64,000 nucleotides of DNA from Trichosphaerium sp. ATCC 40318 (lineage: Eukaryota > Protista > Tubulinea). Below, in pieces: positions 1-64,000 of the stretch. Position 1 is the stretch's first letter; every line of letters starts with the position of its first letter. The DNA lies in NCBI GenBank assembly GCA_038496445.1, contig JALMLS010000225.1, positions 74,510 to 138,509 of the forward strand, in the 5' to 3' direction. Made by a program: the position numbers and the translations under genes. The notes beneath the pieces are model-generated. The model saw only the letters and a list, made by a program, of their open reading frames with translations, was not told the DNA's origin and did no database searches.

Positions 1-600
1 GGCTTCAACCACCGAGGCCTCAACTGGTGCACCAACAACTAAAGCGCCAACAACACAGGCGCGTAGTGGTGACAACTGAAGCTCCAACTCCTACCACCAA
101 TCCACCCACAACCGATTATTCAACAACTGATGCCCAACAACTGGTACCAACACTGCGAGCGCTAAAAAACTAAATAGATTTAACCACGTTTAGATTGTGA
201 TGAGCCAAATGGCGATGGTACTTTTACTGCCTCTTCAGGATATTAGCATAACCATAAATTAAAGGCAAGGTTATCCACTACACTTTCTTTATTGTAATGC
301 TTTATTTAGGATAATTTGTTAAATAATAAACTTTCTTGTTTAAGAACACTGTGCATCTGTTTCTTGTCATTGGCGCATATAGCCATGACATTCTTTACAA
401 ACTACTGCCAATGACAACAGATCCTTTAATAACACTAACACCTACAACAATAGCTCAAACGACAACATATCCTCCAACAACACTACCACCAGCTACTTTG
501 TCTTCTACAATGATAAATCCTTAAATAGCGCTACCTTCAAAAGCGCCAGTACCAACAACAACAAACTCACCTAGTGTACACAAACAAAAAACAGTCGGAC
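1..600 (+). other. Thr/Pro-rich low-complexity (mucin-like) coding remnant, partial or degenerate
   Basis: Reads ASTTEASTGAPTTKAP... and TPTTIAQTTTYPPTTLPP in broken frames; no continuous ORF. Confidence 0.3.
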
Positions 601-630
601 ACTAACTCAACTTTATTTAGGTTTTCTGAA

Positions 631-2653
631 TTACAAAAAACGCGCAAAATCTTTTGCCAAAAACTTTGCTCTTCCAGGTCGTGGCTTGTATGTTTTCGTC
701 ATTTCTCTCTTCCACAGGGACTTTAGTGCAATTTTGCGTCTAAGCGACTTCTTTTTGCGGTCATACATTCCTTGTAACTGACGCTTCTTGCATAGGCTCT
801 CCTCTTCATTTTCTGGATCCACTTTATGCGATTCAAATGCTAGACGCTCATCTGCGCTCTTTACTAACACTTCAGCTTTCAGGGATGGATGTTGTGTGAG
901 CAACTGCTTGTAGTATGCGTTCACAACCTTGCGAATTTCATTTTGTTGGTAAGAACTCCATTTGTTAAATTCTTCAATTTTTTTGTTGTTTGTTGTGTTG
1001 CGCACCAAAGTAGGGTTGTTGTTGTAAAACTGTTCAACAGCACGTTCTTTCTCCTTTCTTAGTCTTTGATATTTTTCACAGAAATCAAAACGGTCATGTT
1101 CTACAGACGGAGGAACAGTGCGATCATTGGGCGTTGGTGTTTCTGTAGGCGCAAAAATATCACCAATACAACTGAGCCATGTCTGCTGAACATCCTCGCC
1201 TGTTATGGCGCTAGTGTGATTGTAGACAATTTTAGTGACAAAATTGACATAACTACATAGGTGTGAGCACTTGTGGCAGTGAATACGTGGAGAAAAAGCA
1301 AAGGTAAACCAAAAACAAAAAAAAAAATGGTACTTACGCTAATACAACTGGAGAATCCTTTTTCCAACCACCAAGCTCTGCTAATTGTGTGTAGTCGATG
1401 TTGGAACCCCCTTTACTCAGTACAGTGATTACATACTGAGTTGCCATACCTCTGCAGCTAGAGTGGGCGGTGATTTGGCCTTTCTTGTATCCAGCAGCCT
1501 GACCACGCTTGGACATCATGTTTCCGAGTCCTTGTGCCGTGATTGGCTTGGTAGGAAAGTACAAGTTGTTTGTAGCCGCACACCACAATGGCAACTTCTT
1601 GTGTGTCTCTTTCACCTAGTAGAAGCAGTTCAGTACAGGATGAAAGAAACGTGTAACCCCACAAAAAAAGAAGTAAAAAAAGAAGGTACCTTGAATGTGT
1701 GCGTTTTTGGATCATACATCTCCAAAGCTTCTCTGTCATGTAGGTACAGCGCCAAAGCTGCCAGTGGGTTGATATCAGCAAACTCCTCGCTTTCAGTGCT
1801 ATCCACAAGCCAAGTTTTGTGACACTGCTCAAAGATCTTATCTTTTTCAATGTAGACTGCCAATTTCGCGTTACCAGCCACGTGAATTATTGAGAGATCT
1901 TCCAAGCGTATTTTGTGGTGTGAATCGGCACGTTTACCCAAAAACATGTTTAGGATAAGGTATGCACGATCACGGATATTAATCGGAGTTGTTGGGGGTA
2001 TATGTGCCAATATTTTGCGCAAAACAGGTATAACAATTGGCACCTTTTCTAAGAAATCTTTTTGTGTTTCTGGGTTCTTTTTTTCGCATTGCGCTAGTAC
2101 TACGTTTGCTACACAAAAATTAGACTCAATGTATCAAAGTACAAAAGAAAAATCCAAAACCACGTGATTATGGCGTACTTTCTGCATGAAATGCTTCATC
2201 AAGAGGTGGCTGTCCTTGAAGGCGTGACTCTCGCAGTAAAGATCTCAAGTAAGTTTTTCTACTGTTGTTGCGATAACCCATCTTTGTTAGCGCAACAATC
2301 CATTCCTTCACAAAATCCACCTGAAGAGGGAATATGGAAGTCTCTTCTGGGTGATAAAACCTACAAAAAGTGAGTCAATTCTAAGAACAGTACTTGGTTA
2401 CTCTAGCTAACATATGCTCTAATAATGCGTACTTTAGGAACAACGTGTAATTGGCAGATGCCCGTGCTGCTAAAACAATGCTGCCATTCTCAAAAGGTTT
2501 GCGCTCTAGATCCTGTACTGTGCTGACAATCTCCTCTATAGGAACAGTTTTGGCCATTTCTTGAAAAGCGGCTTCCAAACCTTTGCCACTAAAACGCCGC
2601 TTATATCCTTTCCTTGGTTTAAGACCATCCAGGTCAGTCTTTCTTTTACTCAT
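631..2653 (-). CDS. Tyrosine recombinase, Crypton-like, 5 exons
   Basis: GT-AG introns at 2361-2393, 2109-2178, 1616-1689 and 1253-1337 join one open frame. Motifs RDRAYLILNMFLGKRAD (first catalytic R), ITAHSSCRG (HxxR region), LGGW and VVLA|YV (catalytic Y just after intron 4). Confidence 0.88.
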
Positions 2654-2750
2654 CTGGTTGAAAGCTAACCAAGCGCTATATAACTTCTGTTGACTGTGTT
2701 GACTGCCGTTGAGTCAAGGGCAGTAAGAAAGTGTTGTCCTTTTGGTGTTT

Positions 2751-2907
2751 TCTGTTCTATTCAGTTTAATCTCTGAATGGGGGACGAATGTCCCCCACAA
2801 GATTAAGCGAATTTTTTCCGGGGGCAGGGGATTGTCGGACTGGCTTGCCTTTCCACCCCTGCAATGATCTGTCAGGCCTTACACTACCCGCCAGATGAGG
2901 TCAACCC
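2751..2907 (+). pseudogene. 5'-truncated U2 snRNA copy starting at TCTGTTCT
   Basis: Reverse complement of the intact U2 body at 4383-4539; lacks stem-loop I and the GTAGTA branch-point recognition sequence. Confidence 0.88.
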
Positions 2908-3015
2908 CTTCTCTAAACATCAAAGAAAAACAATAACCACCTTCAGACTGGGAAAGCACTCTCTATCTTAGGGTATAAATTTACCAAAAAATTTTTACAA
3001 GTCAAAAATTTCCGT

Positions 3016-3041
3016 GATACTACACCTGATCTTAGCCAAAA
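3016..3041 (-). repeat. 26-bp U2 5'-region fragment, left copy
   Basis: Minus strand TTTTGGCTAAGATCAGGTGTAGTATC, 25/26 match to U2 at 4538-4563. Confidence 0.88.
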
Positions 3042-3593
3042 CAAAAATCACACTTTTTCTTGTTTTCCGTTTCCAATCGCGTCATTTCAAAGCCACAGCT
3101 TAATGCTGAGAATAGAACCGTCGTACTTAAAACATCAGTTTTATTCGTTTGCTGTCTATGACCTTAAGTGATATCAAAATTTGCAATGTCAGTTTCAGTA
3201 GGCAAATGGCAAGATGATCGCAGTATTTACCCACTTACACGGTACGATCAAACATTATTCTTCCATGAGCTAAAAGCAAATTAAAATGAATCGATGGCCT
3301 GCAAAGCTATCTCATTACTACTGAATGGTGGTATGAATGCCTCAAACACTGTTTGCGTATGTTTGCTTCAAAAAAATTAACTCACGTGTATAACGTACTA
3401 GCGCTACACTTGCGCCTACCCCACGCTAACAGAAGCGCTCTCGCAGCATTCAAACAGAAAAGCAGTGATAATAACATGAAAACCTCCCCAAAACACTATC
3501 AACGCTGCTGTAGGCTTTGCAAACGCAGCCAGGTGTCAATTTATATGTAAATAAAAATGTTTAGTCTCGTTTTGTTAAATCACGTGTTTGAAA

Positions 3594-3721
3594 CGGTTGG
3601 GTTCCCCAGGCAGTCATGAGGGTAGACTGCCCTTAAAAATATGAGATTTGTAAGACCTGTCAGAAGTGTCAAATCCGTCAATCTGTCATTGGTCAGATTG
3701 GGCAGAAACTGGTTTTTTTTT
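3594..3721 (+). ncRNA. Candidate structured small RNA with three hairpins and a T9 tract
   Basis: Stems 3609-3615/3625-3631, 3645-3650/3670-3675 and 3679-3685/3694-3700; T run 3713-3721. Family not recognised. Confidence 0.3.
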
Positions 3722-4215
3722 GTTAAAAGTCAGCCTGGCTTAAAACTTCAAACGACAATAAGTTAAACTGCAAAACTGTAAATGTATAACCTTTGTGTAA
3801 CATGCGTAAGCATGTAGAACTTTAACAAAGCATGTGGTGCCATGGTAAAACGCGATTACGGATTTTGTTGCTGAGTGTCTTAGCCGTCGGTTTATGGCTA
3901 CAGATTTTTGTGGATTTAAATATAGCTTCCATATCAGCGTTTTCATGGAACAGTTGCTCTCACGCATTCCATTCTTTAGACCAATAAATGAGCATCATCT
4001 TCTGAAACCTTTCGTAGTTATAATCGTGTACAATAAAACATTCAATTTCGTTGATTGATCTTTACCAACTTGCGTGAGGGTTTTGGGTCTTAGAAGGCCA
4101 GAGTGTTACAAGTACTGGCATAGGAGATGATGTGTACATATCCTAACAGTTAAAAGGGTTCATGGCAATAAATTAGGTGTTTGAAGCGTAGTGATTGTGT
4201 TGTGTGAATACGAAG

Positions 4216-4539
4216 GGAAACGGAAAACAAGAAAAAGTGTGATTTTTGTTTTGGCTAAGATCAGGTGTAGTATCACGGAAATTTTTGACTTGTAAAAATT
4301 TTTTGGTAAATTTATACCCTAAGACAGAGAGTGCTTTCCCAGTCTGAATGTGGTTATTGTTTTTCTTTGATGTTTAGAGAAGGGGTTGACCTCATCTGGC
4401 GGGTAGTGTAAGGCCTGACAGATCATTGCAGGGGTGGAAAGGCAAGCCAGTCCGACAATCCCCTGCCCCCGGAAAAAATTCGCTTAATCTTGTGGGGGAC
4501 ATTCGTCCCCCATTCAGAGATTAAACTGAATAGAACAGA
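4216..4539 (-). repeat. Right arm of 324-bp inverted repeat
   Basis: Reverse complement of 2751-3074. Confidence 0.93.
4249..4274 (+). repeat. 26-bp U2 5'-region fragment, inverted relative to the U2 gene
   Basis: TTTTGGCTAAGATCAGGTGTAGTATC; inverted repeat with 4538-4563; followed by AAATTTTTGA at 4279-4288. Confidence 0.88.
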
Positions 4540-4576
4540 TACTACACTTGATCTTAGCCAAAAGGCCGAGAAGGTT
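4383..4576 (-). ncRNA. U2: U2 spliceosomal snRNA, intact
   Basis: Minus strand ACCTTCTCGGCCTTTTGGCTAAGATCAAGTGTAGTATCTGTTCT (conserved U2 5' end), stems IIa and IIb, U-rich Sm-like site AATTTTTTC, two 3' hairpins, about 194 nt. Confidence 0.96.
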
Positions 4577-5250
4577 ACTTATTGGGTGCCGTTGAACATG
4601 ATTTATCAGCCTAGTAATTAAATTTATTGTGGTTTTTTTTCTTTGCTTACAACGTCGCTATAAAAATGTACCACAGCGATTGTACGCGCTATTATGGGTT
4701 CAAACTGCGTTTATGTTGAGAACAATTGGATAATGACTATCTTTCTTAAAACGCACATTGAATCGCTTGTACGCCTCAAAGTCACGATAAAAGACATAGA
4801 AACAAGTTCGACGAAGTATCTGCTGTACGGCGCTAAAAATTTTCTGGTAGCGATCTTGTATCTCCTAAACGCGCTTTTTCAGTGTTACCAAGGTACTACG
4901 CACTCGAAAAAAAAAAGCATTGAGAATGCTCCAAATTTCAAAGTCAAAAATAGCGAAAATCAGAAGAACCTTTATTTTTATCCAGTAAACAATTCAGCCC
5001 TGCAATAGCCCAAGTGTTATCCAGTGGAGTATGTCGTTGCGGCGATAACGTGTACCAAACGTAAAAAACATTCGTCCGCTGAAGTACAGCTCCAATAAAC
5101 AGTACCTGCACCGCCTTCGTAGCTAATAACCTCGCCTGTATGTTACTCGCGCTCACAGTGATACACTCACGAAAATAAGGTTCGCAATAGCCCTGTTTGC
5201 TTGTTGTGTTGTGGGTGGACTTCAACAACTAATAATCAAGCGAGATGGGT

Positions 5251-5780
5251 TTATTTATTCAACGTTTTCTTTAGTTCTTCTAGCGTACACGCGTTTTGTA
5301 TTAGTGCAGTCTGAAGCAAATCGGCAGTAGTTGATCTTGTATCAAAACATTTTGCAACAAAGTCAATCACCTCCTCAGAACAAGAGTACAACTGCGAAAG
5401 CGCTTTGGTTCGATCAAATACACGCCCAACAGCCATCTCTACAGCTACGAATCCAATTATCACATTTGTAGTTGAAGTTAATACCAATGAAATGCTCTGT
5501 GGTTTGTGCGTCAATTGAACGCGCCCATCTTTATGCACAATAACGTCATCTGATTGAACGTTTTTGTGCAATCTGTATTTGTGTAGATACAAGTTGAGAT
5601 AGTATTGACTTTAGGATAGCAGCCACGGTGGGAAGATTCATATCAGTGCGTGCAAGTAGTTTGAGGGTTGTAGAGCGAAATAGTTTGGTTGACCGCTTTT
5701 TGAAATATAGTCGTATACGCTTTACTTCTTTGAGGGAGAACGTGCTTGAGGATTGAGCGATCATGTGATGTTGTGCGAGT
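5251..5780 (-). pseudogene. Degenerate STE20/PAK-like kinase domain
   Basis: VAAILKSIL / LYLHKYRLHKNVQSDDVIVHKDGRVQLT / DFVAKCF..RSTTADLL echo kinase subdomains VI-XI; HRD and DFG absent; frameshift near 5592. Confidence 0.5.
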
Positions 5781-5996
5781 TGTGTACTTAAAAAAAAAGG
5801 CATGAACGTTGAGTGATCATGATTGAGTTGCAAAAGGTTTCAAACCTATTTGATTGATCACTCGTACTTAGTAATAACGCTTTTGGTGTATTAACTTGAC
5901 AGTTGAGTGCAGTTCAATCATTGTGATTTCGACAAATCCTGCCTACATTTCTCGTGTCAGTCACGTAATTTATTTATCATCATTGAAATTGTCGCC

Positions 5997-8076
5997 ATGT
6001 CTTTCATTGGGGTATTAGCTGTTTTAAGACATTATTTAACGTATTGTAGACTATTGGAGAGGGTTTATCTCGTTCTACAGACGATAGCCCAATAGATATT
6101 GAGGAAAACCTTACAGGTTGGCGAAATAAAGCAAATAACGCAGTGCTGACTATTTAGAATGGCTATTGGCAAGGAGAAAGATACCCAAAACGTGGAGTAA
6201 GCAATTACGTGAGCTACAAAGTAAACAAGTACGCTTTACAACCCAATTAGTTGTTTTGTCGATTTAATCCATCAATAAAAAGCAAAGCGTGGTTACATTT
6301 GAACCATACGCTACAATACGTTGTTGCGATGGCTATCGGATGTTTTTGCTAATTTATGCCAGGACGCACTTATACGCGACCAGATGCCTTCCAATACTTA
6401 CCTGCAAGATTTAGTAAAGCAACAACGTAAGCTAAGGGCGAGATAAGGGGTTAAAAAATGACACATTGTAGACAACATTTTGACATATTTTGATATTTTG
6501 GATATTATTTCGAACATTATTGACAGTGGTGAAGACTCGTCGAAAAACTTACTTGGCTATTACAACTCCAAAATTCTTTGTGTACGTTTACAGTACATTC
6601 AGTCACGGTTGACTCCTAGCAAGCAAACCATGTTATTTAAACTCCTTGAACATTTCAAATATGTATTCACTTCTAGTAGAAATGGCAAGGTATCCAAACG
6701 GCATATGAAAGAAACAACTTGCATTTGGCTCACTTGGCCAAGTTGCTACATGATACGATAGATAATAAGTTGTACGGTTTTTTTAATAATCACTTGATCT
6801 TACTCTTCTAGACCTTCGTTGCTAGAAGAAAAGAATAAATTAAAAAGACAATTAGCTTATATACATAAGAGAAAAACATCAGCACTGGATACAAAACGTC
6901 GCATTGAGGATATTCTAAAGTCAAGATTTACAGAATACGGGATTGTTGTATGTAACACATTTTATTTGTGCTAAAGCTTGTTAGGGTGCGAATGTTCGGC
7001 AAGAGTTATTGGGTAAAGTATTAAAAGAGCTTCCCGACTTATGTGATGAGATTATGCAGCAATTACAACAAAGCCACATTGGCGAAGCCGTAGATCATTA
7101 CTCACGATTTGTTGATCACATGGCGTTGAAACATGTAACTGCCCTTGGCACAAAATCTAACGGTGTAAATGTTAGCGGTATGTTATACGCATAAACAGAG
7201 GCTCACTAGGAGTAGAGATCATGAGTACTTTATGCAAAGTAAGAAAAGAAGGAAATTTTATAACTAGCAAAACTAATTTCTCGGATTCAAACTTCGGTAT
7301 AGAGATAGTTGGTGGGGGAGAAGTTAACACAAAACCATCTAGCGATGGCATTGATTGGGGTGAGTAGTCATATGTTTTTGCAGTTAACGTGTACAAGGCG
7401 ATTTTGACATTACTGGTGACACCATTGTTGTATCATCGAGTAGAGTGATTCACACCTACACTTCCGAGGAAATTAAACAGTTAAAAAATAGCGCTTTATG
7501 TAACAGAAAAACGAGAGGAGAAATATTAGCTAATTTAAACGAACTGCTTGGATTTTTGAAACAACGTGCTGCAGATAAATCAGTCGAAGAGAATCTGTCC
7601 ATTCAACAGCTTCAAAATGCGCCCTGGGAGGTTCACAAGCACGATGCAATGAGTAACATACAACGATTAATTAAAGAATTAAACCACACTGTGAACAAGA
7701 TAAACAGCACTGAGGCACAACTTTTATTCAATTTAGCAACTTCGGAAAGGTACGCATCTAGATCGCCATACACTTATTCTGTAGTATCTTAGATAGAATA
7801 TGTAGTGATGTAGAAATACATCGCACTCGCATACGCCGTTTAGAAAAACTACATGATGAGGAGAGTTTAGTAGCCAGTAAGGTTTCCAAAATGATAGAAA
7901 TCACACTACAGGAACTACAAGACCACTGGCGAGCGCGTGTGAGCGTTTTAAAGACAAAAACAGGTGTGAATTCGAACAAACTGTAAACTGATACAGTTGT
8001 AGAACGTATGTTGGCTGTACAACATAGTAGAAACGTGACAGTGCACAATATAGCAGAAAAACTGCTAACCAAGTGA
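5997..8076 (+). CDS. CDK5RAP3: CDK5 regulatory subunit-associated protein 3 (C53) homolog, multi-exon
   Basis: Spliced PIDI..EWLLARRKIPKTW..LTYFDILDII..SSKNLLGYYNSK..KWQGIQTAYERNNLHLA and GIDWG match the C53 family pattern. Confidence 0.85.
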
Positions 8077-8677
8077 GTTTGGTTCAAATTCTGTACTTAC
8101 TTTTTGTGGTTAACTTAAATACATAACGGATAAAATTAAACCGGAAATGTCTGAAGACGAAAGTTCGTTTGTGCAATTGGCACAGCTTCAATACTACCAA
8201 ATTTTACACTGGGCGTTTGGCCCAAATCAGTCCCTCCTTCATGTAGCCCTTTTCTTGTTAATCCTTTTTCTGGCTGTGAGGAATGCCATGCATGGTGCTG
8301 CTACCCTAAAAGGTAAATGTGTAACACCTAATCCTCGAAGTGCTAGTGTACGCTTTTTAAACTTGTACTAGTACCTCACAACATTTAGGACGACATAAGC
8401 TTTCTTTTTAGCGCGTCCAAAGATTTCATAGACTGGACTTTATTAAGGCTCGGCTATGCCCAATCGCGTTGTAAAGCTCCACAAAGGCCAAAAACTGACT
8501 TTAGCGGCTTGGTATGCAAAAACTGCGAAAACAGCAAAAACATACTTACACAATGTTAGTTCAACTGTGGTTCCGCCACTCAGGACTTGTCACACCTACA
8601 AAGTGAAAATAATCAATTAACGGTAAGTTACTGTTACAAAAATCAAAACTAAATGTCAAACAGAGCGATTTGTACAC

Positions 8678-9026
8678 ATGCCAAGCGGACAAGAAAGATT
8701 TAAAACAAAAAGCAAATCAAATTCAAGCTCCTGGCGAACACGAGGCTAAAAATGCAAATAAGATGATTCCTCTATGGTTTCATCATTTTCATGTGAGTGT
8801 GACGATTACGTTTTAAGCTTACAATCGTAGACCTTCGAAGCCAAAATTCGCCTGATGAGGGAAAAAATTGCAGCAGAAGTCAGGCTTCAAGCGTACGACC
8901 TGTGAACTACTAATTACTAACATTTTAACTAGTGAAGTACTCTTCGCGTTTAGAAAAGGGCTATTCTATGGCATTGCTGGAACCGCAGGCAGCTTATGGT
9001 TTGCATCCTTTTCAAAGGCACCATAA
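8678..9026 (+). CDS. Small hypothetical protein with C-terminal hydrophobic segment, 3 exons
   Basis: Two GT-AG introns give an open ~89-aa frame ending GLFYGIAGTAGSLWFASFSKAP. Confidence 0.4.
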
Positions 9027-9141
9027 GTGAACTATACGTTAAAAAATGTAAATCAGAATAAAATGAGTGATTCCTGGCCGTTCGTTAAAGTTTTAAAACG
9101 ACTGGAATCGACCAGTATTATTGTTGAAAAGCCACAACACG

Positions 9142-10779
9142 ATGACCATGCGAGCTACAACCATATTGATCCTTACAGTTCTTATCGAACTTATAACGTG
9201 TAAAACATGCGTTATAACGCGTTATGGCGCCAAAGGAGATAGTACGTTAATGATTGTTAACATTACTTGATTACCAGCTTCCAGACTCGACAAATAATGC
9301 CGAGGCGATACAAGCGGGTTAGGGAACTAATTCAGTATTGTACTTACATAAAACGTCAGCGATACGTAATTGTACTTCATCAAGCACCCGGTACAGCTCG
9401 TCCTTACTTTTACTAACTAAAGTTTTTCACATGCTAACATTCAAAAGAAATGTTGTGCTTGTGCCAGAAGAAGGCACATTCCAAACTGGGCCGCTAAGGC
9501 TGCAGACCGGCGTAGAATTGCGTGTTCTTGGTTCGCTAGCGGCTGTACCAAATAGAGCGTAAGTTATAACTGCGGTTGTGAAGTAAACACTAAACCTTTT
9601 TTCTAGGTTGTTTAATGGTAGTAAGAGCGTTATTTATGGAGGTGGAATAAAAAATATCGCTATAATAGGAAGTGGTGTTATTGACGGAAATGGTGTGTAG
9701 AACCTCGGTTGGTTTTAAATCGTTAAATCACCTAGGTGCTCTATGGTGGCCATACGCATACAAAGAGCCACGTCCTCATTTACTATTCTTTGAAGATTGT
9801 AATGTTTTAGAAATGCGCGATGTCACATTACGAAACTCTCCAATGTTTCATTTCTTGACTGCAGGTGGATCTAATGTAACTGTAACAAACGTTAAAATAC
9901 GAGCTCCATTTGATTCTCCTAACACAGATGGCATAGACATCGGTGAGATAAAGGATACTAATGACTCTTGGCTAACACTACACTTAGGATCTTCGTATAC
10001 CTACGTTTCTGATTGTGATGTGCGAAATGGAGATGATTCTATTTGTATGAAAGAAGGAGCCAATCATGTGCTTGTAGAAAATTGTTATTTGGAAGGTTTG
10101 CCTCCAGGGTATTAAACCACTATTTGAATCCTGACTATATGAAGGACTTGGACCTAACATAGGTACTGGGAGCCTTACAAGCGAGAACATAACATTCAGG
10201 AATATTGTCACTAAAACAGGTGAAATGACGTTTGGGTTTTTTTATTGTAACACAAGTTCTTACTTTGGTTTCAGCTTGGGGTATACGTATAAAATTCAAG
10301 CCTGGACAAAGTGGATATCTTCGTGATGTATTGTACAAGAATATCACAATCATTAGTTCATCAAAGGGTCTTGATATCAATCTTTATGGTCAGTCATTTG
10401 ACAAGAATAATGTTCCTTTTGATGACTACGCTCACATGGAAATAAGCAATCTTCGCTTTGAAGATGTTACAGGTACTGTTTCTTTAATTATTTTGCTCAC
10501 TTAAGAATGTAGGTAATGCCTCCAGTGAGGCAGGAACATTTTCATGCTCAGCGGATTATCCTTGCAAAAGCACGTGCAATTTTTTTAACATCAAAAGTTC
10601 ATTTCGCATTTTCCAAACAGCACTTCTTATTGTTGTTTTAACTTCGTACCAACGCGACATATGATATAGATATCACTATGAAGAATGTTCACATCAATAG
10701 TAAAGTACCGTTCACTTGTAAGGACATTTATGGAACAGCTGATGATGTATCTCCAAAATCTTGTTTCAAACCCAACTGA
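9142..10779 (+). CDS. Glycoside hydrolase family 28 (polygalacturonase-like), secreted, multi-exon
   Basis: Signal peptide; YGAKGD, G.IDGNG..WW, SPNTDGID, GDDSI and GIRIK motifs. Confidence 0.88.
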
Positions 10780-10920
10780 AATCGTCACAATAAATGATGG
10801 TCTGCCAGTAACGATTATCATTCTTGCATCCAAGGTTGTAGAAAATTTTATTTGTTTACAGTTTTTGCTGAAATCAAAGCAAAATACGAAGTTCTTCTTT
10901 GAGAAATTTTTACCGTTTTT

Positions 10921-13900
10921 TTAATGTGCAGGGACTGCGCTATTTACTTTTCGTGGTTTTCTGCGAGGAGTGAATAATAGCATTTCTAGGTTCATAAAAG
11001 GCTTCTCTACAAGCAAAAATGCTGCTGCTGCGCCAATGTATGATACAAATACAGAGCATGTGACAAGAACCATAAGGCTCAAATCAGAGTAAGCGACAAT
11101 GTCGCGACGGCTGGAGTTAACAATAATCAACCTAAGGAAAATTAATTACATCCGCATCAACAATTAATTGTGAACTCAGGATCTTTTCTTTGTCTTTTTT
11201 TTGTAAGTTTGAAAATGTTGCATTTTAGTTAAACGTTTGATATTGTACCAGATTGGGTGGAATAGGTAAGCGGCTAGAGTTAATCTACTCAATGGTAGCC
11301 AAATATCTAGTGCCAAAATGTGGTTGGCGAATCCGCCGTGTCCTGTTGAGGAAGGTAAGTACAAATAGTAAAGTATAAACAAAAGGAGTCTTCTATGCTA
11401 GCGTACCAAACAAGAAAGTAACAGTAATAATACCGATGCCAATAGCCCATAATGGGCGATCAAAAGCGTTCCATAGACACCTGAACCATGAAGGCCACAA
11501 AGCTAAGGAAGGAAAAAACATTAGAAAATATTCGAATCGAAGAAAAACAAGAAACAAAAAATCACTACGTACTGTTTGCGCTTGTGTAAAGAGGTTGATT
11601 TGCAAAAAGCAATGTAATAAGAATGAAAGCAGCAATAAACCAACCAACAAGTACAAGCCAGTATCTAAAGAACAACAAAAAAGATAAGAATCCAAAAAAG
11701 TACACGAAAAAAATGAAGTTTGTTTTGCAAAAAAAAACCTGAGCTTACGGAAGATTTTTCTTGGCTTTTACTCGCTTGTGATACCAAATAGCAAAGAAAA
11801 TACCAATCTACAAGATGAGTGAGTACTCTGTACGGTGTTTAGGCCTCGTTAACGTACGATGTAAACACAGACTCTGTACCAAGGTTGGATGTAGTAAATC
11901 CATCCAATAATATCGTTCGTGCTGTGTTTAACTACAATATTTGTTGTAATCAACTCAGCAACATTCAATCCATAGTAACCAGACATAATACCTCTAAAGG
12001 AAATTTTTTAGTTAGTAAAGAAGCACGTGGGTTCTTTGTTTTCTAAGCAATGTTTACCTTGCTAAGATTGATCCGCTAAGGCCTAGGTAGAGTATGCTGC
12101 TACCGACAATAGGCCATTTGTAAAAGATGTATACGACAGGTAACAAGAAAGCGAAAAATTGGAAGTCGTTTGCGAGATACCAAGTCCAACTCATACATGC
12201 ACCAATTTCTGTCTTTTTGAGGAAAAAAAAGTTAGACAATAGTACAGGAGACACCGTGTCTTTTTTTTTGTTTCGTACCTGACTCCATGGCGCAAGGTTG
12301 TTAACGTATAATAGATTAGTGTACCAATACTTGTGGCAAGAATCAAGTCTTGGAAAAGTGTTTGAAAACTTGGCCCTATTTTTAGAAAAAAGCGTTAGTT
12401 CACACTCTATTTAGTGTAATGATGTAAATTTACATACCACAATGGTCCATTACCAAGATATGGTGTCATGAACATGAACATGAATAAGAAAAATACGTAG
12501 ATAGGTGTCAAACGAAGGTAACTACAAGCGGATAAATAATTGTCCGCTTTACGGGTTTTTTAATGTACCGATGGATATATGCCATAACCCAACGGAAAGG
12601 TGACATCTTAGATCCGCTCTCAAGCTTTTTGAGGAACATAAGTGCCATGAGGAAACCTATTTCTCATCAGATTTTTCGCCTATTACCAAAAAAATAGGAA
12701 AAACTTACCACTGAGGAAAAAAAAGGTGTCTACACTGTATGGTGCGTTCCATATGAGTTGGAACGACCACCTAGGTTTAGCTACCTTGTAAACATAGTCG
12801 AAATTCGTAAATCCACCGCCTAGTTGTTCCCAGACTAAGAGAAAAAAATTAGTCAAAAAAACTTTAAAAAGAAAAGTAGAAAAAACAAATCAGCGTACTG
12901 ATTGCTGAGTGACCGGTAATAACCCAGAACATACTGATGACTCTAAAACCAAAACTGTTAGTTGGATTTTGATGGATACAACTGATATTTGTTTTTGTGA
13001 ACTCCACGTGCCTCAAACCGTTTAGAATTGGCATATTTCCTTTTGGTTTCGACATAAGTCTCTCAAAATTATGCATTACAGAGAACGCCATTAGTAGTTT
13101 TACCAAAAATGTTTGTGGCTTTTCTGGTCTCTTTGCGTTGTCTTTTTCGCCATACTTATTGATAAGATCTTCTTGACTGCTGTGAAAGTTATCGTTGTGA
13201 ACTTTGTCAGAATAGATGTCTAAAAACAGTCAGTTAAAAAAAATCACAAAAGATCATTGGCCTTTTCACCAATTTCACCGTTTAAACACAAAACGTACTT
13301 ATTATTGCGCTGGCCATTGCCTTTTCATATCTTTCTTGTGCTACCTACAAAGAATTAGAAAAACAATCACACGTGAAGATTTTATGAAAACCAAAAAAAT
13401 GTTTCATTTCTTTTGTTTTTCAATTTACCCGTATTCTCCAGCGAAGAATATAATCATAGGCAGTGCTTAGAATGACTAATAAAGCGAGGAGAGAAATAAT
13501 TGTAACGTAGATAATTGCAGCTACAAGTGACGGTAAGTGGAAATAGATAAAAAATACCACGTGAGAATAACAAAAAAATAAGAACAAATCCAAATACGTA
13601 CGAGCATTAAATTTATATTTTTGTTCTCTGCAAAAGGTCCCTTGAGATTTAAGATCAGAGCCCAACAATGAACCAAGTTCTACAATAAACCTTAGGGAAT
13701 ATCCTACCATTGGCATACTGCTCTACACAACGGAGCAAACGACAAAAACGAAAAAAAAGAAAAAAAAAAGAAAAAAAAACTGACCTTCAATAGTAGGAGC
13801 GTATCTACGAAGAAGAGGGTTTGTGCTCCTGTTCAGCTCTTTACCAACCTCTATAAGCTCAGCAGGCGCTGCAAGGATGACAGTTTCGATATCTGCAGCA

Positions 13901-14437
13901 CTACATGCTGAAGGCGCGCATATACCCAGATTTATGCTATTGAAAAGTTATTAACCGAATACAATGCAGAAATGGCTCAAAAAGGCAAGAAAGCAAGGGA
14001 AGGAACGTACGTTACGCCGAGTTGTTCGTAGGTAAATGTTGTCAAACAGTGGTGCGTGTTGGTCAAAAGGTTGCATTCGTCCCAGTTGCCTACATCATTA
14101 ATTCCTTTACCGCTGTAGCGTATTAGGGTGAATTTTTGCACTTCAGTTAGAGCTTCCTACAAAAAAAATAATTAGGAAGTTACAGTATTGTAATAAAGTA
14201 ACGTCATTATGCTGGGGTTGCGTAGTAATACTTCATGCAGGCACTTTCCACAAAAAATACAAGACGTTAAATTTCCGAAGAATTGTCACGTACCCATTCG
14301 CGCAAGCATTCATTACTAGGAGGTTTAGAAGGAGCAGTGGAAGGTGCACTAGGAGGGGCATCGGCACGCTCTCTTATTGGACGTTTCGCACCAACGGTAA
14401 TAATCAACAAAAGCAGTACGAATAGACCAAACCGCAT
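10921..14437 (-). CDS. NRF-6-like / acyltransferase-3 membrane protein, multi-exon
   Basis: Signal peptide; LNGLRVISMFWVITGH, SVDTFFFLSG, CMSWTWYLANDFQF, PLSRLTLAAYLFHP, LLVEKPFMNLE. Confidence 0.88.
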
Positions 14438-14617
14438 GTTGAAAAGGGTAAAAACCTGAAGTATCCATGAGTACTTGGGAAAACGAAGTAAACCAATCGC
14501 TGAAAAGCCTGTTCAGAACTTACGTACAGGTGTGACGCTGAGAGGTCTTTAAAAACGTTGTACAAAGAAAAAAGAAAATAGGCTTAATTTGTTAAGTTGT
14601 TCGGTTCACTGTGAACA

Positions 14618-17600
14618 ATGAGAGGGCGAGGTAGAGGCCGCCGCGGCCATGGTGCCCCTGATTTAGAGTCTGCAAAAAAATCCGCTTCATTTTCTGATCT
14701 AAAGGAACGTTGCCGCTCAAAAATACAACTACATTGACATATATGTAGGTGACACTCTCACTGTTACCATACTTATGGCCAAAAGGCAAATGGGTAAGTA
14801 AAAAACACTCTGTCTTTCTGGTTATGCTAAAAAAGCGTAGAAGATGCGATTACGTGTAATTGTAGCTGTCATTTGCATTATCTGCACAAAAGTTTTCTCA
14901 GGTACGGTACAATAGATTTTTACGTAGCTATATGCTATCTACTTCGCTGAAGAGCAACATTTAGCTCCGCTAATAACACCGAAAAACTGTTGGTGACGAA
15001 TTACAACTCACCATAATCTAGTACTCGTACCAATCATGTACAAACACGCAATAGATGATTTGTCCAAACGTACTGTCCAAAAAGAAAACTCAAAAGAAAT
15101 GTAAAAAAGCAATAATTTCTCATGTCCGTTTTTAGCGGTTCCAGTTTTCCCACTTATGCCTGTATTGCTATATGCAGCTTTAAGATTACTAAGCAAATCC
15201 GGCAACGACGTTCGAGACAGTATATTCGTGAAGGTGCGGATAAATGACCTCCGCAAAGGTTTTTTTGTTGACTAACAAAATACACGTGTATTAACCACTG
15301 AAACTCATAATATCTTCTTAAAGGTCACTCAAGAAGCTCAGAGGTTGGTGTCTCTAGATTTATTCAGTCATCTTCATGCTTTGTCAATGCGTTTTCATAC
15401 CAACAGGTTAGGGTTTTAACAGTTAAAGACTTAGAAAAGTTTTACAAAAAAACATTTATTTTTTGACACTCTGAATAGGAAGACTGGTGGAGTTCTTCGC
15501 GCTATCCAGCGTGGTACTGTGAGGTACTATAAAAAATAAAAAGAATACTCTAGGTCTTATTTACTACTAGCGTAAACTTCATGATTAGATTTTTATGCTT
15601 TAACATTGCTCCAACATTCTTGGAATTGTTATTTGTAACATTGATCCTTTTGGTCAATTACAAGCCATGGTACTAAGTAATTACGTCATACAAAATTCTT
15701 ACAGTAATCTAGGTATGCTCTTGTCACATTGGTCACTATAGTGTACGCTGTCTGATGGAAGTGAAGTTTACTCACCTTAATTTCTAGCGGCTATGTGGTT
15801 TTCTCATTGCTAGTTACCGAATGGCGAACAAAGTACAGACGTGTTATGAACACTGAAGATAATAAGGCCAATAATACTGCTGTTGATTCTTTGTTGAACT
15901 TCGAAACTGTCAAGGTGTACCTTTGTTTTAATATCTAGAGCTAATAATTTTTAGTATTTTAACAACGAACGTCATGAATACCGCCGTTACAATACATCTC
16001 TAAAAGGGTAAGAGAATGTTACATATGAATACTCATATAGCTTAGATATGTCGCTGCGGCACTCAAAGCTCAGTGGTCACTAGCATTTTTAAACATTGGT
16101 CAAACTACAATTATTAGTATTGGAAGTACGTAACCAGAATCAAGATAACACACGTGTTTTATGAATAGCGTAATTCTAATACCTCCCACAGCATTAATTG
16201 TTATGCTTTTGGCTGCGAGGGAAGCTTCCAATGATCCAAGGAGCATGACAGTTGGTACGGTTCAAGATACAGTTTATCATGCTAATTTTTCAAAAGGTGA
16301 TTTTGTCCTCGTTAACGCTTATCTCCTTCAACTTTATACACCACTATCGTTCCTTGGTAGTTCTTATCGTATGATTAAGACAAGCTTGGTTGATTTGGAG
16401 AACATGTTCGATTTGTTGGTACGCTAAACACAATTGTTCAACTTTTTCTCAATTTAACTATTTTCACGTTATTTTCACGTGGTTTAACTGGACCTTTTAG
16501 AATCAACCTGTTGAAATCGAAGATGAGCATGATGCTACTATATTAAAATGCACAGAGGGTGAACTAGAGTTTGATGATGTTGTATTTTCGTATGACGCTG
16601 AGCATGGAATTGCTCTAAAGAATATTGACTTTAAAGTACCTGCTGGTAAGATGGTTGCCATTGTAGGACATACAGGTGCGTATTAATGATTCAAAAAGAA
16701 TCACATTTGGCCACGGAAATCGTTTACTAAAGTTTGTTGTAGGTGCTGGAAAGAGTACAATTTCTAGACTCATTTTCCGTTTCTACAATATTGAATCTGG
16801 TGCTGTTGTAATAGATGGACAGGATATTTCAAGGGTTACTCAGACCAGTCTTCGCAGCGCTCTTGGTACAGTCTAGAACTAGTAATACGAGAATTTTTTA
16901 CTAAGTTCTTTTGATTAGGCATTGTTCCACAAGATAGTATTCTCTTCAACGAGAGCATTTTCTACAACATACAATATGGTGATGTTGAAGCTACACTTGA
17001 AGAGGTAAAGCAAGCAGCAAAGCTTGCTCATATTCATGAATTTATTGAGAACCTCCCTGAAGGGTAAGTATAAGACTGCTAGATTCCTTTTATTGTAGTT
17101 AAACATACTTTGTAGATATGATACAATAGTTGGAGAACGTGGTATGAGATTGAGTGGTGGCGAAAAACAAAGAGTGGCTATCGCAAGAGCTCTATTGAAA
17201 GATCCAAAGAGTACGGAAGGATCATCATCTAAATTGACTTCATGCTCATTCGTTACCAATAGTTATTGTATTCGATGAAGCAACATCATCTCTTGATACA
17301 AAGACAGAGAAGGAGATTCAAAGATCCTTACAAGAAGCTAGTAAAGGAAGAACAACTGTTGTAATCGCACACAGACTATCAACAGTTATCGATGCTGATG
17401 AAATTCTCGTTTTAAGCGCAGGTGAGGCTTTTTAATAAGTTTTTGAAAGAGTACTTGGGTTGATAGTTTTTAGGTGAGATTATCGAACGTGGTACTCATG
17501 CAGCGCTTCTTGAAAAAGAAGGTGAATACGCTGAAATGTGGAAACAACAAATTACAACAGCAGAGGAAAGTGAAAGTACTTCTGAGGATAGTGATACAGG

Positions 17601-17646
17601 AGCACAAGACGAAGAGTTGCTTATTAATATTCATCATGGTCATTAA
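14618..17646 (+). CDS. ABCB6: ABCB6/HMT1/ATM1-like half ABC transporter, multi-exon
   Basis: [32 protein letters not shown], Walker [40 protein letters not shown]. First intron requires a GA donor (see findings). Confidence 0.88.
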
Positions 17647-18324
17647 CAAAAAGAACAACAAATAAAACAAATAAACAAACCCAACCACTTATCTCTACTT
17701 CGCTATGGACATTCGAAAATTGCGAGTAGCTAGAATTCCGAAGTCAAAATACTACGAAGTATGATGTCGCAAACATTTCAAAAGTTGCTTGTACATGCAA
17801 GAAGTAATAGTAGAGAGAAATTGGTCTGCGTAGACAGAGCATTATTCCATAAAATACGAAAAAATCGTAGACAAGTTTAAAACATTGACGAAGACGTTGC
17901 GAATCTACAAAACGCAGTCAGGTAGCCATGTTCTATACGTAGCTTTTTTCAGTCGCGACTTATAGTCGGAGTCGTTTGTAAGCGTTGCCGATCGTACGCC
18001 GAAAACATCTGCCCAAAAAGGGAATGCGTGCAAAACCCGAACGTGCTCGCATCGAATACTGTGCTCGTTACGTTTTTACTGCGTAGATAGGTTATTTTAT
18101 ATTAGACACAATTACAACGATTACAGTATGATACGCACGGATTGTGCGTAAAGGTTTGAAGACGAGAGCGCTTAAGTGCGTGCTTGTTTTGTTGGTTTTA
18201 ATTTCATACTATTCATTGAGCGTGCAGTCGCCTCATTGTCATGATCGTCAGCATTTAAGTCTTTAAAACTGCATCGTTTTCATATTATCTCAAAATAGTA
18301 AACTTTCAACAAGAAAAGCAACTC

Positions 18325-19260
18325 ATGCGAATTTACTTAGCTGTCATAGTGCTGTTAGTCATCTCCACGTTAGTGATGGCTTCCAACGAGCAACAAAACC
18401 CTTGGGTAAGGCGTAGAGATACTACCCACCACAGTGGATCGCGGTTGAGCCAAATCTCTGTTGGCAAGTATATCTGGGGTGTTAACAACCAAGACCATGT
18501 CTATGTTAGACGATACAACCGCCTCAACTGGATGCATGTTGCTGGTTCTCTCAAACAGATTTCGGTCGGCGAGAACGGCGATGTTTGGGGTGTTAGCACG
18601 TATAGCAAAATCTCCTTCCGCCAAGGTATTGTTCACGACCGTGATAACGTACGTCCGTTTATTTTTAGCAGCTCTTCGGTACTCTTCTTTGACGCATTAC
18701 TTGTAGTATACCGGTTGCCATTGGGAGAGCATAAAGGGTGGTTTGAAACAACTTAGCGTAGGATCAGATGGTCGAGTGTGGGGTGTGAATACTCAAGGTG
18801 CGGTATACTACCGTCCTGGGCGCGTAGGGTACTGGCAACGCGTAAGTACAGATTTCGCGTCTACTCGAAAAGCTAACTGCATTTTTTTAAGATCGACGGC
18901 GAGTTTGAAGAAGTAGAGGTTAGTACCGATCACACTGTCTTTGCTATTAAATACGACGGAAAAGTATTCTACAGAACCGGCGTCTCTGAACTCGCTCCAG
19001 CCGGAAAGTCATGGAACCTACTTGAAGGCAAACTACTCAGGCATATTTCTGTTTGTACCTTAGGAATTTTCGGTATTACAACAGACCATCATCTTGTACA
19101 CAAGACGTCCATTTCAGCTCCGTGGGTTCAAATACACGCAGCGAAAATGAAGAGTATAGGCTGCGGAAACCCTGTGTGGGGTGGTATCGCGGTTCAAGGT
19201 GTTGATCTCGACGACTACATCTGGTACTATGAGCACAAGGCTGTAAGTATTACTGAATAA
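18325..19260 (+). CDS. Tectonin-type beta-propeller lectin, secreted, 3 exons
   Basis: Signal peptide; repeated LKQISVG..DVWGV..YR units. Confidence 0.82.
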
Positions 19261-19398
19261 ACGTAGTATCTCTTGTTCGCAGTGAGCGACCCATTTAGTC
19301 TAGTTTACTTTGTGTTTTGTGAACGCGTAGATATGTCTTGAGGTTTGCAGTCGTAGTTTTAAAGTACTTCATACAGCTTAATTTTATTGTACAGTTAG

Positions 19399-21345
19399 CT
19401 ATTCTTGGTGAAAGAATACATGCGCTTCTCGTGCAAAATTGTGAATCATTACATTGCATTTGTCACATAAAAACATTCCATTGGTGTTTTTCATATTTGG
19501 AGATTTTGTTGGGCTATTGACTACTTGCGAGGTTGTCTTTGGTTTAAAGAAAGACATAACATATTTATCGCCTTGTATCTGCTTCTCAAAGTTCGAAAAT
19601 GTTATACTTATGAGTGTAAGATGAAACGTCTTGTTTTGCTTTGGAATTATTTTGTGAAATAGTATTTGAAGGCTATCCATTATCTTATCCTCACGTGCTT
19701 GTCTCTCCATTTTTAGTACTCTTGAGTCACAAACCATTTGTCTACTCTCTCTGTGCCACCTTTTTGGTTTGTTGTAATGCACTTGACGCAAGGAGAGTTT
19801 AAGTGTTTTAGGAATACTTTAGAGAGTAAGTAAAAAAAAAGAAAAACAAAACGCACCGCTCATGTTCAGCAATGAACTTGTCAGTCCTAACAAGTAGTCC
19901 CTTTTAAAATACATCAGTACAGCGTAATGGTAAAAATAATAGTCTTACCTGTAGTATGACACGTGTTCGTCCTTGAAAGTCTGAAATAGAATTACATTTT
20001 TTGAAAGAGTCTTCTTGACTTATACTTTTAGGTAAAGAACTTGGAACAATCTTTCGAGTATCAATACCCCTTGCCATATTATAAATCTCTTCAGCTAACA
20101 AAACAGCATTAACATACGTATTGCATTAAATTTACAAGTACCTCTGTTTCCAACGATACCCTCTAGAGTGGTCACTGAAACTTGCTTCAAATCTGCAACA
20201 GTAGAGATTTCCAATTGTTGGCGAATTAGTTTAGCAGTTCTGTATCCAACACCAGGTAAGCCTCTAATCAATAACATGTTAGTTCGATATTTTTCAGTGA
20301 TGAAAAGGTACCTCACCTTATACTGAGCTTAGCGACAGTGTCGCTTACGACAGAAGGAAGAAGAGTAGTTTGATCGTTTGGTTTATGCATCGATCCAGCC
20401 AACTTTGCAGCAAGCTTAGTAGAGCCAACACCTACACGATTGTGTTAAGGTTTAACAAGTTGATCAATAGTGGTATCAATTTTCAGTACCTGCACAGCAC
20501 GTGTACCCAAGTTTCTTGAAGATGGCACCTCGTATTTGTTTGGCTATTGCTGCTCCTTGTTTTAATCTGCAATATTCTAATTAGGACTTCGTGTATCCTA
20601 AAATAAACAGGTATGCTTACTTTTCTAGATCTTCTTGTTGCATTGTACTTTCATCTCCAACAACGTGTCCATAGAAAGCTTTTATACTAGGGTAGGATTT
20701 AACAACTTCAGTCAAGTCGAGAAACACCTAAAAAGTAAATGTCAACGCTTGCTTCTTCCAGGAAGACAACGCAAACTGTTGTTGTAAACTTTGCCCTACC
20801 TCATCAAAACCAAGCTTCTCTACTTGTTGTGTAAACGTCCTTGCTACTTTAAAAACCTTTGATTGTCACGTGTCAAAAAGTATGTTTCTCAAGTATTGAA
20901 AACGATGAAAAAGCCGTACTTTTGCTGAGGCTTCTCTGTAGTTGGTTAAATCTGATCCATCGACGATTGTTAAAGTCGGACAGAGTTTTAGAGCGTCTGG
21001 TATGCCCATTAATTTTTTGACGCCGTATTTGCGTGCCTATATGCTTTATGTATCGTTTTAATGCGTTTTAGGACGTACTTCGTAGTTACATGTTACAATT
21101 ATGTATTTTTGCTTAATACCTAGCGTGTTGTCATTTATACGTATTAAATAAGCGTTTAGATACCAAGAGGAGCTCCTCGAAGCTTAGGATTTCTTACCAT
21201 TTCTACTTGTGCGTAAAAACAGTCTAAATCTATGTGAGCGATGACCTGCATTGCAGCCCGTAGAACTCAGGTGCTACAAAACCGCTTACATAAGCAGAAA
21301 CTGATTTCGTCTCTTTTTAAAGCTGTTGACCGTTTCTTCAGCCAT
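19399..21345 (-). CDS. POLI: Y-family DNA polymerase iota-like, multi-exon
   Basis: VIAHIDLDCFYAQVE, VTCNYE, LGFDE, KLAAKLAG..KPNDQT, LPGVGY, PKSISQEDSF and C-terminal UBZ-like CDKC..H...H. Start could be 21251 instead. Confidence 0.85.
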
Positions 21346-21386
21346 TCTGTAGCAAAAACAAGTCACTGTAACGAACCTCACAACAG

Positions 21387-22720
21387 ATGCGGTGCTCACT
21401 AGCTGTTTTGTTTGTCTTTATTGTAGCCATGAGTTTGGCACATTGTCGAAATGTCAGGTGAGCCAAAGACAAAGACAAACAACCCTTCTTTTTGGCATTA
21501 GCTAACGGAACTGGAGGTGGTATCTGGCTGCTTCCCGTGTGTCACAGAATGTTGAATTTATTAAACAACATCGTAATGCCCTCACTGGAGTGTATCCTTG
21601 CTGTGGTGGATTCACAGTACGTCAACCTACATGATCAAATTTTATGTTACCTGACAATACTTTTCAGATTGACTGCTCTGGAAAGCTAGTTGTTGGAGCT
21701 AACGTAAAGGCTGAGACAGATCCACTAAAAGCTCTTGGCGTAAAAGTCGTATGTTTGTTGTGAACTTCTCTAGGTTTGGCAGTTGACGCTTTCTCCAGAT
21801 CTACACGCTCTCTGGACCTTGTGAGGCACTTGTTAAGAATGGTGATATTTTAAAAACTGTCAACGAAACTGTTGCTGCGGTTGTAGCGTACTAATGGCTT
21901 TTTACCTTTATTTGTCACGTGACTAGACTTTTCCATTGAGTTTTTGGTTTAGGATGAACTGGGACGGTATAATGGTGGATTATGAGCCATCAGATTACAG
22001 GCGCGAGCATGCTCAAGCATACGCTAACTACTTGGCCGCTCTAGCTGTACGTACTCTAAGTTTATTACTGTTGCGATCTTCTCTTTAAATACGTGCCTTT
22101 TGATGACCTTCTACGCTCAGCGTAGGTGTTTAAATGCGCTGTGACTAATGACTTTCGTTTCTAATGAAGTTGTTTACAGAAAGGATTGCATGCAAAAGGT
22201 TTGATTCTTGGGTCCGACATAGCTAGCTGGGGCATTCTGAAATACTATGATATTTACGCTAAATGTGGTGCTGATACGTTGATGATGATGACTCCAACTT
22301 ACTCTGGCTTAGATATTCCTGAAAACAAGCAAGTTTTTTTTTGCACGAGGTCTTTAGCTTATTCAGTTGGTTTTTTTTAGAGCGGCAGTATCTGAAGCAT
22401 TGAAACAAGGTATTTCAAAGTCGCAGTTTTCAGCTGGTATAGGGAGCATGCTTGTTCCAGGTACTTCCATTTCTGAAGGCTACGGCTAACTAAGTTGTCA
22501 AGGAAATGTGTCACATACGAATTTCCACTGGACAAGTGCAAAGCTTGAGTCATTTGTTGGGTAAGCGAAAAGTATAGTAATATCCACTAGTTTAATATAT
22601 TACAATAGATGGGTTAAAGACCAGGGAATAGAGGAAGTTGATATTTGGCGTGCTGATATTGATGATTATTCTGAGACTGCTTCGTACTATTTTGATGTCT
22701 TAGCATCATTTTTATCGTGA
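21387..22720 (+). CDS. GH18-like glycoside hydrolase, secreted, multi-exon
   Basis: Signal peptide MRCSLAVLFVFIVA; WDGIMVDYEP resembles the DxxDxDxE motif. Confidence 0.65.
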
Positions 22721-22834
22721 CTTACTGTGATTTAAAATAAATAAGGATACGATCCTCCTTCCGAATAGTTCTACAGATAGTTACATTTTGCACAAATAAC
22801 TTCAAAAAAGCTGAAGTCATTGAAGGTAAACTAG

Positions 22835-22942
22835 GCCGCCACCAATACTTCGGAATAAATACCTCAAAAGCATAAAGTAATTCGTCGAGTCTTTAACCTC
22901 AGAAGCAAGCTTCATAGCTTGTCGTACAACCAGGCCAAGATG
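22835..22942 (-). pseudogene. Isolated TRRAP/Tra1 fragment
   Basis: HLGLVVRQAMKLASEVKDSTNYFMLLRYLFRSIGGG resembles the TRRAP NYFLLLRALFRSIGGG segment; no other TRRAP exons nearby. Confidence 0.7.
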
Positions 22943-22947
22943 AGTAT

Positions 22948-23223
22948 ACTGACCAATTCGTGAATGAGTATACACCATTACAGAGTTTACACCTTCATTC
23001 AGATCGAAGTACATACTAAGAGACGATATTCGGTGTTAGTTAATTGTGTCCGATGATTTTTTCTGTCAAGCTTTGTGGAAAGACATTCAAGGTTACTTTA
23101 CCTCCCAGATCGTTGTATCTAATGACAGGAGATTCAAGGTTTAAGTACAAGCATGGTGTTCACACAAATAACGTACTTGGAGAACGTAGAGTATCGGTAA
23201 CATTCAGAATGGTTAAAGACTGA
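22948..23223 (+). pseudogene. AlkB-family 2OG-Fe(II) dioxygenase pseudogene fragment
   Basis: DQFVNEYTP..HSD..LPPRSLYLMTGDSRFKYKHGV..RRVSVTFR with in-frame TAA at 23017 and 23041. Confidence 0.78.
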
Positions 23224-24300
23224 TAATAAAAACTACACAACCAAGACACAGCTTCTTGTACAATCCTATGTTGTATCAAAGTAGTTTCTTATTTTATTCA
23301 CGCATTCTATACGATATTATCCCATGTGACAGGCACCCTCGCATTGTTTGGAATCTTGTATAAATAGGAAACGCAAGTATCGTAAGATCTTTCACCTGAG
23401 AATGAGAAATGCGAGGTGGTATTGGTTTACTAAGGTTCTGTCCTACACGTGGCATTTTTCTGCTTGAGTTGTATGATATTGTTGTTTGTAAATTATGTTG
23501 ATATACGTATGTACAGCAAGAATTTAGTAGACTTTGTTGATGTTATAGTAAAATACTTACCGTAAAGTGTATTCGTTCAGAGAACCACTTATAGCTACTC
23601 CATAAATATTGTTAATACAAGTTTTAGGACAACCGTCAAGTAAGTAGTTACGCGACATAAGCACGATAGTCAGAAAAAGCTTTGGATATTTCAGTTTTAA
23701 GGCATTTTTTCAGCCGTTATGCTTTGGTGTAACTTCACATTGATGCGTTTAAACTACTTACTCGTGTCGTTCAAGTTGTCCACTGCCATTACACTGTGTA
23801 AACTCGGTATTGTGGCCATTTACCACTCTCTTCATTTGAGGCTTGATTGAGACTTTAAGTGGCTGTACGACGTTTAGTGTACGCCACCAAGAAGATTTTA
23901 ATTAGCTGTTTAAACTAACATTACAGACCGCCAACGGGTTGTGAGAGCGCACTGTTCAATTCGTACAATACTATGTCAAAGATTTTCTAATGTTTTTTGC
24001 GGAGTTTTAGCAAAACGCCAGTGCTCAATCGGAACTGACGTCTGGTTTGTCATAAATTACCTATCTCCTATTATTGTACTTTGTAGAATGGCTTTGGAGT
24101 CGCATTGTGTAACAGTAATTTCAAGGGATCTCAAAAAAGGCTCGAAAAAACTGGAATTTCACAAAACGTCGAAAAGAGTCGACTTTTCACAGAGTAGCTG
24201 TTATTCTCATGAACTATTTCCACCGTAAAATTAGTGAATTATCTCAAACAGTCAAATTTGCTGTCCAAGCTACCTGAGCACACAGAGAACAAATGGAGCA

Positions 24301-24342
24301 TCCCACAATTTTTTACATCGTGTAGAAAATTGGGTATAAATA
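24301..24342 (+). promoter_or_regulatory. Candidate snRNA-type promoter (USE/DUSE-like element plus TATA)
   Basis: TCCCACAA at 24301-24308 and TATAAATA at 24335-24342, about -65 and -31 from 24366; CCACAAT also lies about 50-56 nt upstream of the U2 gene. Confidence 0.5.
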
Positions 24343-24365
24343 GTCGTTTCTTTGCAATATCTATT

Positions 24366-24750
24366 GGATGAGATATCAGGTGCATAAAACAACGTTCATA
24401 CAGCTTTATATAAGTCTGCGTATGAGTTCGTTTCAAGTTGAAGTCTCCCGAAGCCTTAAAGGTCTAGGAGACGAATCAGAAACGGACTCATGTGGGGAGG
24501 TACAATGCATTGTAGAACATGCTGTCGCTAAGTCTTGTTGGTACATCGGAACTCAACTTACCTACCAATATCTACATGATTTACGCTGTCGTTTCTACTG
24601 CTTAAACCCCCTCACCAGTCGCTTTCTTCGGCCCTTTGGGCACCTTGAGTCAGACCGATGCCATGTGGCAACGGTTACGACTTACCCTCCCCCCTCCATG
24701 CAAATGCATGGACTTCAAACCAACTGACGCTACCACCTTTCATCCTTTTT
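24366..24750 (+). ncRNA. Candidate ~385-nt structured Pol III RNA, family unassigned
   Basis: 5' GGATGAG pairs with TTCATCC (24739-24745) directly before TTTTT; several nested helices; upstream USE/TATA. Confidence 0.55.
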
Positions 24751-24821
24751 GTTGTACAACCCTTTTTGACATGTCGTATTAAAGACTCCGCGGAGTTAAC
24801 AAGATGATAATCAAGTACACT

Positions 24822-25894
24822 TTATTTTGTCTTTTCTTTCATGTCTTTAAATTTTTGTGCATAACGTTTACCAAGTGTTTGAAGTGCAGTGTGATCCAAG
24901 TGGATTTTATCAGGCTTCAATGATAGATCTAGTGTGTCTACACAATCGGAAAATGGTAGGCTTTCAGATACAGTCTTGATTGCCTCGTTGATTGTAGGAA
25001 CAAGAGTTCCATGTCTCCATTGAGCACCATTGACAATAGTAGAAATCCAAAGCGTCTAAGCGCTGTAGTCAGTACGAAGCGAACGTAAGGGTAATGACAG
25101 GTACCTCTTCAGGTAAGGCTAAGTCCTCACGGACTTTAGCGATAAGATTTCGTAGGTTGTCTCCGTATGCATTTGCTATCTTTTGTTTTTTAGGAAAAGA
25201 ATCACCACTCCCTTGATTCCAAAAAATTGCTGGTATTTCTACACGCACGTGATGAGTTTTTACATTTTTAAGAAGATTGCGTACCATATTCTTCTTTAAT
25301 ACTTGATAGAGCCTATAAGTTGACTTGGTGAGCGAGCTTTGACTTTAATTGTGATTTTTGGCTGTTACCTCTTTGACATATTCAATAAAGGCGTTGTAGT
25401 ACGCTTTCTTGCCACCTTTTTTCGGGTTCCAGTTCTGGTATAGATTCGTGCTACCTAATGATATACTGTCAGGGTTCGGGGACTCCAGTTGAGCGGTTTT
25501 GTACCCATTGCAAATTTAATAAAGTAGATTTTGGTGCCATCGTCGTACAAAGGCGCAATATCGCGTGCCAGAGTTATTTCTGGTCCTATTAAGCAAAAAA
25601 ATAGTTAATAAATTAAAGAGTTTAAAAACGTACCAAAAAGGGTTTTCTTCAAGCCTGGCGACTTCTGAGGCTGTACAGGTTCCCAAGCAGTGTTAGTTGC
25701 CCACGGACTCCCTTACAAAAGTTAGTTACAACTGTAAACCAGTGCTAGCTACCAAAATTGCGATCTACATCATATTTCATTTGAATCCGGGCGTAGGGAG
25801 CTTTCAAATCATTGGACAATTTTTTTGCTTCTGCACGGCCGCACATGTTAGATTGGCCTGCTAGAATGAATACCTTCGAAGGTTTTGATGCCAT
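24822..25894 (-). CDS. SASA / sialate O-acetylesterase-like (CE6) SGNH esterase, multi-exon
   Basis: VFILAGQSNM, FGPEI, IKFAMG.TNL, FWNQG..D and DKIHLD motifs. Confidence 0.85.
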
Positions 25895-26289
25895 ACTTGT
25901 AGCTTTTATGTTTTTAATGAAATGTAAAGTAACATTGGGCAACATTAGTGTAAACAATTTCAATGAATGGGTCAAATAAAATTCACTAATTTTTATGATT
26001 GCGTGTAACTTTGTTTAACACGTCACACCTTAATTCTGTACCATTTGAGCCTATGCAAGAAGTTGCATCATAGCATTGCTTTAAAAGGTAATTGGTAAAC
26101 TAGTAAAGCTGTGTGACTTGGACCAGTATAAACCAGAATAGATTTAATATTACTAAGTACGGACGGTCTGCCACAGCACATAGAATACAATCTTGCTGAA
26201 AAAATAGTCTTTGAATTGCAAGTATGGTCGAGGCATTGATAACTTCAGAACACTGCAGCCGTTACACTTTGTTTTACAATGTTTATTAT

Positions 26290-29273
26290 TTATTTTTCTT
26301 CGCTTACAGTTTCTATAGCAGGATCAAGGTAATCACATATCTCAGCAAAACTAGGTCTGTGAGCCGGATCTCTTTGTAAACATACTTTCATTAGTTCTTT
26401 TAAAGTTCTGTTACAATCTTGAGGTATCTCTGGGTGATATCCTTGATCTCTTATCATCATTGCAAGGTCAATCATGTTTACATCTTTTGATGGTTTTTCT
26501 CTTGCAACACATTCCCTACAAAGTCAGCTTTTGGCTTTAACTACAATTACTTGAGTGTACGCACCACGCTAATATTCCAAATGACCACACATCGCTTTTA
26601 ATACTGTACATTTGAGATATCGTTTCTGGAGCCTTAGAGTTCAGAGTCAGAAGAAAATAGAACTTCGTGTTTTTTTTTGTTTACCATCCACGGAATTGGT
26701 CCGAATTTTTGATTCGTTCGTGCAAATTCCTCATCCTCTAGTACGCGTGACATCCCTTTAAAATGTTATTTTAATATATGGAGACACCTTATGGTACCAA
26801 AATCAGACACCTTAGCTTGCATATGTATGGTGAGCTAAAAGAAAAAAAAACAAGATTAGAAAATAAGCTCACCGCCTTTTCGTACCAAAATATTTCTTGC
26901 TGCAAGATCTATAATAAAGTGGTCAACGAATAATTAGAATCTAAATTATCGCTCACCTCTATGTACAATACCAGCAGCATGAAGATGTTCCATACCAACT
27001 GAGACATCTAATAAAATTGCTCTTTTTTGCTCATCAGGAAATTCATTCGTTTTATCGCTTTGGTATTCTCGGTAAGTATTTTTGTTCAGCAGATTGCCTT
27101 ACCATATCAAGTCCAGTAAGCTACCACCATCAATGTATTCTAATACCATAAACGGCCTTTTTTTATGAATACAAACGCCATAGATTTGAACAACATTGCA
27201 ATGAGGTCGAAGTTTCAACATAACATTTATCTCACGAAGAAAACTTTGTAATTTGGCTTCCTTCTTGGTTTGCTATGAAAAAAAAAAAGTAAATATCGAA
27301 AAAACAATTCTAACACATACGCAGACTTTAATAGCAACGCCTGTATGACGATAAGTCCCACGATAAACAGTACCGAAAGCGCCTTTGCCCTAAACAAGAA
27401 AAAATTAAGAAAAAAAAGTTTGTTTAGAAGAAAGAAAAAGAAACTTAATCATGACGTACAAGTTCACATACTAGCCTCAATTTAGAATGATCTATCAACC
27501 AACCCTACCACTCTAAGATATAAACAAAATAAAAAGAAAAAGAAAAGCACAAACCGTGAACCAATGTTCTGACTTTTCAAGAGCTGTAGCTCTTCTTCTA
27601 GGTACATCTTCTGATACTCTAGACACGTGTTTATTTTTATCACCACTGCTTGATCTCTTCCTTTGTGGGTTATCCTCTATTTTACTCTTTCTTGCGAAGT
27701 AATGCGCTGACTTTGGACGTTGTCTTTTACGACCGCCTCCTTGATTGTGATTGTAGCCACCAGACTCATCTCCGTTTCTATGTGGTCCTCTTATTCTCTC
27801 TTTTTGCTTTGCACTTATTCTCTTTGTAGTTGATAGTACTTCTGACTCGAATCCTTCGTTTTTTAAAAGTTTATCACTCCATTCTATTAAACATTTCACT
27901 TAGTTACATTCAATTCTACTTGTGAGTTCTTTAAAGATAGATACCTGTACGAGAGAGGACACGAGACGAGAAGGAACCCAATTTTCTTACTTCGCGTCTA
28001 TTTGATTCCAAGAGAGACAACAATGGTTTAACAGAGAGCCATACCTTTGAGTGTTTTTTTAGTTAAAGAGCAAAATTACGACACGTTGAATAGGTGATCT
28101 TACAATGTGGTTGTCTCGCATCCATTTTATGATATGTTTCGGTTTGAATGTCGCTGTAAAGTCTCTGATAAGAGTTTTGACAGCATCAATTTTATCTGAA
28201 GCAAGAAGAAGTAAACAATCAAATCCTGAAGAAGAAAAGTAGGTTCTGTACGTTCGTTGCCTGTGCCGATTATAAAGAGCAAACTATACCAATGTCGTTC
28301 TTCTAATTTATGTTGCATCTGTTCAATCATCCATTCTATAGCGAAGTTGCACGTGTGAAGACCAATCTGACCCAATTCTGAAACAAATGTGAACAAAAAG
28401 CAAATGTACATGTTTGTTTTAATAAATTGTACCATATCTTGTGCAACAATACAGACACATCTCGGTGTACGTTATTATATTCCTTCCATGTTTCTCATCT
28501 AAAGCGTATTAAAAAATATGTGTATCATTTCTCACGAGTAAAATAAGCTTACCAACGTTCTGTCTTGTTTTGATATGTAACATTGTTAACTTTTTTGTAA
28601 AATGGCTTATATTATTTCCAAACCTTTTAGCTACCTTCTCTACAGTAATGATATGTTATAATAAACTTAAAGAATCTATATAGACGCACCATGCTGTAAA
28701 ATCATCCAAATAAAAAGTAACCAACCGAAATCTTCTTCAGTCCTTTCTCGCTTCAACATAACACCCAACCTCACATCAATAACACTTGGTAGCGATGCAA
28801 TATCAAATAGCGCAAGCATATGTTGCTCTAGGTCACCAAAGAAGTAAGCATAAAGACAAAGAAGAAACAAAAAAAATAAAACGAAGAAATCACAAGATAG
28901 CCACAAAGGCACGTGCACAAAGATTTAATTATTAATAATTTTCTGCGTGAAGACCAAAATTATACCTTTATCTGCAAATGTCTGTACTATCGCTAAAGCA
29001 GCCATACGGACACGTGGTTCCCCATTCTTTAGAGCACGAGCTAATCTATGATGTCCTTTCGCTTTAAAAAAATAGGCCTTGTTCCGTTCTATGCGTGGTG
29101 AGTTGAGATATGGACATCACGTGATAAAAAACAAGAAGGCGTTATTTACCTGCGTCGTTTCTAAAAAAACCCTTACAAGCTTCAAGTAATTCTTCTAGCG
29201 CTAGTAATCGTTCTCTTGGTACTACTGAGTCTATTCTATGTAAAAGATTGTCTATTGTTTCATAGGAGCTCAT
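26290..29273 (-). CDS. TKL-type protein kinase with helical N-terminal region, multi-exon
   Basis: GKGAFGTVYRG, VAIK, LRPHCNVVQIYG, GIVHRDLAARN, KVSDFG, KSDVWSFG, RPSFAEI. Confidence 0.85.
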
Positions 29274-29747
29274 TATTATGGGTCCGCAAGAACCAACAAG
29301 TGTAGCGCTAAGTATCACGTAGAAAAAAAAAACCTGCGAGTTGTATTTGTGATACCGAACCGAAAATAAGAGTACGCTTCTCGTTAAGCCACGACTGAGC
29401 CGAAATACTGTTGAAATAGCTCGGTATCTTCTACGGTATTAGTGTTAATACGATAGAGCCAATCCATTCTGATGTAGTATCTAAGAGGCTCGGAAAAAGT
29501 TAAAAATATCAAAGTTTTTTGATAAGTCTTGTTTTATTTACAATTCCAGCTAAACACGTTTTAAATGAACCGTATTTGGCGTATGCGTGTGCTAAGGTCT
29601 TATCTCCCTTTAAAAAGTATGTTACACGGTGACAGCCGTCCAAATAAGACTTTGGTTTGCAAAAATAGTCTCACACAAACTTCAAAAAGCCACACGCTTG
29701 TGAACTGCGGTAGTTCCTTTTTTTTGCATTCAATTAGTTTTTTCTTG

Positions 29748-31220
29748 TCAAGCGTTATCTGCTTCGGCTTCTTTCTCTAAAAACTTGATCTAAAACGAGC
29801 AAAGTGAGCAACAGCAATCCCAACACTTTAGCCAGAAGAATCGTACCCATAGATCAGCGAGGCTAACGCCTTCAAGAGGGTCTTCCTCTTTTTTATCTGA
29901 AGAGTTTGTAGTTGGAGCACCAGTAAAGTATCCATACCAACCGCCATCATTCACTTGTGCAGCTAAACCTACTTGTTGTTTCTCTTCATCTGTAAAGTTT
30001 AACATTGACGACATGAGGTCAATAATCTCTTGACGCTGAGCTGGTTTTGTGAGGTAAGAAATTAACATCTTTGTAATCACACGCCTTGGAACCAGTTAGA
30101 GCATAAACAACATCAAAAAAAAACATCATTTTGACACATGTCAAAATGAGCAATTTCATGTGAAGCAAGAAAAGAATTATGTACTTGTCAATGAGCATAT
30201 CCTTATTAGCGCTTATATTCATCTTTAGGGTACGTTGAAGTGCTGCACGCAAAGGTTCAACTAAATCAGAATGAGAAAACCGCAATACGCGCGTAAAATA
30301 GAAAAAGAAGTATTTCCTTCTAACTTTTCAACTAAATAAAAATTTTATGTCTAAACTTTCCTTCTCTCTTCAACGCAGCAATTTCTTTATCTTTTTCGAG
30401 AAGCCTCCCTCTTAGCTCTTCTACAGTGACACCCAATGAAACATTTTTAAACTCAATATCTTGTAATGTCTCTATTTTCTCATCTCTTTCTTTTACGCCT
30501 ATTTCTAAGCGTTTAACTTTGCTTTTGAGTTGATGTAATTGGATGCTCAAGTCTGCTTCATGTGCTATTGAATATAAGTAAATTGTATTAAAAGTAATTT
30601 ATGTAGCGTTGCAGACGCTCAGTTGATGCTGTGAGCGAAGAAAAGAGCGTGTAGGGTTTTTCGAGCATTTGCTGACGTTTAAATTATTTTGATTGCTGTG
30701 GTGATTCTATACCTTCATGTAAGCGTTCTACAACGCCTTGAAGGTTTTCAAGTCCTTCTTTTGTGCTTTGGTACTCCTGTTCCTTTCTATCCCACTCTGC
30801 CTAGTAAAAAAGGTAGTGGCATCGCTTTTAGCGCACAATGGACCTGTTTCTCTTCTAGCGCTGCCTCCTTTTGTGCTATTTCCCTCTCTCTTGTCGCATA
30901 CGCTTTAAACTTGTTTTCATAGTCTTCTAATTGACTTTGTACTGCAAGTATCGTTTCGTCACAAGATTGCTCTGATTCGAGCAACCGCGCTTTTAGACGC
31001 ACAACTGTGGCCGAGAGAGCTTTTTTCTCAACTGTACCTTGTATTAGCGCTTACAAATAGTGTAAATCGTATTACCTGTCAGTTGCTGTATTATCTGTTG
31101 ATCACTACTTTGTTCTAACGGTTGTCAATGCTTTAAATGAAATGTATTCGCTACCTGCCATGCTACATTCTTTTGTTTCAGAGTTTTGATCTTGACTTCA
31201 TACGACGCTTGTTGCAGCAT
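29748..31220 (-). CDS. Coiled-coil golgin with GRAB domain (RUD3/GMAP-210-like), multi-exon
   Basis: Coiled-coil exons; IDKRVITKMLISY..RQEIIDLMSSMLNFTDEEKQQVGL and SLADLWIKFL. Start uncertain. Confidence 0.72.
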
Positions 31221-31951
31221 CTCACAGCGATGCAAACACTGTGAGAATAGTCAGCATGACTATAATTTGTAGTTGGCTTGTAAATCGAAGCCAAGTAGAA
31301 TTGTATTTGCTGTAAAAAACTGAAATTTCGGTGCTTTTCATGACGTTATGTGATGAGCATAGCGTACTTTTTGCACTGTCAAAATGGTGTTTTTATGGTT
31401 GTAGTCATAATTGCACTCATGCAAGGCTCAGCACAACAAATTGACACAACAAATTATGTTTAATCTACAACCAGTTTGCGCTCTTGTGCAACTGCGTCTG
31501 ACGACCTATCAACGTAAAAGCTGTTTTGAACTCTACCATATCTTTTTATACAACTACTATTGATTGGCAAGTAACTGTAAGAAGTCTAGTCGAATGCCGC
31601 ACATGAAAAGATGGAATAGCATGCAGTGAAAATGACAAGTGAATATTCTCTTAAAACTAGACCAAAACTACCATGTCACGCTTTGACTGACTTCGGTGTG
31701 CGCGTAGTGATAAACTAGCATTACCATGTGCCTACTTTTTATCAAATTTCGTAAGTACTGAAGGCTATGAAACCCTTTTTCGTTTAAGTTTAGCGAAACA
31801 AAAATAAGGTTTGTAACTTTCGGTGAAAGCAAATTCACGCCAAAGACTTTAACTCAAAAAAAAAGTTATACAATCCAATGTTCGTTGCGCCACGAAGCCG
31901 AAACCTCTGTATGTTGCTAAATACAGGCAAATAGAAAGTAACAATGTATTA

Positions 31952-33931
31952 GTGAACGACAGGCAAGAGGGAATACTGCAGGATTTATTCTCCAAGGTAG
32001 CTGTAACCAGTGAAGGTGATAAAAGAACCATACAGGTCGATCAGTGGCCTCAAACAATAAAATTGCTGTCAACAATAAAAGAAGGTGAAGAAGACAAAGT
32101 GACAGCAGCAATGAGCGATAGGTTGTTCTCTGCGTTTGATTTAAAACAGGTTTGTATTTCACACGCGCTTATTTAATCACTAACCCTCCCCAGTCAGGTG
32201 AAATAGATCTAGACGAGTTTATACAGTGTATTACAGATCTTACGAAGGGCACATTACCGGGAAAGCTTAATTGTACCGTACATTTATTTGCAAACACACT
32301 GTTAACCGTATATATAGTCGCATTTCGCGTATTTGATGCTGAACAAAAGGGTTACATTTCAAAACAAGATTTTACGTTATTCCTACGAGGTACTCAAGCG
32401 TACTGAGAGTATTAACACCCAAACACATACTCTCTTACTAAAAATCTCCAAACTGGGCAAAACGCTTTTAAACACGCCCTTTGAGACTATGAAATAGTTG
32501 TATTCAAGCGTACATGTCTAATACATCATATAGGCGTAGTAGACGAACCGGGATACGAGCGTGTTATTGGATTAAACGAACAGATTCTGGGTAGGCTACG
32601 TCTGGACCTTATTCTCCTTTGTTTTTTTCTTGTTTTATAGTTTATGTCGATTTGGACGCATTTCTATTCTGTTTTTCCTGAAATGCAATAAAAACTTGGC
32701 GACAAGGTCTTGTCGTTGTCGAGTTGTAACCAAAACTTTTGCCTTTTGTTTTCTTCAAAATCCAACTTGTTTGTATACTGTAAGCTTACTTGTACTTTAT
32801 AGCTGCATTTGAAGAGCATGCTGTTTACTTGACTCAATGTGTATACAACTCAGAACTACAGCTTGACTTGATGGGTCAGATTAGCAAGTTTAAAGAAGAC
32901 CTATTTACTCTTCGGATAAACGTGCGTTTGATTTGTGAAAAAAAAAAAAAGACTTTGCATGAAAACCAACAACGTCCCACTGTATCGATACCTGCGCCGT
33001 TGTATATTCTCGTTGTTTTCTTACAGATTGGAGCAAAAAAAAAACTTGAAATTTTTTTGTCGGTTCGCGCTGTTAACACGTTTCTTTTCTTTAGCAAGTT
33101 GTAGAAGGTATATATAAAAAGTATTGTAAATCAGATCGTATGAATAAGGAGGAGTTTTATAAATGGGGTTCGCATGGGTAAGGCTCTTTGTCCAAAAATT
33201 ATTTTTTTTTCGAATATTCTATTGTTCGTATATCTTACTCCCTTGTTAGCCAAGATGCTCTACTATGGCTAGGGAGGTGGATGAATATAGAGTCTTTCTT
33301 ATTTAAGGACGAAAACGAAGGTAGTTACTTACATTCCGGCCGCTTCAAAAAAGCTTTTAGTTTCACTCTTTTTCAATAATAAGCATTCTTGTTGCGTTTT
33401 TGTATTCCGCTGGCTCTGATGTTTCTTTTTATAGTTGTGCACGAAAAATTCAGTTGTAGGGGTTGTGGACAAAGACCAATACGAGGGACACGATACTGGT
33501 AATTAAAATAGCAATGACATTTAACCATGGCTTATAAAAGTTTTCTTTTAATTTAGTTGTAACACGTGCAAATATTATAATTTTTGCGAAATGTGTGTCA
33601 ATGATAAGCGAGATATTGGTACTCATAAACATACACATACTTATACAAAGTTCGAAAAAGCTGTTGTAATTCATTGGGGTACGCTAAAAATAGAAATAAA
33701 CACCAATAAACTAAAAATTTTCGGCGGAAATTTTTATTTTTACCATTCTGTTCTTCGTCTTCCTTTTCTTTTATTGACGTTGTTTTGTCTTTAGGATACA
33801 AATGTAATGTATGCAATAAATGCCCTATAATTGGAACAAGGATGAGGTGCACGATTTGTGAAGACTTTGATATGTGCGAGCACCATGAACACGAACATCC
33901 AACAATACCTGTAGAAAAACCTGTACAATAG
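31952..33931 (+). CDS. EF-hand (NCS/calcineurin B-like) protein with C-terminal ZZ zinc fingers, multi-exon
   Basis: FSAFDLKQSGEIDLDEF, AFRVFDAEQKGYISKQDF, CRGCGQRPIRGTR, CNVCNKCPIIGTRMRCTICEDFDMC. 5' end not resolved. Confidence 0.7.
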
Positions 33932-34695
33932 AAAAAGAAAAATCTTTAAACCAAAAAACTGAGATAAGGGTCTTTATTGCTTCAAGTAAGTGTCATTGAC
34001 ACTTACAATATGTATCTAGTTAATTCCTCAGAAACACGTACATTGAATATCAAGAGCGTAAAGGACCGTGCTGAGAAGTAAAACTTATAAAAATGGTAAA
34101 ACAAAAAGTGCCTTTTGATCAAAAAACTTATTAAAAAATCCAATCTCGTGAAAACCTGTTGACTTTTTAACTTGATTAGCGACCTTTAGAAACACGTTAT
34201 GAGTTTGGTTGAGTTGAAATAAAGAACTCTATTACATGTCAAATCTTTCAAATTGTCACCTTTTTTTTTCAAAACAATCGCATTATTCTGAAACTGTTTT
34301 TGGAGAAAGAGGGACTGTACAATTAAGTATTTTTGCCACCTGAAGCTGCATTCCATTGTTAGCTTCACGAAGGTTAGATATAGTTGCTCTAATAACAACT
34401 GTTTGAAAGTACGATTCAAAATGTAGACAAACATTTGAGCTTCTATGACTTATTTTTTTTTTTTTGTGACTTATGTTATTATTTTCTATGCCAAGAAATC
34501 TAATAATGTCGCTCTATAGAGGGACATATCCCAATGTATTTACTATATGTAACGACATAGGTGCCTAATTGAGGGTAATGTAATCCAATAAACAAACATC
34601 AACATTATTGAAAACAGAAAAAAAAAAGCAAGTCAAAAAAAAAAAACTACACGAGGCTGTTTAAAATCTAAGTAAACGATATCATTTTATTTTAT

Positions 34696-37600
34696 TTATG
34701 GAGGAGGAGGAGTAACAGTAGGCATTGGCGTAGGTACTGGACCAAATAAGGTTAAACAGGTGTCAACATTAGATTCACAACCTAGAACTTCTTCAGAACC
34801 ACTCTCGTTAACAACACAACGATCTTCATCATCTCCTGCATCAACAGTATCGATAGGACCTATACCAGAATTGGCTCCATTATTGCAAGATACTACAGTA
34901 TCGCAACCTTCATTGCCGCGAATATTACCCATCTGTAAGACAAACAAGTTAGCCAAAAAAGAAGAAGAAATAAAAACCAGAAAACTTTGGTGGTCTTGTA
35001 AAAACGCAGTTACGAAATAATTTTCGCTATGGCGATTTTTGTGTGGTGATAATAACATGTTTTACGTACTCTATCATTCGCAAAAGTATAAATGCTATCA
35101 TCACCCAATCCTCCAATGATTGAATCAATGTCGAAAAGTGATGATGCTTCTCTAACTTCAATACAATCATCACCTTCACCAGTATCAATGACGTCAAAAA
35201 CTGCCATAGGACCCTCTACAACGACGATATCATCCTATTTATTATCGTTAGACATAAATCACGTGTTTGAGATTTGACAAAACCATACTTCAGTTTCTGT
35301 TGTGATATCTCCGTTTACATCACTTCCCATGACATAGATCTCATCGGAGCCTACACCACCTGCAACAGGACCATCAACTTCTGATCCCATGTCGACCTCA
35401 ATAATATCATCTCCTTCTTGTCCGTCGATCTCAGCAGCAACCGAATCCGAAACGCTTATATGATCGTTACCATCTTGACCTAAGAAAATATAAGCAACTT
35501 TTCTACTTTAAAAAAGGTAAGATACTTGCCTCTGATACGAGCTGTTTCAGCCATGCTGTGTACGAATACACAATCGTCTCCGCCTGCAGCGTTTATTAAT
35601 CCGATAAATGCACCTATAATACAATATGAGTCAGAATTTGTACTTCAAAAAAAAAATTGTTACCAGTAACAGAAATGCAATCATTATCTGCACCGCCATT
35701 AAGTTGTTGAGCATCTCCCGGTGCGTTTGTATCTCCACCATTAACAATAATCATGTCGTTACCACCTTGACCATTGATTCTACCAGTAGACGCATCCGTG
35801 CCGATATAGCAATCATCATCACCGGCTGAAAAGAAGCACTTTAGAAAAGAAAAAAAAACAGTAAAATAAACTCGGCTTTTTTGTTTACAACGAACGAACT
35901 CTCGAGAGTTGCAAGTACAGACCTTACTTTTTTTAAAAAAACAACCTGTTAGGCTTCTTATGTGCTTATTTTACACAGTATTTCCGCAAGTAGCAGGTAA
36001 ATTATTTTGTTTTTGAATGATAGGATGAAACACGTGATTTATATAAAATTGATTTGAAAAATTGTTTACGTACCTAGATTAATGATACCAGATACCGTAC
36101 CACCTTCATTAATGACACAATCTGCTCTTGGACCTCCAGTAATTCCCAAAACGACGTCAGCGTTTTCTGTTAGAATGATACAATTTCTTCCTCTGACACC
36201 CACAACACTTTGTACGATTGTATCAATTACAACACATGCGTCATTATCTCGTACTTCGATAACTACGAAAAAAGGTAAGCTACAACGATAAAAGCATTTG
36301 CTTTTGTTTGTACGCCCACAGAGTGGGAAAAAAAAACAAGTATTTTAAGTGTATTACGTACTTCCTCGGTTTCTTGGATTACCGTTTATGTCAAGAGCTT
36401 CATCAATCGAGCGACAATCAGCCCTGTTAATATTCTCACAAACTGTACACGTTGTGCATGTACTCAACATTTCAACCTCACAACCTGGAATGGCACATTG
36501 ACAGTTCGATCCTTCACATACTGGTACTATAGGTGGCTCAGGAGCTATAATAAAAACGGTAAGCGAACAACAGTCTCAAGTTACATCTACGCTAAAGTAA
36601 AGTATTTGATAAATGAAGAATATCACGAGATATAAAAGGAGAGTAGGAGACAAGATTATATTGAAAAAAAAAATTATTGGAGAAAAAAAGACAAGCCTTT
36701 TCTTCTTTTGTTACGAGCCCATTTTGAGGGTAGTATTTTTTTGGTATTGTGCGTATACCCACTCAGTTAAACTTTGAGTTGACTTTTGTTGCCCAGAAAA
36801 TAAGTTTTGGGTAATATTTTGGCGGCTGAATGATACGACACATAAACAAAAAGCAAGAAAAAAAAAAGATACGTACGAACAACACGTCCAGCAATCTCGC
36901 CAATTCCAGCACTCCCAGGACTGGGCACTGCTGAAATATCAAGTCTAACATATCTTGCAACAACTGGCATCATAAAATCGATTGGAATACCGGCTTCTGC
37001 TACACCAGTCGTGGGAGGGACAGCTTCAGCCATCAATACAGGAGTGAAGAGCGTGTTATCCACTGATACCGAAATATCGGTCGTAACAATACGTGCCATC
37101 TCGGCTTCTCCAGCCCAAAGGCAAAGGCCGCTCAAGGTAATCTCTGCTCCAAAATCGTAAGTTATTACTCGCTCAGTTTGATCGAATGGCCTTTGAATGA
37201 AAGATCTGAATGGAGCATTGCCAGTTGTATGAACAAGATTACAAGCATCTACAAACACATCTCCGTCCATAAAAGCGCCTCCATCGAAGCCTGATTTGTC
37301 GTATGAAAACGTTGGCGCATTGAAATCTTGTGAGACCATTGCTGTCTCAGCGGCCACAGGCGACATTATTTCCTCAGGTGGTGGTGGGAATGCCCTCTTT
37401 TCTGTTGTTCCTGATGTTTTCTTCTTCTTGGCAGCGTTTTGGAGCAGTTGTCTGTTATGTGACCTGTCTTCTTCGACTTTTTTCTATTTTTAGAAAATTA
37501 GTTAATTTGACAATCAAGTAACTAATCGTCAGAACGATCAAAAAACCAAAAAGTAAGGCAAGACCTCCGCCAACAATTAAAAAAAGGGGTTGAGCCTGCA

Positions 37601-38769
37601 AACACAAAACAAATTTTCGTTGACAGCACTGCAATGAGCGATAAATTTGGCTCCCATTCAAAAAAGTAAACTAAAAACAAAAAGGAGGACTTTGTTTCGT
37701 TTTTAGAGTTTAATCATTGTTGTACGTACCCTGATTGGTTTTGGGAACCTAGGATGACGTGGTTGAGCTTTTAATCCAGCTGTTGATGTCTCTACAACTT
37801 AGGTTAGGTTCAAGTTCGACAAGCACTGAAAAAGAGCGTGGAAAAGTATCATTGAGCTTAACCGCAACATTTAAACAAGATTCGTTTGAGATGTACCTGA
37901 ACAATCTTCACCAAGGCAAGCACTGACACTATACTCAACTCCCGGTGTGTTACATACAACCGCAACCGAAAATTTAGATACTGGTGGCGCTGGAGACTAA
38001 AAAAAAATTTAGTTCACGTGATATTGCTATTTTCGGCTTGTTGGCGTTATTACGCCTTGGAAAAAGATTGATTGGTACGTACGTCGAGGAACAACTCGGC
38101 ATGTAGGGTTCTGTATTCACGGATACCCTCTGCAGTAAGATCTAGTAACTCCTCTCTAGAATTTGGTTTGATGTAGAGCTAAATAGAAGGCAAGGTTAGT
38201 CTTTAGCGAACTACGATGTCCAAGATACACTCCCACGGCAAAACGCAACGGAACTATAAATAAGACAGTATACTATACCTTGATGTCGGCATCTGGATCA
38301 GATATCTAAAGGGGAGAATGAGAACACAGGAGATTTAACGGGGTTGTTTGTGGTTTTTTTTTCAAAAAAAAAAGCTATTTTGTATTAAAACTAACTACGT
38401 ACCTCGTTTACAATCACGTGTACGTTTTCAGCGTATTGCATAAGCTCCGCGCGTGAGATCTTGAGATAATAGTAATGTGCGTTGGGTGATCCTTCTTCAA
38501 ATGTTCTGTGTACGAAAGTATCTGCACGAATAGTCCACATGTATTGAGGCCCATGACCTGAAAGAAAAAGTTAAAAAAAGTGAGTAGAGATTTGTTTGAG
38601 ATTTCAAGTTAGTAACGTCTGAACTGTCCAGTTACCGCCTATTGGCGAACAATTCGACAAGACAATAGTAGTTTATGTCTATTAAAGCAAAGATAAAGGA
38701 CGTACGGACTTTATCTTTAGCAGCCACAAGGCATACTAGTATTACCATACAAAATATAGCAAGCTTCAT
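34696..38769 (-). CDS. Large secreted protein with RTX/hemolysin-type GGxGxD repeats, multi-exon
   Basis: Signal peptide MKLAIFCMVILVCLVAA; discoidin-like exon (ITYDFG..VARYVRLDI); repeats GQGGND, GGADND, AAGGDD, GQEGDD, GGVGSD, TGEGDD, GGLGDD. Could be more than one gene. Confidence 0.62.
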
Positions 38770-39488
38770 TATCAGTAATCTGTAACCTTTTTGTAGTTTA
38801 TCTTTTGTGGTTACAGCGTGTTGTTTTGATATAAACTGGTGGAAAAATGAACCGTCATTAAGTCACGTGATTCACTTGGTGCGCTTTTATTAAGTGAATA
38901 AAATCTCCCTTCGACCACGATAATAAAGGTGAGGACAATATGACCTGATTGACAAGGAAGCCTGGTGAGTGTTAGTTGAACCTCCTTTCAAAAATCATAG
39001 AAGTGCAATAAAGAGAAATTGTTGTTGGTACATTTTCTGGTTTTCAGGTGATATTAAAGGCACTTGAGTATACATGGACGTGAGTATTGGATTGGGTAAA
39101 TTAATTAAGAACGATTTCATTTAAATCTTTGTGAACATGGCATTCTAGGCGGATTCGGAACTCCCAACAAAAGCACTTCTCAACAAATTTTTTTTATTTA
39201 CGCTTTGCGATCATAACACGTACAGACGTCCTACACAGTTAATCCAAAGCACGAAAGACAAAGGCCTTTGTTAGTTTTTATGCAGTAATAGCGCCACATT
39301 TTCTCGCTTTCACAAGACAAACGCGTCCCTTCACGAAACGTATGTTCAACGAATAAAGACAATACTTGCTGTTAATTAGATTGGCGACCATTACAGCCAA
39401 TAAGGGCATAATTTTATACCAGTACCCAACATCTCGAGGCAACACGTGATCTTGATGGTCACGCCTCACTCAGCGGTTTGAATGGTAA

Positions 39489-40876
39489 TCACGTGTATTT
39501 TTTTAAAAACAAAGTCACAGCCGTTACAAGTTTTTTGCATTCGGTTTCACCTTTGATATAGTGATCCGCGCTATCCAAGTATAGTATTTCTACCTCTGCA
39601 TTAATGTATTTCTTCATTCGGTGCGCATGAGCCTATTTTTCGTTATACACAAAAGAACCGGAGATAGCATGTTTGAAAAGGATTTCTAAAGGCGCTACAG
39701 TGTCCGTTGCGTACATGAACGTCTATATTATCTGGTACATATGAATCGCTGCCCGATACAATTTGTAAGCATGGTACATTTATATGGCCGAGGTTCGATG
39801 CTAGTTGAGCGTCTGTAAAGTCCCTGAAAGGATGTCAATGTGCAAAGAAAAGCAGATTATGAATCTCGTAGTACGAAGAAAATATATCGTCTTCAGTGTC
39901 ATTGCCAGAGATGCTAGCATAACGATACGCAGTGATTGGAGCTTCATCACATGCTCGAGGCATCAACTACGACAGTAAGGGAAATAATTCAAAAAAACTA
40001 CAAGTTCACTAAGAAACGTCTCACCTCGTCTCCTTTCCCTTCTTTAATCAGTTTAGAGGCTAACTCTTGGTACTGTTCTGTATCTGCTAGTGTTGCCATG
40101 TATTCTCTATCACTTATAGCGCCCTAAAACCCAGTAGTGTTAACGGCAAAACTAGTTTGAGGCAAAACGCCTTCACAATACTTGTAGGACCAATCCCTTT
40201 ATTTTTTTAGCGTAAATACCACCTTTGAGGTAAGTGACGACGTCTTGTGCTCCTGTGCTGTAAATAGAGTCGCGTTAGAAGGCAAACTGTATCTTTCTAC
40301 TTTTCTTTGTAAACGTTCGTCCGCAAACACGTGACAGGGGTTGAAACACGTGGGTAATTCATAAAATAGTATTGTTCTAAGAGTAGCATGTCGCATGAAA
40401 TTCCAAAGCACACGTGCCTGAACCCAAATAACACTATTGATTCTGATCCTTCGTTGTCTATTAGATACTTTACCAACTCATCTATTTCTTTGCAGTCTCT
40501 GTTTAGTTGGTAGTGTTGTGTGATTACATAGTCTATTGGGGACATACTTTTGTATGCTGGATGTGCCATAGCCAAGGTACGACGAAGATAATATCATTTG
40601 GACGAGAGAGAATTGATTTTTGTTCAATTCAACTGCAAGCGGTTCTAGATAGTCTGAAGCTAATTTACCAGTCAATTAATCGCGTTACGAGGTTATTAGC
40701 AAGCCTTTCCGTAAATACGCACCAAGAAAGCCATCTGTCAAACCAGGAATGTAAACGACATGCTTCTTAAACGTTCCTATGATAAACGCTGAAAGTTTCG
40801 CGTCATTGTAGCGAAAAAGGCGACCTGCAAAGATGTTAGGCCCGAAAGAACGAAAAATGGGTGGACTACCTTGCAT
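39489..40876 (-). CDS. DUF1749-type alpha/beta hydrolase, multi-exon
   Basis: VVYIPGLTDG, LSSSYLGYGTSS, DCKEIDELVKYL, nucleophile GFSTGAQD, GAISDRE, ADH. Confidence 0.8.
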
Positions 40877-41175
40877 CACGATGTGGTGGTAATAGCGCGC
40901 AGAAAATTTGAAGTCTCGAAGTGTCTAGACATTGCCACAGCGCGGTAAGTAACTACATACGACCAACTAAACATAAGAAACTGCTGTTTATGGCCTATAG
41001 ACATCATTAAGCGAGCTCATCGGAAAATACGCTATTCGAGCTGCAATTACGTTGATTGGTTGCTCTGGGCGTAGCGAATGAAATGTTGACACATTGCAAT
41101 GGACCGTTTTGTGACATTTTCCAACAAGAGCTCGTTTAAGTTAGCGCCAGTACACTATTTCAAACTGTAAACGCT

Positions 41176-42595
41176 ATGGGCAACACAACAAGCAACCTAC
41201 CAGGCGTATCAGCTGAAGATGCTTTGCGCGTTAGAGCCAATTACAAGAAACGCCTCGCGCAAACCTTCAACGTATCTGAGGATGCAGTTTCAGATGCTAA
41301 AGGCGACAACACATCATTAGGGATCGTAGTTCGAATAAACGAAGACGCGGCAAAAGCGCTATCCGAACAAACAGGGCTAAAAATCGTTCCACATTATGTC
41401 ATAGTATCTCATGGAGTGGCTCCTAAAACTGGAAACGAAATAGTAGCTCACATGGATTGTACTGAGGAAGAACTAGCCAAAGTAATTCCAAAAGTGCGTT
41501 ACTTGGTAGCACTCGCGTAGACATCACTGACGTTACTTTGCAATTTAGGTGTTATCCGATTTTGCGCTATTTCGTTCTATGCAAGAAAGTACAATTTTTA
41601 AGCCTAACGAGAGTGCTCAGTGCATGGCCTATGCTCCAGCGACATACCCAGAATCAGGGGATAAGGGAGTTATGATTTTACCCCAGCCTATCCTTACTGG
41701 AAGCGAGGGAGAAGGCTTTTTTAATGAAGCAGATTATTGGCCACGTCAATTCTTGACAGTCCATTTTCTCCGCGCTACAGAGTACAACGCTTTGAGATGT
41801 AGTGTATCAGTACTAGCTGATATCATAGCCGAGACGAATCCACTTCTTATGAATTCTCCAACAAGATCTCACTACCTCAAGGACGAGCCAATTAAGACAA
41901 AGTTTGAGGAAGCAAGAGAAGCAGCTCCAGTAACCCACATGTCCGATGGTCTTACTATGGATTTAGCTGTTAGAAAGGATAAAGAAGGTGGGTGGATACT
42001 TAATGTTGTCACTAGCGGTCGTTGTATGGCACATATCTTGTTGCCGCTTGAACAAGCTTTTGACAAGAAAAAAGTACCTACTGGATCCAGGGTTGGCGCT
42101 TCAGCCGAAGGAGGAGCAAATATTGTAATGTTCCATTGTCATGACAATGAAGGCGTAGAGATTACTCCTGAGACGGCGCACTTTATAGTAGAGCCTTTAG
42201 GGTACTCCAATGACGGAGGTAAAAGCTTAATGAAGGACTTGGATGACGATCTTGCGAAGAAATACTCTGTTCTTCCACCAGGCGAGTTGTATACTGCACA
42301 CAAGATGATTAGAATGCTTCGTGTTCATGTTTATGCTCCAGCACAGATGTTGGCTCGTATGGTACTTGATGTTCGTACTGCTGTATCTTCAAGGAGCCCT
42401 GACTGGGACTCGAAGCCTCTTGTTATGAATTGGGATGATTTATTCAAAGGTGTGGATCCTAGGACAGGGTTTAAGGATGATGTTGTGCCTCAGACAAAAC
42501 CTTCAAAGTTTCGATTTTGTTGTGGCGGTATGAATTATTTTCAAGATCAAGTTTATATAAACTCTGAAGGTGAATTTTGTGGCCTTTCCGAATGA
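41176..42595 (+). CDS. Hypothetical protein, ~454 aa, 2 exons, N-myristoylation motif
   Basis: MGNTTS start; GT-AG intron 41494-41548 joins two long ORFs in frame. Confidence 0.75.
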
Positions 42596-42679
42596 TTTTT
42601 GTTCAAACCAATAAAAATAATATTATTTTTAATCAAATCACGTGTGTTTTTTTAGAGACTGAGTGAAAGTACTATGCGA

Positions 42680-42780
42680 CTGTGTGCTAGGATCAATGAA
42701 GGTCTTAAGTTTCTTGCTGGAGTTCGTACAACTGCTGTAATTATAAAATGAAATCACTTGCTGGAGTACATGCCATTTCA
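42680..42780 (+). pseudogene. Remnant of the GVHTI-type LRR family
   Basis: EGLKFLAGVRT and MKSLAGVHAI in broken frames. Confidence 0.4.
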
Positions 42781-42895
42781 TGAGATTCTGCAGTTTTTGG
42801 TATGTGACATTTTAGACTATGCGAAATGAGTTGGAAGTCAGTTGGATATATCTTTATTTGTTTCAATCAGGTACTTTTGAATAAAGAAGTCACAG

Positions 42896-43998
42896 TTACC
42901 AATATGTTTGTGGTCTTTTTTCACGATATGCTTTGAAACGTTTATCGAGTGCTACCCTTTGATAAAGCCTTAAAACCTTTGCAACCGTCCTGAAAACTGG
43001 TACCTTGCTTTTTTTAGATTCGGCAGTTCATTTGTCATGGCACAGTCCGTGTCAAAGTCATCAGTAAACCTAGCAAATATAATATCAACTAAGCATATTT
43101 TATCACCAAGCAAGTAAGTTCCCTTGATAGGCAAGTCAACAAACAATCAACTGTCCAACAAAAAATCAAATGAAAAGACATGTCCACAGTTTAACAAGCT
43201 TTGGAAGCACAAGGTACTTGTTATCTTCAAAATTCTACTATGGACACTAACCAAAAAGTATCAGGTACATGTATCATACCTGATTTTGGGCGTAGTATCT
43301 TTCAATGACTTCAAGCTTGCTCGGTATAGTTTTCATAAACTCGCCAACTTTAGCATACATCTCATCTTCTCTGCTATTCTTTGTTACATGTGTATACATT
43401 TCAAATATATCATTGAAGTAAGCAGCTAATATTAAAGTTAGATATTATGGGAGAGGTGTAAAAGAGACAAATGTACAAAAAAAGATGATGAAAAATAAAA
43501 AAAGGTGTCGCAGCACGTGCATAATTGGTCGATGAGAATACCATCAGCGTTTGATTCTCCATAAAACCCGAATTCTCTAGCAAGGAAACGAAATATTGCT
43601 GTCGATTCAGCATAGAGAGCAACTACTACAAATTATGTTAAGAGATCTAGGTACTCATCTTTTGGGACTTTGGTTGAGCAATGGGTTTACCTGTATTCTC
43701 GGTTTTGACTTCAAGTGTTGGTAGTTTACCGAAGGGAGTATGAGGTTTGAATGTCTTCCATTGTTCTTCAGTAAGGCGTTCATCATTAAACTCTACAACA
43801 ACGTCAAAAACAACAGTCTCCTAATACTAAGCCTTGTTTTAATGGTTGCTAACATTGTAACACAAGTTTAAATACATCTGCGCTTGTACATTGGTAATTT
43901 AAGGGTGATATTGTACCTTTATTGGCTGCAGCGAAGATATATCTTGCTATCTCTGCACGTCTGCGTATGTTAAAGTAAGAGAGCTTATAAGATGTCAT
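42896..43998 (-). CDS. Glutathione S-transferase (sigma-like), multi-exon
   Basis: YKLSYFNIRRRAEIARYIF, TPFGKLPTLE, AESTAIFRFLAR, YLLGDKICLVD. Confidence 0.88.
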
Positions 43999-44261
43999 GT
44001 TGGGTTCAGTTTGATGCTGTACAAAGCAGCAAGTTAAGTTCAGAAAAGTTGACACTTTTTCTCCCGTTGTACCCATCAGTCAAGCTAAACAGTGGGTCGA
44101 CTCTTGGCCGCAGAATTTTAAAATGCAATTCGCCTGGATGTTTAACTTGCATGATACACGATAAGATCAAGGCAATTTATTCCTGTTTTTTTCTCTTTAA
44201 AGGATAATGTCAATGTTTAACGCTTTGACCAGCGCCTGTATTACAAAGAACACAACTACAA

Positions 44262-45197
44262 TCACCACTCAGAAATGATTCTGTTTACTTTAACCCCTTC
44301 CATAGCTTCCGTTGTAATATCACTCCATGTACCCGTAATGTCAAGCGTTTTTAGAGATGTCAAGTGTTTCAAACAAGCATCTGTGAGGTCAGGACATTCA
44401 TGAACAAGAAAGTACTCAACATTGACCATGTGCTTTAAATGATCATCTGTAATATCACAATAATAAAGGCGAAGTGCTGTAAGATTACTCAATTGTTTAA
44501 ACCCTGATTCTGATATCATACAGCAAGAATCAAGTGCCAGGTGCTTGACACGTGTCAATAATTTCAATCCGTCATCTGTCAATACCATGTCATGGTCACA
44601 ACTTCCAACTGTATTACTATCTTCAAGATACTGAAGCCATTCAAGTTTCAGGCCTTCAAGAGTGATGCTGTGTACACCTTTGAGTGTTTTTATTCCTTCA
44701 GAAGTAAAGTTATTACTATGTCGAATCGTAATTGTGTGTACACCCTTAAGAGCCTTTAACGAAGCATCTGCTAAATGTTTATATCCATTTATTAAGTCAA
44801 GTATGCTTATAGCTCTAGGAAGGTTGTCAAGAACACTATCAGCTGTGATTACACTCCTTCCAAGGTTCAATGTACGAATACCAGCAAGACAAGCAACATC
44901 AGTATTGGATAATAATAAAGAGCCACAATCAATTGTTGTATTCTTCAGTAATGGGTGGCCTTTCAGACCATGACAATCAAAGCGATCCTTCAATTTTATA
45001 CAAACAAAGCCGACATTGTAATAGATAATGTCATTGAACAGTTCAGAGACTTCAGATACTGTAAATCGTGATTTTCTGTCTAAATACCGTAGAATATGTG
45101 TTATTATCTCTGGTGGGAATGATGTAAGCTCGTTAACATGCAAACATTGCGAAGTAATTGCTTTGGTGGGTTTCTTCCGCTTTTTTGCGTTCTGCAT
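44262..45197 (-). CDS. F-box/leucine-rich repeat protein, intronless
   Basis: LTSFPPEIITHILRYLD F-box; LKGVHTI / ITDDHLKH repeats. Confidence 0.85.
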   Translation of the reverse strand: MQNAKKRKKPTKAITSQCLHVNELTSFPPEIITHILRYLDRKSRFTVSEVSELFNDIIYYNVGFVCIKLKDRFDCHGLKGHPLLKNTTIDCGSLLLSNTDVACLAGIRTLNLGRSVITADSVLDNLPRAISILDLINGYKHLADASLKALKGVHTITIRHSNNFTSEGIKTLKGVHSITLEGLKLEWLQYLEDSNTVGSCDHDMVLTDDGLKLLTRVKHLALDSCCMISESGFKQLSNLTALRLYYCDITDDHLKHMVNVEYFLVHECPDLTDACLKHLTSLKTLDITGTWSDITTEAMEGVKVNRIISEW

Positions 45198-45442
45198 TCT
45201 TATTTTGCTTGTAGTTGTATGTGTTGGACAGTCAATCTATGTTTTAACGTATTTGACCATATTTTATGTTTGACTGTTGAGCACCGGTGATTGAAAATAT
45301 CAGCCAAAATCTGTTTTGATTTTTAACTAACGTACTGTTCCCTTTAGGTCAATTTCTCAGTCGCAACGAACACAGGTGGTAGTAGCTTGTTGTCAGAACA
45401 GAATTTGGTATAGGAGAATTTAGGTTGGTTTATTGCAACAAC

Positions 45443-46682
45443 TCAGTTGGCCCAGTTAATGTCACCTGAGTTTGTTTTCGTATTCCAGGTGACAGATGTT
45501 CCTGAAGCGAATTTACGAGTGTAAACATCTCCTTCAACTGTCGCTGGACCAAGTGGATTTCCAAGAGGCTTTTCAAATTGAGGATCCCATCCGTCACAGC
45601 CCAGAATACATCCTTCTTCAACTGCAAGTAAGAATAAAATGATGTCTCTTTGAGTACAAGTAGACTCTGTTGTTGGTGGTTGATTCGTTGCGTGATCGTG
45701 TACCATGAAGTATACGTAAAGTGCGCCACTTTTGAAAGCATTTTGGACATCATTTATAATCGTAGACGGAGAGCGCTTACCTACGTGTGTCACCTCCGCT
45801 GTTGTATTGTGAAAAATAAAACCTTCCTTTCCGAATAGCTCATAAATCCCATCCATCAAGAGTTCCTTTCCTTCGTTGTAAGCATTCGCATCAGCTTCTG
45901 ATATCTCTCCACATGATATATCCCATGTCTTACCATTGTTGTATTCGCAGAGCTGCCTAAGATTATGACGTCAACAAGGATGGTACCAAATCAACTGATA
46001 CATGTTGAAAAAATAAAAAGAAGAAGCAAAAGAAAAGAACCTGGAAAGTTCAGAAGAAGATTTCACCACGCCATAACACATACCAAATATTTGACGACTT
46101 GTTGTATTGTGCCCGAATGGTAGCCTTGTCAGGGAAAACACCATCGACTTTTTTATCAGCCAAAAACTTTAACCACATATCACGTGTCTTTTTCTTCCCT
46201 TGATCGAATGCGTTTATGCCAGGCATACCGTTGTCATTTTTAATGGTTAATAATTTACCATCAGTCTTAACGACATCTGCACCAATAGCCAATGCCTGTT
46301 CGTGTAAACTTATGAATCCAAAGTCGTACAACGTGTTTAAATAGAAAACAACGGATAACTTTGGATTAATTGCCCGTGCTGCGTTAATGGTACTCTCTTG
46401 GTATTTGTCGGCACCGCAAGACGCTTGACAAGGCAGTGGTGGCTTTTTTGTCGCATTGGCAAGACATTCGTCCCAACAAGGTCCTTCCCACTTTTCTATC
46501 ACTATCATACGCATTTTAGCGAGCATTTCAAGGTTTTCTTGAGATCTGTGGCTCGAGTTCTGACCACCGAAGTAACCAACAGGTATCGTGGATAAAGAAA
46601 CATCTGGCGGCACTATACATACCACGTGGATGACGAATAAAGCGACAAGTATCCCAGCAATTCTGTTTGTTTGTTGTAACAT
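45443..46682 (-). CDS. Secreted putative glycoside hydrolase (GHL15-like), 2 exons
   Basis: Signal peptide; ARAINPKLSVVFYLN, DGVFPD, PLGNPLGPA..GDVYTRKFASGT; one GT-AG intron. Confidence 0.6.
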
Positions 46683-47109
46683 TTGTGTAAACTAAGAACA
46701 GTATTTCGAACTAATTTGACGGTTTTTTGGCTCGTTTTGTACATCATCATAGAGACTTTAAATTATGCTATTATGATCCGTCTCAAAAAACCACGTTACT
46801 GGTTGTAATACTGTACAATCGAAGAGACCTATAGCTGTAGGCTCACCTCACATGTAATATTTTACACGTAAGATGACATTGCAGTAGTTTAAAAACTAAC
46901 ACGGGTCTACTTCTAAATAAGGAAAGTGACCCGAGAATCCAAATACCATCAACTCAAACTAGAATAATAAAAATAGAGCTGAGCATTGCACGAATATTCT
47001 TAATATGGTTAGTAGACATTAATGGTTTACCGAGGAATGATTTCTAAATGGAGAATCAAATCTTAATTGTTGCTTGTTTCATCACAAATCAAAATCAAAA
47101 ACAACAACA

Positions 47110-47884
47110 ATGACAACAGCAAATGATAAACTCGGATGTACTCCAAATCTCACTTACATTCAACTTGGTAAACTTGGAGGACATGGTGGTCCAGTCAGGT
47201 AGTCCAATCTAGTACAACGACCCAAACTCAAGCTAAAAACCTGTTTAGGTTCTTCATGTTATTGAACGGCATCAAGTTTATTGAAGAGATTATTGACTTT
47301 CCAAGCGATTGGCCTGAAAAAAAGAAGGAGATAATCAATAGTGGATTAAATCCTTTTGGCGGTGTTCCAATATTGCACTTAAATGGTAAGGATAACTCTT
47401 TCGTGTTTAAACAATCTAAGAAAATGATGAGGTCTTAACATGTGCGAACATGTACCAATGATAAGATACATGGCAAAGAAACTTGGTAAATACAGTGTTG
47501 ATGATATCAAAGACTATCATACTGATAGGGCTGCATCTGCATACATTTCTTATCGTGATGCTTGGGTACCTGTTGTGTTGGCAGGAGGAGATAAGCAAAA
47601 GTTTGGTGAATATCAAAAAACACAACTCAAAGCTTTTGACACCATTTTGGGTCAAACTGAGGGTGATTACTTCTCAGGTACAACATACATTGGTTATTGT
47701 TCAATGTTAACTTTCTTGCACAGGTAAAGAAGTTTCTTTCGCTGACATCTTGGTTGCATCAATGATAAGAGATGTGTCTTTGACTGTTCCTGATTCTCTT
47801 GACCTCAAACCTGTACCTCGTTTGAGCAAGATGTACAATGCTGTTATTTCTCTTGGTCCTATCAAGCAATGGATTGACGCCTAA
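47110..47884 (+). CDS. Glutathione S-transferase, multi-exon
   Basis: LTYIQLGKLGGHGGPVR, NPFGGVPIL, EHVPMIRYMAKKLG, YFSGKEVSFAD. Confidence 0.82.
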
Positions 47885-48096
47885 ATGCCTCTGCACAAAT
47901 AAAGTATCAGCTTTTCAAATAGCGTTGTATGTTGGCTGTTCTCATGAACGTTCTACAAAAAGACTTACACTTGATGCTCATTGTTATACCAAAATTTGCT
48001 TCGTCCAGTTCTATTACCATTAATCACTTGTTCCTTAAGTATATTAATCATGGCACATAGGGCTAAATTATTGTCAACTCTGTGAGTTAGCGCTCT

Positions 48097-49111
48097 TTAT
48101 TCTGCTATGTACAATTCTAATCCTTCTAACACATGTGACAGATTAATTTGGTTTTTAACAACTTCAAAAGACGATTCATGTTCTGGGAAGTAGCGCTTCA
48201 AAAATACTTGAGCAACTTCCAAAGAGCACACTTGTACAACGATATTACTAAAGAAGCTCTCATTACACTTTACAAGACGAACAAGTGGAGGATTGTCAGT
48301 TGCACCGTCTGATTTGAAAGTAATGATGAAATCATTGCCTTCTTTTTTCGCTTGGTTACCAGTTAGCAAAGACCATTGCTTTGCTGCTTTATCCATATCA
48401 GATACTTTGAATACTAGCTCTTTAACACGTAGTATTCCAAGCGGGCCACCATTATTATCCTTAATCTTCTGTCCATCAGCCGCCCAAGCACGTTTGACGT
48501 CATGGGCGTATTCCAAAGTGCTAATAATCTGAGAAGATGAATGTCCTTCAACGCCAGTAACTAAATCACATTCATAAGCGGGACCACCGAAGTCTGGTGG
48601 ATACACCAAGTTCCTAGGAGGAATGGTTAAAGGAAATAAAAGCGAGAATATGTTGTACTTGTTTTCTTTGATCATAGTTTCAAACAGTTCTTTTGGTACT
48701 GTTATTTTCATCGTTTCTTTAATAGTAACGCCTTCTCCTACTGTTAAGTCACCTTCATCAGGCATGGTTTTAGTATTGAGGGCAAATATCACATTCCAAT
48801 ACTCCGCACCAACAGCTGGTTTTCCTGTAACTTTGTGACTAAGAAAAAACAAAGAAACAAAAGTTTAGATAAATTTAACGACTTGTACCTGGTGTTGGAT
48901 TTAGTGGATTGTCTGGTAGTAAGTATACTGGCTGAATATTCATATTTCCCAAGAATATCAAACCAACTTCGTATCCAAGAGCAGGAGAGCCTTTGTATTC
49001 CCACATTGCTGGTAGACCGAAAATATACTTAAGTGTCCTGAATATCGACGGTGCTTTGGCTTTTGAGCATAAAGGTGCAACAATAGAAGGTCTGTAGAGA
49101 TATGTTGTCAT
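48097..49111 (-). CDS. VOC/glyoxalase-like fold protein, 2 exons
   Basis: FGLPAMWE..LGNMNIQ and GPLGILRVKELVFKVSDMDKAAKQW..L resemble VOC modules; one intron near 48830-48886. Confidence 0.5.
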
Positions 49112-50841
49112 GGTGTTGTATAAACGTTACCAATGTGGAATGATTAAGTGAGTGCACAACAAAACGTGCACGGCATGAATTGTAATATTCCACTATGGAG
49201 CACTTTGTATCGCTGTTTTGAATATAGAAACATGCCCTTCATGTTGTTCAATAGCCTATGTTTATTCAAATCCACAACGGAGCTCCGGAATAACAATATC
49301 ACCGATCGGGCAATCTTATGTCACCCAGGATTGAAACATGTAGATGCTGACAGAAACTACCTCAACGCAACCACCCAGCATCACCCTGTCAAGAGAAAGA
49401 CCTATCCTTTGGATGACCTAAAATCATGTGACTCTAACTTTGTTTTTTCAATAAGAATTTGACAATTTATTATTTAAAACCAATGTTTCATCGCTGGGTA
49501 TGAAGTCAAAGTCGACACATAACAACTAAAAGCATATGGTTGAAGCCATAGGCTAGAATAACTTGCTTCGTGTAAGTAATAAAAGTCAGCTCCATAAGGT
49601 GGTTTAGTGGCGACTAATTTCCCCCCTTTACATTTGTACCAATTGGTATAATAACCGACAATCAAGCCTTCAAACTGTTCAAATATTCCTTGGAATCTTC
49701 GAAACTGGACTTTATCCACAAAGATAAACTCTGCAGTCTTACATATTGCTCTTATTCCAACTTCAGTTATGGACTTGTTCTCAGAAATGTCAATCGAGTT
49801 TATGCCAGAAAATGAACACAACACTTCATCATTCACCGTTGGATCACGTCCGTCAAAGTTCTTCACATCAGATATGTATTCAAATCCTTTGTTTGTCACA
49901 CCTGAAAAGCCTCTATATTTCTCTACTATCAGTAAGTTCTTTACGCCTGATAAGGCTTTCAGAGTATTATCTGTTACACCAGTTATTGCATTTAACCCAA
50001 CTTCAGTCAATTGAAGTGAATTGTAGTTGCTATAAAAAATCAAATGCCTAATACCTGCCAAGTGTTTAAGTCCTTTGTCTGTTATCTTCATTCCATTTAA
50101 AGACAGACACGTGACTCCTGAAAGATGAGAAAGAGTATCATCTGATATTTCAAAGTCTACACATGGTAAAAATACAGTATCTGCTCCAGCAAGGTGCTGA
50201 ATGGCGTTCTCAGAAACCGTAGAGTCATCTAAAGCAATTGTATGAACACCTTTAAGTAGCTTCACACTTTCATTAATACGCGTATTATTCAGTAAGATAG
50301 TGTGAACACCAACAAGTGCTCGTACTCCCTTATCTGTCACTGAAGTGTCACTTAGATCTATCGCATAAACTCCAGTAAGTGCTGCAATACCTTCGTCTGT
50401 AATATTCTTACAAGCATTCAGGTCTATTGTGCGAATACCAGCGAGAAGTTTTAGATCATCATCATTAACCTTGGTACAAGAAAGATCAATTTTACGGACA
50501 TTATACAAAGCCAGCAGTCCGAGTGTAGTCACATTAGTATGCGGAAGGATAAGTTCTCTCACTGAGCCACAATGTTGAAGAATGACATCTGTGGGATCTT
50601 CTCGCTTGAAAATCATTCTAGAATTTGAAATGATAATACCAGACTTCTTCATATCATGTATGTTCACGCCTGTTGGATAAAGGTATTTGTACCCAACGAG
50701 GTCATACAGAACACTCTTCCATATCTTACAAGTCAAAGAGACTGCACAACGTGACTTGTCATGAAGAAATGACAAGATGAGAAATAAAACATCAGCTATT
50801 AGCTTGCTAAAGAGAGGTTCATGCTTCAGAAGTGGTCGTTT

Positions 50842-50982
50842 TGTAAGAACGTAATTTAACCTATCTCCGTAATCTCGGAGATTGGTTCCCTTGTATCTTA
50901 TATCACCCGGAGATCACTATCTCACGGGAATAAACAAGTTAACAGCTCCTCTCTCGTACTCTTTGGATATAAACCTCCCACA
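50842..50982 (+). repeat. 5' LTR, 141 bp
   Basis: Identical to 56967-57107 by eye. Confidence 0.96.
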
Positions 50983-50987
50983 TAATT

Positions 50988-51005
50988 TGGCGATACGATC
51001 TGGAT
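50988..51005 (+). promoter_or_regulatory. Primer binding site
   Basis: TGGCGATACGATCTGGAT; reverse complement has the layout of a tRNA 3' end (AT-CCAGA-TCGTATC-G-CCA). tRNA identity not assigned. Confidence 0.75.
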
Positions 51006-51085
51006 TTATTTACCTGCGTTAAATTTCTTTTCTTTTTTCTTTGGCGATAGATATTACACTAAACACTTGACTGGATACTAAAACT

Positions 51086-51691
51086 ATGTCTGAGGCTGAT
51101 AAAAAACCTAAACTTAAGAAGCGCACCGCGAAGAAGACGTCCACTCCGAAGAAAACTAAATCTAAAGGCAAGCACCAAACTGTAAAGCCGAAGGATGGCA
51201 CTGTAAAGCTTAAGAGCGCCGGTAAAGTACCAACTCCGGTATCACCGAAGGGAGATTCTCTCTCCAGTACCGACTCACCGCGTGACGTGCCATTGCCGTC
51301 TACAGCTCAAGGTGGTGTTGAAGAAAGTCCGAAAGATGGCTTTGATCTTTGTAACCCAAGAACGCCAGAGGGTAGGCCTTTGTACTCTGCTCGGCGTAGA
51401 CAAGAGATCCTAAAAATACTTCCGCACCAAGTAAAGGGGGAAGGCGGAGTTCGTATTGTTGGCGTTGACTGGTCTAACACTGTTCCTCTCGGTAAGAAGG
51501 CTCGGTGTGAGTTGAAACCACTGGTTAATGATGCCGACTTTATTGATTTTTTCCGTTCTGTTCGTAATTTTGTTGAAATCGGTGGTTACGATGCTCGCTC
51601 GTACAACGGTCTTCTCCGCCAACATATTAAAGGCGAGGCCGGGGTAAGATCGTTGAGATCAGTCTCGATCAACCACCACACGTTTTCTTGA
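51086..51691 (+). CDS. gag: Gag N-terminal ORF
   Basis: Basic N-terminus after the PBS; overlaps the next ORF, which is in the -1 frame. Confidence 0.75.
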   Translation: MSEADKKPKLKKRTAKKTSTPKKTKSKGKHQTVKPKDGTVKLKSAGKVPTPVSPKGDSLSSTDSPRDVPLPSTAQGGVEESPKDGFDLCNPRTPEGRPLYSARRRQEILKILPHQVKGEGGVRIVGVDWSNTVPLGKKARCELKPLVNDADFIDFFRSVRNFVEIGGYDARSYNGLLRQHIKGEAGVRSLRSVSINHHTFS

Positions 51692-54600
51692 ACATCCTGC
51701 TCGGTCATTTTAAATCAACCGGCAAGATGATTCGTCTCCGAGATGAGTTAAGGAGATCTAGCATGGAATCATTGGGCTGTTCGGTTCAAGAATGGTGCAA
51801 CCATGTTAAGAAGCAAGGAGAGTTAGTGTCGTTTGAGCCTAGTAATATTCTTGACCTTTTTATTGATGGTCTTAGCTCCGACATCTGCAGTAGAGTTCGC
51901 TTTGAAATGAATAGGGAATCTGCAGTACAGACCCTTGACAATGCTCTACACATCGCGTCTCTTGCTGTTGCTACTCCTCTCAATCCTTTGAAAAGGCCAG
52001 CCCCTACTGTTAATGCTCTTGATCAGCACGGTGGTAAACGTCATAAAGGCAATGGCTCTTCTGGTAATGGTAATGGCGGTTCAGCTTCTAATGCTCATGG
52101 CAATGGTAATTCTCAGCGTGGTAAAGGTAAAAGGAAAACCTGCTTTCGTTGTAGACGCATTGGCCATTCTTCTGTAAAGTGCAAAGCCTTGAAGCATTCC
52201 GATGGCTCCCTGTTGTATGATCACCAGCGTTATGGGGACCTTGCTATGGCATTCCCTAACAGGCGAGATGTTTCTCGTTCTGCTCAACCACCTCCGTATC
52301 ACGACTCTCGTTATCGTGATGTCCATCCTTCTCCAAGAAGAGATGATCGTAGAAGAGGTTACCCAAGGTCTCAGCAACCTCCTCAACCTCCTCCACGTCT
52401 CAACAATGTTGACATGGGTTACTCTCCTCAATACCCTCGTCAATATGACAATTATGTACCTCAGTACCAGAATCGCAATGACGATCTGTACAGAGAAAAT
52501 AAAGATCAATTTGGTTATTATTCTGACTTTATTGATAATGAGTTCTCGCCTCATGTTAAACCCTCAGAAGGTAAAGCAGGACCTTCACATGTTAACCTTC
52601 TCTGGAGTGACCTTTCAAACACCGTGATGGAGCTAGACCAACCTGATGTGCCAACTCATTCTTATAATGTGGCTAAGGCAAAGGTTAAAGTCAGGTCTAA
52701 GCATGTTCTTGCCTTGTTAGATTCCGGTGCTAGTATTAGTATTGTGAGTTCTAAGTTGATAGGTGACATGCACTTACATTCTAAAGTAAGAAAGACTAAG
52801 CTACCACCCATTCTTACTGCGGATAACCACGCTATGACAGCTGTTGGTTTGGCCAGTATACCTGTCACTATTGGTACTCAAACGTATGAAGTTGAGTGTC
52901 ATGTGATTAATAATTTCAAATACGAATTATTATTGGGTATGAATGTGTTTATTGAACAAGGTTTAGTGATGGATTTCAATAAGAAATGCCTTCGCAACAG
53001 TATTAAAGAGGAAGTGCCTCTTAGTACCACTCGGAGAAAGGTATATAAAAGTGATTGCACTACCGTGATTACTGGTAACCGTGTCATCATCCCCAAGCGA
53101 TCTCAAGTAACGTTCTTTGCCAAACTAGCTACACCTCTCAAAGGTAAGCAAGGTATTGTTTCGGCTCTAGAGGTTTTAGCAGTGGATGGTAGAACTCAAC
53201 TCTATGAGGACACCGGTGTACAGTTAGCTGCTTCCATTAGCCAGGTTATCAAAAGTATGGTACCTGTTCGTGTTATGAATGCATCCAATCGTGATGTAGC
53301 TATACCTAGAGGTTATAAATTAGCTCAGTTCAAGAGCATTGAAGAAACCAATGAAGTCCTATCCATGGACATTGATTATGCAAAAGAGCTAGTCGATTTA
53401 CGTTCTCAGAAGGTTAGTGAGGAAAAGATCCGAAAAGCTAAACAGTCTTTCAATCTTGATCACTCTGACATCACTCCTGAACAAAAGGAAGAGACGTATC
53501 GTTTATTAGCTATGTACATGGACGTAGCTGCAGAGAAACTCGTACAACCAGGTCAAGTGAGAGGTGCTCAACACTTCATACACACTCCTCCTGGTCAACA
53601 ACCAATCAACATCCCTTACCGACCCATGAATCCAGCTCAAGCTAAGATTCTTAAGGATGAGGTTCGAAAGATGCTTGAAGATGGTGTTATTAGAGAGTCT
53701 AAATCCTCTTGGAGTTCTCCTGTAGTTATGGTTCGTAAAAAGTCTGGTGGTTGGAGGTTCTGTATTGATTTCCGTGAGTTGAACAAAGTAACTGACAAGG
53801 ATGTTCACCCTCTACCACGTGTTCGCGATTTACTGGACGCACTTAGTAGGGCTAAATACTTCAGCTCTTTTGACGCTGTTAGTGGTTATTGGCAAATACC
53901 TATGGCTCCAGAACATCGTGAAAAGACTGCTTTTGCAACTCGTTGGGGACTGTTTGAATTTATGGGTATGCCATTTGGTTTAAAAAATGCGCAAGCAACC
54001 TTTCAGCGGCATATGAATTTGATGCTCTCAGGTCTACTCTGGCAGACGTGCTTGTGTTATGTAGACGACATCATTATCTTTAGTCGAAGCTTTGAGGAAC
54101 ATTTAGTTCACTTGAGACTTGTTTTAGAGAGGTTGCGTGCTTACAACATTAAAATCAAACCCAGTAAATCTGTACTCTTCAGAGAAAGCATTGAATTTCT
54201 CGGCCACGTAGTCACCGCTGAGGGTGTTGCTACAAATCCACGCATTATTAAAGCTATAGTGGAATCCAGACCTCCTGAGAATGTCAAAGAGGTGGAGACA
54301 TTCCTTGGGATCACGGGCTACTATCGTAGATTTGTCGCGAACTACGCTAGAATAGCAGCTCCGTTGAATGACCTGAAAAAGAAGGACAAGGTCTGGTGCT
54401 GGTCTAAAGAATGTCAAGAAGCGTTCGAATTACTTCAACGGGCTCTCATCACGCCCCCTATACTGCAACATCCAGACTTCAACTTACCATTTGAGATCCA
54501 TGTTGATGCTTCTGGTCGCGCTTGTGGCAGTGCTCTTGTGCAACGAGTGAAAGGGAAGCAGCACGTCATAGCCTATCATAGCTATACCTTCTCTGACACC

Positions 54601-56718
54601 CAACGACGCTATTCTACAATTGACAGAGAATGTTTGGGTATTGTGATGGCGCTGAGAGAGTTCAAGGGTTATATCTCTTTTTCTCAATTTAAACTCATTG
54701 TCTATTCCGATCACAAACCTCTCAAATATTTAAATTCTCTCAAGAATCCTAAAGATGTAGTAGCACGTTGGTTAATGGAAGTACAACAGTACGACTTTAA
54801 CGTTGTATACAAGAAAGGTGTCAATCACACCGACGCCGATGCTTTGTCTAGAAAACCAATTGCCAAAATTTGCAATTTGGTTACTAAACACAAACCAGTA
54901 TATAACTGGGCTCACCTGCAAAGGCAAGATCCTAACCTCACAGTATTCATTGAATATCTGGAAGGAGGACGGATCCCTACGCATCTCAGGCGTAGACATG
55001 GTTTCAAAGAAGAAACTTTTATTACCAATGCGAGACAGCTCACCATTGACGCTAACACTGGCATGTTATACCATGTTAAGAAAGTTGTTGATGCAGCGGA
55101 TCCAAATGGTAGTAACCTGATCTTTCAAATAGTAGTACCCCATGCCATGCGAAGTGTTGTGCTTAGACAGTGTCATGACATGCCTTTCTCAGGGCATTTT
55201 GGCTTTATTAAAACCTATGAGCGATTAGCTGAAAGGTTTTATTGGCCTCATATGTACGCTGATACTCGTGAATGGTGCCGCTCGTGTTACACCTGTCAGC
55301 GAAATAAAAAAGCACGTTTACCAAAAGGAGGTTTTGCTGTACCGTTTGCCGTACTTGAGCCACTCCAGGTAATCGCAATGGATTTGGTAGGGCCGTTACC
55401 TGAAACACCGAAAGGGAATAAATACCTTCTGGTGCTCACAGATCACTTTACAAAGTGGGTTGAGGCATTTGCAATTACAAGTAAAGATCCCTCTGAGGTC
55501 TCCTACAAATTTGTAACTGAATTCTGCTTTCGTTACGGTATTCCTAAACAGGTATTGACTGATCAAGGGGGTGAGTTTGTCTCCGAGTTCTCAAACAAAG
55601 TCTACAACACACTGCACATTGACAAAAGGCAAACTACCGCCTACCATCCTCAGACTGATGGTCAAACTGAACGATTCAATCACACTTTGATTGAGGTTAT
55701 CAGAGCGTTTGTTAATGAGCAACAAAGTGATTGGGACTATTGGTTACCTTATGCGCTCTTTGCATATAGGACCGCTTACCATCATGCGACTCAGCATACA
55801 CCCTATCAGTTGGTGTTCGGTAGAAAGCCTATACTCCCCATCGACTTGGTCTCAGATGATATCAGAGTTTCAATGCCTGATAAATACAAGATCGGTGATT
55901 GGGCAGATAGGTTAGCTCATCGCTTGAAATACGCTTACCAATTGGCTAAAGCAAATATACTCAAGGCGAAACGTGAGCAAGCGAGATACTATAACAAGCA
56001 TCGTCGCGCAGTTCAATATAAACCAGGTCAACTTGTCTGGTTATGGGTTCCAGCCCTCAAAAAAGATCAAAAAAGCAAACTTACTATGAAGTGGCACGGC
56101 CCTTATAGTATTTTGCAACAAACAGGTCCTAACAATTTCATGTTAGATTTACCAGCTGACAGTCAAATGTCACGTGTGGTTAATGTTGACCGACTCAAGC
56201 CGTTTATTGATTCTTACCTAAGACCACTTGGTCAAGTTAGTCGTACTATGGCTAGAGATGCTTATTTGAAACGTAGTGTGGTCACTCCTCCTATTTCTGA
56301 TGGGGATAAGAGTGACAATTATGTTGAAAATGAAAAAGCACTCCCGGATTTACCGCCAGTAGATGAGTTCTCTACCAAGCTTAAAAGCATCAAGGCGCAG
56401 GGAGCTAGACATATTCAAAAAGTACATAACTCACGTAAACATAGACGTGCTCCTCGAGTCGAGATCCTTAGAGATCTATTGAGGGATTTACTGTCTTCCT
56501 CTTCTAAATTTGACAGAAAAACGCTTGACAAACAACTCAAGTGGCTCATCGGTAGAGGTTCCCTCTACATTCGTAGTAATACACTTCAACAGCGTTTACT
56601 CACGGAGATGAAAGCTTGTCCAAGCGCTGACTCGTTACGTGAATGGTTGACTGTTCTGATCAAGCAGTTTCCTACCCGTTTAGCTAGCGAGGTTAACCTT
56701 TGCCTTATCGAGTTTTAG
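51688..56718 (+). CDS. pol: Gag C-terminus fused to Pol (protease, RT, RNase H, integrase)
   Basis: Zinc knuckle CFRCRRIGHSSVKC, LLDSGAS, YVDD, VDASG, HHCC, DLVGP/TDQG/ERFN and WHGPY. Confidence 0.96.
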   Translation: MNILLGHFKSTGKMIRLRDELRRSSMESLGCSVQEWCNHVKKQGELVSFEPSNILDLFIDGLSSDICSRVRFEMNRESAVQTLDNALHIASLAVATPLNPLKRPAPTVNALDQHGGKRHKGNGSSGNGNGGSASNAHGNGNSQRGKGKRKTCFRCRRIGHSSVKCKALKHSDGSLLYDHQRYGDLAMAFPNRRDVSRSAQPPPYHDSRYRDVHPSPRRDDRRRGYPRSQQPPQPPPRLNNVDMGYSPQYPRQYDNYVPQYQNRNDDLYRENKDQFGYYSDFIDNEFSPHVKPSEGKAGPSHVNLLWSDLSNTVMELDQPDVPTHSYNVAKAKVKVRSKHVLALLDSGASISIVSSKLIGDMHLHSKVRKTKLPPILTADNHAMTAVGLASIPVTIGTQTYEVECHVINNFKYELLLGMNVFIEQGLVMDFNKKCLRNSIKEEVPLSTTRRKVYKSDCTTVITGNRVIIPKRSQVTFFAKLATPLKGKQGIVSALEVLAVDGRTQLYEDTGVQLAASISQVIKSMVPVRVMNASNRDVAIPRGYKLAQFKSIEETNEVLSMDIDYAKELVDLRSQKVSEEKIRKAKQSFNLDHSDITPEQKEETYRLLAMYMDVAAEKLVQPGQVRGAQHFIHTPPGQQPINIPYRPMNPAQAKILKDEVRKMLEDGVIRESKSSWSSPVVMVRKKSGGWRFCIDFRELNKVTDKDVHPLPRVRDLLDALSRAKYFSSFDAVSGYWQIPMAPEHREKTAFATRWGLFEFMGMPFGLKNAQATFQRHMNLMLSGLLWQTCLCYVDDIIIFSRSFEEHLVHLRLVLERLRAYNIKIKPSKSVLFRESIEFLGHVVTAEGVATNPRIIKAIVESRPPENVKEVETFLGITGYYRRFVANYARIAAPLNDLKKKDKVWCWSKECQEAFELLQRALITPPILQHPDFNLPFEIHVDASGRACGSALVQRVKGKQHVIAYHSYTFSDTQRRYSTIDRECLGIVMALREFKGYISFSQFKLIVYSDHKPLKYLNSLKNPKDVVARWLMEVQQYDFNVVYKKGVNHTDADALSRKPIAKICNLVTKHKPVYNWAHLQRQDPNLTVFIEYLEGGRIPTHLRRRHGFKEETFITNARQLTIDANTGMLYHVKKVVDAADPNGSNLIFQIVVPHAMRSVVLRQCHDMPFSGHFGFIKTYERLAERFYWPHMYADTREWCRSCYTCQRNKKARLPKGGFAVPFAVLEPLQVIAMDLVGPLPETPKGNKYLLVLTDHFTKWVEAFAITSKDPSEVSYKFVTEFCFRYGIPKQVLTDQGGEFVSEFSNKVYNTLHIDKRQTTAYHPQTDGQTERFNHTLIEVIRAFVNEQQSDWDYWLPYALFAYRTAYHHATQHTPYQLVFGRKPILPIDLVSDDIRVSMPDKYKIGDWADRLAHRLKYAYQLAKANILKAKREQARYYNKHRRAVQYKPGQLVWLWVPALKKDQKSKLTMKWHGPYSILQQTGPNNFMLDLPADSQMSRVVNVDRLKPFIDSYLRPLGQVSRTMARDAYLKRSVVTPPISDGDKSDNYVENEKALPDLPPVDEFSTKLKSIKAQGARHIQKVHNSRKHRRAPRVEILRDLLRDLLSSSSKFDRKTLDKQLKWLIGRGSLYIRSNTLQQRLLTEMKACPSADSLREWLTVLIKQFPTRLASEVNLCLIEF

Positions 56719-56952
56719 TTGTTCTCCTTTTGGAGTCGTACTACTGTTGGTGTTTATTAAGAATAACTGTTGGTTTTTGATTTTTATTATTGGCTGTTCG
56801 TTGCTGTACAGGAAGTTCTTGGTCTCAACGAAGAAGACAGAGGAGTTGCAACAAGATCACAAATCGTCCCCCTTAGGCGTTGACCAAGGTTCGAAGGTTG
56901 TTGGGTTTCCTGTGATGTTGCAAGATGATTAGCGATACGGAGTATCTTTATT

Positions 56953-56964
56953 AAATGAGGGAGA
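56953..56964 (+). promoter_or_regulatory. Polypurine tract
   Basis: AAATGAGGGAGA two bases before the 3' LTR. Confidence 0.7.
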
Positions 56965-56966
56965 TT

Positions 56967-57107
56967 TGTAAGAACGTAATTTAACCTATCTCCGTAATCT
57001 CGGAGATTGGTTCCCTTGTATCTTATATCACCCGGAGATCACTATCTCACGGGAATAAACAAGTTAACAGCTCCTCTCTCGTACTCTTTGGATATAAACC
57101 TCCCACA
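56967..57107 (+). repeat. 3' LTR, 141 bp
   Basis: Identical to 50842-50982. Confidence 0.96.
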
Positions 57108-57763
57108 GTTTTAACATCACTGTAAGGTTTTTGAATAAAATTCAACCAGTCTGGGAGATTATGGAACAGTACCGCAATTCTGGATGTTCACTGTGAAGAA
57201 ATGTTTAGATTTTGATACTTCCTGAAGAAAAGAAAAGCTCTTCTGTCCACAAGTAGTACGAAATCAAAATACGTAGTTCTGGTACTTTAATTCTTCAATT
57301 ATCACGTGCGTTATACCTATAATGAAAGTGTTGCTTTCTAAGTCTACAAAGTTGCGTTTGTACTACCCAACCTTTCAAGTAGTTTGTTTGAACATAGCGT
57401 AGATGTTGCTAGTTAAATCAAAGGCGTCAACCGGATAAGGTACTACTTTATGATTAAAAAATAATCTCCCAATGGAATATCAGTTAATCTTTTTTATATA
57501 TTCATCAACTTCAAACCTGAGCTATAAACTAGTGACACGGTCATTTTCTCCATATCCTATCATCCCCTTCATGATGTGACACTACGTTGATTGGTTTTGA
57601 CTTCGATAATTTTTCTTCTGTAACTTTTGTTCGGACTTTGACCTGTTAAAATAAACACGCACAACGAACCGATACGCGCAACGTTAAAAATAGCGCCACT
57701 TTACAAGGAGTATATCTTACTTGCACCATTCAATACAACTATAGTATCATTCCAGAGCCAACA

Positions 57764-59032
57764 ATGCTAGCAAAACGTTACAAAGAAGTCTCAAGCAACA
57801 CCAATATCGATACGAAGCTATTAGACATACCAACGGAGATCATCGCTCATTTGCTCGCGTTTTTGAGCCGTTGTTATCGATTTGCAGTTTCCCAGAGCTG
57901 TAAACGACTATGTGACATTATAAGGCATCACGTTGGCTACGAAACAATCACTATTCTGAAAGATGAAGTGACTTTGAGTTGTTCATATCTTCGTGACAGT
58001 CCACTACTAAAAAATACACAAATAACTGTATGGAACCCAACAGACTCAGATCTTAGTATGCTTTCAGGTGTTCGAGACCTTAGCATTAAAAAGGGTACCT
58101 TGGTAACAGACACCGGATTGAACTCTATTTGTGGTGTACGCTCTTTACTCATAGAGAGTTCTGAAAGTGTCACAGACGCAGGGTTAGTGCCACTAGTGGG
58201 ATATTTTAAGTCCATTTTTTTGTACAGGCTCACAAACATTACCTCGGACGCTTTGAAAGCACTTGCTGGGATCCCGATTATAAGTATTCCGTACTCTCCC
58301 TTAGTTACAGATGACGTCTTAGTTGCATTAGCGGGAGTACACACAATAGTTTTAGCTGGTTGTGAGTGTATTACGGACGTAGGTATTTCTGCTTTGGCTG
58401 GTGTTCATTCCATAAAGTTGTGTGATACGCAGGTGACAGATAAAGGTGTCTCAGCTTTGGTTGGTGTACATACAATCAATTTATACGAGTGTGAGGGTAT
58501 CACTGTAGAGTCTATGAAGTACCTTACGGGTGTACATACTATCACCCTATCTAAAACAAAGGCAACAGATGATTGGATTAAACATCTGTCTGGTGTACAC
58601 ACTATCCATCTTCGTTGTTGTGATATCACTGGAACGTGTTTCAAATACCTATCTAGTGCGCATGAAGTTGATCTATCATACTGTAATAATATCAACGGAG
58701 ATCACGTGAAATACCTCGCAGGTGTACATACTATCAACCTATCTCGAACAAATGCAACAGATGATTGGCTTAAACATCTGTCTGGCGTGCACACTATCAA
58801 TCTACAAGCATGTTCAGGTATCACCAGCGAGGGTATGAAATACCTTTCAAAAGCGCACACTATCAACTTAATAATCGATAATGTAATATCAAGCGATTGG
58901 CTCACCCATCTCTCCAGCGTTAAGGAGATATATTTGCTCAGCACTGAAACTATGCTCGAGTATCTGAAAACACTAAAAGGTTACAGAATAGATGAATTTT
59001 ATTCAATTCTAAAAATAGATAAAATTATGTGA
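57764..59032 (+). CDS. F-box/leucine-rich repeat protein, intronless
   Basis: LLDIPTEIIAHLLAFL F-box; tandem LxGVHTIxL repeats. Confidence 0.9.
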   Translation: MLAKRYKEVSSNTNIDTKLLDIPTEIIAHLLAFLSRCYRFAVSQSCKRLCDIIRHHVGYETITILKDEVTLSCSYLRDSPLLKNTQITVWNPTDSDLSMLSGVRDLSIKKGTLVTDTGLNSICGVRSLLIESSESVTDAGLVPLVGYFKSIFLYRLTNITSDALKALAGIPIISIPYSPLVTDDVLVALAGVHTIVLAGCECITDVGISALAGVHSIKLCDTQVTDKGVSALVGVHTINLYECEGITVESMKYLTGVHTITLSKTKATDDWIKHLSGVHTIHLRCCDITGTCFKYLSSAHEVDLSYCNNINGDHVKYLAGVHTINLSRTNATDDWLKHLSGVHTINLQACSGITSEGMKYLSKAHTINLIIDNVISSDWLTHLSSVKEIYLLSTETMLEYLKTLKGYRIDEFYSILKIDKIM

Positions 59033-59379
59033 GCGAAGGTCGGATTCTTGTCCGAGCAAGCAACAGGCGCGACCAACAGAGAACAGCGCTACATCCGCTG
59101 TTCTATCTTACATATTTCTAACAAAAGAGAATATATTTTGTACATAGTCCCGCAGAAATGTGTTACTAAATAAATTCGTAACAATTCTATCTTTGGTAAA
59201 TGACCTACAGTAACAACAAAAACGCGTGTAAACACATGGAAAAGTATCAAGACTTTGAATTTGTTTAAGTAAAAAACCTGGCTTAGTTTTTTGTAGAACA
59301 TTGTGCACGTGCAGCAATTGTATGTCCAATCCGGTTTAATTAGATATTTTTATTTTGTCTTTTTTGCAATAGAGTGATT

Positions 59380-61789
59380 TTACTCTACTTTGACACCGTG
59401 ACTGTGGCTATTGCCATGGTGTTCTGTATAAGCTTCGCGCCATGCATTACCATAGGTCTCAAGAGATGAGTGAACATCAGCAAATGCACGCCAAAGTGGT
59501 TTTACCTAAGAGTATTTGAGTTGGTGGGTTTTTTGGAATAATTTTAAATCCAAAGGACAGCAAGGCTGTTCGTCTGGGTGTTCGGTTTTTTATGTTTATA
59601 CCGTACCTGTATCTTTATACCATGTTTTGCGTATAGATTCTTTACACGTTCATGTATTTTAGGCAAGCTATGACGAGGCATTGTAGGGAAAAGATGATGT
59701 TCAATTTGGTAGTTCAAATGACCTGTGAACCAATCATTGAATAATCCACCTTCAATATCACATGTAGCATCAACCTAAATTCGAATACAATAAGCACTCG
59801 TACGCAATAAAATAGAAGGGCAAGAAGTGAAAAAATATGCTACTAATCATAGCACGAATGGAGGAAAAAAAGGTTGAAAAAACAATGACGAGGAACGTTT
59901 TGTTTACCTGAATTTGAGGCCAATTCTTTTGTGTATCGAATCTGATGGAATCACCCATTACAATATGACTCATTTGAGTAACCCAAACGAACCAATGACT
60001 CTCAAGTAATCGTACAAACATGTACATCTGGCAAGATCCTAACGAAAAAGTTAAATTAAAAAAAAAGGTTTGGATTAGGCCGTACCCCAAAAACCAATGT
60101 AAGGTGCTGTGAACCAAGTTATGCGTGACATACCGAATAAAACGATTGCAATCTCAAAAAATAGTCCCTTGTTGAGAACTAGGAGTAACGGTAAGCGAGG
60201 TATAACATCAATTGTGCAAAGTTAAAAGAAAAAGAGAAAAAAAAGAAGTTGCCAACAAATCTTTAATTGACGTACGGAAGGACCAGATTTCAATGTGGAA
60301 GTAAACAGGGAGCAATAGTGGAGGTCCAATCAAATGCCAGTAGTATTGTTGGTAGTTGTATGGTAGAAAACCTTTGTCTATTGGCAAGGAGGGTTAGAAT
60401 TCAATATTTTAAAAGAAAAGGTTCTTCGTACCTTTTTTAGCCCAAAGCTTGGACACTTGATCACCCAATACGAAAAAATGTGTCATTTTGATATCAGCAT
60501 CTTTATTAACAACGTTTGGTTTAGCATGGTGATTAAAATGGCGCCAATTCCACCTGTTTGATCCAAGTTAGAAAATAAAATAAAATGCACGTAAAAAAAA
60601 ACAACAAAGGATCTTACCATGTTGGAGAAGCAGACTTGAGTATTGTCATAACAAACCAATGCATATAATGATTCATTTTAGATCCATTGAATACAGAGAG
60701 ATGTCCGTAATCATGTTGTGTCCAACCAGCTTGTGCCTAACAACAAGAAACGTAAGTGTTCGTAATTGACGAAAACGAACAAACCCAAAAAAAAAGAAAT
60801 TATTAACGGTGGTTCTTAGATCTGATCAAATGTGAAAATTAAAGTTTTGAGCCATTTGATAACCACACTAATGGTCTTCGCCACGAAATAATCTGAGAAA
60901 GAAAAATGGGCTGTTGAGGAGGTGTTTTTTTTCATTAATTGGGATTTTTATGTACCTGAGCTGTAGCGAGCAGGATAGAACTGCAAAGAAAGCTAGTCCA
61001 ACTGACACCAAAAAAATAAAACACAGAATAAGCAGCAGCCTCAAGAAGGATAATATGCAAGAGGTGTAATACGTAAAAAATCTAAACAGATTGTTAACCG
61101 CAAAAACCTCAAATCAAAAAAAGAAAATGAAGCCATCTTTTAGGAAAAGGTATTTCATAGAATACCAACTATAGTTTAATAGTTTATCGTACCGGCTCAG
61201 GCTTGAATAAACCTTCCTTTATAGCCTCAGCACGTAGTTTTCTGAAGTCTTGGACGAGAGGTGGTGTAGGTGGTGCTGTTGATTTATCCAAGGTTCCTAT
61301 AAGCTTATTTAGACGTATGCAAGCGTGGATTCTATGTCACAATGTCTGCAAACGAATTGGGTTTTTTCGTGTTTAGTGAAAATTTGACTTGGTTCATAGG
61401 GTAAATTGTGTTGCTTACCTTTGCATGGGAGCTCTGCAAGGAACTTATTGAAATTAGTCTTGTCTTTTGGGTGTAGAGCAGTAACGACATCAGAAGCATC
61501 TTCGCCTAGCAAAAACTGAGTGCTCAGAACAATATAACGCCCAAAATTTATAAATTACAACTCGTAAAAGTGCAAAAAAACCCCAGTGCACCAAAACACG
61601 TACCTGCGTATCCCAACACTACGCTTTTACCACCAGGATGGGTTCTTGACCATTGCGTAACATCGTAAACTTTTCCATACACAGCAATCCTTAAAACCTT
61701 AAAAAACAGTATCTAACGGTTACGTACCATGCGTCATCACGCTTGTTGTGCTGTTTGAGCACATCGAAACTTACAGTTGTTTCCATCAT
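59380..61789 (-). CDS. Front-end (delta-5/delta-6) fatty acid desaturase with cytochrome b5 domain, multi-exon
   Basis: [29 protein letters not shown] and QIEHHLFP. Confidence 0.92.
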
Positions 61790-62189
61790 GATGTACTAAC
61801 ACTCAGGAACCACTAACTTATTATCAAAGTTGGGAAATACGCTCAACCTCACTGCTTCGGTTTCCGAGTAACAAAGTCAACTAATTTCACTTTACAAACT
61901 GTTCTCCATCTTATTACACCTGAGTATGCGCTAAGAAAACGTAACGCAAAGCTACAGGCTGCACTGTCTGTATTTGTCAACGGCCGTTTGAGCCTCAATT
62001 CGCCTAATACGTACTGTATACATCTTGTGTGTTCGATACGAGCAGAAAATCAAAAAAGTAACCTTCTTTACAACACAGTTGCTTTTTTTGTACATGGACG
62101 GTTTTATTATAAACCACAGAACCAACGCTGTTTTACAACTAATTGTTTTGGAAAACAAGTAGACGGGAGGTAAGAAAAAATGAAAAAAA

Positions 62190-64000
62190 TTACATGCGCT
62201 TAACGCCTGAGACATCGTCAATGTCGTCGTTTTCATCGTCGTCATCATCATCGTCGTCGTCATCGTCATCATCCTCAGCATCAGCGTCACTCCAATCAGA
62301 GCTTGACTCTGTCCAACTCGTTCCAAAAAACTCATCGCTTCGTCGCAAAACTGACTCTAAATCCATCCTGCTCGCTCGACTTTCTGTTGTTAAAACTCGA
62401 ACTAATGCTTCTAACCGGGCTCGATCTTTTGGAAGTGGAGTTCCAGAGAGCTGAAACAAAAGGAGTGAGAAAAGCATAAAAAAAGCAAAGAAAAAAACTA
62501 TTGTACCTCAATCCACCGCTCTATTGTCTTGCCTACACCATAGCCATCAAAAGCCTTTGTGCAACAAAGATCCTTTGGTCTGTACTTTGGTGTACCAGGT
62601 ATAAAATCAGGTGTATGTTTACATAGATTAGAAAACGGACGACTTATCCCAAAGTCAATTAAACAAATACTCTAAAACAAAAAAAGTCAACAAAAAAGGA
62701 ACGTTCTATTAAAAAGTCAGACGCTGTGACGTACCTCTCCTTCCTTTTCCCACATTACATTACCTCGCTTTATATCGTGGTGCAAGTAACCACTTCTATG
62801 CATATTTGCTGTAGCAGTAATCAACTGTTTAGCACATATATTATATTGTTTTGGGTTTGGTAAACATCGAGCCAAAAGAGGCATAACAATGACCAAAGCA
62901 AGCTTCTAAACAAAACCATATTAACACCAAGCGTAGGCATACAACATGGTACAATAAATACGTACTACAGGATCGACATAGTAGTCTATAAGTTGTACAA
63001 TATGCTTCAAATTCTTCAACTCAAGCATAATATGAATTTCATCAATAAGATATAAAAATTTTGAACTAGGACATTCCGACATGGTGTATTCAATAAATTT
63101 GCCGGCTATAAATATAGGTGTTCCATTTGTTTTTTTAAACCTGGGTGGCAAGTCAATTATGACACAATGGGTAACGTGTGAACGAAAAAGCACAACCAAA
63201 ATTGAAAAAAATTGATTTAAACAGCTGATTTAGTTGATTTATTACCTTTCTAACAGTCCTCGTAGTAGTCTTGGTTTTATGAGAGAAAAGTACGTCTGTC
63301 CATTGATACCTTAAAAAGCCAATTAGCTATTTAAACAACAAAACCCAAAGAGGTAACGGCGAGCTTGAAAATTGTGAACAAAGCTGAAAAAAATCTCGAA
63401 ATAATTTTAACAGAAAAAAATATCGTAAAGAAATTCGCGTGTTTTAGGCGTTAACGCACTCTTTGTGTCGGTGAGGGCGTGCTAATATGCTATTGAATAT
63501 TGCGCGCCTCTTCATCAAGTAAAAGCACCTTATTGGACCAACCCTTAAAAGGAATTAGAATGAGCCAAAGTAATTTTTTGAATTAAAACACTTCTATACA
63601 ACGTACACGGCTATAAGTACCCAATCCCTTGGCCCGTGGTATACAAGAAAGACCGGAATAATCTGCCTCTATCACGACATTGGACTCACCCTCCCAAGCA
63701 TCAGAATCACCTTCTTCTTGCTACAAAGACAACAGGTCAATACAAAGAAAATGGCTTTTAAATAAAACACAAAAAAAAAACTGCCAACGTACATCGTCAA
63801 TTGAACAGTCTGTGTGATCGAACTCTTTCCAAGCATCCAATGATTCTCCATCATCCATATCAACCATATCAACCATATCTGAATCAGGTACAGAAGAAGG
63901 AGGTGGTTTTTGTAGTATAGGCAGGCTACATATGTTCACTTTAGGTTGATGTGTTTGTGGTTCTTTCTTCATCTCTTGTACTTGTTGGGTCTGAACTTGT
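62190..64000 (-). CDS. Protein kinase with acidic C-terminal tract, 5' end outside the window
   Basis: HIVQLIDYY, GYLHHDIKRGNVM, CLIDFG; poly-Asp tract near 62220-62280. 3' end uncertain. Confidence 0.78.

Follow-up and report, generated by a model that had tools for sequence, protein, structure and literature searches.

A recombinase gene beside a U2 snRNA gene

In one genome assembly of Trichosphaerium sp. ATCC 40318, an amoeba-like protist, a tyrosine recombinase (YR) gene adjoins a partial copy of the U2 snRNA gene, which raises the question of whether the recombinase placed the two side by side. The window, meaning the whole stretch of 64,000 nucleotides that was analyzed, lies on a 138 kb contig (C169), and positions refer to it unless a contig is named. 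The YR start codon, at 2653 on the reverse strand, was measured at 98 nt from the point where perfect U2 identity begins (2751, TCTGTTCT), in keeping with a preliminary description that had put the distance at about 100 bp and had suggested a Crypton-like element recombining with U2 genes. The location stands, since three copies of the element were found at a fixed U2 position; the action of the recombinase we infer. Comparisons of element copies cover these three in one genome: the window copy and two, A and B, on a 26.7 kb palindromic contig (C395). Contigs C9, C13, C117, and C155 of the same assembly also carry canonical U2 genes. We consider it probable that this is a low-copy Crypton-like DNA element, integrated at a fixed position of U2 snRNA genes by its own tyrosine recombinase. 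The features of the window are listed in Table 1.

Table 1. Annotated features of the window, with U2 positions given as nucleotides of the U2 gene
Feature	Position	Strand	Details
Tyrosine recombinase (YR) gene	631-2653	-	573 aa, five exons; spliced ORF open in 3/3 copies
YR exons	2653-2433, 2360-2179, 2108-1690, 1615-1338, 1252-631	-	Four GT-AG introns, 70-85 nt
Element, right-hand 2.7 kb	1-2737	.	Rest extends ~5.0 kb upstream of the window
End of Thr/Pro-rich repeat region (APTTEAPTT-type)	1-560	+	ORF translations; ~5 kb in total
Right arm, element-specific	2654-2737	.	YR ATG to U2-like core; identical in 3/3 copies
attR copy of 36-nt repeat (U2 nt 13-48)	2738-2760	+	Shortened by 11-nt and 2-nt deletions; T for A at nt 38
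U2 3' part, target-derived, promoterless (nt 49 to end)	2761-2910	+	Rfam; identical to canonical U2
Inverted copy of U2 nt 15-40, left U2 unit	3016-3041	-	25/26 identical
Inverted copy of U2 nt 15-40, right U2 unit	4249-4274	+	25/26 identical
U2 gene, intact canonical	4380-4577	-	Rfam 150.9 bits; aligned with U2 genes of five other loci
U2 promoter and right edge of convergent U2-pair cassette	4578-4779	-	C13 cassette homology ends at 4779

The recombinase gene

In the spliced translation, the motifs GKR, HSS(R/C)R, GGW, and LAY follow one another in the expected order: exon 3 holds GKR, exon 4 holds HSSR and GGW, and LAY falls where exons 4 and 5 join, with a Trp-to-Tyr spacing of 10 residues. 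The residues follow the catalytic order Arg, (Lys), His-x-x-Arg, His/Trp, Tyr, and we take the region to be the counterpart of HSAR...GGW...Y in Cre. Both C395 copies read HSSR, while the window copy reads HSSC. Because Cys replaces the HxxR Arg, catalysis by the window copy is probably impaired, and this copy would have to rely on those of C395. Exons of the three copies differ at 10 positions (8 synonymous, 2 nonsynonymous), and the density of differences is lower in exons (10/1722) than in introns (8/301, p=0.0025), the introns differing by 2.7% between the C169 and C395 copies. Judged from these sequences, the gene is intact and constrained by purifying selection.

Protein language-model features placed two separate exons with tyrosine-recombinase families. 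For exon 4, 57 of 100 neighbors were Phage_integrase (at 0.95), with DUF3504 at 0.90; for exon 3, the neighbors at 0.92-0.97 were NDC10_II, DUF3504, DUF3435, Phage_integrase, and ResT-TelK. Profile and sequence searches, with single exons as queries, returned no significant recombinase match. The exon pieces had no Pfam match, NCBIfam XerA matched weakly over the HxxR region (E 0.13, single-exon query), and single-exon queries of PDB sequences turned up nothing relevant. A phmmer search with exon 3 against 1.84 billion protein representatives gave one weak, unrelated match and a word-index search with exon 4 zero candidates, so that neither retrieved an alignable relative. A single-sequence AlphaFold2 model of exon 3 had a mean pLDDT of 36.8, too low for the model to be of use. 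The reading of the product as a putative Crypton-type tyrosine recombinase is supported, the protein link to Cryptons being solely that of language-model neighbors, with no sequence-level relationship found.

Extent and content of the element

The insertion that carries the gene is 7.8-8.5 kb long; the gene occupies its right end and starts 85 nt from the edge. The left end of the window copy was found near C169:69470, about 5.0 kb upstream of the window, in agreement with the preliminary description, which had suggested that it might lie before position 1. Window positions 130-2745 match C395 11583-14195 and, inverted, C395 19230-16618 at 98.5-99.4% identity, and C169 69609-74015 matches C395 5802-10801 at ~95%. 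Besides the YR gene, the element holds the Thr/Pro repeat and ~600 nt without a family match. Pfam gave only a weak Extensin_1 match to the repeat (E 1.7e-4), which is cargo or a minisatellite inside the element. Related Thr/Pro repeats also adjoin the U2 cassettes of C117 and C155.

No other non-repetitive ORF was found in the element, and neither a reverse transcriptase, an RNase H, nor a methyltransferase, leaving the YR as its sole recognizable enzyme. When the first 400 nt were compared with the last 400 nt for terminal inverted repeats (TIRs) or LTRs, nothing rose above chance. Given the lack of both a reverse transcriptase and terminal repeats, we class the element as Crypton-like. Within the right arm are two direct copies of GTTGACTG and one short palindrome; the arm is presumed to serve as promoter and attP arm. 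An origin of this arm as a decayed U2 promoter or U2 unit tail was rejected, since shuffled sequences aligned as well (p=0.48 and p=0.11).

Elsewhere in the assembly, two old intron-bearing YR fragments (on C572 and C26) argue for earlier movement as DNA. Searches of the assembly found no further full element copy and no circle (attP) junction, and neither tblastn nor sensitive blastn found YR relics beside the C117 and C155 U2 cassettes.

Junctions and empty sites

All three YR copies are flanked by U2 sequence on both sides, which extends to every copy the association first described for one. The insertion lies between direct repeats of U2 nt 13-48, 36 nt long on C395 and effectively spanning nt 13-186 on C169. 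At the left junction, the U2 promoter and nt 1-48 run into element-borne U2-like sequence, giving a U2-like gene that is a near full-length variant on C169 and a miniature on C395. At the right junction, a promoterless U2 3' part remains. A weaker Rfam U2 match (84 bits) covers 2730-2910 on the forward strand of the window.

The preliminary description had the right-hand U2 copy begin exactly at 2751 and had itself named a decayed U2 5' end at 2738-2750 as a finding that would speak against it. The start at 2751 does not hold. The C395 sister copy has the same upstream sequence followed by unbroken U2 from nt 13 (CCTTTTGG...), so 2738-2750 proves to be a decayed U2 5' part, and the apparent start at 2751 results from the small deletions listed in Table 1. 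The window attR was judged against the intact version at C395 16625-16590 and against empty sites on C9 and C13.

Those empty sites are exact. The full U2 and the mini-U2 of C9 correspond to C395 junctions A and B minus the insert and one 36-nt repeat, and the left U2 of C13 corresponds to the C169 site minus the insert and one repeat. The filled U2 genes are accordingly of three types: C13-type full U2, C9-type full U2, and C9-type mini-U2. The intact U2 gene of the window holds an unoccupied copy of the 36-nt site at 4530-4565.

At nt 38, every right junction has T and every left junction and empty site has A; element-specific sequence begins at nt 49. From these positions the presumed exchange can be placed no more finely than nt 39-48 (TCTGTTCTAT). 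A 13-nt dyad with one mismatch is centered on nt 43/44 and was matched in 4 of 2000 shuffles, and the left-end side of the element carries an inverted copy of part of nt 13-48. The arms of the dyad are 24 nt apart, far wider than the 6-8 bp spacing of classical recombinase core sites.

U2 gene units and the inverted 26-nt pieces

U2 genes in this genome are arranged as convergent inverted pairs, with the arms of each pair homogenized to 99-100%. In the window, arms at 2751-3079 and 4211-4539 (329 nt, 99% complementary) join the U2 copy to the intact U2 gene, and in the alignment of U2 loci the promoter is conserved from about -55. Both 26-nt U2 fragments of the preliminary description are present and end at ...GTAGTATC, as it had stated. 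It had taken them for att half-sites that meet the right-hand U2 copy at a common TC dinucleotide. On that reading, exchange took place at TC (nt 39-40) and the element itself made the inverted pieces. The pieces do stop at nt 40, which falls in the nt 39-48 interval, and a related inverted piece lies at the left end of the element. However, each of the seven canonical U2 genes of this genome (two each on C13 and C169, one each on C9, C117, and C155) has the same inverted piece 105-117 nt downstream, always with one and the same A-to-G change relative to U2. The piece is a regular component of the U2 gene unit, whether or not the element is present. Five of the seven genes lie at element-free loci, which makes the pieces older than the present insertions; they are hence not att sites of this one. 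As the apparent start at 2751 is a product of deletion, and the duplicated segment is nt 13-48 with exchange placed within nt 39-48, we regard exchange at the TC, with the pieces as half-sites, as very improbable.

The convergent pairs and inverted 5' pieces are also possible inversion substrates, so that the gene might instead encode a host or domesticated recombinase serving the U2 cassettes (by inversion, copy correction, or amplification) rather than the integrase of a mobile element. Purifying selection on the gene would suit such a role, and NDC10_II and DUF3504, which are domesticated Crypton derivatives, are among the nearest neighbors of the protein. Against this, paralogous cassettes lack the insertion in which the gene lies, and three near-identical copies that each break a U2 gene would be unexpected for a host gene. 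The assembly has 13 exact U2 5' ends, each followed by canonical sequence, and therefore holds no flipped U2 unit; inversion involving U2 nt 15-40 and the inverted copy downstream of it was rejected as a candidate. We consider a host function very improbable.

Relations among copies and their flanks

The flanks of the C169 and C395 insertions are 61% (upstream) and 83% (downstream) identical, while the elements are ~99.3% identical, a difference that points to at least two separate acquisitions of the element. Compared with the empty cassettes, the C169 flanks are 85% (upstream) and 95% (downstream) identical to C13, and the C395 flanks 100% and 95% identical to C9. The two C395 copies form a near-perfect palindrome reaching past the element into the flank and for this reason are perhaps not independent. 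A telomere resolvase acting on this palindrome was rejected, since ResT-TelK accounts for just 2 of 100 neighbors and the palindrome center is asymmetric.

An assembly artifact or haplotype difference, with the repeated insertion unreal, might be suspected from C395, a short palindromic contig whose upstream 120 nt are identical to C9. Yet the asymmetric center matches the center of the C9 cassette, the arms differ at 34 positions with identity falling to 94.8% distally, and the two right junctions differ, one leading onto full U2 and the other onto mini-U2. The window copy lies on a far longer contig with different flanks. We give this explanation hardly any credence.

Among the element copies, substitutions pair A with B, while a 13-nt deletion pairs A with the window copy, and these conflicting groupings indicate gene conversion among them. 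The element could have entered U2 a single time, by whatever route, and then spread by ectopic gene conversion or break-induced replication, the recombinase being uninvolved in the spread. The cassettes share identical U2 sequence (48 nt on the left; 142 nt plus downstream sequence on the right), through which homologous recombination could yield the same junctions, and the homogenized arms of the U2 pairs and the run of the C395 palindrome into the flank fit such a process. This account leaves unexplained the 36-nt direct repeat of the first insertion, the constrained YR gene 85 nt from that repeat, and the dyad centered on the exchange interval. The left homology, moreover, is just 48 nt beside a 61% identical promoter, and copying of 8 kb of heterology by such a process is expected to be rare. 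We judge spread by conversion unlikely.

Proposed route of integration

For integration by the element's own recombinase, the following steps are proposed. The free form of the element would presumably be circular and carry a U2-like attachment site, in which U2 nt 13-48 are joined, toward the left end, to the inverted copy of part of this sequence, the two forming the 13-nt dyad. The element would be inserted when this site recombined conservatively with a U2 gene of the chromosome, strands being exchanged within nt 39-48. After insertion, the left junction would rebuild a U2-like gene, and the right junction would be the promoterless U2 3' part. We infer catalysis of integration by the recombinase, the circular intermediate, and the exchange position from sequence features. 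Points that weigh against this route are the small number of copies in a single genome, the doubtful independence of A and B, the signs of gene conversion, homologous recombination through U2 as another source of such junctions, the single-exon searches that gave no significant recombinase match, the wide spacing of the dyad arms, and the lack of a circle junction in the assembly.

U2 nt 13-48 contain the U6-pairing and branch-point-recognition sequences and are nearly invariant across eukaryotes. More tentatively, at somewhat less than an even chance, the element may encode an active eukaryotic integrase that uses this 36-nt U2 stretch as its attachment site. If active, it would offer a defined, long att site in a sequence common to nearly all eukaryotes, of practical interest for site-specific integration.

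Comparison with known systems

Known target-specific elements in eukaryotic multicopy RNA genes are R2, Utopia, and Keno; Dada; and, recently, Starships (5S rDNA). Cryptons, reportedly treated by Goodwin in 2003, resemble the present element in being eukaryotic, with a YR as sole enzyme encoded by an intron-bearing gene and without TIRs, LTRs, or reverse transcriptase. In both, direct repeats at the ends are thought to be the recombination substrate, and a circular intermediate is presumed. The terminal direct repeats of Cryptons are 4-6 bp long, and no RNA-gene target and no Amoebozoa were described among them (Kojima and Jurka 2011, PMC3212892). Here, such short repeats are absent; the repeat is 36 nt of the U2 gene and the target is fixed.

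Bacterial and phage integrases of tRNA and tmRNA genes have the integrase gene adjoining attP, which carries part of the small-RNA gene. Integration duplicates that part and leaves a complete or rebuilt gene at one junction and a truncated copy at the other. The element shares the putative integrase gene beside a presumed attP, the duplicated RNA-gene part, and the pair of one rebuilt and one truncated gene, but its host is a eukaryote, its gene is spliced, and the duplicated part is on the 5' side (nt 13-48) rather than at the 3' end. If the element is active, the bacterial strategy, in which a piece of a small-RNA gene serves as attP and the target is repaired on entry, would also have arisen in a eukaryote.

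Starships such as Voyager insert in 5S rDNA (bioRxiv 10.1101/2021.12.13.472469; PMC9156397; PMC10104507). Like the present element, they are eukaryotic, with cargo and a terminally placed YR, and their target is a multicopy small RNA gene; a DUF3435 cluster is among the language-model neighbors of the YR studied here. Starships, found in fungi, span tens to hundreds of kb and have Captain proteins that match DUF3435, whereas this protist element is 8 kb and its YR has no Pfam match. Dada, a DNA element with strict specificity for multicopy small RNA genes, is in this respect like the present case, but it is reported for U6, U1, and tRNA genes and has a DDE transposase, TIRs, and target-site duplications (PMC3706591), where the element here has a YR and no TIRs.

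The U2 target is shared with the non-LTR retrotransposons Utopia and Keno, whose downstream U2 begins at nt 39; Utopia is also known from Amoebozoa (PMC4640811). The nt 39-48 interval of the present element begins at this same nucleotide. Utopia and Keno use a reverse transcriptase and an endonuclease, for which the element has no ORF; in contrast to them, it shows exact empty sites and direct repeats of 36 nt, as would fit conservative recombination. If active, the element would belong to a third mechanistically unrelated class that has converged on the same few U2 bases.

Full-text searches of the literature returned no paper that ties a Crypton-like or other YR element to U2 genes, which agrees with the preliminary description, whose author knew of none. 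If our reading is true, a spliceosomal RNA gene would here be known for the first time as the target of a tyrosine-recombinase element, and the element could provide a natural recombinase for insertions at multicopy U2 loci. Functional tests would find a natural control in the Arg-to-Cys variant of the window, to be compared with the intact copies of C395.

Insertion of the element into U2 snRNA genes

The U2 copies, inverted U2 pieces and tyrosine recombinase gene named in the preliminary description were all present where it had placed them (see the table). The two U2 copies of the window are joined by an inverted repeat, each arm of which comprises the 3' part of U2 with ~105 nt lying downstream, U2 nt 15-40 in inverted form and a ~40 nt tail (U2 is numbered from the T at window 4577 as nt 1). 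Across the 70 Mb genome (642 contigs, the window being C169:74510-138509), we found three full copies of the gene: the window copy and two copies, A and B, in mutually opposite orientation on contig C395. Homology between C169 and C395 reaches beyond the gene, from C169:69609 (C395:5802) to window 3078, and the block spans a ~5 kb Thr/Pro-rich repeat region as well as the recombinase gene. A U2 promoter and U2 5' end, the half sought upstream of the window, lie directly left of this block on both contigs. The association with U2 also extends to the other full recombinase copies, as both copies on C395 interrupt U2 genes.

Features of the window and related loci (C, contigs; L, stretches cut from contigs, with their own numbering)
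Feature	Position	Strand	Details
Recombinase gene, five exons	2653-2433, 2360-2179, 2108-1690, 1615-1338, 1252-631	minus	left of plus-strand U2 copy
Weaker U2	2730-2910	plus	Rfam, 84 bits
Intact U2 snRNA gene	4380-4577	minus	Rfam, 150.9 bits
Inverted repeat joining both U2 copies	arms 2751-3079 and 4211-4539		329 nt, 99% complementary, 1131 nt spacer
Inverted copy of U2 nt 15-40	3016-3041 and 4249-4274		one per arm
U2 variant, left junction of window copy	C169:69422-69613 (L008 4912-5103)		122.7 bits vs 150.9 bits
Mini-U2 unit (C9)	L011 4236-4310		promoter, U2 nt 1-59, then inverted nt 17-28
Mini-U2 unit (C155)	L010 5490-5610	minus	promoter, U2 nt 1-59, then inverted nt 17-28
Gene fragment	C572:11771-11983 (L018 4872-5084)		~90% identity, includes intron 1; 1.9 kb downstream of large-subunit rRNA gene
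Gene fragment	C26:386421-386500 (L019 4922-5002)		short, intron-bearing, ~90% identity; 56 nt from tRNA gene

The element is inserted into U2 genes between 36-nt repeats, and exact empty sites are present in the same genome. U2 genes are arranged as convergent pairs, or cassettes, of two full genes or of one full and one mini-U2 gene. The cassette on contig C9 pairs a mini-U2 with a full U2, and C395 is a cassette of this type in which each of the two genes carries an insertion of ~8.5 kb. Read in the U2 sense, the left junction runs from the promoter through U2 nt 1-48 into element sequence, and the right junction from the element through U2 nt 13-48 into the rest of the target, which belongs to a full U2 in the case of copy A and to the mini-U2 in that of copy B. 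Deleting the insert and one 36-nt repeat from C395 gives the exact C9 sequences at both junctions. The same filled and empty relation holds between the window cassette and that of C13, where both U2 genes are intact, with shared flanks of 124 nt on the left and 202 nt on the right. Homology of the C13 and C169 cassettes stops sharply at these distances outside the two genes, which means that the cassette itself was copied between loci. Canonical U2 cassettes are ~2.5 kb long and sharp-ended (window 2751-4779; L009 3648-6131; L010, L011, L012).

The preliminary description had named a decayed U2 5' end at window 2738-2750 as a finding that would refute its idea, and the stretch is of this kind. 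The clean cut at nt 39/40 proposed there therefore does not hold; the insertion itself is unaffected. After an upstream sequence common to the copies, copy B has unbroken U2 nt 13-60, from which both the window copy and copy A lack one run of 11 nt and another of 2 nt. Left of nt 13, the sequence is element-specific and does not significantly resemble either the U2 promoter or the unit tail. At the left junction, C169 enters not a miniature U2 but a near full-length, element-borne variant with a 1-nt deletion, no GGGGGACGAATGTCCCCC hairpin and its own 3' flank. The 9-mer CGAAATCAC occurs in both left-end variants, which indicates that they are related.

The probable recombinase

The predicted introns all have GT-AG borders, and joining the exons gives an uninterrupted frame of 573 aa. 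Its motifs follow the right order: exon 3 has GKR, exon 4 has HSSR and GGW, and a Tyr lies 10 residues past the Trp. Searches of Pfam, NCBIfam and PDB, made with single exon pieces, returned nothing significant; the top NCBIfam match of exon 4 was archaeal XerA, over the HxxR region, with E only 0.13. No relatives emerged when exon 3 was run through an exhaustive phmmer search, and none was found in other organisms. By language-model features, the neighbours of exon 3 were NDC10_II, DUF3504, DUF3435, Phage_integrase and ResT-TelK, while exon 4 matched Phage_integrase in 57 of 100 cases, and also DUF3504. The gene very probably encodes a divergent Crypton-type tyrosine recombinase.

The reading frame is intact in all three copies. 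Eight of the ten exon differences among them are synonymous, and differences are sparser in exons (10/1722) than in introns (8/301; Fisher p=0.0025). One of only two amino-acid changes replaces the HxxR arginine with cysteine in the window copy (window 1388, codon 328; HSSC), while both C395 copies read HSSR. This natural variant is probably an inactivating change that leaves the window copy catalytically impaired.

The element contains no reverse transcriptase, other enzymes, TIR or LTR. It would work like a Crypton; the sequence searches showed no protein kinship. Cryptons have 4-6 bp terminal repeats, and an RNA-gene target has not been described for them (PMC3212892); the element differs in its 36-nt repeat and fixed U2 target. 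Among eukaryotic elements, the nearest are Starships that enter 5S rDNA. A full-text literature search found no paper on a tyrosine-recombinase element linked to U2 genes. In layout, the element is most like bacterial integrases that target tRNA genes.

Position of the exchange

U2 nt 38 is T in all three right junctions and A in every left junction and every empty site, and on C395 element-specific sequence starts at nt 49. If the T is element-derived, exchange took place within nt 39-48 (TCTGTTCTAT). Inverted U2 nt 19-31 (12/13 matching) is present at the left end of the element and forms a dyad whose centre, nt 43/44, falls midway in this interval; only 4 of 2000 shuffles equalled this. Because 24 nt separate its arms, more than the 6-8 bp of classical cores, the dyad is suggestive only. 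The mini-U2 dyad has the same centre, at nt 44. The retrotransposons Utopia and Keno leave U2 sequence beginning at nt 39 (PMC4640811), and unrelated elements thus hit the same few U2 bases.

The 26-nt inverted pieces had been read as att half-sites of the present insertion, a reading we abandon because such pieces follow all seven canonical U2 genes (window, C13, C9, C117 and C155), 105-117 nt downstream. They share a constant A-to-G difference from U2 and are invariant amid surroundings that are 77-95% identical. The piece is part of the U2 gene unit and older than the present insertions. Its endpoint, nt 40, falls in the exchange interval, and related inverted pieces occur in the element's left end and in mini-U2 genes; an older link to recombination at this site may exist. 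Each of the 13 exact U2 5' ends runs on canonically, and the assembly thus contains no inverted unit. Read on the opposite strand, the pieces of the window and C13 precede, by no more than ~6 nt, an Sm-site-like run of five T (ACGGAAATTTTTGAC in the window), in place of which those of C9, C117 and C155 have AAATTTAG. An orphan U2 nt 19-40 without a U2 gene lies at C169:67145-67178, ~7.3 kb before the window, likewise ending ...GTAGTATC.

Number of acquisitions

The C169 insertion flanks are 85% (120 nt upstream) and 95% (170 nt downstream) identical to C13, and over the same lengths the C395 flanks match C9 at 100% and 95%. Between C169 and C395, flank identity is only 61% and 83%. Across the 2.6 kb recombinase part, the elements share ~99.3% identity, with introns differing by 2.7%. 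Near-identical elements in divergent flanks indicate that the insertions arose long after the cassettes that hold them, and hence that one position acquired the element at least twice. Two caveats apply. A 9.7 kb palindrome (99.65% identity) that reaches the flank contains both A and B, so B may derive from A by recombination. Substitutions pair A with B while a 13-nt deletion pairs A with the window copy, which shows that gene conversion acted on these copies. The mechanism was most likely integration catalysed by the element's own recombinase, favoured with some reserve. The main rival, spread of the element by homologous recombination through U2 sequence, seems unlikely.

Tandem repeats akin to the element's Thr/Pro region (window ~400-500) were observed at C117:109078-109703 and C155:67367-67697, 1.3-3 kb from U2 cassettes and with no recombinase relic beside them; such loci are few genome-wide. 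The whole 26.7 kb of C395 is a near-perfect palindrome (arms 4474-14195 and 26351-16618; L004, L007, L005) with one element copy per arm. Its identity drops distally to 94.8%, and its asymmetric 2.4 kb centre matches that of the U2 cassette on C9.
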